From positions 1 to 43,780 of the IMG/VR virus record IMGVR_UViG_3300044788_000040: a DNA stretch of 43,780 nucleotides; one strand, given 5' to 3'. Shown here piece after piece: positions 1-43,780 of the stretch. Below the pieces are notes generated by a model, which searched no databases, was not told where the DNA came from, and was given only the letters and a program-made list of their open reading frames with translations. Position numbers and translations under genes: made by a program. Every line of letters begins with the position of its first letter. Positions within the stretch are counted from its first letter, which is position 1. This stretch comes from a virus (taxonomy: Duplodnaviria > Caudoviricetes).

Positions 1-12
1 ACGGAGGAGGAG

Positions 13-462
13 ATGCAGAGTGTTTTTGATCAGGTGATCGATCGTCCGTCGATCTCAGTTGGTCGCACGCGATCCGATCGGATGGGACGGACGAACGATC
101 CTGACGAAGCCCGGCTCCTCAAGATCGCCCAGACGATCGGCAAGATCCTCCAGCGTCCGCTCCGCATCGACTACGCCGGGCCGAGCTCGGCCGGCAACAT
201 CGGCATCTACCAACGCTGCATCGTCTGCCGTGCCGACATCTTCTCGCGCGTGATGGAAGGCGAGACCGAGATCGCCACGATCACCGGGGTCGGCGTCTCG
301 GCTCGCGTCTCGTACCTCAAGCACGTCTGCCCGCCGATCGAGACCTCGCTCCACAGCTTCACGTGGACCGAGCTCGAGCAGCTACGTGGTGAGATGGAGC
401 GCGACTCGATCCGGCTGGCCGAGCGGGTCGCAGCGATCGAGGCGATGGAGAAGAGTCGGTGA
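13..462 (+). CDS. Hypothetical phage protein
   Basis: Strong RBS GGAGGAGG before ATG; 149 aa; GTGA overlap with next ORF. Confidence 0.7.
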   Translation: MQSVFDQVIDRPSISVGRTRSDRMGRTNDPDEARLLKIAQTIGKILQRPLRIDYAGPSSAGNIGIYQRCIVCRADIFSRVMEGETEIATITGVGVSARVSYLKHVCPPIETSLHSFTWTELEQLRGEMERDSIRLAERVAAIEAMEKSR

Positions 463-620
463 GCGGGCGCCCGAACCGTCGCATCGTCCAGCGCGACGTG
501 AAGCCGGAGAACGTGATCCGAGTGGTCGTGGCATGTCGACCGAGACCGGGAGCTTTCGAGAACCTGGTCGACGTTCTGATCGCCGAGCTGGATCTGCAAC
601 GCCGCTCCGGACGAGTCTGA
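459..620 (+). CDS. Small 53-aa protein upstream of integrase (possible directionality factor)
   Basis: GTG overlaps previous stop; reads VSGRPNRRIVQRDVKPENVIRVVVAC...; ends 5 nt before integrase ATG; below ORF-track cutoff. Confidence 0.5.
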   Translation: MSGRPNRRIVQRDVKPENVIRVVVACRPRPGAFENLVDVLIAELDLQRRSGRV

Positions 621-625
621 CCGCG

Positions 626-2221
626 ATGACCCAGCGCGCTGCGATCTACGCCCGCGTTTCGAGCGCCGCACAGCGCGAACGCCACACGATCGAATCGCAG
701 CTCGGAGTGCTCCGGCGTCATGTACGCGAGCAAGGCTGGACGATCGCGAACGAGTACATCGATGACGGTCGCACCGCAAAGACCGGCAAGCTCGGCGCGC
801 GCGAGGGCTACGCTCGCCTGGCCCGTGATGCCGAGCTCGGGCTGTTCGACGTCCTGGTGGTGGTCGACGTCGATCGGTTGACCCGCACCGAGGATCCGGT
901 CGAGCGAGCTCAGATCGTCGCGCCGTTCCGTAGCCGCGGGATCGACATCGTGACGCCGAGCGGCGGCCGGCAGGATCTGCGAACGCTGATCGGCGAGATG
1001 ACCTTCAGCATGAAGGCGATGTTTGCGGCCGAGGAGAATCGCCTGCGGTCGGAACGCATCAAGGCCGGCAAGGCGCGCGCGATCGCCGAGGGTCGCAAGC
1101 CCGCCGGCCCGACGCCGTTCGGCCTGGACTACTCGCGCGAGACCGGCACGTGGTTAGTCCACCCGGTCAACGCCGCGACGGTCCGCGAGATCCTCGCACG
1201 GGTGCTCGCCGGCGAGTCCTGCCTCGCAATCGCCGACGACCTCCACGCGCGCGGGGTGCCGTCCCCGCGTGGACCTTGGACACGTCACAAGGTCTGGGTG
1301 ATCGCTCGAGCTCGCTACACCCGCGGCGAGTGGACGGCCGACAAGGCAAGGCGGCTCGTGATGCCGGTGCCTGCGATCACGGACGAAATCACGTGGCAGG
1401 CCGTGCAGCAGCGGCTGATCGCGCACGGCAAACGAGGCCTGCGTAAGACGAAGCACGTGTACCTGCTCGAGGGCCTCGCGACCTGCGCCGCGTGCGGCTC
1501 GCCGATCGCGATCCGGTCGGCGACGCGTCACCCGGGCCGGACCAACGGCAACCCGAGCCCGGCCGCGTACGTCTGCCGCGCACGGAAGCTAGCCCGCCGG
1601 AGCGAGATCCGCTGCACCGCGCCGATCCTCGCGGCGGCCGACGTCGACGCTCGTGTGTGGGCGAAGGTCGCCGCGGTGATCCAGGGCGACCGGGTGGCCG
1701 CCGCGATCCAGGCCAAACTCGACGCGCGCGCCGCCAACCGCCGCGACTGGGCTGCCGACGTCGTAACGTACCGTCGCAAGATCGACCAACTCGCCACGGC
1801 CGAGGCCGGCCACATGGCGCGGTGGCGCAAGGGAACGATCAGCGATGCCGCGCTCGACCTCGAGCTCGCCGCGATCGGTCGCCTGCGCGGGACGCTGCAG
1901 GCGCAGCTCGATCACGCGGCAGATGCGGCGCGTGGCGCGCACGACGTCGCGCAGGCTGACGTTTCGAGCTACCTCGCCGAGCTTCGTACCCTCGCGCGCT
2001 CGAGCTCTCCTGCGTCACGCCAGCGCGTCGTTCGCGCGGTGATCGAAGCAGGCGACGCGATCTTCGACGGCAACGATGTGCGCCTCACACTGTCGGTAGA
2101 GGTTGCGTCGGCCTCGTCGGAATCGGCTGGGTCGGCCGTCGTTTCAAGCTTTGCAGCTGGTTACAGGACCAAACCCGGGACGATCAGCGATACGATGGTG
2201 AAGATTCGCGTAGTTGCGTGA
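626..2221 (+). CDS. int: Large serine recombinase (integrase)
   Basis: MTQRAAIYARVSS catalytic motif, DVDRLTR, recombinase domain, Zn ribbon LLEGLATCAACG...YVC, C-terminal coiled coil; start trimmed to ATG 626. Confidence 0.95.
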   Translation: MTQRAAIYARVSSAAQRERHTIESQLGVLRRHVREQGWTIANEYIDDGRTAKTGKLGAREGYARLARDAELGLFDVLVVVDVDRLTRTEDPVERAQIVAPFRSRGIDIVTPSGGRQDLRTLIGEMTFSMKAMFAAEENRLRSERIKAGKARAIAEGRKPAGPTPFGLDYSRETGTWLVHPVNAATVREILARVLAGESCLAIADDLHARGVPSPRGPWTRHKVWVIARARYTRGEWTADKARRLVMPVPAITDEITWQAVQQRLIAHGKRGLRKTKHVYLLEGLATCAACGSPIAIRSATRHPGRTNGNPSPAAYVCRARKLARRSEIRCTAPILAAADVDARVWAKVAAVIQGDRVAAAIQAKLDARAANRRDWAADVVTYRRKIDQLATAEAGHMARWRKGTISDAALDLELAAIGRLRGTLQAQLDHAADAARGAHDVAQADVSSYLAELRTLARSSSPASRQRVVRAVIEAGDAIFDGNDVRLTLSVEVASASSESAGSAVVSSFAAGYRTKPGTISDTMVKIRVVA

Positions 2222-2395
2222 GCCATGTCCTCGTCGCCGCCCGGCATCCCCACCGGCAGGCATTCGAACGAGCCCGACAACCGGATCCCGTTTCAGCCAC
2301 CAGCCCGGCGGACAGCCCGCGCGATCGGGATGCGCGAGCGCTGCGACCAGCACGATCACGACGCTCGCGAACCCGTACCACCATTCGATGATCAC
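2144..2395 (-). CDS. Small membrane protein downstream of lysin
   Basis: GTG overlaps lysin stop; hydrophobic N-terminus WWYGFASVVIVLVAALA; 3' end overlaps integrase end. Confidence 0.4.
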   Translation of the reverse strand: MIIEWWYGFASVVIVLVAALAHPDRAGCPPGWWLKRDPVVGLVRMPAGGDAGRRRGHGSRNYANLHHRIADRPGFGPVTSCKA

Positions 2396-3141
2396 GCGGG
2401 CCGCTCGGCGAACAGGTTGCTGCGGAGCCAGTCGATCCCGCCCTCGTGCACGAGGACGCTGATATCGACCTTGCCGAAGCCCGGGGGTTCGCCGGGGTAT
2501 TCGGGCAGGTGCTCGTCGCCGTCGCCGTCGTACTGCCACAGGAGCAAGTCAGCGAGCGTGAAGCCTGCCCGCTCGTAGACCTCGTGCGGCAACGTCGACG
2601 TGTAGCGAGCCGGCCAGATGTACGAGCAGCCCATTTTGTCGTGGATGTTCCGCTCGCGCATCGCACCGTTGCCGTAGAGCACGACCTTCCGACCGGTCTC
2701 GGCCGTGCACTTCTCGGCAAACGCGGTGGTGCAGTCGATGATCTGCTGTCTCGTCGCGTCCTGGTTCGCGTTGCGCTTGCTGCCCGGCTTGGAGCCGTCG
2801 TTGCCGAGCTCGACGTCGACGATCGGCCAGAAGTCGCCGACGTCCCAGCCGCCAGCGCGCGTCACGGTCCGCAGATACAAATCGGCCTGCGCGGTGCCGT
2901 CCGATGCGAACTCGAGGAAGTGATACGCGCCGCGGAACCAGTCGACGCCGTAGCGATCGCCGGCGATCGTCCGAAGCGCCTTCCAGTTGTCATCGAACCA
3001 GCCGGGCGAGTACCAACGCCCCTGTGTCGCCTTGATGATCGCTCCGTGCCACGGCGGCCCGAGCGCGGCGAGCACGTCCCACTTCGGCTTTCCGTTGAGG
3101 TCGTACGCGAAGCAATCGACGATCAGCGGATCGACCGTCAT
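2392..3141 (-). CDS. Endolysin, GH25 muramidase
   Basis: AIIKATQG, GAYHF, PIVDVE (DxE), LLWQY, VDIS motifs typical of GH25; start ATG 3141. Confidence 0.88.
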   Translation of the reverse strand: MTVDPLIVDCFAYDLNGKPKWDVLAALGPPWHGAIIKATQGRWYSPGWFDDNWKALRTIAGDRYGVDWFRGAYHFLEFASDGTAQADLYLRTVTRAGGWDVGDFWPIVDVELGNDGSKPGSKRNANQDATRQQIIDCTTAFAEKCTAETGRKVVLYGNGAMRERNIHDKMGCSYIWPARYTSTLPHEVYERAGFTLADLLLWQYDGDGDEHLPEYPGEPPGFGKVDISVLVHEGGIDWLRSNLFAERPA

Positions 3142-3221
3142 TGGACCTTGTCGCCCTTTCGCGGCCGGAAGAACCACATGATCGCGAGCAGGATGGCCAG
3201 CCCGCCGATCGCGAGCTTCAC
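3138..3221 (-). CDS. 27-aa single-TM peptide in lysis cassette
   Basis: VKLAIGGLAILLAIMWFFRPRKGDKVQ; GTGA and ATGA overlaps at both ends. Confidence 0.55.
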   Translation of the reverse strand: MKLAIGGLAILLAIMWFFRPRKGDKVQ

Positions 3222-3562
3222 TTGGGCTCCTTGCCGTCCGGCGTGTCCCACTCGATCGGCAGATCGAGCGGCGGGACGTCGGGATGCGCGGGCGGGTCGA
3301 ACGCCGAGTAGACATCGGATGCCGCATCTTCCAGCGCCTCGAGCTGCATCGGCAGGCCGGCGAGCGCGGCTCGGTTGTTCGCTTCGATGCGAGCCGACTC
3401 GAGTCCGCCTTCAAGAAACCGCTTTCCAATGGCCTTGGCCATGTCGGAGCCCGACGGAGCGTCGGCGCCGGTGAACTTGGCAGCAAGCCACTCGCCGGCC
3501 TCCTCGCCTGCGTCCATCAGGAGGCGGATGAGCGCCGGCTCGATATCCGTCAGCCAGCTCAC
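3218..3562 (-). CDS. Hypothetical protein (lysis region)
   Basis: 114-aa ORF coupled to neighbours. Confidence 0.7.
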   Translation of the reverse strand: MSWLTDIEPALIRLLMDAGEEAGEWLAAKFTGADAPSGSDMAKAIGKRFLEGGLESARIEANNRAALAGLPMQLEALEDAASDVYSAFDPPAHPDVPPLDLPIEWDTPDGKEPK

Positions 3563-3837
3563 GACACCCCTCCGGTCGCGGGTGGTGGTGGTGGTGTGAC
3601 GTTCTCGATGTTCCCGCCGGCGACCTGCGTTGCCGGAGCTTCTGGCCCGGTCGATTCGGCCGCCTTCACCTTGGCCCGCGACATCGTGTACGAGATGCCT
3701 TTGAGCGTCGCCATCGCTGCGCCGGCGATCCGCATCGGTGTTGAGCCGTCGCCGACGAGGCCGCTCGCCATGAACGATCCGAGCGCGATGATCGCGACCG
3801 TGATCAGGAACTCGCTGGTCTTCATTCCGTTCGTCAT
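3559..3837 (-). CDS. Putative holin
   Basis: GMKTSEF followed by two hydrophobic segments and a basic SRAKVK; upstream of lysin. Confidence 0.6.
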   Translation of the reverse strand: MTNGMKTSEFLITVAIIALGSFMASGLVGDGSTPMRIAGAAMATLKGISYTMSRAKVKAAESTGPEAPATQVAGGNIENVTPPPPPATGGVS

Positions 3838-4301
3838 TTGTCCTCCTCAGGTTTCTTCGGAACCTTGCCGAGCGCGGTGTCGATGCGCTCCTGGTCGGCC
3901 TCGCGCTTCACCTTGTGCTCGGTCCACGACTGGCGTCGTGCGCGCTCTTCGGCGTTCTCGCGGTCGCGCTCGATGTTCGCGAGCTCGTCGGCGATCTTCA
4001 TCTCGTACGAGGTGAAGCAACGAAGGCACAGCTCGTCGCTGTAGCTCTCTTCCCTCAGGCGGTAGTAGTGACCGGCGAGCGGAAGCCCGCACGCCGTGCG
4101 CGCCAGGCCGAGGTTCGACTCGTACCAGGATCCAGCACGCGCGCGATCGACGGTGAGGCGATGCCAGATCACATCCCCCGTGTCGTCGATGGTCACGTGC
4201 ATCGCCGGTACCTCTTCGGGCTCGACGTCGCGCCACGGTTCGACCTGGGCGGCTTCGTCGATCGCATACTCCTCGTAGTGATGAACATCGAGGCTCAGCA
4301 T
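3834..4301 (-). CDS. Hypothetical protein with possible Zn ligands
   Basis: WH...TACG...LCLRC pattern; coupled stops/starts. Confidence 0.65.
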   Translation of the reverse strand: MLSLDVHHYEEYAIDEAAQVEPWRDVEPEEVPAMHVTIDDTGDVIWHRLTVDRARAGSWYESNLGLARTACGLPLAGHYYRLREESYSDELCLRCFTSYEMKIADELANIERDRENAEERARRQSWTEHKVKREADQERIDTALGKVPKKPEEDK

Positions 4302-4939
4302 CGACCCGCCAGGAAAGTCGCGACGAACCCGGCCGCGAGCGCGACACCGGCGATCACCTTGAGGGCGCCGGCCTTCAGGACCTCGCGGCGGGCATCGCGA
4401 TCCGCCTCGGTCTGCTTGAGCTGCGAGAGCTCCCTCGCCTTCAAGAGCTCGAGATTCGATAGGTGCTCGGTCTCTTCGACCTTGAGCTCCGACAGCGTCG
4501 TAGTGAGCTTGATCTCGCCCGATCGATCACGCTCCCTCAGCAGCACGCGGAGCGTGTCGGTCGCGAGCTCGGATTGCTTTTCGAGGATCTGATCCTGCCG
4601 AGCGAGCGTGTCGTCCTGCTTGGCGATCGCGAGCCGAAGATCACCGAGCACCGGAAAGATGCCGTCGATCTTCGCGTCGGTCCCGTCCAGCCGGATCTCG
4701 AGGTTCTCGACCTTCACCGCCAGATCAAGCGCCGTGTTCTTCGTCTCGCCCGATCGCCGAATGAGTATCTCGGTCGGCGACTCCGGGACGTCGAGCGGCT
4801 TGGCCAGCACGCCGGTACTCGCCTTGCCCTCGCCGGACTGGTCTTCCCATGACTCGGGTTCCTCGTCGACAGGCCTCGCGGTCTGGGCGCGGATGCTCGG
4901 AGGGGTCGGCAGCGGCTTGCGGATATCGCGGTCGCTCAT
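4295..4939 (-). CDS. Coiled-coil protein with C-terminal TM helix
   Basis: Heptad-rich middle, C-terminal VIAGVALAAGFVATFLA; ATG directly after late-promoter motif. Confidence 0.7.
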   Translation of the reverse strand: MSDRDIRKPLPTPPSIRAQTARPVDEEPESWEDQSGEGKASTGVLAKPLDVPESPTEILIRRSGETKNTALDLAVKVENLEIRLDGTDAKIDGIFPVLGDLRLAIAKQDDTLARQDQILEKQSELATDTLRVLLRERDRSGEIKLTTTLSELKVEETEHLSNLELLKARELSQLKQTEADRDARREVLKAGALKVIAGVALAAGFVATFLAGRC

Positions 4940-4950
4940 CGACCCAGTCG

Positions 4951-4979
4951 TCAGGATCACGACGATCGAAAGCCGTCAA
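4951..4979 (-). promoter_or_regulatory. Late-promoter-like motif TTGAC-N14-GTGATCCTGA (copy 1)
   Basis: Exact motif and spacing recur at six intergenic sites. Confidence 0.7.
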
Positions 4980-5025
4980 GTGAGGAGCCGGAGCGCCGGG
5001 GATGGCGCGTGGTACGCTGGACGGC

Positions 5026-5469
5026 ATGCGTTACGCGTGGCTGCTGGTGTACGTGCTGGGGTGTGGGCCGGCCGTTGACGAGACGCCAGATGCGGCGCCC
5101 GCAACGCTCGCTGACGAAATCGACAGGCCGCCGGGTGCAGACATGGCCACATCGATCGTCAAGGCATTCTACGAAGCGCGGTTGATGGTGACGCTGCCGG
5201 AACTCGGCGCCCGTTGGACCGACGAGCGGATTGCGGTCGGCGACACGACCGTCATCGGGCTTTCATACGGCTGCGGAGACATCCGCGTAACGTGGACGCC
5301 GACGATCGCCGAGCGCTTCCACCTGATCGCGCTTGCACACGAGATCGGACACTGCGCACGCGGTATTGCGATTGACGACTCCGACGGATCGCATTCCGAT
5401 CCTGCGTGGTGGGGCTCAAGCGGACTCGTGTCACAGGCGAACGCAGACCTGTTCGAGCACGGCCTCTAG
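5026..5469 (+). CDS. Putative lipoprotein with HExxH zinc-metalloprotease motif
   Basis: MRYAWLLVYVLGC lipobox-like signal; LAHEIGH; opposite strand to the late operon. Confidence 0.7.
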   Translation: MRYAWLLVYVLGCGPAVDETPDAAPATLADEIDRPPGADMATSIVKAFYEARLMVTLPELGARWTDERIAVGDTTVIGLSYGCGDIRVTWTPTIAERFHLIALAHEIGHCARGIAIDDSDGSHSDPAWWGSSGLVSQANADLFEHGL

Positions 5470-5969
5470 GTGGGCCGAGAAAAGTCGACTTCGACGGCGT
5501 AGATGTGCGACAGGGTCGTTCCGGTCTGTAGATCCAATGCGATCGTATAGGTCGACAGCGCCGCAATTACCGTCGTGATTCCGGTCTGCGCGATCGTCTG
5601 CAGCGCGCCGCTGCCGGCCGAAATGATCGGCGTGCCAATGATCGACGCAACTCCATCGGTCTCGCTACGGAGTGTGATCCGAATCTTCGTGGGGCCAGTC
5701 GCGCTGTCCTTGATGCGAGCTCGCACCGCCAGAATCTTGTTGCCCTGTGAGAGCGGGATCGGGATAAGCAGCGACGCGTTGGCGCCGGTCAGGCCGTAGT
5801 CGTTGAGCGCGTTCGTGTTTCCGGTGCTCGCGGTTGGAGGGGCGAACGGGATCTGCAGCGTCTTCGTGCCGTGGTCGGTGACGAATTGATCCTGCAAGGC
5901 GTTGAGGTCCGCCGAGAGAACCTGCGAGCCGGGCGCATAGTTGGTGTTACGGGAGATCGGTAAACTCAA
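5466..5969 (-). CDS. Tail/baseplate-associated protein (short fibre-like)
   Basis: N-terminal GSQVLSADLNALQD resembles fibre attachment segments; beta-rich C-terminus. Confidence 0.6.
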   Translation of the reverse strand: MSLPISRNTNYAPGSQVLSADLNALQDQFVTDHGTKTLQIPFAPPTASTGNTNALNDYGLTGANASLLIPIPLSQGNKILAVRARIKDSATGPTKIRITLRSETDGVASIIGTPIISAGSGALQTIAQTGITTVIAALSTYTIALDLQTGTTLSHIYAVEVDFSRPT

Positions 5970-6460
5970 AGGTCCTCCTCGATGTGATCCCAGGTATGCG
6001 CGAAGCGGAATGACACCGAGTCGCGCCCCGGGCGCAGCAGCTCGCCGGCGATCATGATCCCGTCCGGTGCGGTCATGCGCGTGACCGTGACCGGGATACT
6101 CGCGACGACCTTGTCGTCAATCATCCACTGCAACGCCTCGGCGACGTAGCCCTTCGCCTTGAGCAGGGTCTCGTTCGTCAGCGTCGATCGATCCAGCAGC
6201 CACAGCCGCGACCCGATCCGGTCGCCCTCGACGGCGGCGAACTGATCGGCCCACCACCCTCGCCGGTCGCTCGAATCTCCGCTCGGCGGAACGTCGTCAT
6301 TCTCGGCGCGCCGATCGGTGAACAGCGACAGCAGCACCGCGGTTACGAGCCCGCGATCCGACGCGAGATCGTCGTCGATCATCGCCAGGTCGGCATCGCC
6401 GGTCGCGTTCGACCAGACGAGCGCCAGATCGGCGAGTTGGAGCGCGCTCGAGCTCGCCAT
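5966..6460 (-). CDS. Mu gp46-like baseplate protein
   Basis: AVLLSLFTDRRA, RRGWWAD, IGSRLWLL, AEALQWMIDD motifs. Confidence 0.9.
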   Translation of the reverse strand: MASSSALQLADLALVWSNATGDADLAMIDDDLASDRGLVTAVLLSLFTDRRAENDDVPPSGDSSDRRGWWADQFAAVEGDRIGSRLWLLDRSTLTNETLLKAKGYVAEALQWMIDDKVVASIPVTVTRMTAPDGIMIAGELLRPGRDSVSFRFAHTWDHIEEDL

Positions 6461-7102
6461 CTAGACCCCCAGCAAATCTCTATCACACAGGGATGTTGCC
6501 GAGTCGCAAAGGAAGTCGATGCTCTCGATCACCGTGCCGACCGTGTGCGACGGCTTGATCTGGTTGACGAGTGCTTGCGCGCTGGCGAGGTAGTAGGTGC
6601 CGGGTGACGTCGGATCGCGGTAGATGAAGAAGTGGAAGATCTCGTTGCCGCTGAGGTCTCCCATCGTGATCGCTTGCGCGTGCGTGCGCTCGATGACAAC
6701 CACATCGACGGGGTCCTGCGCGAGCAGCTGCGCGAGCGCATTCTGGAAGTCCACTGGTCGATACCGCTGACGGGCGAGCAGCCGAGCGATGACGCGCGCC
6801 TGTCGCTCCGCGATCGTCCCCGTCGACTCGAGGTCGAGCTCCGCCTCGGCTTCGGCGAGCAGCTCGTCGAGCGTCGTCGGAACTGACTCGGCGAGCAGAT
6901 CATCGACACGCCCGTGCAGGAGCGCGAGCTCGTCACCGCTGCCGAGGAATAGGTTCCGTAGCTGGCTCGCGACGAGCCGCCACACCTTGCCGGGCGGCAG
7001 GAGATTGAGCAACATCGACGCGTAGACGATCACGGTCGGTTCGACCGACGCACCTTCTTCGAAGGCCGTTGGCTCGAATCCTGTCGGTTCGAATCCTGCC
7101 AT
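6461..7102 (-). CDS. Mu gp48/DUF2313-like baseplate protein
   Basis: LLNLLPPGKVW, ESVPTTLDELL, IKPSHT motifs. Confidence 0.8.
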   Translation of the reverse strand: MAGFEPTGFEPTAFEEGASVEPTVIVYASMLLNLLPPGKVWRLVASQLRNLFLGSGDELALLHGRVDDLLAESVPTTLDELLAEAEAELDLESTGTIAERQARVIARLLARQRYRPVDFQNALAQLLAQDPVDVVVIERTHAQAITMGDLSGNEIFHFFIYRDPTSPGTYYLASAQALVNQIKPSHTVGTVIESIDFLCDSATSLCDRDLLGV

Positions 7103-7105
7103 TGC

Positions 7106-8023
7106 TCACCAGCAGTAGATGATCACGATGCCGCCGCCACCGTCGCCGCCTCGCCCGCCGGTGGTGCCACCACCGCCACCGCCACCACCAGCGCCGTACG
7201 CGCCGGGCCCGCCTGCACCACCGACACCGGCGTTGCTCGATGCGCCACCGAGGCCTCCGAACGAGAAGAACGGCTTCCAGATCTGGGGACCGCCGGAACC
7301 GTTGTTCGATCCGGCTGCTGCTGTCGCCGGCCGTTGCTCCGAGAGCCACGCGCCGGCAACCGCAGTGCAGTCGCCGCCAGCGAAGTCGGCCGCGGTAACG
7401 CCACCGCCACCGGATCCGGCCTGACAGAAAGTGCCGGTCGCCGGAATCGTGACCGCGACGCCGATCGCGCCGGTCTGCGCGCCGCCGGCGGATCCGATCT
7501 GACCGGCGATGACGGCGAACTGGCCCATGCCGGCGAGGACCATTCCGCCCGCAGCGGCGACGGTCCCCGCGGCTCCACCGGTCCCAGCAGCTGCGCCGGT
7601 CCCGGTGACTCCTCCGACGGCAGCGACCGCGCCGGACGCTGCGACGACGTTGTTAACCGCGCCGCTCGACGGTGCGATCTCGACGAACGACAGCACGCCG
7701 GATCCTGCGGTGCCGCCGCCCGAGCCGACGCCGAGCCCGCCGGCGCCGACCTGCACGTAGAGGATGTCCGGGATGAGGAAGGCCGGGACCTCGACGCGCG
7801 TGACGCCGGAAGATCCGCCCCCACCCCCACCCCCTCGAGCGTTACCGGCGATGTCGGTGAATCCTCCACCGCCTCCTCCACCACCACCGACGCAGATGAT
7901 GCTGATGCTCACCACGCCGCGCGGCTTGCGCCACGTGTCGGGCAAGTTTGCCGACGGGGACGGACGGTTGAAGATCTGGACGTCGCCCTTGAAGGCAGAC
8001 GGGATCCCGAACATGTCAAGCAT
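7106..8023 (-). CDS. Glycine-rich tail fibre-associated protein
   Basis: TWRKPRGVVSISIICVGGGGGGGGG ... GGDGGGGIVIIYCW, typical of Gly-rich phage domains. Confidence 0.8.
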   Translation of the reverse strand: MLDMFGIPSAFKGDVQIFNRPSPSANLPDTWRKPRGVVSISIICVGGGGGGGGGFTDIAGNARGGGGGGGSSGVTRVEVPAFLIPDILYVQVGAGGLGVGSGGGTAGSGVLSFVEIAPSSGAVNNVVAASGAVAAVGGVTGTGAAAGTGGAAGTVAAAGGMVLAGMGQFAVIAGQIGSAGGAQTGAIGVAVTIPATGTFCQAGSGGGGVTAADFAGGDCTAVAGAWLSEQRPATAAAGSNNGSGGPQIWKPFFSFGGLGGASSNAGVGGAGGPGAYGAGGGGGGGGTTGGRGGDGGGGIVIIYCW

Positions 8024-8273
8024 CGATCAGCCTCCGACGTGAGAGCCGCCGCTCGGTCTTGCCGTCCCACGCGAGCGCCGCTCGAGCGGCGCTCGCGCTG
8101 ATCATCGCAGGCGTTGGAGTCGCCTTCGCATCCGAGACCGAGCTCGACTCGCCGATCGGCGGCTGGACGAACAACTCGACACCGTTCTCGTCGACGTAGC
8201 GAACCACGTGTCCGTTGTCGACCTCCTGGTAGCAGGTGCCGACTTTCTCGAACGCGACCTTGATGTAGACCAC
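8016..8273 (-). CDS. Hypothetical protein
   Basis: 85-aa ORF in tail operon, RBS AGGAG. Confidence 0.6.
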   Translation of the reverse strand: MVYIKVAFEKVGTCYQEVDNGHVVRYVDENGVELFVQPPIGESSSVSDAKATPTPAMISASAARAALAWDGKTERRLSRRRLIDA

Positions 8274-8283
8274 CGACGAGCTC

Positions 8284-8598
8284 CTACGTCGATCCGTTGG
8301 TGGGTGGAACGACGAGCCCGGTCTCGGCTGTGCGAGCCGACATCAGGATGAACTCGGCGAACTTCTTCGCGGACGCCGGATCGAAGAAGTAGAACTGGAC
8401 ACCACCGGGCGTGGTCATCTGGATCGCGACGAGCCCCTTGCCGTCGGATCCCTGGACAGCGCTGGTCGAGAACGAGAGCGGGAGCGGTTGCGGAACGAGC
8501 CCTGCCGGTATCTTGCCGAGCAGCGGAAGCGAATCGAGTTGCGTGGGCGGAATTCGGATGTTCTTCAGGAACTCGGGCGGCTCGGGCTTCGACGACAC
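8284..8598 (-). CDS. Hypothetical protein
   Basis: 104-aa ORF in tail operon. Confidence 0.6.
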   Translation of the reverse strand: MSSKPEPPEFLKNIRIPPTQLDSLPLLGKIPAGLVPQPLPLSFSTSAVQGSDGKGLVAIQMTTPGGVQFYFFDPASAKKFAEFILMSARTAETGLVVPPTNGST

Positions 8599-8600
8599 GG

Positions 8601-9035
8601 TTAGTACTTCCCTGCGATCGCAGTGCAGACCCAGCCAGCGGCGACTGCGGTGCCGAGACCGAAGTAGACGCGGAAGGCTGCTGGCAGAACGAAGTTGAGC
8701 GGGTAGTCGATCTCGACCGTTGCCGCCGTCGCGATCGCGGTGGTCGCGGGGAGCGACACCTCGCCGTAAAATACGTTGTTCGCCGCTGTCGTCGGGATCG
8801 ATCCGTTGTTCAGGAAGATGCGAGCGACCGAGGCGACGTTCGTGCCGCCTGCCTTGAAGCGAAGGCGTTGGAGAAATCCACCGTTGGTGGCATCTGCGGT
8901 GAACACGAGCGAGGTGTTGGCGCTGATGCCGGTGTAGTCGTTCGCCGCCGCGGTCACGAGCTGGTTCATGCCCGTGATCCCGTTGTTCGAGACGTCGCCG
9001 ACCTTCGAGTAGATGGGGAGTGTGTTCGCTGGCAT
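8601..9035 (-). CDS. Putative virion structural protein
   Basis: 144-aa beta-rich Ala/Thr protein, RBS GAGAGG. Confidence 0.7.
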   Translation of the reverse strand: MPANTLPIYSKVGDVSNNGITGMNQLVTAAANDYTGISANTSLVFTADATNGGFLQRLRFKAGGTNVASVARIFLNNGSIPTTAANNVFYGEVSLPATTAIATAATVEIDYPLNFVLPAAFRVYFGLGTAVAAGWVCTAIAGKY

Positions 9036-9049
9036 AGGTTCCTCTCAGG

Positions 9050-9292
9050 TCATGGCATCGCGTAACCGGCGGACAGTGCGAGGGTGAGTCCCAGGATTGG
9101 AATCTCTTCGATTGATCCAGCGCCAGCCGAGAGACGGCCGAGCGCCATGCCCTGCGCTGAAACGTTCTCGATCATCGCCTTGGTGATCGTGGCAGCGTCG
9201 ATCGTGTGCGCCGCGTTCCAAGCCGACGGCTGCACGAGCGTCGCGTCGCTGCCGTCTGACTTGCTGCTGACGAATGTGTGATGAACGGTCAT
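9050..9292 (-). CDS. Putative fibre-related small protein
   Basis: HHTFVSSKSDGSDATLVQPSAWNAAHT and LGRLSAGAGSIEEI segments resemble phage fibre proteins. Confidence 0.6.
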   Translation of the reverse strand: MTVHHTFVSSKSDGSDATLVQPSAWNAAHTIDAATITKAMIENVSAQGMALGRLSAGAGSIEEIPILGLTLALSAGYAMP

Positions 9293-9340
9293 AGACCTAC
9301 GGCCTTGCGCTCGACGAGTGCGCGGTGGTTCTGCGTTGCT

Positions 9341-10408
9341 TCAGACCCATGTGATGGTTCCTACGATGGCGAGTTGTCCGAGCGCGGGCACGACATCGGC
9401 GGCGGGTACGGTGACGGCGTAGTCGGTGACACCCTCGGCGATTCCGATCGCGGTGCGGATCGCCGACAGCAGCACGGTGCCACGGCCCGCGCCGTCGCCA
9501 GGCTCTGCCACACGGGTCATCAGGTCGGCGAGCTCGGCGGTCACCGCCGCTCGCGTGTCGGCGTTGTCGGGGACGACGTGGATCGTGAAAGCGACGGCGA
9601 GCGAGGTCGGCGCGGCCGCGGTCACCGCCGCCGTAATCGGTCGTTGCGCATCGAGCGCCGCCTGCACCGCCGCGACCTCGCCGGCATCTGGGATGATGGG
9701 CACCTCGAGATCGCGAACAAAGCGAACGACGACGGTGCCGAGGCCGAGCTCGACGGGGTAGACCCACGCGCGCGTGACGCCGGCGACGGCAAGCGCCCAT
9801 GCTTCGTAGTCCTGATCGGCACCGCCCTCCGGAGGCTCGCGCAGGCGAAGCAGCAGGCGATCGCGAACTTCCTCCGTGCCCTCTTCGTCCACGCCACCAG
9901 CGATGCCGCCGGTCGCCACGGTGGCCACGGCATTCACGCCGGGGATCGGGCTCTCGAACGAGACTGAGGTTCCCGCCGGGATGTTCGCGGCGATGCCGGC
10001 GAGCACGGCCGCGACTGGCAGAGTCGCCGTGCCCGAGGCAATCACCTGACCGGTCGTCACTCGATACGCGGTCGCGGCGTCGAGCCGGAGGATCGTCTCG
10101 GCTGGGATCGAGCTGCCGTCCGTGCCGGTCGCCGTGACGTCGCCCGTCGCAAAGGCTGCGGGAACCGGCACGATCCCATACATCGCGGCCTTCTCGATCA
10201 GCGCCTCGCGCTCGGCGGTGTCGGCGAAGAGCTGCCGCGAGAGCCAGTCGAGGTAGCCGTACAGCAGATGCACGGCGCCGCCCCACACCGTGCCGAGCAC
10301 GTCGGCCATCGCGCGCCGCAGGATCGTGCTGCTGATCTCGAGGCGCCCGCGCAGATCGCTGCGAACGCGGTCGATCAGCTCGGCGAGCGTGGGGCGCACG
10401 AACGGCAC
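9341..10408 (-). CDS. Baseplate J / Mu gp47-like protein
   Basis: PFVRPTLAEL, GGVDEEGTEEVRDRLL, PPEGGADQDYEAWA, GVTRAWV. Confidence 0.93.
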   Translation of the reverse strand: MPFVRPTLAELIDRVRSDLRGRLEISSTILRRAMADVLGTVWGGAVHLLYGYLDWLSRQLFADTAEREALIEKAAMYGIVPVPAAFATGDVTATGTDGSSIPAETILRLDAATAYRVTTGQVIASGTATLPVAAVLAGIAANIPAGTSVSFESPIPGVNAVATVATGGIAGGVDEEGTEEVRDRLLLRLREPPEGGADQDYEAWALAVAGVTRAWVYPVELGLGTVVVRFVRDLEVPIIPDAGEVAAVQAALDAQRPITAAVTAAAPTSLAVAFTIHVVPDNADTRAAVTAELADLMTRVAEPGDGAGRGTVLLSAIRTAIGIAEGVTDYAVTVPAADVVPALGQLAIVGTITWV

Positions 10409-10415
10409 CCATCCT

Positions 10416-10444
10416 CATGGATCAGCGCCGCTACGCCGTGTCAA
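10416..10444 (-). promoter_or_regulatory. Variant late-promoter motif TTGAC-N14-CTGATCCATG
   Basis: Same spacing as other copies, directly upstream of baseplate J. Confidence 0.55.
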
Positions 10445-10474
10445 GCAACGCCGGGGCGGGCTGCGGGCTGCGGG

Positions 10475-11023
10475 CTACTTCCCTTGGATCACCGTCGTCC
10501 CGGTCAGGGTAGGAGTCGGGCTGATCGACGTTGGCGGTGTGACCGGACCAAGCGGCGCCGTGAGATGCGTGTGGTTCATGAACTGGGCCTGCGTGACGAG
10601 TGGACCGGCGCCGGCGCCGTCGTCCGCGAGGATCTGGCGGCCGGCCGCGGCCCGGACCTTGATGTCGCCGTCCTTCGTGATCGTGATCTTCGCGCCGGTG
10701 TTGTTGTAGACGACGACCTCGCCAGGCTGGCCGCCGGTCGGACGGTAGCGGCGATCCGACGTCGCGATCACGAGCGGATGCGAGCGGTCACCGTTCGGAA
10801 AGATGACGACCGCCTCGGCGCCGACGAGCGGCACGCTCGAGAATCCGTACGACTGAAAGTGCTCGGCGCCCTTGTCGCCTTCGACGGTCTCGCCAGCGAG
10901 CACACCGAGCTGCAGCAGCTGCAGCTTCGTCGCATCGTTGACGAGCTGGACGACTCCGCGTGCAACCATGTTCGCCATGCGCGTCGCGAGCGGCCGCAGA
11001 AGATGGTGGATCTCGCGCGCCAT
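10475..11023 (-). CDS. Baseplate spike, Mu gp45/gpV-like
   Basis: EHFQSYGFSSVP, GDRSHPLVIATSDRRYRP, C-terminal HTH iron-binding motif (NHTH). Confidence 0.92.
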   Translation of the reverse strand: MAREIHHLLRPLATRMANMVARGVVQLVNDATKLQLLQLGVLAGETVEGDKGAEHFQSYGFSSVPLVGAEAVVIFPNGDRSHPLVIATSDRRYRPTGGQPGEVVVYNNTGAKITITKDGDIKVRAAAGRQILADDGAGAGPLVTQAQFMNHTHLTAPLGPVTPPTSISPTPTLTGTTVIQGK

Positions 11024-12117
11024 CAGAGGGCTCCTGTCGCAAGTTCTTTCCATGCGCCCTCGCCGCCGACGATCGCGGTCTGCGGCTCCGGCGTGAAGGC
11101 ATCGGGCCGGACGATGCTGATCTGAGTCAGCGTTCCGCCTTCACCGATGGTGTACTCGACCTGCGAGATCAGCATGTCGCCCTTGATGCCGATCAGCTTC
11201 GATGCCGACACGTACACGAGCGCGTTCGGCGTCCACAGCTCGCCGCCTTGCTGCGTCCAGCCCTGCACGGTGATCGTCGCGGTCGCCGCCTTCGCTGCGC
11301 GGATGCGCGCCTCCCAGTCGGCACGCCGACGCGCCGCCGCGGTGTTCATCCCCTTGTCGGGGCGGATCACGATCACGCGGTTCGTGCGCGTCACGCCCAA
11401 GTCCGTTGCGGTCGCCTGCACGCGGAGGTCCTCGCCGGAAGCTTCGTCGGTCCCCGGTGGCTGCGACGAGATCAGGTAGGTATGGAACCGGTCGGCAGAG
11501 CTGTACTTCGCGCGCGCTGATTTGATGTTGAATCCCTCGATCAACCCGGAGGCGCGCGCCGTCCCGGAGCGTGTAATCACGATTCCACCGGCGCCATCGC
11601 TCACGACCAGGACGCCAGCCGAGCCAGCCGCGCGCTTGATCGCTTCGAAGCCCGTCTCACCCGGATGGGCCACGAGATAGGGATCCTTCGGCAGCACGAG
11701 GCCCGGTTGCACCGAGACCTTGATTCCGTGCGGCGTTGCAACCTGCCGCGCGAACTGCGCGATGTCGAGGTTGCGGTACGTCCATTTACTGCCCTTCGTC
11801 GACGCGTCGGGTACGAGCAGCGAACAGTCGACGAGGTCGGCCGCGCGATCGCGTCCGGTGATGGCGAGCGTGCGCGTCGTGGCGTCGCCGCCCGGCTCTC
11901 GATCGTCGACGTACCCGTCGATCACGACCTGGCCGTTGATCTCGACACGGCATGCATCGCCCTCGGCGATCGGCCATGGGTCGACGTCGCCGCTCCAGCG
12001 ATCGCTCACCTCGAGAGCGAACGATCCGCATAGGCTCTCGATCGAGAGCGTCACGCGGATCGACTTCCAGCCGCTGTAGCGCTTGCCGCCGACGATTAGG
12101 GCGACGTCGTCAGCCAC
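11023..12117 (-). CDS. Baseplate hub, Mu gp44-like
   Basis: YSGWKSIRVTLSIE, GRDRAADLVDCS, PGETGFE, RRADWEAR; GTG start 12117. Confidence 0.9.
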   Translation of the reverse strand: MADDVALIVGGKRYSGWKSIRVTLSIESLCGSFALEVSDRWSGDVDPWPIAEGDACRVEINGQVVIDGYVDDREPGGDATTRTLAITGRDRAADLVDCSLLVPDASTKGSKWTYRNLDIAQFARQVATPHGIKVSVQPGLVLPKDPYLVAHPGETGFEAIKRAAGSAGVLVVSDGAGGIVITRSGTARASGLIEGFNIKSARAKYSSADRFHTYLISSQPPGTDEASGEDLRVQATATDLGVTRTNRVIVIRPDKGMNTAAARRRADWEARIRAAKAATATITVQGWTQQGGELWTPNALVYVSASKLIGIKGDMLISQVEYTIGEGGTLTQISIVRPDAFTPEPQTAIVGGEGAWKELATGAL

Positions 12118-12259
12118 GGTCGATCCTCGATCGTTCGCGCGAACCGAATCCGAGCGCATTCTCAAAGTCGACAACGATCAGCCACAGCGTCCGATCGCAG
12201 CGGCGGCGAGCGGCCCGCACTGCAGCGATCCACAGGCATTGGGATACAGCATCAGCCAT
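12110..12259 (-). CDS. Possible 49-aa ORF between gp43 and gp44
   Basis: ATGGCTGA and GTGGCTGA overlaps at both ends; MADAVSQCLWIAAVRAARRRC... Confidence 0.3.
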   Translation of the reverse strand: MADAVSQCLWIAAVRAARRRCDRTLWLIVVDFENALGFGSRERSRIDRG

Positions 12260-13475
12260 CGCTGATGACCTTCAGGTCTCCGACGACGAATCCAGGATTC
12301 CGGATCGCGTTGCGCACAACGATGTCCGCCTCGAGATCGACGGATCCGTATAGCTGGTAGGCGAGCAGCAGCGACGGAACCGCCACGCGGCGCGTGACGT
12401 TCAGAATGCTCGCGAACACCTTGCCGCCGGGCACCGCCGCGAGCATCTGCGATCGGAGATCCATGATCGCGGGATAGGCGTCGTCTCCGGCCGCCGCGGC
12501 TTGCTCGTCGAGGATCGCCGTCAGTCGATCGCGAGCCGCGATCGCGGCGTCGATCGATTCGTACGGCACTACCGGTGCGAGCCTGACGGCCGCGATCGCA
12601 AACACGCGCCGCAGTGCGCTGGTCAGCGCGGCCTGATTCGTGAGCTCGCGCGCGCGAGTCGATGTGGTCGCGACGACGATGGGACCGAGGTCCACGGAGT
12701 ACGCAGCTGTAAAGGCGTCCATCACTGCACCCGGCGCGGCGAGCATCGTGTCCACGAGCCCATTCATCGCACCGCGGAACTGCCCGAGGATTGACGCCGG
12801 CGTCCGAACCAGCGACGACGCCTCCGCGGTCAGTAAGGCTACCTGACCTGTGAGCTGCGCGGCTTCCTGCGTGGCGCTGATGACCGGACCGAGCTTGTCC
12901 TTCAGCCCAGCCGCTGCTTTCTTGATCGCGCTCTCCGCGGATGCGAGCGCGTGCGATGGCAGGTTGCTCGGGCTGTACTTGTTCGCGAACTCGGTATCCG
13001 TCGCCGCGTCCGCGGAGTCGGCGCTGAGTCCAACCTGATCCGTGGAATCGGTGACGACAGTTGGTACAGGCGCCTGCGCCGGGGTCTCCGCGAACTCGAT
13101 CGCCAACGTCGCAATCCCGCCATCACCGCGCGCCTCGTGCACCGAGACGGTCACGCAGATCGCGCGACGCACGCCGTGATACGGATGTACGAGCTCGCCG
13201 GGCCCGCTCTCGTCCTCGAGCGCAGCGAGCAGGGCATCGCGATCGGCGAGATAGTCATCCCCGAGCACATAGCCGTCGACGCGGAACGTGCGCGCGCGGC
13301 GGCCGAGGTCCTCGACAAAGGGATCGTCGCGCAGTGGAAACTCGTGCGTCACCACACGCCGTCCGCCGCCGCGCTCCGAGACGTCGACCAAGAACGGCAC
13401 GCCACGAAACGACGCGCCGACGAGCTTACGACCGTCGGAGAGCCTGACCTTGCGGAGATCCTCGCGCCAGGTCAC
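12252..13475 (-). CDS. Mu gp43-like DNA circularisation/tail protein
   Basis: ASFRGVPF, HEFPLRDDPFVEDLGR, GPGELVHPYHG, LLLAYQLYG...IRNPGFV. Confidence 0.92.
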   Translation of the reverse strand: MTWREDLRKVRLSDGRKLVGASFRGVPFLVDVSERGGGRRVVTHEFPLRDDPFVEDLGRRARTFRVDGYVLGDDYLADRDALLAALEDESGPGELVHPYHGVRRAICVTVSVHEARGDGGIATLAIEFAETPAQAPVPTVVTDSTDQVGLSADSADAATDTEFANKYSPSNLPSHALASAESAIKKAAAGLKDKLGPVISATQEAAQLTGQVALLTAEASSLVRTPASILGQFRGAMNGLVDTMLAAPGAVMDAFTAAYSVDLGPIVVATTSTRARELTNQAALTSALRRVFAIAAVRLAPVVPYESIDAAIAARDRLTAILDEQAAAAGDDAYPAIMDLRSQMLAAVPGGKVFASILNVTRRVAVPSLLLAYQLYGSVDLEADIVVRNAIRNPGFVVGDLKVISDG

Positions 13476-14962
13476 GGCACCCCCGGAACCATCTGGTAGC
13501 CCACGTTCAGATCGACATCGGCTGTGCTCCCCGGATCGGTCTGCACTCGCGTGCCACGCGGCACGTTGGCGAAGTCGACGGTGATCTTCGCGGCGCCTGG
13601 CGCCTGTGAATCGCCGGGCGCTGCGCCGAAGACGTCGGCTTCTGTCGGGGGGCGCCAATTCTGCGCGGCTGCGGCTTGGTCCCGGATCTGCTTGGCGAGC
13701 TCGCGTTGGTACTTGCCGGTGGTGTAGATGTTGTCCGCCTGAGTGGGGTTGCCGCCGGAAACCCCGGCTAGCTTTCGGACAAAATTTCGTCCTACCTCGG
13801 AGTCCGCCACTGGCCCGGGCACCCCGAGGAGTCCAGCGAGCGCACTCCACCCGGAGCTGCCGCTGGACTCGGCGAGTATGCCCTGCTGTTCAATGTCATC
13901 GGCGAGAGCCTTCTGTTTCTCCAGAGGCACCGAAGCGGCGACCTGATCGGCGGCCTTCTTCGCCTGCTCGTGCGCATCGTTCCACTCCCAGATTTCCTTC
14001 ATCTTGTCGTAGATATCGCCGAGGATCCCGAAGAACTTTCCCAGCTTCTCGATCGCTTGGCCGACCCATTCGACGACCGCTTTGATCGCCCCAGGCAGCT
14101 TTTCGCCGAAGTTCTTCGCCCACTCCGCGATGTCGGCGCGGTGCGCGACGAACCACTCCGACAGCCGCCCGACGATGATCTTGAGCGCCGGCGCGAGACC
14201 GCTGACGATCGCGGCTTCGGCTCCTTGGATGGACGCGTGAAGGTCATGCATCGAATCGTCGACGTCACCTGCCTTCGCCGCCGCGTCCTCCTGCGAGCCA
14301 GCGAGATCGATGAATCGAGCGGAGAGCTGCTTGACGCCTTGCTCGCCCTTCGCGAGCAGCGGCGCGAGCTCGGGCCCGAGACCGGCAGCCGCAGCCAGCG
14401 CCGCACGCTTCGCTGGATCCTTGAGCTTGTCCATCGCAGCAGCGAGCAGGTAGAAGGCCGCCTCGTTGCTCTTCGCCTTCTTCAGCTGCTGCCCGAGCGC
14501 TGGCGAGACGAGATCGAGGAACTTCTTGAATCGTCCGGTATTCGCGCTCAGCTTGCCCATGTTGACGCTGAACGTCATCAGGCCGGCATCGAGCGCCTCG
14601 ACCGGGGCGCCCGCTTTCTCGGCCGCATAGCGCATCGACGCGAGGAAGTCGACGCTCACGCCGAAGCGCTCCGCCTTGTCGCCGAGATCGTCGAACTTGT
14701 TGACGAGGTGCATCAGGCCGGCCACGGCCCCGCCGACGAGGCCGGCAGCGGCGGCTCCGACGAGCGGGATCTTGTCGAGCACGCCGCCGATCACGCTCGC
14801 GATGCGCGAAAGCGTCGCTCCGATCGCGGTCCCGATGTCCTTGAAGACGCCCATGGTGGGCTTCGCGACCGCCGCGATCTTCGCGTTGATCGCGCGAATG
14901 ATCGCCGTGGCCCGGTCGACGGCCCGGATCGTGATCGCGAGTTGCGTATCCTTTTCAGCCAC
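13472..14962 (-). CDS. Tape measure protein (short, 496 aa)
   Basis: ITIRAVDRAT N-terminus, Ala-rich helical sequence, position after chaperone. Confidence 0.85.
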   Translation of the reverse strand: MAEKDTQLAITIRAVDRATAIIRAINAKIAAVAKPTMGVFKDIGTAIGATLSRIASVIGGVLDKIPLVGAAAAGLVGGAVAGLMHLVNKFDDLGDKAERFGVSVDFLASMRYAAEKAGAPVEALDAGLMTFSVNMGKLSANTGRFKKFLDLVSPALGQQLKKAKSNEAAFYLLAAAMDKLKDPAKRAALAAAAGLGPELAPLLAKGEQGVKQLSARFIDLAGSQEDAAAKAGDVDDSMHDLHASIQGAEAAIVSGLAPALKIIVGRLSEWFVAHRADIAEWAKNFGEKLPGAIKAVVEWVGQAIEKLGKFFGILGDIYDKMKEIWEWNDAHEQAKKAADQVAASVPLEKQKALADDIEQQGILAESSGSSGWSALAGLLGVPGPVADSEVGRNFVRKLAGVSGGNPTQADNIYTTGKYQRELAKQIRDQAAAAQNWRPPTEADVFGAAPGDSQAPGAAKITVDFANVPRGTRVQTDPGSTADVDLNVGYQMVPGVP

Positions 14963-15113
14963 GGCGTTTCACGTTGATCCAGTTAGCTCGATCGAGCCAA
15001 AACCTGAGCTCGTCGACGTCCATCGCCCACAGCTCGGATGGCTGCACGTGCAGTGCGTACGCTAAGACTGCGGCGCCGTCTTCCCACCTCCGAGGCACCT
15101 CGCGAAAAAACCC
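14955..15113 (-). CDS. -1 frameshift extension of tail chaperone (P2 GpE'-like)
   Basis: G-GGT-TTT slippery heptamer; -1 frame reads ...LAYALHVQPSELWAMDVDELRFWLDRA. Confidence 0.8.
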   Translation of the reverse strand, partial: GFFREVPRRWEDGAAVLAYALHVQPSELWAMDVDELRFWLDRANWINVKRRG

Positions 15114-15451
15114 AGCGCGATCGCGATCACCTCCGCGCCATCTTCATCCTCGAGTGACTCGATCACCTTGAGTGGCTTGCCACACATGCGTGAGGCGATC
15201 AGCAGCAGTTGATCGAGTGGCGGTATGGCGTCGATGTTCAGGCCCTTGAGGTCGCCGAGCTTCCCGCGACGGAACTCGAGCGAGGTCACGGTATCTCGGC
15301 CGAACTCTACCGGCTTCCGAAGCTTGACGATCACCGGCCACTGCCGCTCGGCCACAACGGCAGCTGCGGCCTCTTCTGCTTCGGCATCGGCATCGATCTC
15401 GTTCGCGGCCGTCGTCGGCATGCCGGCGGCGATCGCAGCCAAGGTCGACAT
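15062..15451 (-). CDS. Tail assembly chaperone (Mu gp41-like)
   Basis: VKLRKPVEFG, LEFRRGKLGDL, ends LGFF at slippery site. Confidence 0.85.
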   Translation of the reverse strand: MSTLAAIAAGMPTTAANEIDADAEAEEAAAAVVAERQWPVIVKLRKPVEFGRDTVTSLEFRRGKLGDLKGLNIDAIPPLDQLLLIASRMCGKPLKVIESLEDEDGAEVIAIALGFFARCLGGGKTAPQS

Positions 15452-15816
15452 CAGGAAATCTCCTCGGCGTTCGTGCCTTCCCAGCGGACGGCGATCTCGG
15501 CTTCCTCCGAGCTCGCCGTGCCCTCGCCCGAGAACCACGCATCGCGCAGGACGATGACCTTGCCGTTCGCGAGCGTCAGCGTCACCGTCTGGTCCTTACC
15601 GGTCACCAGCGCGGCGAGATCGAGGGTGCCGCGATCCGTGATCGCGCCCTCGATGAAGGCGACCTGCGGCACCTCCTTGAATCCGTGGACGGTGTCGGAG
15701 CCAACCATCGTCTCGCGTTTCGGGCGTCCGAGGTTGTAGGAAAAGCTGCCTTTGCAGTCGGCAATTTCACCCGAGATCTGGAGCTGGATAATCCCGGCGC
15801 GTCGCTGATCGGCCAT
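15451..15816 (-). CDS. Tail tube protein (Mu-like)
   Basis: RETMVGSDTVHGFKEVP, TLTLANGKVIVLRDAW. Confidence 0.9.
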   Translation of the reverse strand: MADQRRAGIIQLQISGEIADCKGSFSYNLGRPKRETMVGSDTVHGFKEVPQVAFIEGAITDRGTLDLAALVTGKDQTVTLTLANGKVIVLRDAWFSGEGTASSEEAEIAVRWEGTNAEEIS

Positions 15817-15822
15817 GTCCCG

Positions 15823-15851
15823 TCAGGATCACGACGACCGCGGGCTGTCAA
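15823..15851 (-). promoter_or_regulatory. Late-promoter-like motif (copy before tube)
   Basis: TTGAC-N14-GTGATCCTGA exact. Confidence 0.7.
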
Positions 15852-15892
15852 CGACGGCGCTGCTCGAGCGCCAGGTAGCGCCGCCGGCGGTA

Positions 15893-17377
15893 CTACAGCC
15901 GGAACTGGATCTGGGCGCCGACGACGATGAGGCCGTTCAGGATGTCCGGCGGCAGCAGGAAGTCGAGGCGGTTCGGATCGGAGACGTTCCGCTCGCAGAC
16001 CAGGTCCCGCTTGAACTGGTCGAAGCCCTCGACGAGGCCGAGCTCTTCCATCTCGCGAAACCACGTGATCGCCTCGGCCTTCCCGAGCTTCGGCGTGATG
16101 ATCGCCTGCCCGGCGCCGAAACGCGTGCCGTCGTTCGCCAGCTTGTGGCGCGGGTAACGATTCTGCATCCGCACGCGAAAGCTGAAGCGCAGGTAGAGCA
16201 GCGTGAGCATCGTCGTCGCGTCGAGATACGCCGTGTCGGCCGCGCCCGACGGGCTCAGCTGGTACGTCGTTATGATCCGATCGAGCTGCACGCCGCCGCC
16301 TGTGACACGCTTCGTCGTCGCGATTCCGCTGAACAGGAACGTGTTGCGCTCGGTGAACGAATCCCACTGGTCCGTTTCTGGAGCCGCGAGCGCACGTGTC
16401 AGCGCGAGAGTTTGGAAAGGACGCGCCGGATCCACAGCGCCGGCGACTGCCACGACCGCGGCGACCTCGGCCGCGAACTCCATCGGTGGAGTCAGCGGGG
16501 CGAGGCCGGTCTGCGAGACGATGACCGAGTGCGGGCTGTTGCGTCCCACTCCGAGCGCCGTGAGCGTCGAGAACGAGCCGGTTGCCGACGTGATCGCGAG
16601 GCCCTGTTGCTGCCGCATCGGCCCGAACCGCGTGGCGAGCTCGCCCTCGATCGCGACAAGACTCGTCGCGTCGGTGTACGGGTGCGACCAGATCTGGAAC
16701 CACATGTCCGCCATCGCGGCGATCAGGTTCGTCATCACCGGGTTCAGCGTGCCCGCGACGACCGCGCCGACCGCGGTGATCGTCAGCGTCACGCCGGCAG
16801 GCGTTGCGTCGCCGTCGCGGAAGTTGGCGCGCACGTCGTACGCGTTGCCGGCGAGCCCCTTGTGGCGGAACGTGAGGGTCACGGTCGACGCGCCGACGCT
16901 AGCGGTCACGGGAAGATCGGCGTTCGCGTTGATCGCGGCACCGATTGCCGTCGCGATCGCCGTCGATGCATCGGCGTTGTTGACGCCCACCGTGACGCGT
17001 TCACCGCCGAGGTAGAGCGCGATCGTGCCGGAGGCGGTCGCCGGGCCGGCCACGACGATCGTGCCGGTCGCCGCCACGCCGCCGCCGTTGTCGGAGAGCA
17101 CGCCGAGCCAGAGCTCGGTGCTCTTGTTGCTCGCGAACCACGCGAGCGCCTGACGGTGCAGCATCGATCCGCGTCCGGCGCCGGTGATCACCTGGTCGAT
17201 GTTGCTCACCTTCACCAGCGCGTCAGCGGTGAAGGTGCCGGCAGTAAGCTTCTGTCCGATGAGGAGCGCCTTGTAGGCGAGGAGCGCCGGCCCCTGTTGC
17301 GCCTTCGAGGAGTCGAACTCGACCGCCACGAATGGAATGCGGATATTCGACGGAACCGAGTTGAAGCTGATCGACAT
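15893..17377 (-). CDS. Tail sheath protein (Mu gpL-like)
   Basis: ISFNSVPSNIRIP, GRGSMLH, DPARPFQTL, RYPRHKLANDG, DPNRLD. Confidence 0.95.
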   Translation of the reverse strand: MSISFNSVPSNIRIPFVAVEFDSSKAQQGPALLAYKALLIGQKLTAGTFTADALVKVSNIDQVITGAGRGSMLHRQALAWFASNKSTELWLGVLSDNGGGVAATGTIVVAGPATASGTIALYLGGERVTVGVNNADASTAIATAIGAAINANADLPVTASVGASTVTLTFRHKGLAGNAYDVRANFRDGDATPAGVTLTITAVGAVVAGTLNPVMTNLIAAMADMWFQIWSHPYTDATSLVAIEGELATRFGPMRQQQGLAITSATGSFSTLTALGVGRNSPHSVIVSQTGLAPLTPPMEFAAEVAAVVAVAGAVDPARPFQTLALTRALAAPETDQWDSFTERNTFLFSGIATTKRVTGGGVQLDRIITTYQLSPSGAADTAYLDATTMLTLLYLRFSFRVRMQNRYPRHKLANDGTRFGAGQAIITPKLGKAEAITWFREMEELGLVEGFDQFKRDLVCERNVSDPNRLDFLLPPDILNGLIVVGAQIQFRL

Positions 17378-17381
17378 GGGC

Positions 17382-17606
17382 CTACCTCGTGGTCAGCGGC
17401 TTGATCGGCTCGTTGCCGACGGGTTGAACGGTCTCCGCGACGCGCGTGATCTCGCCGTGGAGCACGCGGCGAACCCAGAACGTGTTCTCGGGCACGTCGG
17501 CGGTATCGAGAACCTTCCCGTTCTCGGGATCGATGAATGGCGAGCGCTTCGTCACGGGGTCGATCAGACCCGCGGCATTCGCTGGATTGACGAGCTTCAC
17601 TTTCAT
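17382..17606 (-). CDS. Mu gp38/DUF2635-like protein
   Basis: IDP...VPENTFWVRRVLHGEI; precedes sheath. Confidence 0.8.
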   Translation of the reverse strand: MKVKLVNPANAAGLIDPVTKRSPFIDPENGKVLDTADVPENTFWVRRVLHGEITRVAETVQPVGNEPIKPLTTR

Positions 17607-18163
17607 GGCGTCTCCTGAACGGTGAACGTGTCCTCCGCTGGAACGGTCGTGGGCACACCGCCGACGAGCTGCTGCTTCGCGTCGACGGTCGCGAAGTCAT
17701 CGGCCGGCGTGCTGCCGGCCTCTAGCGGGTAGGTGCGGTACGTGATCGCATACGTGAGCGTCACGATTCCGACGAGCGGATCGCTGCGACCGTCGTCCTC
17801 GACGACCTGCATCTCGGTCGCCTCGAGCGTCTGATCGACGATGGTGCTGTCGAGGTAGTAGTCCGCAGCCATCGCCGCCTCGATTTGCTCGGCGAGGTCG
17901 TCCATCGCATCGTCGACCGGAACCGCATCGCTATGTGCAACCCACCCCGTGATCTCGAGCTTCAGGTGCCGGCATAGCTCGATCGGGGCGGTCATCGCCG
18001 ATTCCTCATCGGTCTCTTCGTTCAGCGTGTAGACCGAGATCGCCGGAAGCTGTGACTTCTTATGAGGCTCGACGCGTGTGCCTTGTACGCGCGCACCGGC
18101 CGACGTCGCGTTGGTCAGCAATGTGACCACCGCATGTCGGATCAGCTTGCGCTGGTGGGCCAT
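17603..18163 (-). CDS. Tail completion/terminator protein
   Basis: AHQRKLIRHAV, LPAISVYT, DDLAEQIEAAM; position. Confidence 0.75.
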   Translation of the reverse strand: MAHQRKLIRHAVVTLLTNATSAGARVQGTRVEPHKKSQLPAISVYTLNEETDEESAMTAPIELCRHLKLEITGWVAHSDAVPVDDAMDDLAEQIEAAMAADYYLDSTIVDQTLEATEMQVVEDDGRSDPLVGIVTLTYAITYRTYPLEAGSTPADDFATVDAKQQLVGGVPTTVPAEDTFTVQETP

Positions 18164-18172
18164 CTACCGTCG

Positions 18173-18201
18173 TCAGGATCACGGCCGTGCCGGGCTGTCA
18201 A
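18173..18201 (-). promoter_or_regulatory. Late-promoter-like motif
   Basis: TTGAC-N14-GTGATCCTGA exact. Confidence 0.7.
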
Positions 18202-18212
18202 CGCCGGCGCTT

Positions 18213-18566
18213 CTACGTCCACATCAGGCGAACGCCGACGACCTGCGCGCCGGCGTTGATGATGAACGAGGCCGTCGAGGGGTCGATCGAGATCGTGTCC
18301 GGGTCGGTGTTGTGCAGCCGCACGCCGGTGTCACCAGCGTTGCCCTTGATCTTGAGCGCGATCGCGTTCGCCGCCGGCTTGCGAATCGTGCACGCCGTCG
18401 GGGTCGAGCCGCCGGTCGGCGCGGTGATCACGTTGTCGCCGGAGGCGAGCGTGATGAGCTGGAGCTGTGCCGGGCTCGCCTGGTTGGTGGCGGCGGAGAC
18501 TTCCTCGACGCCAGCGACGTCGCCCGTGTACGTCACCGTGATCTTGCGTTGTGCAGACGTCGCCAT
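18213..18566 (-). CDS. Hypothetical structural protein
   Basis: 117-aa beta-rich, RBS AAGGAG. Confidence 0.7.
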   Translation of the reverse strand: MATSAQRKITVTYTGDVAGVEEVSAATNQASPAQLQLITLASGDNVITAPTGGSTPTACTIRKPAANAIALKIKGNAGDTGVRLHNTDPDTISIDPSTASFIINAGAQVVGVRLMWT

Positions 18567-18580
18567 CGGGTCTCCTTGTG

Positions 18581-18907
18581 TTAGGTCACGAGTCGCAGCG
18601 CGAGCACGACGCCTCCAATGCCGGCGAGCCTCCGCTCGATCACACGGTACTCGAGCGCGCGGATCACCAGCGTGGGCTCGTCGTCCTCGGGATCCGTGGG
18701 CAGATCCTCGAGCCGGAGAAACACCGCGGGCCCGACCGCTTCGACGCCCGCCTCCGCGCCGCCCTTGACGAGAACATACTGCGCGTCGAACACACCGGTC
18801 ACGTCGACCGGTGCGCCGAACTCGGGGCGGTACGTTACCGTCTCGCCGCCGAGGTGACCATGCACCGCGCGATCAGCGCGCTGCACAAGGTCGTCGAACG
18901 CGCTCAC
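18581..18907 (-). CDS. Head-tail joining/head closure protein
   Basis: LGGETVTYRP, VTGVFD, YRVIERR...VLAL; position after capsid genes. Confidence 0.75.
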   Translation of the reverse strand: MSAFDDLVQRADRAVHGHLGGETVTYRPEFGAPVDVTGVFDAQYVLVKGGAEAGVEAVGPAVFLRLEDLPTDPEDDEPTLVIRALEYRVIERRLAGIGGVVLALRLVT

Positions 18908-19230
18908 CGCGCCTTAGGCGCTGGCTTCGCGGCAGCCGCGGGCGTTTCGACAACGGCGGGCGCCTTGGCTGGCATCGCCGCAGCGGCCGCGCCTGAGATG
19001 GATATCGAGAACGACCGAGCGCCCCCATCATCCACCGGCGGTGCGTGCCCGTACGCGCTGATCGACATCCCCGTCGATCCGACCCCGTAGCTATCCAGTT
19101 CCTGCTTGAGCACCGCCAGCATCAGCGTGTGCTGCTTTGCGTTGTCCGGATCGCTCGGAGGTGCGCTCTCCTCGATGGCAGAGATGCACTGCTCCTTGCT
19201 GCTGCCGGTCACGCTGAAGGCCCAGGACAT
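18904..19230 (-). CDS. Hypothetical protein
   Basis: 108-aa ORF coupled in head operon. Confidence 0.6.
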   Translation of the reverse strand: MSWAFSVTGSSKEQCISAIEESAPPSDPDNAKQHTLMLAVLKQELDSYGVGSTGMSISAYGHAPPVDDGGARSFSISISGAAAAAMPAKAPAVVETPAAAAKPAPKAR

Positions 19231-19232
19231 GG

Positions 19233-19616
19233 CTACCGGTTCACGTACGTTGCTGACAACGCGAACGCCGGAGCCCCGGTCATTCTAACCTTGCCGGTCG
19301 TCGAGCCTGCGCCGGCGTCGACCGCCTCGACGGCGATGAACACGCCGCCCTGGCCGAAGAATCCGACCGTGGCCACGTTCGAGAACCACTTATTGGTATC
19401 GTCCCAGTAGACGACCTGTCCCGCGGTCCACGCCTGCGTTCCGATCTTGGCGTGCGAACAGACACCGGTGATGTAGCCGTCGAACACTGCCGCCGACAGC
19501 ACCGTCTCCTGCGGGATGCAGAACTGACTGCCGACCAGAACGCCGGTGCCGGCCGTCAGGTTGGCCGGGGCAATCAGCGTCAGGACGTCGCCCTTCTGAA
19601 TATAGCTTCTCGACAT
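19233..19616 (-). CDS. DUF2190 capsid cement/decoration protein
   Basis: YIQKGDVLTLIAP, AWTAGQVVYWD. Confidence 0.85.
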   Translation of the reverse strand: MSRSYIQKGDVLTLIAPANLTAGTGVLVGSQFCIPQETVLSAAVFDGYITGVCSHAKIGTQAWTAGQVVYWDDTNKWFSNVATVGFFGQGGVFIAVEAVDAGAGSTTGKVRMTGAPAFALSATYVNR

Positions 19617-19705
19617 GGTTCGGTCTCCTGTGACTCCTAAACCCCTTGGCGATTCGTTCGCTCAAGAGGTTCGAGCTCGAGGAGCTCGCTGCTATCGAAT
19701 CCGGC

Positions 19706-21769
19706 TTAGGCGCCGGCGCAGGTCACAGCACCGCGGTAGTCGAGCACGGCCGTGCCGTAATCGAGGATCACCTTCATCTGGATGCCGTCGTATCCGAACG
19801 ATTGTTCGGACGTGATCGACGGTGATTCCTGGCCATCGATGAAGCCGACCGTGAACACCGGGAACATGCTGGGGTCCGCGAGCAGGTAGTGGCGCGTTGC
19901 CGACGAGACCGAGAGATACGGCGAGTCGACGATGTCACGGAACAGGTTCAACACCTTGTTGGTGACGCCCTGTGCCTTGTTGTCGGTCGGGTCCGTCACG
20001 CTCGAGTTGAACTGCTTGGCGATTCCGCCGAGCTCGACGGGTCCCAGCCACACGGCCGGTCGCATCGAGAGGAACTGGTTCGCCGATGGCTCCTTCTGCT
20101 TGGCCATCACCGCGCGTGCGCCATCGAGCGTCGCAGCGCTAATCGCGCCGGTCGGGCCGATGTTGCTGCGGCTCGTGTGGAACAGCGGGTTGGCATCGTA
20201 CGAGAGGCCGAGTCCGCTGTTCGCCGTGACGAGAGCGAATGCATCCGCCTCGACGGTGAACGCCGCTGCCATGCCGAGACCAGCGGCGAGGTTCTGGAAG
20301 GCACCGAGGTCATCGTTCACGAGCGCGCGGCGCGTGATGCCGATGATGTTGCCCTTGGTACCAGGCGTAAGCGTGCGCTTCTCGCCGTCGCTGATGTTCT
20401 TGTGCTTGACCTCGCCCGCCTCGGTGACGGAGTCGAGCACGCCGAACGTGCCCGGTCGGTAGAACGTCGACGTCCGGAAGTCCTGCACGGACTTGCGACC
20501 GCACCAGAGCGGCCACGTCACCGGCGTCAGCGCGTACTGGCCGACGAAGATCTTGTTGACCGCTGTCTCGAGCAGGATCGCGAAGTCGCTGGTCGTGTTG
20601 AACCCGGAATCACCGCGGAACTCGAGCGCATGACGGATCAGCGCGTCGCCGTAGAGCCCTTTGGTGGAGCGTCCACGGAGCTCGAGCGCGTGACGCGCCA
20701 TGTCCGGGATGCGCATGCCGCCGAACTCGCCCGAGTCGAGCGACACGTGATTGAAGTTGTGGGCGAGCCGCTTGACCTTCCTGGCCTCTTCGATCGTGTT
20801 GGTGTGCCCGGACCGCTCGAGGATTGCCGCGACGCAACCGCGAACGAACTTCTGGCCCTTCTCTTCGCCCATTTCGACGCGGTGATAGGGGTTGATCTCC
20901 GGGGCGTCATCGGCGAGGGAGGCGAGGATGAGCTCGCGCACCTTCTCGATCGGCGTCCCGGCTGTGATGAACTTCTGTGCGAGGTCGTCGCTCTGTCCGT
21001 GCTTGCGACAGTCGACGATGATCTCGCCGACGCGCTTGCGCTCGGACTGCGCGGCCTCGTCGGACGCCTTGTCCACGGCGGCTTTCTCCGCCGCCTTCTC
21101 GCGGCGCTGTTGCACCTTGGCTGCTTCGACGAGTTGCTCGGTCGGATCAGCAGCCGGCGACCTTGGGTTGATCGGAGTCTCTTCGTCGTCGGCCATCTTC
21201 TTTTCCTTTGCTCGGGTCACGAACACGCACGGGTTGGGATCGTTCTGCTGCGCGCGGGTCCCGGCGCCAGCATCGGCGCCGATCGGGATCATCGAGAGCT
21301 CGTACGGCTCCCAGTCTTCGGCGCGATACACGGGGGTTTGGTCCTCGCCGTCCTCGATCTTGACCATCTTGTGGACGCGGTACCCGACGGAGACGTTTCG
21401 CAGGATGCCTTCGCGCACCTTGCGGAAGACATCCTCTCCTTCGGGCCCGCTGTCGAACCGCACGGTGGCGGTGCCGCGAGTCTTCTCGAGCTTCGCGCTC
21501 TCGACCACGCCGATCACATCGGTGACGTCGTCGCGGCGATGCGAGTTGAGCAGCGGCGCTGAGCCGCTACGGAGGCGGTCCATGCGGACATGCTTCGGAT
21601 TGAGCGAGAGCTCTTCGAGGTACGGCTCCCATAACCCGCGCTTGACGCGCGCGCCGGTCGTCCACGTGATCTCGACCGTGCGCTTCTCTTCGTTGAGGCT
21701 GTCGGGCGCGACCGATGCGCGGAGCGATAGCGGCCCCACGTCTCGCGTGCAGTTGCTGCTATCAGCCAT
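19706..21769 (-). CDS. Prohead protease-major capsid fusion protein
   Basis: APLLNSH, IGVVE, LRNVSVGY, WEPYELSMIPIGAD protease domain; TTSDFAILLE, LVNDDLGAF, DYRGAV capsid domain. Confidence 0.93.
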   Translation of the reverse strand: MADSSNCTRDVGPLSLRASVAPDSLNEEKRTVEITWTTGARVKRGLWEPYLEELSLNPKHVRMDRLRSGSAPLLNSHRRDDVTDVIGVVESAKLEKTRGTATVRFDSGPEGEDVFRKVREGILRNVSVGYRVHKMVKIEDGEDQTPVYRAEDWEPYELSMIPIGADAGAGTRAQQNDPNPCVFVTRAKEKKMADDEETPINPRSPAADPTEQLVEAAKVQQRREKAAEKAAVDKASDEAAQSERKRVGEIIVDCRKHGQSDDLAQKFITAGTPIEKVRELILASLADDAPEINPYHRVEMGEEKGQKFVRGCVAAILERSGHTNTIEEARKVKRLAHNFNHVSLDSGEFGGMRIPDMARHALELRGRSTKGLYGDALIRHALEFRGDSGFNTTSDFAILLETAVNKIFVGQYALTPVTWPLWCGRKSVQDFRTSTFYRPGTFGVLDSVTEAGEVKHKNISDGEKRTLTPGTKGNIIGITRRALVNDDLGAFQNLAAGLGMAAAFTVEADAFALVTANSGLGLSYDANPLFHTSRSNIGPTGAISAATLDGARAVMAKQKEPSANQFLSMRPAVWLGPVELGGIAKQFNSSVTDPTDNKAQGVTNKVLNLFRDIVDSPYLSVSSATRHYLLADPSMFPVFTVGFIDGQESPSITSEQSFGYDGIQMKVILDYGTAVLDYRGAVTCAGA

Positions 21770-21777
21770 CCCGATTC

Positions 21778-21806
21778 TCAGGATCACGACATTCCGGGCA
21801 CGTCAA
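21778..21806 (-). promoter_or_regulatory. Late-promoter-like motif (before capsid)
   Basis: TTGAC-N14-GTGATCCTGA exact. Confidence 0.7.
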
Positions 21807-21814
21807 GCAGTGAG

Positions 21815-22138
21815 CTAAGCCTCGATCATCTCGGTCACCGAGAACGTGTAGAAGCCGCTCTCGGGAAAGCACATGGTCTTGGCCGCGAACACCGCCTCGA
21901 CGTGCCACTCGTACTGGCCCACGGTCGCGACGTCGGCATCTGCGAAGTCGACGCGGATCCTGTTGGCGGTCGCGTCGACCACCACAGCGACGATCTCATT
22001 CCGCCCGGTGCCGCCGAGGGCGCGGTAAACGAACTTGATCGACGAGGCGAGCGTCAGATCGAAAGCTGCGGCGGACTTCAGCGTCATCTCGCGGGACGGG
22101 AGGCGCGAGGTGCGCTTGAAGCTGAAGGCGTCGAACAT
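21815..22138 (-). CDS. BppU-N-like small virion protein
   Basis: FDLTLASSIKF, DVATVGQYEWHVEAVF, FPESGFYTFSV. Confidence 0.6.
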   Translation of the reverse strand: MFDAFSFKRTSRLPSREMTLKSAAAFDLTLASSIKFVYRALGGTGRNEIVAVVVDATANRIRVDFADADVATVGQYEWHVEAVFAAKTMCFPESGFYTFSVTEMIEA

Positions 22139-22140
22139 TC

Positions 22141-23706
22141 CTAGAACTCGATACCAGAGCCGCTGATAACTACAACAACGTTGTAGACCTTAGAGCCGAC
22201 GTCAAGGGAGGCGGAGACGATGATGTCCTCGGCGCCGCCGACCGTCGTCATGGCTGCTGCGGTGGCGACTGCGATCGCGGTCACCGGAGTCACCGTGATC
22301 GGACCGACGACGGTCGGTGAGGCTGCTGTGGCGACCGCGATTGCGGCGGCGGGCGTCACCACGAGCGCCCCAAGAGCGACCACCGGCGCGGCGGATGCGC
22401 TGCTCGCGATCGCTGTGACGGGCGTGATCGCCAGCGCGCCGAGCGTGACCGTCGGGGCTGAGGCGACCGCTGTCGCGGTCGCCTCGATCGGCGTGATGTT
22501 CTGCGCGCCGCTACCAGAATCCACCACCGGAGCAGCCGCGGTTGCTGCGGCGATTGCCGTGGTGGGGGTGACGGTGATCGCGCCGACGGTGACGACGGGC
22601 GCAGCGGCTGCCGAGGCAGCGATCGCTTGCGTCGGAGTTACCGCAATCGCTCCAAGGGTGATTGTCGGGATCGCCGCCGAGCTCGCCGCCGCGGCCTGCG
22701 TGGGGATGACCGCAAGAGCCCCGAGCGTCACCGTCGGCGAAGCGGCCGAGCTCGTAGCGACGGCCTGCGTCGGCGTGACGTTCACGGCGTTCTCGACCGT
22801 GGGGGACGCTGCCGTTGCTGCGGCGATTGCCGTTGTCGGCGTCACGGTGATCGCGCCAAGGGTCACCGTCGGCGTCGCAGCTGCGCTCGTCGCGGCTGCG
22901 TGGGTCGGCGTGACAGCGAGCGCTCCCAGCGCGATCGTCGGCGTTGCCGCGGCGGACGTCGCCACGGCCTCGGTCGGCGTAATCGTCTGCGGCGCAGCTG
23001 TCTCGGTGAGAATGACGTAGCTGCCGTGGTAGTCGCTCGACACCGCCATCGTGATGTCGAGGGTCTGGGTGCTGTTCGTTGTGGTCTGGAGCTTCGCCTG
23101 CGAGACGCAACACGATCCCGCCGTGGTGGTGCCGATCTCGTTGTATTGGTTCGTGGTCCACGTGCCGTTGGTCCCGTCTGCGTCTGGCGTCGAGACCGAG
23201 TTGCTCGTGCCTCCCTCGATGAAGAACGCGCCGACGATGACCTCGCCAACGGTCACCGAGACCGACGCCCCCATGGTGCAGGCGGTTCCGGTCGCCCCCG
23301 CCGACTTATTACCACCGGTGCGAAACTCGGCGGTGAGACCTGCGCCGGGAACGACCTCGGTGAGCGTCCACGTCTTCGCGACCGGGGATGATCCGAAGCT
23401 GACCGTGATCACGGTGCCAGTCAGCAGCGGACCGATGTTCTGATTGGTGGTGAAGATCGCGCCCTGCACACCGGCGCTCGCGGCACCGTTGTCGAACACG
23501 GGCGACTGGCGCTTCGTCCACGTGTTGCCGATCGAGTCGGTCACCGTCGTGAAGTCGTTCGTCGTCCCTCCCGACGATGAGTTGTCGGCGGCGACGCACA
23601 GCACAGCCGTCGATCCAGCGGCGAGGTTCGACGCCGGGGACAGCGTGAACGACGTGGCACTCGTGTTGTGATTGCCGGAGCCTCGGTTGCTGATCGATAG
23701 GGCCAT
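22141..23706 (-). CDS. Ala/Thr/Val-rich protein with ~11 tandem ~23-aa repeats (putative head fibre/adhesin)
   Basis: Repeats of xVTPTxAxAxxxAAxPTVTLGA after a beta-rich N-terminal domain. Confidence 0.8.
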   Translation of the reverse strand: MALSISNRGSGNHNTSATSFTLSPASNLAAGSTAVLCVAADNSSSGGTTNDFTTVTDSIGNTWTKRQSPVFDNGAASAGVQGAIFTTNQNIGPLLTGTVITVSFGSSPVAKTWTLTEVVPGAGLTAEFRTGGNKSAGATGTACTMGASVSVTVGEVIVGAFFIEGGTSNSVSTPDADGTNGTWTTNQYNEIGTTTAGSCCVSQAKLQTTTNSTQTLDITMAVSSDYHGSYVILTETAAPQTITPTEAVATSAAATPTIALGALAVTPTHAAATSAAATPTVTLGAITVTPTTAIAAATAASPTVENAVNVTPTQAVATSSAASPTVTLGALAVIPTQAAAASSAAIPTITLGAIAVTPTQAIAASAAAAPVVTVGAITVTPTTAIAAATAAAPVVDSGSGAQNITPIEATATAVASAPTVTLGALAITPVTAIASSASAAPVVALGALVVTPAAAIAVATAASPTVVGPITVTPVTAIAVATAAAMTTVGGAEDIIVSASLDVGSKVYNVVVVISGSGIEF

Positions 23707-23719
23707 CTAGCCCTTGGCC

Positions 23720-24160
23720 TTACGCCGTGATCTGAAGCGCGCCGAGCGTGGCGTCTGGGGTGACTGTCAGGTCGCCGCCGTTGGTGACCACCGTGCCGAG
23801 ATCGAGGTACGCGATCAGCCGCGTCGCGGCGTCGTTCGTGATCTCCTTGACGAGGATCGCGTACTTCGGATTTCCCGCGTTGATCGCGGTCCACGTGACG
23901 CCGGCCCACGTGAACTCGATCCGGTCGTTCGCGGTGTCCGTCGAGAACGCCTTCGAGGCGATCGTCTTGCGACCCGATCCCGCGAAGCCGCCGGTGTAGC
24001 CGGTGCCGGACAACTCGTTGGTGAGATCGCTAGCGAAGTCGTGATCCTTGTCCGGCGTGTAGGTCGAAGTGACGAGGATCAGCTTGAGGGTGTCCGCGAC
24101 GAGGTCGATCGTCCGATCGTTGACATCGCGAAGCCCGGAGTTGTACCAGCCTGATGCCAT
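23720..24160 (-). CDS. Putative virion structural protein
   Basis: IDLVADTLKLILVTSTYTPDKDHDF, ELSGTGYTGG, LIAYLDLG, TNGGDLTV. Confidence 0.75.
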   Translation of the reverse strand: MASGWYNSGLRDVNDRTIDLVADTLKLILVTSTYTPDKDHDFASDLTNELSGTGYTGGFAGSGRKTIASKAFSTDTANDRIEFTWAGVTWTAINAGNPKYAILVKEITNDAATRLIAYLDLGTVVTNGGDLTVTPDATLGALQITA

Positions 24161-24166
24161 ACCCCG

Positions 24167-24195
24167 TCAGGATCACGGCATTCCGCGCACGTCAA
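24167..24195 (-). promoter_or_regulatory. Late-promoter-like motif
   Basis: TTGAC-N14-GTGATCCTGA exact. Confidence 0.7.
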
Positions 24196-24220
24196 CGGCA
24201 ACCGTGCGGCTACGCCACAG

Positions 24221-25783
24221 TCAGGCGTCCGCGACGAGCGGCGGCTTGGCAACGCCGTTTGTGGGTGGCGTCCCGTTCGTCGGTGTCGTCGTCGTAGGTG
24301 CCACCGAACTCGTCGCCACCGCCTGCGCCTGACCGCTTCCGCTGGTCTTGCGCGCATCGCTGTCGAGCGTGATGCCGAGCTTGTCGAGCTTCTTCAGGTC
24401 GTCGGCGTATTCCTGGAAGTGCACATCCGGATCGAAGCCTTGCTCGCGGACCATTTCGCTCGGGGTCATCAAACCAGCGCGCACGTTGCGCGACATCGCG
24501 AGGCCCTCGTTCGCGGGATCGATCATCCCGATCGGCGGTGGTGTCCATTCGGCGGGCGAAAGCTCGACGTTCACGTTCGCGAGCTCGAGCGCCTCGAGCA
24601 TCCACATCCAGGCCGGCGCGCAGAATTGCGGGATGATCATGTTCCATCGCCAGTCGTGGACGTCGGCCATGTGCGCGAGCCTCGCCATGCGCGCCGAGCT
24701 GTAGTTGACCTGCGAGTAATCGCCGCACAGGTCCTCGTACGTCACGCCGAGACCAGCAGCCACACCGCGGAGCGCTGTCGTGGCAAACGATTGGTGGTCG
24801 CTCGCCTGCGGTGGGTTCGCGACGGTGACCGTGCGCCCCGATGGCAGGTTCACGATCATGCCAGGCTCCATCGTGTCGATCGATTGATCCGATGCCGACG
24901 TGCTAGCTTCGCCGATCGCCGCACCCGAGCCGTCGACGTCGGTCACGAACGCGGCGAGGCACGCGGAGATCTTCTGTTTCATCAGCGTCGCGTCCTCGAA
25001 CTCGTCGAAGTCGCTGAGCCGCACGGCGACCGACGCAAGCCACGATGGTCCGCGAACCTGGCCGGGCCGCTCCTGATCGTAGACGTGGAGCACGCCGTCG
25101 GCTGGAATGCGTCGCGATTCCATGCCCATCCCGCTCATCGGCTGCGAACCACCGCCCGGATGCTGGTCGAACAGCCAGTAGGCGATTCGGCGTCCGAGGG
25201 CGTCGAACTCGATACCCTGGATGATCGGACCGCCCGCCGTGCCGGTCATGCCGTCCTTGCTGGTATCGATGAAGTCGGGTTCCAGAACCTGCAGCTGCAG
25301 CGGGATCGCGAGCCCGTCTACAGGGCGGCGGAGTCGACGGCGGATCAAGACCTCGCCGGATTCGACAACGGTGCGCATCACGAGCTTCTGCAGGCCGTAG
25401 AACGTGAGCCGGCCCGCGGCATCACACTGCGTGGTCTCGGCCCAGAGTTTCCACAGCCCCATGATGAGTTGGGCCCCGCTGCCGGTCGGCTTCGGACGGA
25501 TGCCCCACCCGACGGTGTTGGTAACGATCCGCTTGATACCCCGGCGAGCGTATGGATTGTTGCGCGCGAGATCGCGGGCCTTGCCACGCAGATGGGACAG
25601 CGCCGCTCCCGACGCTGCCGAGTTCGCATCGGTGCCACGGCGAGACCAGCCGTCGGTTCGACGACCGACCGACGCGGCCTCGAAGTGGCGAGCCATGACA
25701 CGCGCGCGCACGCGGGATAGTCCCCACTGCGGGAAGATCGCGAGAATCGCGCGGTCGAAGAAGTTGAGCTTCGGCCTGGTCAC
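24221..25783 (-). CDS. Portal protein, lambda family
   Basis: LRGKARDLARNNPYA, QGIEFDALGRRIAYW, RPGQVRG, GDYSQVNYSSAR. Confidence 0.95.
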   Translation of the reverse strand: MTRPKLNFFDRAILAIFPQWGLSRVRARVMARHFEAASVGRRTDGWSRRGTDANSAASGAALSHLRGKARDLARNNPYARRGIKRIVTNTVGWGIRPKPTGSGAQLIMGLWKLWAETTQCDAAGRLTFYGLQKLVMRTVVESGEVLIRRRLRRPVDGLAIPLQLQVLEPDFIDTSKDGMTGTAGGPIIQGIEFDALGRRIAYWLFDQHPGGGSQPMSGMGMESRRIPADGVLHVYDQERPGQVRGPSWLASVAVRLSDFDEFEDATLMKQKISACLAAFVTDVDGSGAAIGEASTSASDQSIDTMEPGMIVNLPSGRTVTVANPPQASDHQSFATTALRGVAAGLGVTYEDLCGDYSQVNYSSARMARLAHMADVHDWRWNMIIPQFCAPAWMWMLEALELANVNVELSPAEWTPPPIGMIDPANEGLAMSRNVRAGLMTPSEMVREQGFDPDVHFQEYADDLKKLDKLGITLDSDARKTSGSGQAQAVATSSVAPTTTTPTNGTPPTNGVAKPPLVADA

Positions 25784-25989
25784 AGGCCCTTCCTCGTCGC
25801 AGCCAACCTGTATCCGCCGGTGCCTGTCGCGGCGGCGACTGCGCCGAGCATTTCGGCCAAGAGCGAACGCATTTCGCTCAAGCTCTGATACGTGATCTGC
25901 CGCCGCGGCGGACCATCGTAAACGACGGTCAACACGCCCGATGCTACGGCGGCTTTCAGTACATCGACTTCGGCCTGTGTCCACGCCAT
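25780..25989 (-). CDS. gpW-like head-tail joining protein
   Basis: AWTQAEVDVLKAAVASGVLTVVY...ITYQSLSEM. Confidence 0.85.
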   Translation of the reverse strand: MAWTQAEVDVLKAAVASGVLTVVYDGPPRRQITYQSLSEMRSLLAEMLGAVAAATGTGGYRLAATRKGL

Positions 25990-25995
25990 GCACCG

Positions 25996-26024
25996 TCAGG
26001 ATCACCGCTCGCTGCGGGTGTCAA
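25996..26024 (-). promoter_or_regulatory. Late-promoter-like motif (before gpW/portal)
   Basis: TTGAC-N14-GTGATCCTGA exact; overlaps terL stop. Confidence 0.7.
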
Positions 26025-27958
26025 CGGCGACGGAGCCAGCTGCCACGGCGCTGTCCTATCCAGCTCGACTTGCGCGGCTGTTCAACAACATGTTCGACGG
26101 CTTCATGTCGCGGTGATCGAACCGCTGCATCCGGCGTGGTGGTCGGCTTCACGCGCGCAGCCGGCGCGAGCCGGTCGATCCCGAGCACGGCTGCCGCGAC
26201 GCGCGCGAGGATGCGGCAGTCGAGGAAGTGGTTCTCGCGGTTCGGGATGACCTGCCACTCGAGCTTCGCGCGATGCGTGCGCCGGTTGACCGTCGTGACG
26301 AGATGCTCGGCGGTGAGCTGCTGGAAGTAGTCCTCGGCGTACTCGGGGAAGTGACAGTAGCCGGCTGGCGGATCGCCTTCGCCGCGACGCAGACGGAGCC
26401 AGCCGTAGAGCTCGCCCTTCGCGATGTCGACGCCGATCGGCCAGACCTTGTAGCCGCGCTGCATGCGCTTGCCGCGAAAGGTGACGTCGACTGGTGACGG
26501 AGCGGCGAAGAGAGCGCGTGATCCGGCGACGCCCTTGCACGCGATCACGCGCGACATCGGGTGTCGCCGTGCCCAACCGTAGACGACCTGCGTGTTGTAG
26601 CCGGAGTCGACCGCGAGCATCGCGATCGGCAGCTCGCGGCCATCGCCGGCAGGGAACGTGCGCGCGAGCAGCTCGTCGAGCTTCGCCCAGGGGGAGTCGG
26701 TCTCCCCGGCCTCGAGTGCCGTGTCGCCGTACAACGCCCCGGCTTCGACCGACCACGACTCCTTGCCCGGCGCCCAGCCGACGAGCTCGTACACGAGGCG
26801 GTCTTTCTGCACGTCGACGCCGCCGGTCACGACGATCGCGGCGGCGGGCACGGTGCCGATCGCGTACGTCTCGCGGCGCTCGTGCAGCCGCTCCCAGTCG
26901 GGCGCTTCGCCGCGTTCTTTCCACGTCTCGCCGAGCCAAAGGTTCACGAACGCGCGCAGCTTCTCGGCACCGCCGCGTTTCGCCGCAAGAAACTCGGTCG
27001 CAATCGCCCCCCAGCTAGCGCCCGGCGAATAGCTCAGGGCCGCCCACAGGTGATACGAGCGATGCGTGCCTCCTGGCTTGTCGGGCCGCCACTCGCCACG
27101 CTCGAACATCTCGAGCTTGTCCCCGTGCTCGATCGCGCATCCGCAACCGCGGCACATGAAGTGTGCGGCGCCGGGATCGTCATCGGGCCATTCCATGACG
27201 TGACCACGTTCCGCCTTCGACGAGAACGCGAGGAAGTCCATGTGTGAGCACGTCGGGCACGGCACGTGGAATCTGCGTTGGTCGCCGTCGAAAAACATGT
27301 CCTCGATGCGGCTCGATCCGGCGACAAGCGGAGTGCTGCCGCACACGATTTTTCTGTTCCAAAAGTACGCGCCGCGCTGCATCGCGAGAGTGACCGGGTC
27401 GCCTTCGTTGCCTGCGCTCGGTGGATATCCATCGACCTCGTCCAGCAAGATCACGCGGCGACTCACGCGCCGGAATCCGGTTCCGCTGTTCGCACCGACG
27501 AGCGACAACACGCCGCCAGGAAACGTCTTGTGCGTAAGCGTCGACGAGTCCTTACGGTCCTCGGAGTCGCGAACCACGATGTCGGCGAGCGCCGGGCAAT
27601 CGCGGAGCAGCGGTCCGACGACCTCCTTTGAGAATCCCTTCGCGTCGTCGACGGTCGGCTGTGCGACGAGGATCGACGTCGGATCGTGGTCGATGTGGTA
27701 GCCGATCGTCGCGGACAGCATGAGCGTGTAGCCGATGCGCGCGCTCTTCATCAGCGAGACCTGCGTGACGGCTTGATCGGAGATGCTGTCGAGGATCTCG
27801 CGCTGATATGGCAGGGTTCGCCAGCGTCCGGGCTCGGCGCTCGTCTCTGGTGACAGGTAGAAGTACCGGTCGGCCCACTCCGACAGCGACAGCCGCTCGG
27901 GCGGTCGCCACGTCTGCATCGCGTGCGCGATGACGGAATCGAGGTTGGCGTAGGTCAT
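26021..27958 (-). CDS. Terminase large subunit, GpA family
   Basis: LSEWAD, KSARIGYT (Walker A), ILLDEVD, GVDVQKDR, NHFLDC. Confidence 0.96.
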   Translation of the reverse strand: MTYANLDSVIAHAMQTWRPPERLSLSEWADRYFYLSPETSAEPGRWRTLPYQREILDSISDQAVTQVSLMKSARIGYTLMLSATIGYHIDHDPTSILVAQPTVDDAKGFSKEVVGPLLRDCPALADIVVRDSEDRKDSSTLTHKTFPGGVLSLVGANSGTGFRRVSRRVILLDEVDGYPPSAGNEGDPVTLAMQRGAYFWNRKIVCGSTPLVAGSSRIEDMFFDGDQRRFHVPCPTCSHMDFLAFSSKAERGHVMEWPDDDPGAAHFMCRGCGCAIEHGDKLEMFERGEWRPDKPGGTHRSYHLWAALSYSPGASWGAIATEFLAAKRGGAEKLRAFVNLWLGETWKERGEAPDWERLHERRETYAIGTVPAAAIVVTGGVDVQKDRLVYELVGWAPGKESWSVEAGALYGDTALEAGETDSPWAKLDELLARTFPAGDGRELPIAMLAVDSGYNTQVVYGWARRHPMSRVIACKGVAGSRALFAAPSPVDVTFRGKRMQRGYKVWPIGVDIAKGELYGWLRLRRGEGDPPAGYCHFPEYAEDYFQQLTAEHLVTTVNRRTHRAKLEWQVIPNRENHFLDCRILARVAAAVLGIDRLAPAARVKPTTTPDAAVRSPRHEAVEHVVEQPRKSSWIGQRRGSWLRRR

Positions 27959-27967
27959 CGGCTGTCC

Positions 27968-28042
27968 GTTGTGCGTTGCACCCTCGCCTCGCCTTGCACA
28001 GCCATGCCTGGCCGCGCCGCGCCTAACCTCGCCAAGCGAGCC
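27968..28042 (-). repeat. GGC-NN pentamer array B4 with 3' hairpin (putative guide RNA)
   Basis: GGCTC GCTT GGCGA GGTTA GGCGC GGCGC GGCCA GGCAT GGCTG TGCAA GGCGA GGCGA GGGTGCAACGCACAAC. Confidence 0.9.
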
Positions 28043-28264
28043 TCATAGTCCGGCGGGCATCCGAATCATCCGCTTGAGCTTCCCATCGCGGCGCACGCGG
28101 TAGCACGCGAGCACCTTGCTCCCCCGGCGAATCACCGCGTAGTCGAGCCCGTGGAGCGTCTGGGTCTTCGCGGACGTCGGCAGATCCTCGCCGCCGCTCG
28201 CGTAGTACGCGGCCAGCGCCCGCTTCGATGCTTCGTCGAGTCCCATCTCCAATTCGTTGTACAT
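28043..28264 (-). CDS. 73-aa accessory protein of RAMP locus
   Basis: RBS GAGGA then ATG after array B3; MYNELEMG...LACYRVRRDGKLKRMIRMP. Confidence 0.75.
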   Translation of the reverse strand: MYNELEMGLDEASKRALAAYYASGGEDLPTSAKTQTLHGLDYAVIRRGSKVLACYRVRRDGKLKRMIRMPAGL

Positions 28265-28279
28265 GAAGTCCTCGATCGT

Positions 28280-28352
28280 GTGCGTTGCACCCATGCCTCG
28301 CCCTGCCCTGCCCTGCCTCGCCCTGCCCTGCCCCGCCTGGCCCTGCCCAGCC
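28280..28352 (-). repeat. GGC-NN pentamer array B3 (12 perfect units) with 3' hairpin
   Basis: NN = TG AG CA GG AG AG GA AG AG AG GA AT, then GGGTGCAACGCAC. Confidence 0.92.
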
Positions 28353-29015
28353 TCACATCTTCGTCAGCTCGACGCGGAACCGCCCGTGCGGTCCAGGCGT
28401 TCGGCCGCTCGGTCGCCAGTCGCCGAGCCCCTTGTACTCGCCCGCAAACGAGAGGATCGAGAGCAGCGCATCCTGCGTGATCTGATCATCCCAGACGTCG
28501 ATGCGACCGCTGAGCTTCCACTCGTGGAACTTCGGGCGCACGCGGATGTGCTTCGACGCCCCGATCTTCGCTCGCTTCACGAACAGCGAGAATCCGCTCT
28601 TCTCCGCGATCGCCTTGTGCTTCTCGAAGTCGAGCTCGCTCTGCAGCTTGTAGATCGGCTTGGCGTCGATCGTCTTGCCGCGCACCTCGATGGCCCACGC
28701 TGGATCGGCGGTCATCATGCCGCTCTGCGTCTGCGCCTTGAACGTCTTGCCGTTCTTCCCGCCCGGGACGGGCACGCTAGCGCCGCCCTCCATGAAGCAG
28801 CGCATGAGGTTGTCGCTCGGCATCACCACGAGCCCGTCATGCTCGTAGAGGCAACCGAGCCACGTGAAGGCCGGCGTCCGATCGTCGCCCGCCTTGCTGA
28901 GCTTCTTGTTGCCAGGGTCCTCGCGCCATCGAGCGAGCTGGTCCGCGAACTCGATGTTGTCGCGGTGAAGCAGGAGGGGGGTGATCCCCGTGAGCGTTGC
29001 GTTGTAGCTGTTCAT
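28353..29015 (-). CDS. Stand-alone Cas7/RAMP-like protein (220 aa)
   Basis: YNATLTGITPLLLH, VMPSDNLMRCF, RVRPKFHEW, C-terminal Gly-rich loop GLGDWRPSGRTPGPHGRF; RBS AAGGGAG; start trimmed to ATG 29015. Confidence 0.8.
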   Translation of the reverse strand: MNSYNATLTGITPLLLHRDNIEFADQLARWREDPGNKKLSKAGDDRTPAFTWLGCLYEHDGLVVMPSDNLMRCFMEGGASVPVPGGKNGKTFKAQTQSGMMTADPAWAIEVRGKTIDAKPIYKLQSELDFEKHKAIAEKSGFSLFVKRAKIGASKHIRVRPKFHEWKLSGRIDVWDDQITQDALLSILSFAGEYKGLGDWRPSGRTPGPHGRFRVELTKM

Positions 29016-29030
29016 TCGATTCTCCCTTGA

Positions 29031-29120
29031 GTTGTGCGTTGCACCCATGCCTCGCCCTGCCACGCCGTGCCTCGCCCGGCCCGGCCGCGCCGTGCCTTGC
29101 CTCGCCATCCAGGCCTCGGC
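29031..29120 (-). repeat. GGC-NN pentamer array B2 (12 perfect units) with 3' hairpin
   Basis: NN = GA AA AC GC CG CG GA AC GT AG GA AT, then GGGTGCAACGCACAAC. Confidence 0.92.
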
Positions 29121-29124
29121 AGAT

Positions 29125-29613
29125 TCACTTGACCAGCCGCGCTCTCGGCAGCTGGTCCTGCGGTTTGAACTCGATCGCGATCTCCTTGCTCGCCTTGCGC
29201 AAGTGATCGGAAGTCGACTCCATGTGACGGAGCACGTGCTCCGCGACGCGCTGCTGCGCCTCGGGAAGCTTGCCGATCTCGACGCTACGGACGTCGTCGG
29301 CCGCCTTGCGGATCTGCTTCGCGCCGCGGCCGTATCGCTTGATGTCGTCGGCGATGCGATCCATGCCGTCGATGACGCGGAATCCGACGCCTGGAACCGT
29401 CGAGAGACGGAGGTTGTTGACCTTGAGGAGGTGTTTCCGCCACGACGCGGTCACGCTGCGGTAGCGCGCCGATCCGACTTCGACCGCGATCGCCTTGGCG
29501 ACGTCGGCATGAGCGATCTCGTCGTCCGCTTTGATGCCCGGAAATGCGGCGAGAAGCCTCCGAACATCTGGTTCAGTCGGGATTCCGCCGAGAAAAAGAC
29601 CGTGTTTACCCAT
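29125..29613 (-). CDS. Winged-helix-like accessory protein of RAMP locus (162 aa)
   Basis: Helical segment then LSTVPGVGFRV, resembling an OmpR-type wing; RBS GGAG; start trimmed to ATG 29613. Confidence 0.7.
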   Translation of the reverse strand: MGKHGLFLGGIPTEPDVRRLLAAFPGIKADDEIAHADVAKAIAVEVGSARYRSVTASWRKHLLKVNNLRLSTVPGVGFRVIDGMDRIADDIKRYGRGAKQIRKAADDVRSVEIGKLPEAQQRVAEHVLRHMESTSDHLRKASKEIAIEFKPQDQLPRARLVK

Positions 29614-29627
29614 CGTTTCGCTCCATT

Positions 29628-29722
29628 TTGTGATGAACACCCTCGCCTCGCCATGCCGAGCCACGCCCAGCCCTGCCGAGCCACGCCCAGCCCTGCCTTG
29701 CCTGGCCGCGCCGAGCCATGCC
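29628..29722 (-). repeat. GGC-NN pentamer array B1 (16 perfect units) with variant 3' hairpin
   Basis: NN = AT TC GC CA AA AG TG GT TC AG TG GT TC AT GA GA, then GGGTGTTCATCACAA. Confidence 0.92.
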
Positions 29723-29727
29723 GTGTA

Positions 29728-29766
29728 CTGTCCACCAGACATACGTCGTGGACAGAGACGCGTCAA
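29728..29766 (-). promoter_or_regulatory. Sigma70-like promoter TTGACG-N17-TATGTC with overlapping inverted repeat CTGTCCAC-N12-GTGGACAG
   Basis: -35 at 29766-29761, -10 at 29743-29738; predicted start just upstream of array B1. Confidence 0.55.
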
Positions 29767-29768
29767 CT

Positions 29769-30266
29769 CTAATCCGCGCCGACGGTGAGATCTTCGAGCG
29801 ACCGCCGAACGCGTCGATCGATCATCTCGATCTGCTTCGGCGTGAGCGTCGGGTCTTCCTGTCGACACCCAGCGGCGATGCCGAGCAGCTTAGTTTTGCA
29901 GCTCGTGAACACCTGCGCGAGACGGGCTTCGACATCCTTCACGGGCACGAGCTCGCTGCGGCGCTCTGCTAGCTTGAGGGCTTCGAACTCCGCGCGTGTC
30001 GCCTCTCGGAGCGAGCGACTCGTGTAGTACTCGGCCATGTCCTTGGACGTAGCGGCTGCGCGATCGACGCGCGGTCGACTGCTCGCGTCGAGCTCGCGGT
30101 CGGCGAGGTCTGGATCCGCGACCTTCGGCGCTCCGTTCACGCGGACAACGGATTCCTTGAGCCGGCCATCCGACACGGCCTTGCTGATCGCCTCGACGGA
30201 GACGCCACGGCGCGTCGCGTAGGCGCGTAACGACATTGGGCTGGTCTTTGTGGCGGTCCGCGTCAA
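29769..30266 (-). CDS. Terminase small subunit (Nu1-like)
   Basis: MSLRAYATRRGVSVEAISKAV HTH; LKLAERRSELVPVKDV; RBS AGGTGG before TTG. Confidence 0.85.
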   Translation of the reverse strand: MTRTATKTSPMSLRAYATRRGVSVEAISKAVSDGRLKESVVRVNGAPKVADPDLADRELDASSRPRVDRAAATSKDMAEYYTSRSLREATRAEFEALKLAERRSELVPVKDVEARLAQVFTSCKTKLLGIAAGCRQEDPTLTPKQIEMIDRRVRRSLEDLTVGAD

Positions 30267-30399
30267 TCGTCCACCTATTCACGAATCGACTTCATCGCGT
30301 TAGATCTCGCGATGTTCCTTACCCGCAACCGGTGGAGTACCCGGTAAGAACCTACACGCACGGGTAGGGGGGTTACTGAAGCCACTCGTCTATCTCGTG

Positions 30400-30951
30400 T
30401 CACTTCCCGACCTCGATCGGCAGCACACGCGCGAACGTCGCAGCGAACGACTTGCCTCCGCGATCGGCGACGCCCTGTGCCTCGCCCTCGTGCAGCAGTG
30501 CATCGACAGGCCGCGACCCACGCAGCTCTTCGATCGGCAAGCGTGCCTTGCCACGCCGACGGAACACGCCCCTGTGTCCGCTCTTCATGGTCGCGATGAA
30601 CGCGCCCTTCACCAGCGTGCGCTTGCCGCGGTTGACCTCGACGCTGACGCCCTTCTTCGTCTGGCGCGCCGGGTACGCGATCAGCGGAACTGGCTCGCCG
30701 GAGACAAGCACCGACCACTTCATGCCGTTGATGTCGCTTCCGCGAGGTCGACTCAACGTCAGCGAGCGCGAGATGTAGCTCGACTTGATGCGCTTGCGAG
30801 CCCGGATACGCTTGCTCGCCTCCGACCGCATGTCTCGCAGCGCCGTAGCTCCGGACTTGCGGAGTGCGCGCTTCAATGCGCCCGTGAGCGGCCCGGTCTC
30901 GAGCGCCCGCATGCCGCTGCGATCCCACGTTGCGTTGATGCTGACGGTCAT
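30400..30951 (-). CDS. Minor tail protein Z-like
   Basis: GAFIATMKSGHRGVFRRRGKARLPIEEL. Confidence 0.75.
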   Translation of the reverse strand: MTVSINATWDRSGMRALETGPLTGALKRALRKSGATALRDMRSEASKRIRARKRIKSSYISRSLTLSRPRGSDINGMKWSVLVSGEPVPLIAYPARQTKKGVSVEVNRGKRTLVKGAFIATMKSGHRGVFRRRGKARLPIEELRGSRPVDALLHEGEAQGVADRGGKSFAATFARVLPIEVGK

Positions 30952-30978
30952 TGCCTTGCTCCAGTCCCGAAGATGGGA

Positions 30979-31317
30979 CTACCGACGACGAAAGCCCCTA
31001 CGCTGGGCTACTTTCACAGCGAGATCTCGGTACAAATATTTGCGGTCCTGCCGATCGCCAGTGTAGCGAACGAAACCGCGGCTCGCCCAAAAGGACAGCG
31101 TTTGGCGTGCGACGCCCATCGCCAACACCTCGCGATGCGTGATCCAGCGTGCGCCTCGTCCCGGTTCGCGCGGTCCCGAGCAGCGCTGCTCGAGGTGTGC
31201 GAGCAGATCCGCCGGCATCACCTGCGTGTCGCAGATCGGGCATGTCACGGCGGGCTCGCGCGCACGATCGAGATCGAGAGATCGCTTCTCGGAGATCGAG
31301 AGCTTCTGATAGGTCAT
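30979..31317 (-). CDS. Zn-finger + MerR/Xis-like HTH protein
   Basis: CPIC...HLEQRC; GVARQTLSFWASRGFVR...RKYLYRDL. Confidence 0.65.
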   Translation of the reverse strand: MTYQKLSISEKRSLDLDRAREPAVTCPICDTQVMPADLLAHLEQRCSGPREPGRGARWITHREVLAMGVARQTLSFWASRGFVRYTGDRQDRKYLYRDLAVKVAQRRGFRRR

Positions 31318-31688
31318 CGCTCGGTCTCGCCTTTCAAACGATCGAGCCTGTCGAGCTCGGCGGGCGTCTTCCAGCGCGGCCAGCCAGGCGGCGGGTCAGG
31401 CATCTTCCTGCGATTGCCGCCGTCGAGCAGCAACACCTCGAGCACGCCGCGCAAGGACTCGGTGCGCTGGCGACAGAGCTCGACCTCGCCGCTGAAATCG
31501 TGAACCGCCGCGAGCGTGAGGACCTGGCGACGTAGGTCCGCGATGGTCTCGTTCGGTTTGTCGATGCGAGAACGTTCCACGTGGAGCGCCGCGTTCGTGC
31601 GCTCGAGTCGTGAGAGCAGCTGACCGGCCACCGTCAGCGTGGCGACGAGCATCAGCACGAACAGTGCGATGTGGAGCGCTCGAGTCAT
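31314..31688 (-). CDS. Membrane-anchored coiled-coil hypothetical protein
   Basis: Hydrophobic N-terminus; coupled overlaps. Confidence 0.6.
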   Translation of the reverse strand: MTRALHIALFVLMLVATLTVAGQLLSRLERTNAALHVERSRIDKPNETIADLRRQVLTLAAVHDFSGEVELCRQRTESLRGVLEVLLLDGGNRRKMPDPPPGWPRWKTPAELDRLDRLKGETER

Positions 31689-32230
31689 GCGGTCGCCGTC
31701 CTGATGCTTGTGGTGCCAGGAACAAGAGAAGCGAACACGCCGACACCAACCGCGTCGAGCGCGTGATTGCGGTCGGCGCGCGGGATCGAGAGCAGCGTCG
31801 AGACTTGCCCATCGACGAAGCGGCCGAGCGCGGCGAACACCACCTCGTAGTCGACCTTCCCATCACACCCAAGCACGGCGTGCTGCCATTGCTTCGGCTG
31901 CACCTCGAGGAGCGAGGCGTTGAGCTCTACAGCAAGCCCGGCTATCGCTCCCCAGAACAGGCACAGCGAGACAGCCATCCTGAAGCGCGCCTTCGGTGGT
32001 CCTCCGAACGACATCGCCTCGGCCGCAACGGTGTCGCAGCCGTACTTGCGCGCCACCGAGCGCAGCGTCTCGACGAGCCGCACGATTCGGCGAGCGCGAT
32101 CGGTCGACTCGATGACGCCCTCGGCCGGCGTGCTGGTGAGCGTGCCGAGCTCGAGCACGCGAGCGGTCCGCTTGCGCACGACCGCGTAGCCGCACGTGCC
32201 AAGACCGCCGTCGAGCGCGAGGATCGTCAC
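31685..32230 (-). CDS. ruvC: RuvC-like Holliday junction resolvase
   Basis: ILALDGGLGTCGYAVV, VAAEAM, VQPKQWQ, HALDAVGV. Confidence 0.88.
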   Translation of the reverse strand: MTILALDGGLGTCGYAVVRKRTARVLELGTLTSTPAEGVIESTDRARRIVRLVETLRSVARKYGCDTVAAEAMSFGGPPKARFRMAVSLCLFWGAIAGLAVELNASLLEVQPKQWQHAVLGCDGKVDYEVVFAALGRFVDGQVSTLLSIPRADRNHALDAVGVGVFASLVPGTTSIRTATA

Positions 32231-32568
32231 GTTGGGGGTTCCTCGCCGAGCTCGGTGAGGTCAACCACTTCGAGCCCGGCCGCAGCCACCGCGTCGCGCT
32301 CCCACGTCATCCCGGCCGAGATCCGGCCACCCACAAGCACGATGCCGTCACACCGCACTGCGACCGCGCAGTCGTCGGCGAGGCCGCGAGCACGAGCAGC
32401 CGGGTCGTCGTCGTCTGCTCCCGCCATGATCGCCGAGATCCATGGCGCGATGATCGCGGTCTCCGGATACCGGGCCATCAGGTACCGGAGCCAACGCAGT
32501 GCGCGGGCGATGTTCGCACCAACGTCGCCAGATACCGGGTGAGCCATGTACAAGACTCGGCGTTTCAT
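32227..32568 (-). CDS. DUF1937/DUF4406-like (nucleoside deoxyribosyltransferase-like fold) protein
   Basis: VLYMAHPVSGD, IAPW, RCDGIVLVGGRISAGMTWE. Confidence 0.7.
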   Translation of the reverse strand: MKRRVLYMAHPVSGDVGANIARALRWLRYLMARYPETAIIAPWISAIMAGADDDDPAARARGLADDCAVAVRCDGIVLVGGRISAGMTWERDAVAAAGLEVVDLTELGEEPPT

Positions 32569-32741
32569 CGCTTGCCTCCTGGTCCGTAGTTCGGCGGTGA
32601 AATCTCGCGAGCTGGCGGACCCGTGTGCTCGCCCTCGTGCCCGTCGATGAGCACGCACCATCGACCGGGCGAGAATCGGTGAGCACACGGCTTTGCTGGC
32701 CGTGCCTCGCGATCCGCGCCCATGTCGAGCTCGACGGTCAT
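32565..32741 (-). CDS. Small Cys/His protein
   Basis: PCAH...WCVLIDGHEGEH; coupled to neighbours. Confidence 0.55.
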   Translation of the reverse strand: MTVELDMGADREARPAKPCAHRFSPGRWCVLIDGHEGEHTGPPAREISPPNYGPGGKR

Positions 32742-32743
32742 GG

Positions 32744-32959
32744 CTACTTCTCGTTGGCGCTCTTCGGCTGTCGATTGAGGTGGTCGCGGATATCCGCGAG
32801 CGCGATGGACGATGCGGAACGCCCGCCGATCCACGACTGGACCGTTTCGCCAGCCTGAAACCGGCGATTCATCTCTGCACTCGCGAGCGCTTCTGCGTCG
32901 GTTGCGTCGAGATACCTGCGGACCAAGCGCTGCAGCTCCGCTTCGGCGTTGTCGCTCAC
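32744..32959 (-). CDS. Hypothetical protein
   Basis: 71 aa; GTGA overlap. Confidence 0.55.
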   Translation of the reverse strand: MSDNAEAELQRLVRRYLDATDAEALASAEMNRRFQAGETVQSWIGGRSASSIALADIRDHLNRQPKSANEK

Positions 32960-33405
32960 TTCTTCTTCGACTTCCCGCGCTTCTTCGCTGCGGTCTCGGG
33001 CACGACCACGTTGCCCTCACTGTCGACCTCGGCGTGGGCCTCGTCCTGCTGGGCTTTCATCGCCATGTCGATGAGCCCGGGGTGAACGCCGTTGGTGGAC
33101 GGTTCGCCGGAAGACTCGATGCCCTCGCCGATCTGCGGCTCGGCCTCACCGGTCTTGCGAACGCCTGCCTTCGGATCCGGCTCCTCGATGTACGCCTCGA
33201 GCTCTTCGCCGTTGTCGTCCTCGAACTTGTACCGCTTGACCTTATTGGCCTTCATGATCGCAAGCAGCTCGAGCCGCTTCTGCGTCTCGCGTTTCGACAT
33301 CGCTGCGCGCTCATCGCGCACCTCGCGATAAGCTTCCGCTGCTGATTCGATGTCCGGGTGGGTGATCCGCTCTGTGCCCGCGATTTGAAGTTGTCTCTTG
33401 GCCAT
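32956..33405 (-). CDS. Hypothetical protein (helical, acidic)
   Basis: MAKRQLQIAGTE..., IESAAEAYREVRDERAAM; start trimmed to ATG 33405. Confidence 0.7.
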   Translation of the reverse strand: MAKRQLQIAGTERITHPDIESAAEAYREVRDERAAMSKRETQKRLELLAIMKANKVKRYKFEDDNGEELEAYIEEPDPKAGVRKTGEAEPQIGEGIESSGEPSTNGVHPGLIDMAMKAQQDEAHAEVDSEGNVVVPETAAKKRGKSKKK

Positions 33406-33407
33406 TG

Positions 33408-33932
33408 CTATCTCTTTCGTCGTTGGAAGGTTCGAATCCGATGACAGTTCGAGCAGACGAGATCGCATTTCGCTATCTCGTCGAGAATGAGTTGTTGGTT
33501 GAGCCAGGCGCAGAGCGAACCGACGTTGTTGATCTTCGTCTCGCCAGGCCGGTGATCGAAGTCCATGCACACCGGCGGGAACGTTCCTCCGCAATCCATG
33601 CAGGGCCGACTCTTGAGGCCGTTCACGAACGCGCGATTCTCAGCGACTCGCAGGTTCTGAGCCTTCACCTTGTCGGGGTTGGCCAAACGCCATGCCTTGT
33701 TCCGAGCGTGCTGCTTGGCTGGGTCGCGTTGGTAGGAGGCGCGGCTTATAGCCCGCGACCTCTCCGGGTTTGACGCTCTCCACCGTCGAGACTTTGCGTT
33801 GTTGTATTCGCGTCGCTCCTTGCTCGCTGCAGCGATCTTCTCCTTGTTCGCCGCTCGGTACTTGGCATTCGAGGCTTTCCTGGATTCGGGGTTTCGGGCG
33901 GCCCACGCCTTTCGGTACTCCTGACGAGTCAT
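33408..33932 (-). CDS. HNH endonuclease
   Basis: PCMDCG...MDFDHR...KCDLVCSNCHRIRT with basic helical N-terminal repeats. Confidence 0.85.
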   Translation of the reverse strand: MTRQEYRKAWAARNPESRKASNAKYRAANKEKIAAASKERREYNNAKSRRWRASNPERSRAISRASYQRDPAKQHARNKAWRLANPDKVKAQNLRVAENRAFVNGLKSRPCMDCGGTFPPVCMDFDHRPGETKINNVGSLCAWLNQQLILDEIAKCDLVCSNCHRIRTFQRRKR

Positions 33933-34447
33933 CGAGGCCTCCAAGAAAAGCAGGCGCGGAGGATGGCAGGCGTTGCGTCGGCCTCGTCTCGATAAAATAA
34001 TCCGTGTGGAAACGTGTTCGAGCTCGCGCGCACGCCCGGTGGTGGTTCGAAGTTGACTCGTCGGCCGCGCGGCAAGCACACCAGACTCGTCGCGCGATAC
34101 AGCTCCGAGAACCACGCGGTGCTCGGGTCGAAGCGAAGCAGGAAGCAAAACCGCGTGTGCTTGTACGCGCGGAACCACTCGAGCACGGAGCCGTTCTCGT
34201 ACGGCGGATTCACGAACACACGGCGCTCCGGTGCCACCGCGATCGCGAACGCCAGACCGTCGTCGCCTTCCTCAAGCGAGAGCCGTTGCGTCGCGCGGAT
34301 GTGCGAGCGGTCGTTGCTGCACGGGTCGAGCTCGAACCGGCCGATCGCCTCGGCGAGCCACGCCGGCGTGCACCATGTGCTCCGGCTGGGGTCGTTGCTG
34401 CCGCCGTTGACGTTCGGGCGTCGACGCGTTTGCTTGTTCGCGATCAC
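33929..34447 (-). CDS. Phage DNA N6-adenine methyltransferase (Dam-like)
   Basis: WCTP, FELDPCS, VFVNPPY, GRRVNF. Confidence 0.85.
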   Translation of the reverse strand: MIANKQTRRRPNVNGGSNDPSRSTWCTPAWLAEAIGRFELDPCSNDRSHIRATQRLSLEEGDDGLAFAIAVAPERRVFVNPPYENGSVLEWFRAYKHTRFCFLLRFDPSTAWFSELYRATSLVCLPRGRRVNFEPPPGVRASSNTFPHGLFYRDEADATPAILRACFSWRPR

Positions 34448-36333
34448 AGCCAGTCCTCAGCTTTCTTCGTCGTGCTGCTCGTGCTGCGACCGATGCGCGA
34501 CTCGCGCTCACGGATGAACGTCATCGGCGAGAAGCCGCGCGTCTTCGCCATCACGATGAGCTGCGTGGCGCGAGAGAACGTCATGTCGCGCGTGTCGAGC
34601 TTGAGCTTGTTGAGCAGGCGACATTGCGGAATGGTCGCGAGCCCGAGCCGCCGGCGTTCGGTGATCGCGTCGAGGATTCGTGCTGCATCGCCTTTCGTCA
34701 GACCTGCTGGTGGTTTCGAGATGCCGGCCTTGTCGAGCGCGGCGATCTGCTTCTCGCTCGCCGGATCGCTGGCCCACGGTGCGTTCGGATCCGGCGGTGG
34801 CATCTGGTCGCCGAGGAACGGGTCGATTTCCTTCTCTCGAAACAGCGCGATTGCGATCAGCCCAGCTCGTGCTCTCACCTGGGCCGCCATTTGTTCGGCC
34901 AGTGCGAGCGCGTCCTCGACGTATTCCTCGGTGGCCAGCAGCTTCTCCAGCTGATCGCGAGTCTCTTCGTCGAGCGTGCCGCCGAGCGCATCAGCAGGAC
35001 CGACGAGGCGATGCTTGCTGTTGCCAACGAAGTCGAGAATCAGCGCGTGTGTCTTGCCCGGATGGAGCCGTGTCGCTCTTCCGAGCATTTGGCAGTACAG
35101 ACTGCGACTCTGCGTCGGGCGCGCCATCGCCACACACTCGATGCTCGGCTCGTCGAATCCTTCCGTGAACAGCGCGCAGTTCACGAGGAACTGGAACGTG
35201 CCCGCGCGAAACAGCGAGAGGGCTGCGGCGCGTTCTTCAGGCTTGGCCGAACCGTCGACGGCGATCGCCGAGGCTGGTCGGTAGCGGTTGATCATCTCGG
35301 CGAGCGCGTGGGCGTGCGCGACGTCGACGCCGAACACGAGCGTGCGCCGCTTGCCGCAGAGCTCGACGAGCGGCGAAACCACGCCGTGCAGCGCCTTCTC
35401 CTCGGTGAGCCGCTTGCCGAGCTCGGCCTGGTCGAAGTCGCCGTGATGGGAGCGAATCGCCGAGAGGTCGATGTCGCCGACGAGCACGCGCCGAGCACGC
35501 AGCGGTGCGAGGAAGCCTTCGCGGATCGCCGTGCGCATGTCGTACGTGAACGCGACCGAGCCGAAGATCTTGCCGAGGGCTCGACCATCGCCGCGATCGG
35601 GCGTTGCCGTGACGCCGAGGATCTTGGCGCGGGGGAAGTGCTCGAGCACGGTCGTGTAGCTCGTCGCTGCCGCGTGGTGTGCCTCGTCGACGACGATGAG
35701 CGTGAACGCGTCGGACAAGTATCGGGTGAGCCGCTTGCCACGCAGCGACTGCACCGAAGCGATCACGACGTCGGCGCGCGACGAGCCACGGCGATCACCC
35801 TGCTCGATGCTCGCGCGGATACCGAGGGCCAGAAGCTTCTCGGCGGCCTGGTCGAGCAGCTCGGTGCGATGCGCGAGGATCAGCACGCGACCGCCGGCGG
35901 TCACCGCGCGGTGCGCGAGGTCGGCGAACACGACCGTCTTGCCGGTGCCGGTGGGGAGCACGAGCAGGGTGGATCTCTTGCTCGAGAGCTCGTGTTCTAC
36001 AGCGGCTATCGCGTCGCGTTGGTACTGCCGCAAAATCGGAGTCGAAACCAAAACTGCGGAGTCCCCGGGCGCGATCCCGCAGTGAGGCCCCGCAGCCCCC
36101 GAGGCTTCCAAGCCGACGGGGTTCCCGGCTGCGGGGTCTTCACTGCGGGGTCCCAGCCTCTCCACCACCCTCCCGCACTCCGCATTTGGGGGGTGTGGGG
36201 GGAATGCGCGGGGGGGTAGTTGCGGGATCTGCTCGGTCAAGGTGCCACCCCGCATTGCGGGGTCTGTGTGATCGATTGCGGGGTGCGTCCAGGACAGCAA
36301 GTCCCCCTGTGCTGCCGACATGGATCGGGTCAC
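34444..36333 (-). CDS. SF2 DEAD/DEAH-box helicase (start uncertain, core begins near 36030)
   Basis: LRQYQ, LPTGTGKT, VVDEAHH, TATPDRGD, TEGFDEP, QMLGRATR. Confidence 0.9.
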   Translation of the reverse strand: MTRSMSAAQGDLLSWTHPAIDHTDPAMRGGTLTEQIPQLPPRAFPPHPPNAECGRVVERLGPRSEDPAAGNPVGLEASGAAGPHCGIAPGDSAVLVSTPILRQYQRDAIAAVEHELSSKRSTLLVLPTGTGKTVVFADLAHRAVTAGGRVLILAHRTELLDQAAEKLLALGIRASIEQGDRRGSSRADVVIASVQSLRGKRLTRYLSDAFTLIVVDEAHHAAATSYTTVLEHFPRAKILGVTATPDRGDGRALGKIFGSVAFTYDMRTAIREGFLAPLRARRVLVGDIDLSAIRSHHGDFDQAELGKRLTEEKALHGVVSPLVELCGKRRTLVFGVDVAHAHALAEMINRYRPASAIAVDGSAKPEERAAALSLFRAGTFQFLVNCALFTEGFDEPSIECVAMARPTQSRSLYCQMLGRATRLHPGKTHALILDFVGNSKHRLVGPADALGGTLDEETRDQLEKLLATEEYVEDALALAEQMAAQVRARAGLIAIALFREKEIDPFLGDQMPPPDPNAPWASDPASEKQIAALDKAGISKPPAGLTKGDAARILDAITERRRLGLATIPQCRLLNKLKLDTRDMTFSRATQLIVMAKTRGFSPMTFIRERESRIGRSTSSTTKKAEDWL

Positions 36334-37955
36334 AGCAGCCCCTCCTGCCGGTCCGCATCCGCCAGCATGTAGCCGCGCGTTCCGGCCCCCACGAGCACCC
36401 CGGATTGAACCAGGCCGGTGAGCACGGGAGCCACCGTTCGGGAGCTGCTGTGGCCGCATGCAGCCGCGAGCTGGGCGCCCGACACGTAGCCCTTGTTCGC
36501 GCGCGCGATCTCGAGCGCGAGCGAGCGCCGGCGCTCTATCTCGGCCGCAAATTCCTCGCGCTTCCGAGTCTCCTTCGCGGTCTTCAGATCCTTCCGGACC
36601 TCGCTCTTCACGTCGTCGACCTCGCCGCGATCCTCGAGCTTGGCGCGCCACTTCCCGAGCAGTTCGACCCGCTCGAATCCCAGCGTGAAGCTCTCGCGCC
36701 GCAGATCAAGATTCCCGCGCATGCGGACTTCCGATAGCTTCTGGTTGCTCTCGTTCCGGATCGGCGTCGTGACGATGATGTTCCGCGCCGTCGCCCCGAA
36801 GTCGCCCGAGCCACGTAGCGACTCGAACGGATCGAGCTTCGCCTCGCCCATCGGCTTCTTCGTGTGATGCAGAAACACGATCGTCGCGCCGGTCTCGTCG
36901 CCAAGCTCGGTCCACGCCTTGGTGAACGCGGAGGCTTCGCGCGTGCTGTTCGGATCGCCGATCATGACGCGCGTGAGGTTGTCGATCACGACGAGCACTG
37001 CGCCCCACGCCTTGATCTCGGCCGCGAACCTTCGCTGGTCGGCGGCATCGGGCAGGCGGAGCGTTGCTCGCGAGATGCGCAGGTTCTCGGCGATGTCATG
37101 GTGGTTCGGCGTGGTGTTGCGAGCGCGGGCCAGCTCCCACAGCCGCTTCCGAAGTCGGCGCTTTGAGTCCTCGAGGAACAGCCCGAGCACGCGCGCCGGC
37201 TTCCCCATCGTGTTGTCGAACTTCCCGAGCCACGGCATCCCCATCGCGACCGAGACGCAGAGGTCGAGAGCGCCCCACGTCTTGCCGCCCTTCATCGGTC
37301 CGCCCCACAACGCGGGCTCTCCCCGTGGGATCAAGTCGCGGATGATCCAGTCCTCGGAGTCGTCCTCGTCGGGCTCGCTGTCGCCGAGGTAGTCGACCAG
37401 CGGCAGGCACCACCGCGTCTTGCGGGCTCGGGCCGCGATGCTGTGGTCAACCTCGATTCGCTGCAGCTCGCCGACGGTCTCGGCCAGGAGCTCGTCGGGA
37501 TCGTGCGGCCACCCCATCGCGCGCTCGGTGGCCGACGCGAGGGTCAGGATCATCCGGCGGTTCCGCGCGAGCGTCCGCACGGTGTCGCGGTAGGCGAGCA
37601 CGTTGCTCGCGATCGGCATGCGGAGCACGAGCTCGCCGATGAACGCGATCCCGCCGATCGAGTCGAGCCTGCCCTGGCGCTCGATCTCGACCTCGAGCGT
37701 CACGACATCGATCGGGCGCTCGAGCTCGCGGAGTGTTCGCATCGCCGAGAACACGATCCGGTGGCGCGGATCGTAGAAGTCATCCGGCTCGAGCTCGGTC
37801 ATCTCGTCGAGCGTCGAGCTGTCGAGGATGAGTCCTCCGAGGATCGCGGCCTCAGCGTCGAGGTTGCGCGGGAGCTGCTTCCGATCGACGCCAGCGGCCG
37901 CGAGTCCGCGCCTCCGACTCGATCCGTTGGTTCCTTCGGCGAGCGACACGTTCAC
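36330..37955 (-). CDS. Replicative helicase: DnaB N-terminal domain fused to AAA_25/RepA-like ATPase
   Basis: PRNLDAEAAILGGL, DDFYDPRHRIVF; GPMKGGKT; LVVIDNL; FLHHTKK; LRGSGD. Confidence 0.85.
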   Translation of the reverse strand: MNVSLAEGTNGSSRRRGLAAAGVDRKQLPRNLDAEAAILGGLILDSSTLDEMTELEPDDFYDPRHRIVFSAMRTLRELERPIDVVTLEVEIERQGRLDSIGGIAFIGELVLRMPIASNVLAYRDTVRTLARNRRMILTLASATERAMGWPHDPDELLAETVGELQRIEVDHSIAARARKTRWCLPLVDYLGDSEPDEDDSEDWIIRDLIPRGEPALWGGPMKGGKTWGALDLCVSVAMGMPWLGKFDNTMGKPARVLGLFLEDSKRRLRKRLWELARARNTTPNHHDIAENLRISRATLRLPDAADQRRFAAEIKAWGAVLVVIDNLTRVMIGDPNSTREASAFTKAWTELGDETGATIVFLHHTKKPMGEAKLDPFESLRGSGDFGATARNIIVTTPIRNESNQKLSEVRMRGNLDLRRESFTLGFERVELLGKWRAKLEDRGEVDDVKSEVRKDLKTAKETRKREEFAAEIERRRSLALEIARANKGYVSGAQLAAACGHSSSRTVAPVLTGLVQSGVLVGAGTRGYMLADADRQEGLL

Positions 37956-38164
37956 CCGGGCTCCTCGGTGCGGGGTGGCGCGACACACGACGCGATGAAG
38001 TCAGCGACCGCTTTCGACACCGCTGGCTTGCTCGGCATCCCGTGGCGCACGCGCTCGAGCTCGAGGAGAAACGCGTCGACCTGCTCGACCTCCTCGATGC
38101 TGCTGATCGCGAGCCGTCGCCCGATGTCGCGCACGAGGGCGCTTTGGCGATCGTGGTTGCTCAT
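37952..38164 (-). CDS. Hypothetical protein
   Basis: 70 aa, coupled overlaps. Confidence 0.6.
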   Translation of the reverse strand: MSNHDRQSALVRDIGRRLAISSIEEVEQVDAFLLELERVRHGMPSKPAVSKAVADFIASCVAPPRTEEPG

Positions 38165-38601
38165 CGCGCCTCCGCGGATTCAGGAACCATCGACCATTTA
38201 GCGAATCGAGCTCGGCGCCGATCGCGTTCGCTCTCGCCGGGGATGCTGGGGAGCTTCGGCGTTCGCAGGCTGCGCAACCTCGCCGCGATCACGTCGGCTG
38301 GGGAGCAACGGAGCCACGCGATGAAGGCCAGAAGTTGCTCGCTCGCTGTAAACCATTCGCCGTTTCGTCGGTCGCTGGCGAACATGCGATGCAGCACGTA
38401 CTCCTGCCGGGTTGTTCCTCGGATCGAGATCAGCAGCCGGATCGGCGTTGGCGATTGACTACTGAGATGCCTCAGCCGACGTTCGACGTTGTCGGTGATG
38501 CCGATCTTGATCACTCCAACAGCAGGCGCCTCCACGAAGTAGAGGTGATGCCTCACAGAGCTGTCCCGTGAAGCAATGTGCTTCCGACCGCTACGACTCA
38601 C
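38161..38601 (-). CDS. GIY-YIG-like (T5orf172/MUG113) protein
   Basis: LYFVEA...IKIGITDNVERRLRHL...EYVLHRMF...GEWF. Confidence 0.8.
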   Translation of the reverse strand: MSRSGRKHIASRDSSVRHHLYFVEAPAVGVIKIGITDNVERRLRHLSSQSPTPIRLLISIRGTTRQEYVLHRMFASDRRNGEWFTASEQLLAFIAWLRCSPADVIAARLRSLRTPKLPSIPGESERDRRRARFAKWSMVPESAEAR

Positions 38602-38822
38602 GCCGACGCCGCGACCTTGGCCTTGGGGATCCGTCCGTAGAATCGCTCCATCGTCACGTCGAGGGCGGTCGCGATGGCTTCGAGGTTGCCGTTGCCAGGT
38701 GCGTATTCGCCCTTCACCCAGGCGGTCACCGCCGCAGGCGATACACCCACGGCGACCGCGAGGTCCTTCTGGGTCATCCCCCGCACCTTGAGCCACGCGC
38801 TGATACGGGTTCCGAGATCCAT
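38598..38822 (-). CDS. XRE-family HTH regulator (Cro-like)
   Basis: GMTQKDLAVAVGVSPAAVTAWVKG; first gene of leftward lytic operon. Confidence 0.9.
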   Translation of the reverse strand: MDLGTRISAWLKVRGMTQKDLAVAVGVSPAAVTAWVKGEYAPGNGNLEAIATALDVTMERFYGRIPKAKVAASA

Positions 38823-38827
38823 GTTGT

Positions 38828-38870
38828 GATTTAGTCCGAGTGAATCTAGCCTGTCAAGTCTGGGTGAATG
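38828..38870. promoter_or_regulatory. Leftward promoter (TTGACA-N17-CTAAAT) with two 19-bp operators
   Basis: GATTTAGTCCGAGTGAATC (38828-38846) and TGTCAAGTCTGGGTGAATG (38852-38870). Confidence 0.65.
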
Positions 38871-39266
38871 GTGGACGTGTTGTCATCGATGTTCGAGATG
38901 GCCAAGCGACCGCGGTCCGCCGAGCGCCAGGTCCACCCCACCGGGGAGCGCTGGACCGTCGACGACTCGTGGAAACAGAAGGTCCGCGACGAGCTCGTGA
39001 AGCGCGAATGGTCGCAGGCAGATCTCGCAGAAAAAATAGATGCGGTTCCTGCGTCGATTACCAACCTGCTCAAGCCAGGAACGTCACAGAGCCGGCTGAT
39101 CAGGCGCATCCAGAAGGTGTTCGGTTGGGTCGACACGATCGCGCCGGTGTCGGCGATCGAGCGGGATGACGCGCTTCGTCGTCTTCAACGGAGATGGGGC
39201 TCACTCTCCGATGAGGAACGACAGAACGTCGCGGCGATCGTAGAATCCTTAGCAGCCAAGCGCTAA
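38868..39266 (+). CDS. XRE-family HTH regulator (repressor-like)
   Basis: WSQADLAEKIDAVPASITNLL; divergent from Cro-like gene; start could be 38889 or 38898. Confidence 0.8.
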   Translation: MVDVLSSMFEMAKRPRSAERQVHPTGERWTVDDSWKQKVRDELVKREWSQADLAEKIDAVPASITNLLKPGTSQSRLIRRIQKVFGWVDTIAPVSAIERDDALRRLQRRWGSLSDEERQNVAAIVESLAAKR

Positions 39267-39352
39267 TCCGGATCGGACTGCGCGGCTGTTCAGACCCCAC
39301 GTATATAACTGCGTCTTCAACAAGGCGTAGCCGACATGTGGAGGCGATACCG

Positions 39353-39514
39353 ATGGCTCGACGACCCGCACCGACGCGCACTCGCGCAACCCCGCTCTCG
39401 ATCGTCAACAAGCTCGCACGAGCACCCGAGGATCTGCTTCTCGTCGTGCTGCTCGTGGAGGCGCTCGGCAGGGATCGCCCATCTATTTCTCGACGGAGCG
39501 TACACCTAGACTGA
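39353..39514 (+). CDS. Possible 53-aa protein
   Basis: GGAGG RBS; MARRPAPTR...LLLVVLLVEALG. Confidence 0.35.
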   Translation: MARRPAPTRTRATPLSIVNKLARAPEDLLLVVLLVEALGRDRPSISRRSVHLD

Positions 39515-39559
39515 ATCGGAACCTTGACAGCTACCCGCGCGATTCAGTATAGGTGAACG
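39499..39559 (+). promoter_or_regulatory. Rightward early promoter (TTGACA-N18-TATAGG) with two 19-bp operators
   Basis: GATTCAGTCTAGGTGTACG (minus, 39499-39517) and GATTCAGTATAGGTGAACG (39541-39559). Confidence 0.65.
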
Positions 39560-39560
39560 C

Positions 39561-39728
39561 ATGGGAACGCATCAACCTCGGCGTCTCGAAGTCGAAACCG
39601 GCCTCGACACCTGGCAGCGCGGCACCGTCCAGTACCGCACTCCGGACGGCGCGATCGCGGTCAAGCTCGACGGCGAGACCCGCGTCGACTTGTGGGACCC
39701 GAACCGCTGCCGTGAGGTCGAGTCGTGA
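39561..39728 (+). CDS. 55-aa early protein
   Basis: ATG directly after promoter; GTGA overlap with next ORF. Confidence 0.6.
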   Translation: MGTHQPRRLEVETGLDTWQRGTVQYRTPDGAIAVKLDGETRVDLWDPNRCREVES

Positions 39729-40030
39729 GCGGCGACTCCTTCCCCGGCGAGATCGACCACGACTGGGAGCGCGACAACCGCGTAGACCGCGACTTCGAGC
39801 GCGAGCCTTTTCGAACGCCCCCGGTGGTCACGATCGACGACCAGCTCGAGCGCTCGGCGCTGATCGGCAGGTGCGACCACGCCGCGATCAAGCTCGACGA
39901 CGCGCGCTGGTCGTCGCTCCGGTTCGACGGCCTGCAGCAGATCGAAGCCGACGACATCGGTCCCGCCGAGACGCTGGAGTGCCGAACCTGTCACTGCGGA
40001 TCGTCGCTCGCGCGGACGGTGAAGCCGTGA
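39725..40030 (+). CDS. Hypothetical protein with C-terminal CxxCxCG
   Basis: LECRTCHCGSSLAR. Confidence 0.65.
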   Translation: MSGDSFPGEIDHDWERDNRVDRDFEREPFRTPPVVTIDDQLERSALIGRCDHAAIKLDDARWSSLRFDGLQQIEADDIGPAETLECRTCHCGSSLARTVKP

Positions 40031-40527
40031 GCATCGACCCGCGAATCTACCGCCTCCGTGTCGAGCTATTCACGGCCGCTCAAACGCTCAAGGGCGATGA
40101 CCTGCAGGCGTTCGTCGAGCTGATCCGAGATATCTCCGTCGTCCTCGACGCCAACCTCCAAGGCCTCGAGCCGCTCACCATCCCGCCGGTCGATCGCTCG
40201 AAGCAGGTCACAACCGACGGGCGCGATCCGGAGGTCGTTCGGCTCGAGCAGCGCGGCGAGACCGGCATGCACAAGTCGTACATCGTGCTGTCCGACGAGG
40301 AACGCGCGAAGGGCTTCGTCCGTCCGGTGCGCCGTTCGTACAAGCATGAGAAGTGCGGAGCGGTCACCACGATGGGCCAGGCGCTGGCCGAGACGTATGC
40401 GCGTGACCCCAGTTTCTACGGGGCCACTTTCTGTGCGACGTGCGGCGCGCACTTCCCAGTCGGCGAGCACGGCGAATTCGTCTGGGTCGGAGATCGATGG
40501 GACGGCAACGAGAAAGTTGGTGTGTGA
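40027..40527 (+). CDS. Phage hypothetical protein with Cys/His cluster
   Basis: YIVLSDEERAKGFVRPVRRSYKHEKCG...TFCATCGAHFPV; GTG start 40027. Confidence 0.75.
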   Translation: MSIDPRIYRLRVELFTAAQTLKGDDLQAFVELIRDISVVLDANLQGLEPLTIPPVDRSKQVTTDGRDPEVVRLEQRGETGMHKSYIVLSDEERAKGFVRPVRRSYKHEKCGAVTTMGQALAETYARDPSFYGATFCATCGAHFPVGEHGEFVWVGDRWDGNEKVGV

Positions 40528-40724
40528 TGGACGAGACCAACATCTTTCTCAACCTGCTGATCGCTGCGATGCAGGACGCCGTCCTCACCGGCCACATCTC
40601 GCAGCTTCAAACGACGATCACGCCAGAGGGCACGAGCAAGGCGAAGTTGCTGCGCATCATCGTGGTCCCCGAAGAGATGGAGATCGTTCGCCCGCTCGGT
40701 GGCGAGTTCAAGAGGCCGCTGTGA
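40527..40724 (+). CDS. 65-aa hypothetical protein (paralog of 41600-41743)
   Basis: LIAAMQDAVLTGHISQLQTT. Confidence 0.65.
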   Translation: MDETNIFLNLLIAAMQDAVLTGHISQLQTTITPEGTSKAKLLRIIVVPEEMEIVRPLGGEFKRPL

Positions 40725-41233
40725 GCGAGAAAGCCTCGCCGAAGAAAGCCGCGGAGGATAAGGCGCGCCGCGAGAGATACGCTGCGCTCGGCCTGTGTCG
40801 GCTCGGCAAGTCCCACGGCCCACCGGTCAGCGGCAAGCTCTGCCAGGCGTGCCGCGATCGCGCGACCGAGAACCAGCGGATTCGCAAGGCCAGGCGCAAC
40901 GAGCTACTCCGCGCGATCCTGAACGAGCACGAGAACCGACGACGAGACGCTCGGCTCGCCCGCATCCCGCAGCGTCCGATCCCGCTCCCGACGATCCACG
41001 CCAAGCGTCGCCTCATCACCGAGCTGACGTTCAAGGGCGAGGACCGCATCTCTCGCGCGATGCGTGAGGCTCGCGAGGTCACGCCCTGGAAGGGTGGAGA
41101 GCGCGAACACTTCGATCGCCGCGTCTCGAAGGAATTCCACCGGCGACTCGCGCTCTACGGCATCGCCGTCGAGACCAACGCAGGCGTGCTCCACCCGCCG
41201 ATCGAACTACTGCCCCGTCGGAGGTCCGCTTGA
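40721..41233 (+). CDS. Basic hypothetical protein with Zn-finger-like motif
   Basis: GLCRLGKSH...LCQACRDR. Confidence 0.6.
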   Translation: MSEKASPKKAAEDKARRERYAALGLCRLGKSHGPPVSGKLCQACRDRATENQRIRKARRNELLRAILNEHENRRRDARLARIPQRPIPLPTIHAKRRLITELTFKGEDRISRAMREAREVTPWKGGEREHFDRRVSKEFHRRLALYGIAVETNAGVLHPPIELLPRRRSA

Positions 41234-41415
41234 AGAAAACACCGAGCGTCGTGCAACTGCCGGGCGGTGTCCGGCTCAACGGCGTGCCGTTCAAGATCAC
41301 CGGGTACGACGTCAACGGCGCGCCCAAGACCTTCGAGATCCTGCCCTCGGACGCGTCGCACCGGGATTGCGTGCTGTTCGCCGACGAGCGGTGGATCAGG
41401 AGCAAGCACCGATGA
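41230..41415 (+). CDS. Hypothetical protein
   Basis: 61 aa, coupled overlaps. Confidence 0.6.
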   Translation: MKKTPSVVQLPGGVRLNGVPFKITGYDVNGAPKTFEILPSDASHRDCVLFADERWIRSKHR

Positions 41416-41600
41416 TCTGGATGCTCATCTTCTCGTTCTCGCTCTCGGGCCTCATCGCGATCGTCTGGGTGTTCGCGATCGATCGCGCCGAGGACCGTCG
41501 CATGTCGATGATCGAAGGTCCGCATCGGATGCCGCGCGCGGTTCGGCGCCGGATGAAGAAGTCGCGCGCGGATCTGCGACGAGCACTGAGGAATCGCTGA
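41412..41600 (+). CDS. Small membrane protein
   Basis: MIWMLIFSFSLSGLIAIVWVFAI plus basic tail. Confidence 0.6.
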   Translation: MIWMLIFSFSLSGLIAIVWVFAIDRAEDRRMSMIEGPHRMPRAVRRRMKKSRADLRRALRNR

Positions 41601-41743
41601 TGTCGACCGAAGCGGACATCTTCATCGGGATCCTGATCGCAGCGATGGAGGACGCGGTGACGACCGGCCACATCTCGCAGCTGCAAACCACGATGATCGA
41701 CAACGCAGCAGAGCAATTCCTACGACGAGCGAGGTCACGGTGA
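41600..41743 (+). CDS. 47-aa hypothetical protein (paralog of 40527-40724)
   Basis: LIAAMEDAVTTGHISQLQTT. Confidence 0.5.
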   Translation: MSTEADIFIGILIAAMEDAVTTGHISQLQTTMIDNAAEQFLRRARSR

Positions 41744-41812
41744 TCTCGACTCCACAAGTTTCCCAAGCACAGCACCCATCACACCGACGGGATTGCTTGG
41801 GCGGAGCACGAC

Positions 41813-42514
41813 ATGACCAAGACGAAGGAAGCGACGAAGACAGAGGCAGAACCGAAGCCGCAGATCATCACGATCAAGCCACCGAACATCCAGACGATCG
41901 AGTTGACGATCGAGGGAACTGCGCCGTACGTGCAGCACAAGTTCAGCGCGAAAGCGAAGGCGCAGATCAAGGCGACTCAGGAAGCCGGATCGGTCGACAA
42001 GTCGAAGAAGGTACGCAGCTCGAAAGACTTCGAGGAGGTCTATCGGCAGGCGTTGCACGTAGGGATCGACGGGCGCTACGGAATTCCGGCGCCTGCGTTC
42101 CGCAACGCTGCGATCAGCGCGTGTCGGCTGATCGGTTTCAAGATGACGATGGCGAAGATGGCGATTTTTGTACTCGCCGACACGCTCGATGCAGACGAGC
42201 GCTCACCTCTGGTTCACATCAATCCGGCGAGCAAGGCGACGCTCGCGAAACAGGGAATCTCCGACGAGCAGCCCCATCTGTTCATGAGCCACGCCCGCAA
42301 CGACAACGGCAGCGTCGATCTGCGTGCTCGACCGATGTGGGATCCAGGTTGGACCGCGCAGCTCCGCATCCAGTTCGATGCGGACGTGTTCAGCCCGACG
42401 GACGTGGCGAACCTGATCGCACGCGTTGGTGCTCAAGTCGGGGTCGGCGAGGGTCGACCGGACTCGAAGGACAGCGCGGGCGTCGGTTGGGGGACGTTCA
42501 AGATCGTTGGCTAG
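41813..42514 (+). CDS. Second stand-alone Cas7/RAMP-like protein (233 aa)
   Basis: IELTIEGTAPYVQH, YGIPAPAFRNAAISAC, LRARPMWDPGW, Gly-rich loop GVGEGRPDSKDSAGVGWGTF. Confidence 0.82.
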   Translation: MTKTKEATKTEAEPKPQIITIKPPNIQTIELTIEGTAPYVQHKFSAKAKAQIKATQEAGSVDKSKKVRSSKDFEEVYRQALHVGIDGRYGIPAPAFRNAAISACRLIGFKMTMAKMAIFVLADTLDADERSPLVHINPASKATLAKQGISDEQPHLFMSHARNDNGSVDLRARPMWDPGWTAQLRIQFDADVFSPTDVANLIARVGAQVGVGEGRPDSKDSAGVGWGTFKIVG

Positions 42515-43122
42515 GCGGGACGAGACGAGGGGCTTGGCAGGCGAGGCACGGCGCGGCCTGGCGCGGCGATGCATGGCGCGGCGAGATCTTGGGGAGGCAA
42601 CGCAGGCGGGGACACGCGAGGCTCGACGAGACCGGGATGGGCCCGGAGCGATACGACACGGCAGCGCAGGCGGGGCGAGGCCACGTTGGGCCCGGAGTGG
42701 CACGGCAGGGCCTGGCTGGATTCGCAGCACATCGCTGCGCAAGGCTGCGCTGGGCAGGCAAGGCTGGGCTGGGTGCGTCGCGGCGAGGCTGGGCACGGCA
42801 ACGCAGGAGTCGCCAGGCGGGGCTTGGCTCGGCATGGAATTGCGTGGCACGGCAGGCATGGCAAGGCGCGGCGTGGCGCGGCGCGGCATGGCGAGGCAGG
42901 CGAGGCAGGCAAGGCGCGGCGAGGCGAGGCGAGGCCCGGCCAGACTTGGCATCGCAGGCGACGCAGGACGTGGCTGGGCCCGGCCCGGACTCGCAAGGCA
43001 GGGCATCAACGGCAGGCACGGCGTGGCGCGGAGAGGCATGGCCAGGCATGGCGAGGCAGGCATGGCATGGCATGGCAGGGCCAGTACGGGCGTGGAATGG
43101 CACGGACACGCAGGCGTGGATT
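42515..43122 (+). repeat. ~600-nt GGC-NN pentamer array punctuated by 4-nt (G/C)GCA spacers (putative multi-guide precursor RNA)
   Basis: e.g. GGCA|GGCAT GGCAA GGCGC GGCGT GGCGC GGCGC GGCAT GGCGA|GGCA; fills the gap between RAMP stop and next RBS. Confidence 0.92.
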
Positions 43123-43141
43123 CAACAACAGGAGATCTCGA

Positions 43142-43618
43142 ATGACTGACTACGCATTCTCACGGCCCATGCGAAAGGGCATCGACGCGAACGACGTCGG
43201 CCGTTCGATTCAATCGCTCGTCGACAAGCACGGCGAAGCTCGACCCGAGCATATCGTCAAGGCGGCGCGTAGCGAGAAGCATCCGCTACACGCCCACTTC
43301 GAGTGGGACGACAGCGAGGCAGCGAAACAGCACCGACTCGAACAAGCACGCTACGTCCTGCGCGCGGTGACGATCGTTCGCGAGGATCGACCGGACGTCA
43401 CCATCCGCGCGTTCGTCAACGTCGAGCGCGAAGGTGCGTGGAATCCGATCGATGTCGTGCTCGCGAGCCCGACTGGACGAGAGCAGCTGCTCGCCCAAGC
43501 GCTCTCGGATCTCCAAGCGCTGTCCCGCAAATACCACGTCCTCGAAGAACTCGAAGACGTGAGGTCGGCGATCGCTCGACTCGCCGACGAGAAGCGTGAA
43601 CAGAAGGAAGCGGCGTAG
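43142..43618 (+). CDS. Accessory protein of second RAMP locus (158 aa)
   Basis: RBS ACAGGAG; HPLHAHFEWDDSEAAKQHRLEQAR motif; start trimmed to ATG 43142. Confidence 0.8.
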   Translation: MTDYAFSRPMRKGIDANDVGRSIQSLVDKHGEARPEHIVKAARSEKHPLHAHFEWDDSEAAKQHRLEQARYVLRAVTIVREDRPDVTIRAFVNVEREGAWNPIDVVLASPTGREQLLAQALSDLQALSRKYHVLEELEDVRSAIARLADEKREQKEAA

Positions 43619-43622
43619 GGCG

Positions 43623-43780
43623 ATGATCGATTCGCCCTGCACCTACGTCACCGATGACAACCGCACCATCCGCGGCTTCATCCGCTCGGTCGGCTGGACC
43701 AACGCCGGTGCGAGCGTCATCGTCGAGATCGAGGGCGGCAAGCTCGTCGAAGTGGTCGCGCGCCTGGTGACGGTCACGCC
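43623..43780 (+). CDS. Partial hypothetical protein running off the window end
   Basis: ATG 43623, open for 52 codons to the edge. Confidence 0.5.
   Translation, partial: MIDSPCTYVTDDNRTIRGFIRSVGWTNAGASVIVEIEGGKLVEVVARLVTVT

Follow-up and report, generated by a model that had tools for sequence, protein, structure and literature searches.

A VIPR locus between the terminase genes of a probable temperate phage carries a guide predicted to read the terminase of its relatives

VIPR is a phage RNA-guided silencing system that was described in 2026 (10.64898/2026.04.26.720920; 10.64898/2026.04.26.720927, available portion). In SUSP1, the Vipr protein coats its guide and forms a gapped R-loop triplex; either strand can be silenced, and the DNA is not cut (10.64898/2026.04.26.720920 and the available portion of 10.64898/2026.04.26.720927). 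Targets are read with a one-base skip that mostly falls on the wobble position, and self-targets at >=80% were not found (10.64898/2026.04.26.720920). Cryo-EM of SUSP1 Vipr identifies H17, R138 and D177-W178-R179 as readers of the GGY repeated in the guide (10.64898/2026.04.26.720927, available portion), and the accessory gene vap1 is required in vivo in the same system (10.64898/2026.10.15.759431, available portion). As far as the accessible parts of these texts go, the natural targets tested belong to E. coli and Pseudomonas phages and comprise satellites, lysogeny regulators and other VIPRs. Free-standing homing endonucleases of phages lie next to an allele that resists them and, during co-infection, attack the corresponding copy of a related phage. 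Marker exclusion by such enzymes has been reported for T4 SegB (PMC2330249) and MobE (PMC2790892).

Here we describe a VIPR locus in a 43.8-kb phage genome, analysed over its entire length of 43,780 nucleotides (the window), which is the whole of its database record and has an estimated completeness of 94%. The genome encodes a serine integrase, a contractile tail and a GpA-type terminase, and the carrier is likely a temperate myovirus. A cassette of genes and guide arrays, on the minus strand throughout, sits between the terminase genes terS and terL (Table 1). The locus is most likely a real VIPR of type II, a system already published; the new part is a guide that matches kin terminase and lies beside a locally altered own copy. 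We propose, with a probability of roughly 0.7, that this is a type II-like VIPR at terS-terL in which a filament of Vipr on the fourth guide, B4, would bind and silence the terL of candidate rival kin and spare the carrier.

Table 1. Features of the VIPR cassette and its terminase flanks, in window coordinates.
Feature	Coordinates	Strand	Basis or remark
Terminase small subunit (terS)	29769..30266	-	phrog_57 E 3.6e-17; left flank of insertion
TTGACG box (29761-29766) and 7-bp perfect inverted repeat (29729-29754)	29729..29766	-	sequence
vrRNA B1: 16 GGC-NN units (array 29643-29722) and tail with 3-bp stem	29630..29722	-	
vap1 accessory gene, 162 aa	29125..29613	-	phrog_5926 E 5e-4; HHalign 91% and 73%
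vrRNA B2: 12 units (array 29047-29106) and hairpin tail	29034..29106	-	
vipr gene, 220-aa RAMP	28353..29015	-	SUSP1 Vipr in PDB E 1.5e-10; phrog_4652; RAMP fold
vrRNA B3: 12 units (array 28293-28352), low-complexity NN, hairpin tail	28280..28352	-	
73-aa gene, unnamed widespread family	28043..28264	-	passenger or subclade accessory
vrRNA B4: 10 units (array 27984-28033) and hairpin tail	27971..28033	-	units 1-9 decode to kin terL motif SFHIWAAYS
Own terL codons 301-309, SYHLWAALS	27032..27058	-	cognate site of B4, 12/18, predicted escape
Terminase large subunit (terL), GpA type	26021..27958	-	Pfam PF05876 and PF20454; right flank

The two terminase genes are adjacent in relatives L138 and L142, and arrays are absent from all seven terL-relative loci examined; the cassette is thus an insertion, some 0.9 kb from the altered terL site. 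One contig from sequencing run X1, possibly the window's own source, spans the cassette with one difference; in a second study, a contig runs across the terS-B1 junction without any. RNA-run contigs cover vipr, but they extend over terL and other genes as well and therefore do not demonstrate transcription of the arrays. Two contigs of run X1 stop and start without overlap at 30312-30314, just upstream of terS, a weak hint of what is possibly a packaging (cos) site.

The 220-aa protein is Vipr, a RAMP with RRM, thumb and G-loop. Among PDB sequences only SUSP1 Vipr matches it at E<=1 (E 1.5e-10, ~26% identity), and it falls in phrog_4652 together with proteins of the Felixounavirus AYO145A and of LESphi2; a single-protein viral scan returned nothing. 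Its structural model (pLDDT 94) matches Csm, Cmr and Cas7 RAMPs, the best with Z 10.2 and rmsd 3.2 over 141 aligned residues, and the SUSP1 GGY readers align to H17, R160 and D199-W200-R201, each of them conserved at 90% or more across 118 sequences. The original prediction, made from the sequence alone, had pointed to VIPR as the identity of the locus, quoted RAMP motifs that are indeed present in the protein and argued for a RAMP fold, and in all of this it was right. Its assignment of one protomer to each 5-nt unit, with GGY held and NN displayed, agrees with published VIPR and with the conserved GGY readers. It erred in calling the RAMP solo, since the 162-aa gene is, from its sequence, the type II accessory vap1. 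This gene belongs to phrog_5926, which also covers the accessory genes of Felixounavirus and LESphi2; the link is weak for the window protein by itself (E 5e-4), and its homologues give a stronger one (E to 3e-10). A PADLOC match of vap1 to Cas10 (E 0.007) was dismissed as chance.

The Vipr family numbers 1,900 proteins. Arrays of 5-nt period, which had been expected beside homologues, flank 79 of 80 homologous loci in IMG/VR on the same strand (antisense in one) and 28 of 31 in genomes. Of the 80 IMG/VR loci, 74 contain vap1. In 45 of these an array separates it from vipr, so that interleaving is a common layout in the clade of the window's Vipr; vap1 stands upstream of vipr in five of the 74. 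In the tree, the homologues enclose two type II-like references, whose branches are long and poorly supported. With cas1 not found in the record (estimated 94% complete) and nothing resembling a CRISPR array in the 20 largest repeat families listed for the window, this is a minimal non-CRISPR locus in a virus, as had been anticipated. Rfam gave no match in the window.

The interleaving of four GGC-NN arrays with genes was also borne out: the arrays score 16 (B1), 12 (B2), 12 (B3) and 7.5 (B4), and 40 windows simulated with an order-4 Markov model gave no score above 4. Every unit begins with GGC in B1 (16/16), B2 (12/12) and B3 (12/12); nine of the ten B4 units are GGY, one of them GGT, and the tenth is TGC. 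An extra GGC unit lies out of register upstream of B4, which makes the earlier estimate of about 11 units a fair one. Units 6-9 of B1 are duplicated exactly as units 10-13. Each array spans from a stop codon, or the upstream element, to an RBS-like stretch, and all four end in a common tail of GG plus a hairpin, 13 nt long and identical in B2-B4, with a stem of 4 bp in B2-B4 and 3 bp in B1; the RBS-like stretch and ATG follow ~10-20 nt on. Among 275 distinct tails led by GG[AG] at homologous loci, 158 have GG and a 4-bp stem (shuffles: mean 8.5, maximum 17), the stem covaries, each position showing several types of pair, and the NN of the final unit is stereotyped (AA, AT or GA in 213). Single-sequence folds do not favour the hairpin, and only the first stem is evident in the tail ahead of the RBS. 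These patterns suggest a guide tail much shorter than in described VIPR. In two homologous loci (L031:5662-5861 and L077, the latter with 37 units), uninterrupted arrays run to 37-40 units, beyond the 9-16 described.

Read with a one-base skip, units 1-9 of the ten in B4 spell S-F-H-I-W-A-A-Y-S of terL on the coding strand, with the skipped base at codon position 3; the last unit is a stereotyped cap without a match to terL. IMG/VR was scanned with 7-unit patterns of equal length for B1, B3 and B4, which gave an estimated ~1,300 matches for B4, an estimated ~340 for B3 and 119 for B1, and 120 loci each were fetched for B3 and B4. Of the fetched B4 loci, 103 encode terL in the wobble register, with scores over units 1-9 of 14 (47 loci), 15 (one), 16 (53) and 18 (two), where 14 of 18 are built in by the search pattern. 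An independent test set consisted of seven terL relatives obtained by protein search without use of the guide: the five closest (63-70% identical) score 17, 16, 17, 16 and 16 of 18, and the others 16/18 (40% identical) and 12/18 (50% identical). Reversed B4 had no match in the terL relatives, none of ~1,500 unit-shuffled versions of B4 and 219 foreign guides exceeded 14 in all five closest records, and only a skip of one base works for B4 (17/18, versus 14 at skip 0 and 13 at skip 2). That B4 would read kin terL with its skip on the wobble base is thus well supported computationally.

This site has a limited range. Seven terL sequences from phage records, hand-picked from tblastn lists of 848 and 150 records, score 16, 14 and five times 11-12, so near kin and some members of the GpA family carry the B4 site, but not the whole family. 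Guides of homologous loci, 219 in all, never reached 17/18 in 3.1 Mb that contained fragments of terL; in this sample, then, targeting of terL is not the rule. In five unrelated host genomes the B4 pattern gave two non-informative matches (two mismatches), and TerL had no sequence match in the PDB. Terminase as a target was not found in the available portions of the VIPR texts (720920, 720927, 759431 and 10.64898/2026.10.21.760802), whose target tables may list it, nor did searches of the literature bring it up; the target decoded here, a core packaging gene of the carrier's kin, is a new class for VIPR. The original prediction had missed the terL target and the one-base skip by which it is read, and also the hairpin tail and the site of insertion.

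The carrier's own terL, ~0.9 kb downstream of B4, scores 12/18. It differs from the kin motif by F>Y, I>L and Y>L and by a Ser codon of the other family, a swap that leaves the residue unchanged and loses one B4 unit. Searches of the own genome with four guides of this locus and seven of a second locus, at skips 0-2, found no self-target above the null, and the best random site for the guide there scores 13. Own terL is predicted to escape B4.

How this escape came about separates the proposed reading from its strongest competitor, which has the same target and mechanism and differs in causation only. In that account, which we consider unlikely, the locus is an ordinary VIPR whose B4 became aimed at terL rivals after own terL had already changed, whether through drift, through recombination or in escape from another phage's VIPR, and the terS-terL position is merely a moron hot spot without functional linkage. 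The diverged stretch of own terL does begin upstream of the target, by ~10 residues; other inserts keep terS and terL apart in L141 and L143; and two VIPR loci directly downstream of a GpA-type terL (L069:616-3813 and L081:1030-4370) yielded no terL-matching guide. Two observations weigh against it. In 87 of 302 windows of nine codons the five relatives are conserved, and the target overlaps the three of these that own terL fits worst (8, 9 and 11), in a post hoc test on overlapping windows whose target window falls just below the cut-off for 'conserved' (minimum 15). The Ser codon, moreover, has switched family with its residue kept. As a separate observation, the own B4-type motif has diverged in L069 and L081 too.

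It is very unlikely that B4 is instead a dampened self-regulator or a relic derived from the carrier's own ancestral terL, now tuning late genes or inert: B4 lies directly upstream of the gene family that it matches, and a 12/18 self match remains with four contiguous-region units perfect, but 12/18 is the chance level when the best random own-genome site reaches 13, and the VIPR paper (720920) has no self-targets at >=80%. Least credible of all is a chance match to terL with the real array targets elsewhere, which could appeal to the four guides, several registers and both strands tried and to the failure of the other three guides, but no shuffle or foreign guide reaches the level of B4, the match holds solely at skip 1 and in the wobble phase, and two of the 103 scan matches are 18/18.

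Under the proposed silencing of kin terL, Vipr would polymerise on the guide with one subunit per 5-nt unit, GGY hidden and NN displayed, as the SUSP1 cryo-EM and residues H17, R160 and D199-W200-R201 imply. Units 1-9 of B4 would then base-pair with kin terL on its coding strand, skipping the wobble base, and the bound filament may act as a transcription roadblock on the rival's terL and remove TerL, leaving only the carrier to package its DNA in a co-infected or lysogenic cell. The 0.9-kb linkage would hold guide and resistant allele together through recombination. The guide matches kin terL and not the altered own copy, so a block of kin DNA packaging is likely, and an aim at competing phages, already suspected in the original prediction, agrees with the published VIPR system. 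More tentatively, the cassette may be a nuclease-free RNA-guided drive that sits beside an essential gene, silences the kin copy and travels with a recoded immune allele, an extension that we regard as doubtful; if it is true, guides would drive local change in terminase sequence and exclusion among close relatives.

A promoter had been placed ahead of B1, where a sigma-70 scan returned no consensus promoter. A hairpin at 29729-29754 is present in both MFE and centroid structures, but with z -0.5. The 7-bp inverted repeat at these positions overlies a putative -10 region directly before B1, and the whole element may be a promoter, an operator (for vap1) or a 5' hairpin. The TTGACG box resembles the TTGAC start of a six-copy repeat family (D4/D5) among the structural genes. 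This minus-strand repeat of ~30 bp (4949-4992, 15821-15864, 18171-18214, 21778-21806, 24165-24208 and 25994-26037) starts with TTGAC, ends in a conserved 12-mer, lies mostly ahead of structural genes and likely represents late promoters or regulator sites. One promoter-like copy lies just downstream of terL and others before further structural genes, so the effect of B4 may be confined to TerL and not be polar on all late genes.

The other guides had no comparable target. Targets of B1-B4 in 82 VIPR loci were not found. The best B1 match in the IMG/VR scan was 23/32, and the matches did not converge; B2 gave five, at most 20/24, of which the pattern itself supplies 16, and these were rejected. 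For B3, one distinct site in a 215-kb contig fits units 1-10 (22/24); with 0.13 such sites expected among 112 and a position off the wobble register, it was set aside as a weak lead. B1-B3 and the second-locus guides gave nothing convincing in the five relatives' records (the many tests included one p of ~0.03, at skip 0). B1-B3 are probably directed at elements outside the searched collections, or are decaying.

The 73-aa protein, modelled as one helix and four strands, comes from an unnamed family that has 689 representatives. No Pfam or PHROG was assigned to 126 members, Foldseek gave no match, the best structural Z was 5.3 and Atlas matches stayed below 0.9. The gene is present in none of 80 vipr loci, and neither vipr nor arrays lie near its distant metagenome relatives (0/18); its sole IMG/VR relative (L088) follows a divergent vipr and array. 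It appears to be a passenger, or an accessory of a subclade, from a family mostly not linked to VIPR; a new accessory factor is possible. N-terminal extensions of two close relatives (P0137 and P0159), read from the protein, resemble translated GGC-NN arrays.

A second, very divergent VIPR locus occupies 41813-43618 on the plus strand of the window. Its Vipr2 (phrog_4652, E 2.6e-16) is ~24% identical to the first and carries EGR instead of DWR in the G-loop. Some 550 bp of short GGC-NN runs with shifting register lead to a phrog_15946 gene, and two of the runs overlap by 1 nt at 43059, like published staggered arrays. Its guides had no targets in the own genome or the five relatives' records. 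Upstream of this locus, a 79-bp duplication (40540-40618 and 41616-41694, 80% identical) covers the start of a small gene.

The first locus supports a one-base-skip, wobble-aligned code in a Vipr ~26% identical to that of SUSP1, and its sensitive and resistant pair of 27-bp sites makes the threshold between self and non-self directly testable; the much shorter guide tail, if so, would be useful for tool building. Like type II VIPR of SUSP1 and the P. fulva prophage, it is phage-borne and has the Vipr GGY readers, vap1, 10-16 GGY-NN units with a 3' tail, a one-base wobble skip and no self target. Unlike SUSP1, with its ~40-nt pseudoknot tail, its guides appear to end in GG and a 3-4-bp hairpin directly before the RBS. 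It departs from described type II loci in having one guide per intergenic gap, vap1 upstream and a 73-aa gene, in its position at terS-terL, and in its predicted target, kin terL in place of satellites and lysogeny regulators. Closest in aim are the solo and vrRNA-targeting vrRNAs (10.64898/2026.10.15.759431, available portion), which are likewise directed at relatives and at wobble-aligned conserved codons with low self match; those target vipr, vrRNAs, a satellite recombinase and REP elements, whereas B4 would target the kin version of an essential packaging gene, of which the carrier's own, locally altered copy lies next to the guide. The RAMP fold is shared with Cas7/Csm3 of class 1 CRISPR, from which the locus differs in the absence of cas1 and of a repeat-spacer array and in its non-contiguous guide. 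As in marker exclusion by homing endonucleases, guide and immune allele are linked; those enzymes act by cutting and gene conversion, whereas here the process is RNA-guided, and the cassette genes have no nuclease match by Pfam, PHROG or fold (vap1 by sequence only), so silencing is proposed rather than cutting and gene conversion.

Follow-up and report, generated by a model that had tools for sequence, protein, structure and literature searches.

A probable VIPR system with a staggered guide array in a temperate phage that carries two vipr loci

The locus at positions 41813-43618 of the virus record IMGVR_UViG_3300044788_000040 (locus 2 in the following) can be read, with a probability of around 0.85, as a VIPR system that likely acts as an RNA-guided silencer of the genes of rival phages. 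The locus is intact and real, and it is of a kind that has already been published; as VIPR systems have been described, the locus itself comes as no surprise and its value is practical. The window, which is the whole stretch of 43,780 nt that was analyzed, comprises the entire virus record and was rated 94% complete. The gene content is that of a phage (integrase, terminase, portal, tail sheath and helicase), the phage is temperate, and it was found in sediment runs. A search with the terminase in genomes recovered no relative and a search with the helicase recovered one viral relative. Beyond what a preliminary description of the sequence had noted, we found that the system is a published one, that its array consists of around 11 staggered guides, and that the two loci of this phage represent different VIPR subtypes.

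The locus and its two proteins

Locus 2 is made up of the following features:

41813-42514, plus strand: vipr gene (233 aa), encoding a RAMP/Cas7-like guide-binding protein (phrog_4652, fold model, profile)
42514-43117, plus strand: staggered GGC-NN array, around 11 candidate guides and short leftovers (segmentation)
43130-43134, plus strand: ribosome-binding site AGGAG, 7 nt 5' of the partner gene (sequence)
43142-43618, plus strand: vap-type accessory gene (158 aa) (phrog_15946, neighborhood, fold model)

The preliminary description had placed the array between the stop codon of the first gene and the ribosome-binding site of the second, and this layout was recovered: the first base of the array is the last base of the vipr TAG stop (42514), its end lies at around 43117, just before the AGGAG, and the 158-aa accessory gene indeed holds LHAHFEWDDSEAAKQHRLEQAR. 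On its strand the locus runs from a likely repressor towards the integrase. Neither a sigma-70 promoter nor a terminator marking the locus-2 transcript was found, no Rfam family was assigned to this transcript, and the array transcript showed no unusual fold (folding z of -1.4); these negatives count against the VIPR reading. In an RNA run, bits of vipr and vap were covered, and so was the terminase; because this run consisted of assembled contigs only and the terminase was covered too, the contigs show no expression and the missing cover of the array is uninformative. Upstream of vipr, two short ORFs on the plus strand (40527-40724 and 41600-41743) start with near-identical peptide stretches (LLIAAM.DAV.TGHISQLQTT), one of the two being apparently truncated, and strain variation among runs was observed around 41510-41770.

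All four sequence motifs by which the 233-aa protein had originally been singled out are present in the ORF at 41813-42514. The protein belongs to phrog_4652 (E 2.6e-16), a family that also holds a Felixounavirus Vipr homolog (E 7.9e-97), and Pfam and NCBIfam gave no name for either this protein or its accessory protein. The structure model (pLDDT 89) was matched by Foldseek to chains of CRISPR-Csm and related complexes, a CRISPR-Csm chain ranking first (E 7.6e-7, TM about 0.4); as modelled, the protein folds like Cas7/Csm3 and has the RAMP fold. No other RAMP or cas genes were seen beside the locus-2 vipr, and no CRISPR repeat-spacer array was found at the locus. We recovered 2630 homologs at E ≤ 0.001 among 2924 candidates, and the Vipr family is spread across many phyla. 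A profile made from 100 of the 120 listed homologs gave a weak match (E 0.0012) to the SUSP1 Vipr (PDB 36pp).

The available part of the report on the SUSP1 Vipr lists H17, R138, D177, W178 and R179 as the contacts to GGY and describes W178 as stacking on the second G (10.64898/2026.04.26.720927). In the locus-2 Vipr, R138 and R179 correspond to the invariant R173 and R215, and H17 and D177 align with H42 and E213. The position of W178 is occupied by a glycine (G214) within the G-loop, which reads GVGEGRP, and this glycine is invariant in 100 homologs. Judged by the aligned sequences, the G-loop tryptophan is lost across the locus-2 clade, and the missing stacking residue (W178 to G214) is a point against a SUSP1-like working of the protein.

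The accessory protein belongs to phrog_15946 (E 1.1e-21) and was modelled with a pLDDT of 95. The fold search yielded weak winged-helix neighbors only (MntR and FoxO1, E about 1), with no match at E ≤ 0.001 and no Z of 8 or more; the model likely combines a winged-helix-like N-terminus with a helical C-terminal hairpin. Its neighbors in the Atlas were unnamed viral clusters, and nothing in its family or fold assignments pointed to a nuclease. By analogy with the published vap genes, the protein may be regarded as a putative DNA-binding helper. A profile comparison of its family with the SUSP1-type phrog_5926 returned a probability of 0.1%.

The staggered array

The lag-5 self-match of the array amounted to 0.55; when the array was resampled 1000 times under a Markov model, the value was 0.33 +/- 0.02 (maximum 0.40). 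When the whole window was scanned in 200-nt bins, values above 0.40 were found only at 28.2-28.5, 29.6-29.8 and 42.4-43.1 kb; the peaks of the 5-nt autocorrelation thus fall at the two loci alone, as had been anticipated, and at both of these GGC occupies the coding strand, which is also what had been described. The array does not result from faulty assembly, because a second sediment study yielded the same 521 nt (42547-43067) without any difference and the contig depth is similar for both loci in the same runs.

The array can be divided into around 11 segments, each with 7-12 full GGC-NN units, and is punctuated by one-base register slips: 10 of the 11 segments end in a 4-nt unit, which is [G/C]GCA in nine cases and GGCT in one. 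The entropy is 0.5-0.8 bits at positions 1-3 of the unit and 1.9-2.0 bits at positions 4-5, and the 11 segments carry 11 distinct NN strings. Segmentation yielded the following candidate guides:

42540-42589, plus strand: guide A
42605-42668, plus strand: guide B (heavily degenerate)
42669-42717, plus strand: guide C
42718-42756, plus strand: guide D (heavily degenerate)
42757-42805, plus strand: guide E
42806-42854, plus strand: guide F
42855-42898, plus strand: guide G
42908-42956, plus strand: guide H
42957-43005, plus strand: guide I
43015-43058, plus strand: guide J
43059-43112, plus strand: guide K

No structured tail was found between the locus-2 segments. A staggered layout, in which guides overlap by one base, was predicted in a study whose small-RNA sequencing confirmed two other layouts and which lists the staggered one as still awaiting such confirmation (10.64898/2026.04.26.720920), and the available parts of the VIPR preprints report no experiment on a staggered array. 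Canonical GGY is present in 68 of the 100 full units of segments A-K, and in 4 of 12 and 1 of 7 units of the degenerate segments B and D, respectively. Given that GGA, GAY and AGY swaps abolish silencing by SUSP1 (10.64898/2026.04.26.720920), the 32 units in 100 that deviate from GGY constitute a point against VIPR function; non-canonical VIPR repeats are reported in the available part of another preprint (10.64898/2026.10.21.760802). The octamer GCAACGCA was observed at two locus-2 junctions (42597 and 42798, plus strand) and in three locus-1 tails (29042, 28288 and 27979, minus strand), these VIPR junctions and tails holding 5 of the 7 copies in the window, and it may be a hint of a 3' end signal that is common to both loci.

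Relatives, reading rule and targets

Silencing, the skip rule and anti-phage targets have been established for the systems of SUSP1 and P. fulva (10.64898/2026.04.26.720920), work that also features in the available part of 10.64898/2026.10.15.759431. By analogy with these two systems, filament formation, one-base-skip reading of double-stranded DNA and silencing of rivals may be envisaged for locus 2 as follows. The vipr gene, the array and vap would likely be co-transcribed from the repressor-to-integrase side of the temperate phage. Each five-base unit of the RNA would be covered by one copy of Vipr, which hides GGC and displays NN, and these NN pairs would read double-stranded DNA in steps of two bases, with every third base, usually the codon wobble, being skipped. 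Every four-base [G/C]GCA slip would mark the boundary between one guide and its successor, for a total of around 11 guides, and the bound filaments together with the accessory protein would block transcription, with no cutting of the DNA.

Of 600 candidates in a viral scan, 570 were confirmed and the best 80 of these were kept. Within these best 80 loci, a sense-strand array lay beside vipr in 74 and an antisense array in 5, and a homolog of the accessory gene adjoined vipr in 64, in line with the proposal that the neighborhood of the latter family be consulted. Among 67 loci from genomes of many phyla, the array was sense in 55 and antisense in none. Arrays without RAMP-like genes had been named as the observation that would speak against the pairing; instead, arrays were found to travel with the gene. 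Regarding the claim that the repeat is the RNA partner of the protein and not a microsatellite, the array-gene pairing therefore stood, and the partner role, demonstrated for other VIPR systems in published work, would follow here from homology.

The slips are equally characteristic of the relatives. Among the related loci, 58 had a distinct array of at least 120 nt, and each of these showed two or more four-nt slips; under equal penalties 432 four-base units were recovered versus 8 six-base units. NGCA made up 384 of these 432, and 287 of 353 inner segments held 8-14 units. One related array (L001:3525-3814) differs from those of the other relatives in that every slip is preceded by repeated TTCTT units and segments are duplicated internally. 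Among cultured phages, the vipr and vap families co-occur in the same 33 records, which comprise Mycobacterium phage Brocalys (gp45/gp46) and its relatives, Gordonia phages and Cyanophage Cy-LDV1 (g34/g33), and the loci lie close to repressor/antirepressor and excisionase genes. Staggered GGC-NN arrays were visible in both cultured phages that were inspected; these unannotated arrays are located at 1100-1350 for Brocalys (NC_031262.1, L212) and at 3120-3310 and 3910-4070 for Cy-LDV1 (L210).

The core NN letters of 314 segments correlated with sense-strand codon positions 1-2 (r 0.70, p 0.0024), versus an |r| of at most 0.27 for the five other frame/strand choices, and 204 of the 314 segments leaned to sense. 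Such a resemblance is expected if the skip rule holds, because guides would then skip the wobble base. In a direct search of 439 segments of the relatives against 2.4 Mb, five matches of at least 90% were found under skip 1, compared to none under skips 0, 2 and 3 and one for shuffled segments under skip 1. At 85% the excess under skip 1 is small (21 versus 19 shuffled), a first, smaller search at 90% gave 2 versus 2 shuffled, and three of the five top matches are A-rich or lie outside a clear gene. These five include the two clearest cases, namely a guide of a relative that matched the Walker A of an AAA_24 gene at 20 of 22 positions and guide L158:7636, for which 18 of the 20 bases read agreed, in the wobble frame, with the vipr gene of another phage (L033:3568). 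Guides L036:4378, L012:4431 and L012:4303, carried by two phages that are unrelated, spell the Walker A region of an AAA_24 ATPase when decoded, which suggests that AAA_24 ATPase genes may be a favored target class. A similar S-D-[PS]-Y-D-like decoded peptide was observed in L053:2845, L058:3963, L061:4279, L065:4659 and L067:4330, possibly pointing to one common target gene for the five loci. The AAA_24 label apart, several decoded segments of the relatives read as what we take to be phage motifs. For the clade as a whole, one-base-skip targets in other elements are supported by these sequence comparisons.

These data also bear on the question whether the locus-2 clade reads its array by another rule, be it a different spacing, RNA targets or cutting. 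The replacement of W178 by glycine and of D177 by glutamate, the 32% of non-GGY units, an accessory family that is not of the SUSP1 type and the missing tail structure would all be compatible with such a rule; nevertheless, only skip 1 is compatible with the signal in codon positions and with the AAA_24 and vipr matches, and an accessory protein with no nuclease family or fold seen hardly argues for cutting, which makes another rule improbable.

When the guides of this phage itself were compared with its own genome, none of the 15 guides had a self-target above shuffles under skip 1 with the arrays masked, and no match above shuffles appeared when the two loci were unmasked. In the full set of self-target tests (15 guides, skips 0-3), 1 of 60 exceeded the shuffles, namely a locus-1 guide under skip 3 (18/22). 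The vipr genes were tested as targets of this phage's guides and were not found as such. Exact public scans with one-base-skip seeds were performed for guides A, B, C, E, F, I and K, and each of the seven gave 2-16 matches, at chance level and with no convergence: six across four unrelated proteins for guide A, 15 with an extension of 0-3 of 8 further bases for guide B, 16 in metagenomes without a common gene for guide C, seven for guide E, six for guide F (one reaching 18/18 in a record of 34% GC without a long wobble-aligned frame), and nine and two for guides K and I, respectively. Two of the guide-A matches (18/20) lie in head-assembly genes of phages with 66% GC; these are leads only, because no second guide supports them, all others staying below 80% across the five candidate records. 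Guide E matched an ORF of L153 at 16/18, which is within the shuffle range. The searches run thus assigned no target to the guides of this phage, which weighs against the VIPR reading.

The lack of a rival target in these searches, which host genes fell outside, and the position on the repressor-to-integrase side could also be expected if the guides regulated the phage's own or host genes rather than rival elements; yet, considering that no self match rose above shuffles for the 15 guides under skip 1 and that the best matches of the relatives are phage-type genes, we regard this as a small chance. Least probable of all is a functionless array, be it a microsatellite, a coding repeat or a decayed remnant, a reading already largely refuted for the family as a whole: long open frames do cross the array on both strands, and segments B and D are degenerate, but the GC of the crossing frames is flat (0.70-0.77 at all three codon positions), unlike in real genes, the NN positions are near maximal entropy, the slips recur regularly and in one direction, arrays in many phyla keep to vipr and to its strand, and both flanking genes are intact.

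Two loci in one phage and comparison with known systems

The VIPR reading of locus 2 gains context from the second cassette of the phage (locus 1), which contains:

28353-29015, minus strand: locus-1 vipr gene, SUSP1-like (phrog_4652 E 8.3e-21; PDB 36pp E 1.5e-10)
29125-29613, minus strand: locus-1 accessory gene, weakly of the Felixounavirus vap family (phrog_5926 E 5e-4)
within 27971-29722, minus strand: four separate locus-1 guides, with starts at 29722, 29106, 28352 and 28033 (sequence)

This complete cassette (27971-29722, minus strand) is flanked by the large terminase gene and by the gene for what is probably the small terminase. Its Vipr has the GDWRP loop in common with the SUSP1 Vipr, and three of the four guides end in the tail GGGTGCAACGCAC. 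The gene that adjoins vipr in phage allfine belongs to phrog_5926 (E 7e-76). A small extra ORF (28043-28264) was observed inside the cassette, and in the first guide (29643-29722, minus strand) four units (20 nt) are directly duplicated. The two RAMP-like proteins had been described as related yet clearly divergent, and both aspects hold: both are members of phrog_4652, so that the lack of homology named as a refuting observation was not borne out, and the similarity between them is remote (24% over 141 aa, E 8e-4; profile probability 58%, E 9.7e-5). In a phylogenetic tree, the locus-1 and Felixounavirus proteins were not placeable owing to saturated branches. This phage has two phrog_4652 genes, compared to a single one per record in 41 related records, which were selected from the best 80 for their greater length and of which 15 are at least 90% complete. 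Two systems at one locus are not without precedent, the published count being 667 systems in 664 loci (10.64898/2026.04.26.720920).

We infer different timing and separate guide pools for the two systems. More tentatively, and with the odds rather against the full scenario, the phage might employ two orthogonal VIPR systems on different timetables, the tail-less staggered one belonging to an early/lysogenic operon and the tailed SUSP1-like one to a late packaging operon; the slip alone, with no tail or ribozyme, would then punctuate a single vipr-array-vap transcript, and the G-loop change from Trp to Gly would make non-GGY units tolerable. If a one-base slip suffices to separate guides, this would be a very compact form of multiplexing, with about ten silencing guides per RNA. 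Having a tailed as well as a tail-less system, this genome offers a direct way to ask whether guides are shared between the two proteins or kept apart, and cultured relatives such as Brocalys, which grows on Mycobacterium smegmatis, ease the testing of staggered arrays.

Compared with known systems, the most distant likeness is to Cas7/Csm3 of the class 1 CRISPR systems, which have the RAMP fold with thumb and G-rich loop in common with the locus-2 Vipr; in contrast to these, locus 2 has no repeat-spacer array, Rfam match or cas operon, and its guide information is split into dinucleotides. Type II VIPR (Escherichia phage SUSP1 and a Pseudomonas fulva prophage; PDB 36pp) has a homologous Vipr with a conserved thumb arginine and G-loop, the same pentamer code and an adjoining accessory gene. 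However, the SUSP1 guides end in a structured tail of ~40 nt whereas those of locus 2 have none, the G-loop reads GDWRP in SUSP1 and GEGRP in locus 2, and the accessory gene belongs to phrog_5926 in the SUSP1 type and to phrog_15946 in locus 2; the tail and the vap1-family accessory gene that mark Type II (SUSP1-like) systems are thus both absent from locus 2. The loci of Brocalys, the Gordonia phages and Cy-LDV1 have the same vipr and vap families (31-50% identity) and are annotated as hypothetical only, and the Brocalys Vipr keeps GDWRP, unlike the locus-2 Vipr. The closest counterpart is the published staggered VIPR (10.64898/2026.04.26.720920), which likewise is phage-encoded and has a lone RAMP gene, an accessory gene and GGY/NN repeats, with about 9-16 units per guide and neighbors overlapping by one base, the same layout as found here. 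In locus 2 the array lies between vipr and vap and about a third of the units are non-canonical, but no difference of kind was found between the two.

Follow-up and report, generated by a model that had tools for sequence, protein, structure and literature searches.

Is the long run of GGC-NN pentamers at the right end of this phage genome a single repeat, or is it divided into separate guides by breaks in its own register? A sequence-only reading had proposed a multi-guide precursor, split into about 11 guide-sized blocks by SGCA tetramers (S = G or C) and functionally like a CRISPR array. The window, i.e., the whole stretch of DNA analyzed, is 43,780 bp long and represents the entire contig of a temperate phage, carrying genes for a serine integrase, terminase, portal, head, tail sheath, and helicases; the PHROG scan covered 21 of its proteins.

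The array is placed between the vipr open reading frame (41813-42514) and an accessory open reading frame (43142-43618), with an RBS-like AGGAG between its two-unit stub and the accessory gene. No sigma-70 promoter or terminator was found in 41500-43780, and the locus gave no Rfam match, neither to a ribozyme nor to a CRISPR repeat. Only 5-nt periodic repeats were present at the locus; the long direct repeats with contiguous spacers that characterize CRISPR-Cas were absent. Upstream, two small ORFs (40528-40724 and 41600-41743) share near-identical cores (ILIAAM..AV.TGHISQLQTT), an apparent duplication in which the second copy looks truncated.

VIPR is a CRISPR-related DNA-silencing system described in 2026 (bioRxiv 10.64898/2026.04.26.720920). 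The structure model of the array-adjacent protein, built from 85 sequences (pLDDT 87.5), matched Csm3 chains in Foldseek with E 5e-7, along with Cmr RAMPs, and aligned with Csm3/Cmr RAMP structures at Z 10.9 and rmsd 3.5 over 153 aligned positions. The protein is therefore predicted to be a stand-alone single-RRM RAMP, the kind of protein (Vipr) by which a VIPR locus is recognized. Vipr had no Pfam family and no sequence match in the PDB, and the structure library (entries to 8 April 2026) contained no Vipr chain. Residues D169, R173, D189, and E213 are invariant in Vipr.

Comparison with the SUSP1 clade was made through a Felixounavirus protein and published residue numbers, not through the SUSP1 sequence itself. 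A profile of the 85 Vipr homologs matched this protein with probability 80.8 and E 1.3e-5; of the 14 residues to which 10.64898/2026.04.26.720927 assigns SUSP1 Vipr numbers, the Felixounavirus protein carries 13. The window Vipr is only distantly related to it (22% over 174 columns), and in the profile alignment SUSP1 W178 is replaced by Gly and D177 by Glu, a point against the guide reading. The array Vipr falls into the same PHROG (phrog_4652) as the second Vipr of the window, the latter matching the SUSP1 clade by tblastn.

A homolog of the accessory gene was present in 174 of 228 vipr loci, and in 93 of 117 when only loci with full flanks were considered; in 103 loci it directly followed vipr without an intervening array. 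The model of the accessory protein reached pLDDT 95.8 and yielded no clear fold match: the winged-helix/HTH rows were weak (E of at least 1), as were the helical-hairpin rows, and no nuclease fold was recognized. An accessory vap gene and a location in a phage, two further marks of VIPR, were both found at the locus.

For the phase analysis, the array was split into GGC-NN pentamers with our own parser and scores, the null was scored identically, and each listed site was then checked. Among the 14 SGCA phase resets originally listed, 12 turned out to be true -1 shifts, at 42536, 42601, 42665, 42753, 42802, 42851, 42895, 42904, 42953, 43011, 43055, and 43109, whereas at 42723 and at 42962 the CGCA opens a regular pentamer in phase. 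Close to 42723, the actual shift sits upstream, at a non-SGCA tetramer (-1) at ~42714-42722, and a second non-SGCA -1 shift, CAAC at 43007, lies ahead of 43011. Insertions were detected at ~42529 (+2) and ~42590 (+1). Position 42962 carries a junction-like motif, and a junction may have existed there until a later insertion restored the phase. Both 42895-42910 and 42953-42968 read junction-GGCGA-junction, a 9-nt doubling that may have arisen when a junction was duplicated as guides were gained or lost. The parts of the locus are as follows:

41813-42514, plus strand: vipr, 233 aa, predicted single RAMP/Cas7-like fold, phrog_4652
42509-42535, plus strand: degenerate lead-in of ~5 pentamers, overlapping the vipr stop codon
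42536-42542, plus strand: first junction, GGCA-GGC, from the site check
42540-42600, plus strand: block 1, 12 units with an extra base near 42590; junction CGCA at 42601
42605-42664, plus strand: block 2, 12 units; junction CGCA at 42665
42669-42752, plus strand: block 3, 10 + 6 units and, near 42714-42722, a -1 shift that is not SGCA; junction GGCA at 42753
42757-42801, plus strand: block 4, 9 units; junction CGCA at 42802
42806-42850, plus strand: block 5, 9 units; junction GGCA at 42851
42855-42894, plus strand: block 6, 8 units; junction GGCA at 42895
42899-42907, plus strand: one-unit mini-block with junction GGCA at 42904
42908-42952, plus strand: block 7, 9 units; junction CGCA at 42953
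42957-43010, plus strand: block 8, 10 units and a CAAC tetramer; junction GGCA at 43011
43015-43054, plus strand: block 9, 8 units; junction GGCA at 43055
43059-43108, plus strand: block 10, 10 units; last junction CGCA at 43109
43113-43122, plus strand: two-unit stub beyond the last junction, followed by AGGAG
43142-43618, plus strand: accessory (vap-like) gene, 158 aa, phrog_15946

Spacings between the 12 true sites were 65, 64, 88, 49, 49, 44, 9, 49, 58, 44, and 54 nt, and 8 of the 11 followed the 5n+4 rule that had been noted before. The proposed number of blocks was slightly adjusted, to 10 full blocks, each of 8-16 units, together with a mini-block of one unit, or to 11 if the block with the 88-nt spacing (block 3), possibly two guides with a decayed junction, is counted twice. 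The differing NN strings attributed to the blocks were confirmed: all strings differ, the best pair sharing 4 dinucleotides in register, and the four strings quoted earlier correspond to the blocks at 42757, 42806, 42855, and 43015. With blocks of 8-12 units, one of 16, and one of 1, the array has the GGY/NN pentamer organization of VIPR (about 9-16 per guide).

The phase breaks are real and far beyond chance. Twelve of the 14 -1 shifts in the window occur at NGCA (p ~2e-11 against the 9% rate of random deletions), and 9 of the 11 segments contain 7-13 units (p 0.0007 against random placement).

Homologous arrays were collected from 227 loci, to which the viral and metagenome scans contributed the best 80 of 533 and the best 80 of 552, respectively, and from one annotated cyanophage. 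An array was present in 193 of these 228 loci, and removal of near-duplicates left 232 arrays from 177 loci, which are related to each other and not independent. Of 1259 phase shifts in the 232 arrays, 1138 were -1, and 820 of these 1138 used NGCA (GGCA 562, CGCA 196, AGCA 32, TGCA 30), compared with 9.0% in 2994 simulated single deletions; the remaining 318 used other tetramers. Homologous arrays without regular punctuation would have spoken against the proposal, and the opposite was observed, with at least one NGCA junction in 165 of 177 loci and at least three in 124 of 177.

Block length was similarly regular. The 496 blocks with NGCA on both sides, a count from a parse that one-unit blocks escape, had a median of 9 units, and 90% of them contained 7-13 units, compared with 28% under a geometric distribution. 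Of 849 junction-to-junction segments, 672 were 5n+4 in length and 31 were mini-blocks of 9 or 14 nt (1-2 units); the lengths were spread evenly over the three frames (263, 284, and 302). A GGC unit followed directly after the junction in 97% of cases, compared with 63% mid-block, and the last NN ahead of the junction was biased towards A (entropy 3.1 versus 3.9 bits). Because the junction tetramers and the following GGC in homologs go beyond the SGCA set, the working mark is NGCA-GGC, broader than SGCA. Among 167 untruncated arrays, a junction opens 71 and closes 86.

The same junction was found in mycobacteriophage-type loci (L230-L235), whose Vipr is only ~31% identical to that of the window. 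In the array of L238, located upstream of vipr, a TTCA-type -1 junction replaces NGCA. The junction sequence may co-vary with the Vipr clade. The L001 array combines a constant TTCTT unit before its junctions with internal GGAG/GGAT/GGAC -1 shifts, i.e., a two-level punctuation. In the mycobacteriophage loci L230 and L239-L246, annotation of the staggered arrays upstream of vipr is often mistaken, presenting them as small hypothetical proteins or as N-terminal extensions. In mycobacteriophage Gorge (L245, 539-1756), where the region exceeds that of its relatives by one base, a single fused CDS is annotated for vipr and the accessory gene.

Comparison of related phages, suggested earlier as a check, revealed that whole blocks are gained, lost, and swapped. 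Whole-block changes were observed in the pairs L233/L234, L230/L231, L069/L075, L052/L199, and L168/L169. A single 59-nt block distinguishes L233 from L234, and the difference between L231 and L230 consists of blocks 59 and 54 nt long; between L069 and L075, the lead stub and the last two blocks are kept and three are swapped, and between L052 and L199 blocks are reordered and exchanged. Pairs with 100% identical Vipr included some with the same array and others with mixed arrays, and at 98% identity or less almost no block was shared. Turnover between relatives falls mid-array, and homology on either side makes the exact breakpoints of block indels hard to place. Relatives also differ within blocks, by gain or loss of whole pentamers and by chimeric or recombined blocks, and the blocks are therefore not strictly indivisible.

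The arrangement has a published counterpart. The legend of fig. S18 in 10.64898/2026.04.26.720920 names a 'staggered vrRNA array, 1 nt overlapping' and mentions processed vrRNAs. Since SGCA followed by GGC can be read as an SGCAG pentamer whose final G is also the first base of the following unit, the window array is very likely of the same design. At each of the 12 window junctions, successive blocks share 1 nt, and neither a spacer nor a tail or ribozyme comes between them. Like the window, staggered VIPR arrays combine vipr, vap, and a GGY/NN array of back-to-back guides, the 1-base overlap being arithmetically equal to the -1 shift.

The text of 10.64898/2026.04.26.720920 gives no type number for the staggered design and contains no junction motif ('GCA' has 0 occurrences), block statistics, or turnover, which a figure or data S4 may show; its sRNA-seq is said there to confirm the ribozyme and single-guide designs, and staggered arrays are not listed among them. 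In the texts of 10.64898/2026.04.26.720927, 10.64898/2026.10.15.759431, and 10.64898/2026.10.21.760802, the word 'staggered' has 0 occurrences. No junction motif is named and no processing experiment is described in the VIPR texts, although figures, data files, and supplements may hold them, and the literature search returned no VIPR paper beyond those cited here.

Type II VIPR, described in SUSP1 and a P. fulva prophage (10.64898/2026.04.26.720927, 10.64898/2026.10.15.759431), has a related Vipr, the same pentamer scaffold, and a similar number of repeats per guide. According to these texts, its guides end in a structured 3' tail, whereas the window blocks have no tail and abut via a 4-nt tetramer. 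Silencing has been reported there for type II VIPR, whereas for the window phage we infer it.

A second, different VIPR system was noted in the window at 27984-29722 on the minus strand, between the genes for the terminase small and large subunits:

about 29125-29613, minus strand: accessory-like gene
28353-29015, minus strand: vipr, phrog_4652, about 26% identical to the Felixounavirus Vipr

Its four guides are dispersed and consist of 10-16 units, three of them share the same short tail, and an NGCA junction was found in 0 of 4. Two VIPR designs thus occur in a single phage.

The likeness to a CRISPR array holds for the modular layout bracketed by repeats but not for the code, which is the gapped code of VIPR. 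Class 1 CRISPR arrays, with their Cas6/Cas7 RAMPs, likewise consist of modular guides bracketed by a short repeated mark and are served by a RAMP-fold binder. Class 1 CRISPR relies on a long direct repeat and a contiguous code, whereas the window array has a 7-nt junction, a gapped code, a single RAMP, and mid-array turnover.

Target searches gave nothing above chance for any block of the window phage, and the same was true for self-targeting by the 11 window blocks. Exact gapped seeds from three window blocks yielded 0, 17, and 9 matches in viral contigs, one of the 17 being an 18/18 match, at chance expectation, in a record of 36% GC. Two mycobacteriophage blocks gave 30 and 14 matches (best 20/22) in unrelated phages, none above chance. 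One L116 block searched in 5 genomes gave one 19/22 match, in an apparent chromosomal gene, and two L121 blocks in 301 genomes gave 3 matches each, compared with 2 and 0 for the controls, none of them in an evident phage gene. No skip-1 excess was observed when 150 blocks were compared with 1 Mb of locus DNA, nor an overall excess of skip-1 matches when 975 blocks were compared with vipr genes.

When only first blocks adjoining vipr were considered, 5 of 51 beat all 20 shuffles at a 1-nt skip, compared with 2 of the 210 blocks sampled from elsewhere (Fisher p 0.004); the controls with skip 0 and skip 2 gave 2 and 1 of 51, respectively. The first blocks of L023, L061, and L103 decode to vipr genes at 17/18, 18/22, and 18/20 (p 0.002-0.004, 500 shuffles), whereas those of L028 and L140, although better than 20 shuffles, did not hold at 500 (p 0.07). 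The three matches lie in conserved stretches of the vipr family and are weaker by 1-4 bases on the phage's own gene than on those of relatives. In the block after the first, only 4-9 of 20-24 positions match, i.e., the match to vipr stops at the junction. This is what independent guides predict, as a post hoc observation on a small set, three picked from 51 candidates.

Conserved punctuation in homologs, block turnover, and the published VIPR architecture all favor the multi-guide precursor proposed at the outset. Layout, junction motif, block size, and block turnover are matters of observation, and we consider it probable that each of the about 10 junction-bounded blocks works as a separate VIPR guide RNA, cut at the junctions. 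According to this scheme, vipr, the array, and vap would be transcribed as one precursor, the -1 shift would break the register of the Vipr filament, and cutting at the junctions would release tail-less guides of 45-65 nt. If the features of type II VIPR carry over, one Vipr would bind each pentamer, with ~9 Vipr subunits loaded per guide; the NN pairs would be read on DNA with one base skipped, and the filament would be steered to a gapped DNA target, silencing genes of rival phages or elements.

The weakest step concerns what reads the junction. Because any one-base deletion would break the register, yet NGCAGGC is fixed, the motif may point to sequence-specific recognition, with Vipr itself as the foremost candidate, a tentative proposal that could well prove wrong. 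A bolder version seems unlikely, namely that NGCAGGC is a minimal repeat recognized and cut by Vipr, a one-protein forerunner of Cas6-type maturation, and that new guides are written whole into the array at the same junction by some acquisition route.

The precursor might also stay uncut, with each -1 junction stopping one Vipr filament and starting the next, so that a single RNA would bear several targeting filaments like beads on a string. In the Vipr structure, with one protomer per pentamer, a register break alone would separate the filaments; moreover, the junctions show neither a hairpin nor a ribozyme (unpaired probability 0.25-0.53, mean 0.39; no structure and no Rfam match), and the accessory protein has no recognized nuclease fold. 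However, such an arrangement needs neither the fixed A nor the nearly constant GGC that follows, and the S18 legend speaks of processed vrRNAs. We regard it as rather improbable.

A junction serving mainly at the DNA level, as a scar or recombination handle left when guides are inserted and exchanged, while the RNA ends are fixed at other positions, appears more improbable still. It would agree with block-wise turnover between junctions, with junctions at both ends of many arrays, and with the mini-blocks of 1-2 units; a scar would decay, however, whereas GGC is enriched after the junction, and block length fits the 9-16 repeats of known guides. Such a role is compatible with separate guide RNAs and does not exclude them. 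A single long repeat with random deletions by slippage, or a low-complexity extension of the accessory protein, could draw on the open frame 42569-43618, which spans most of the array and the accessory gene, and on the four window irregularities other than SGCA (two -1 shifts, two insertions), but this explanation is scarcely credible and largely refuted by the strong -1 bias, the motif, the regular lengths evenly spread over the frames, the 59-nt indel between near-identical phages, and the accessory genes that follow vipr without an array.

The window locus is thus best regarded as a further example of the published staggered VIPR architecture, to which the junction motif and the turnover of blocks add modestly. 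What is gained is a precise junction rule (NGCA followed by GGC, about 9 units, 5n+4 spacing) together with modular turnover of blocks. If the 7-nt mark directs processing, compact multi-guide expression would be possible. Cultivable mycobacteriophages with the same junctions (L230, L242, L243, and L246) make both guide maturation and the origin of guides directly testable.
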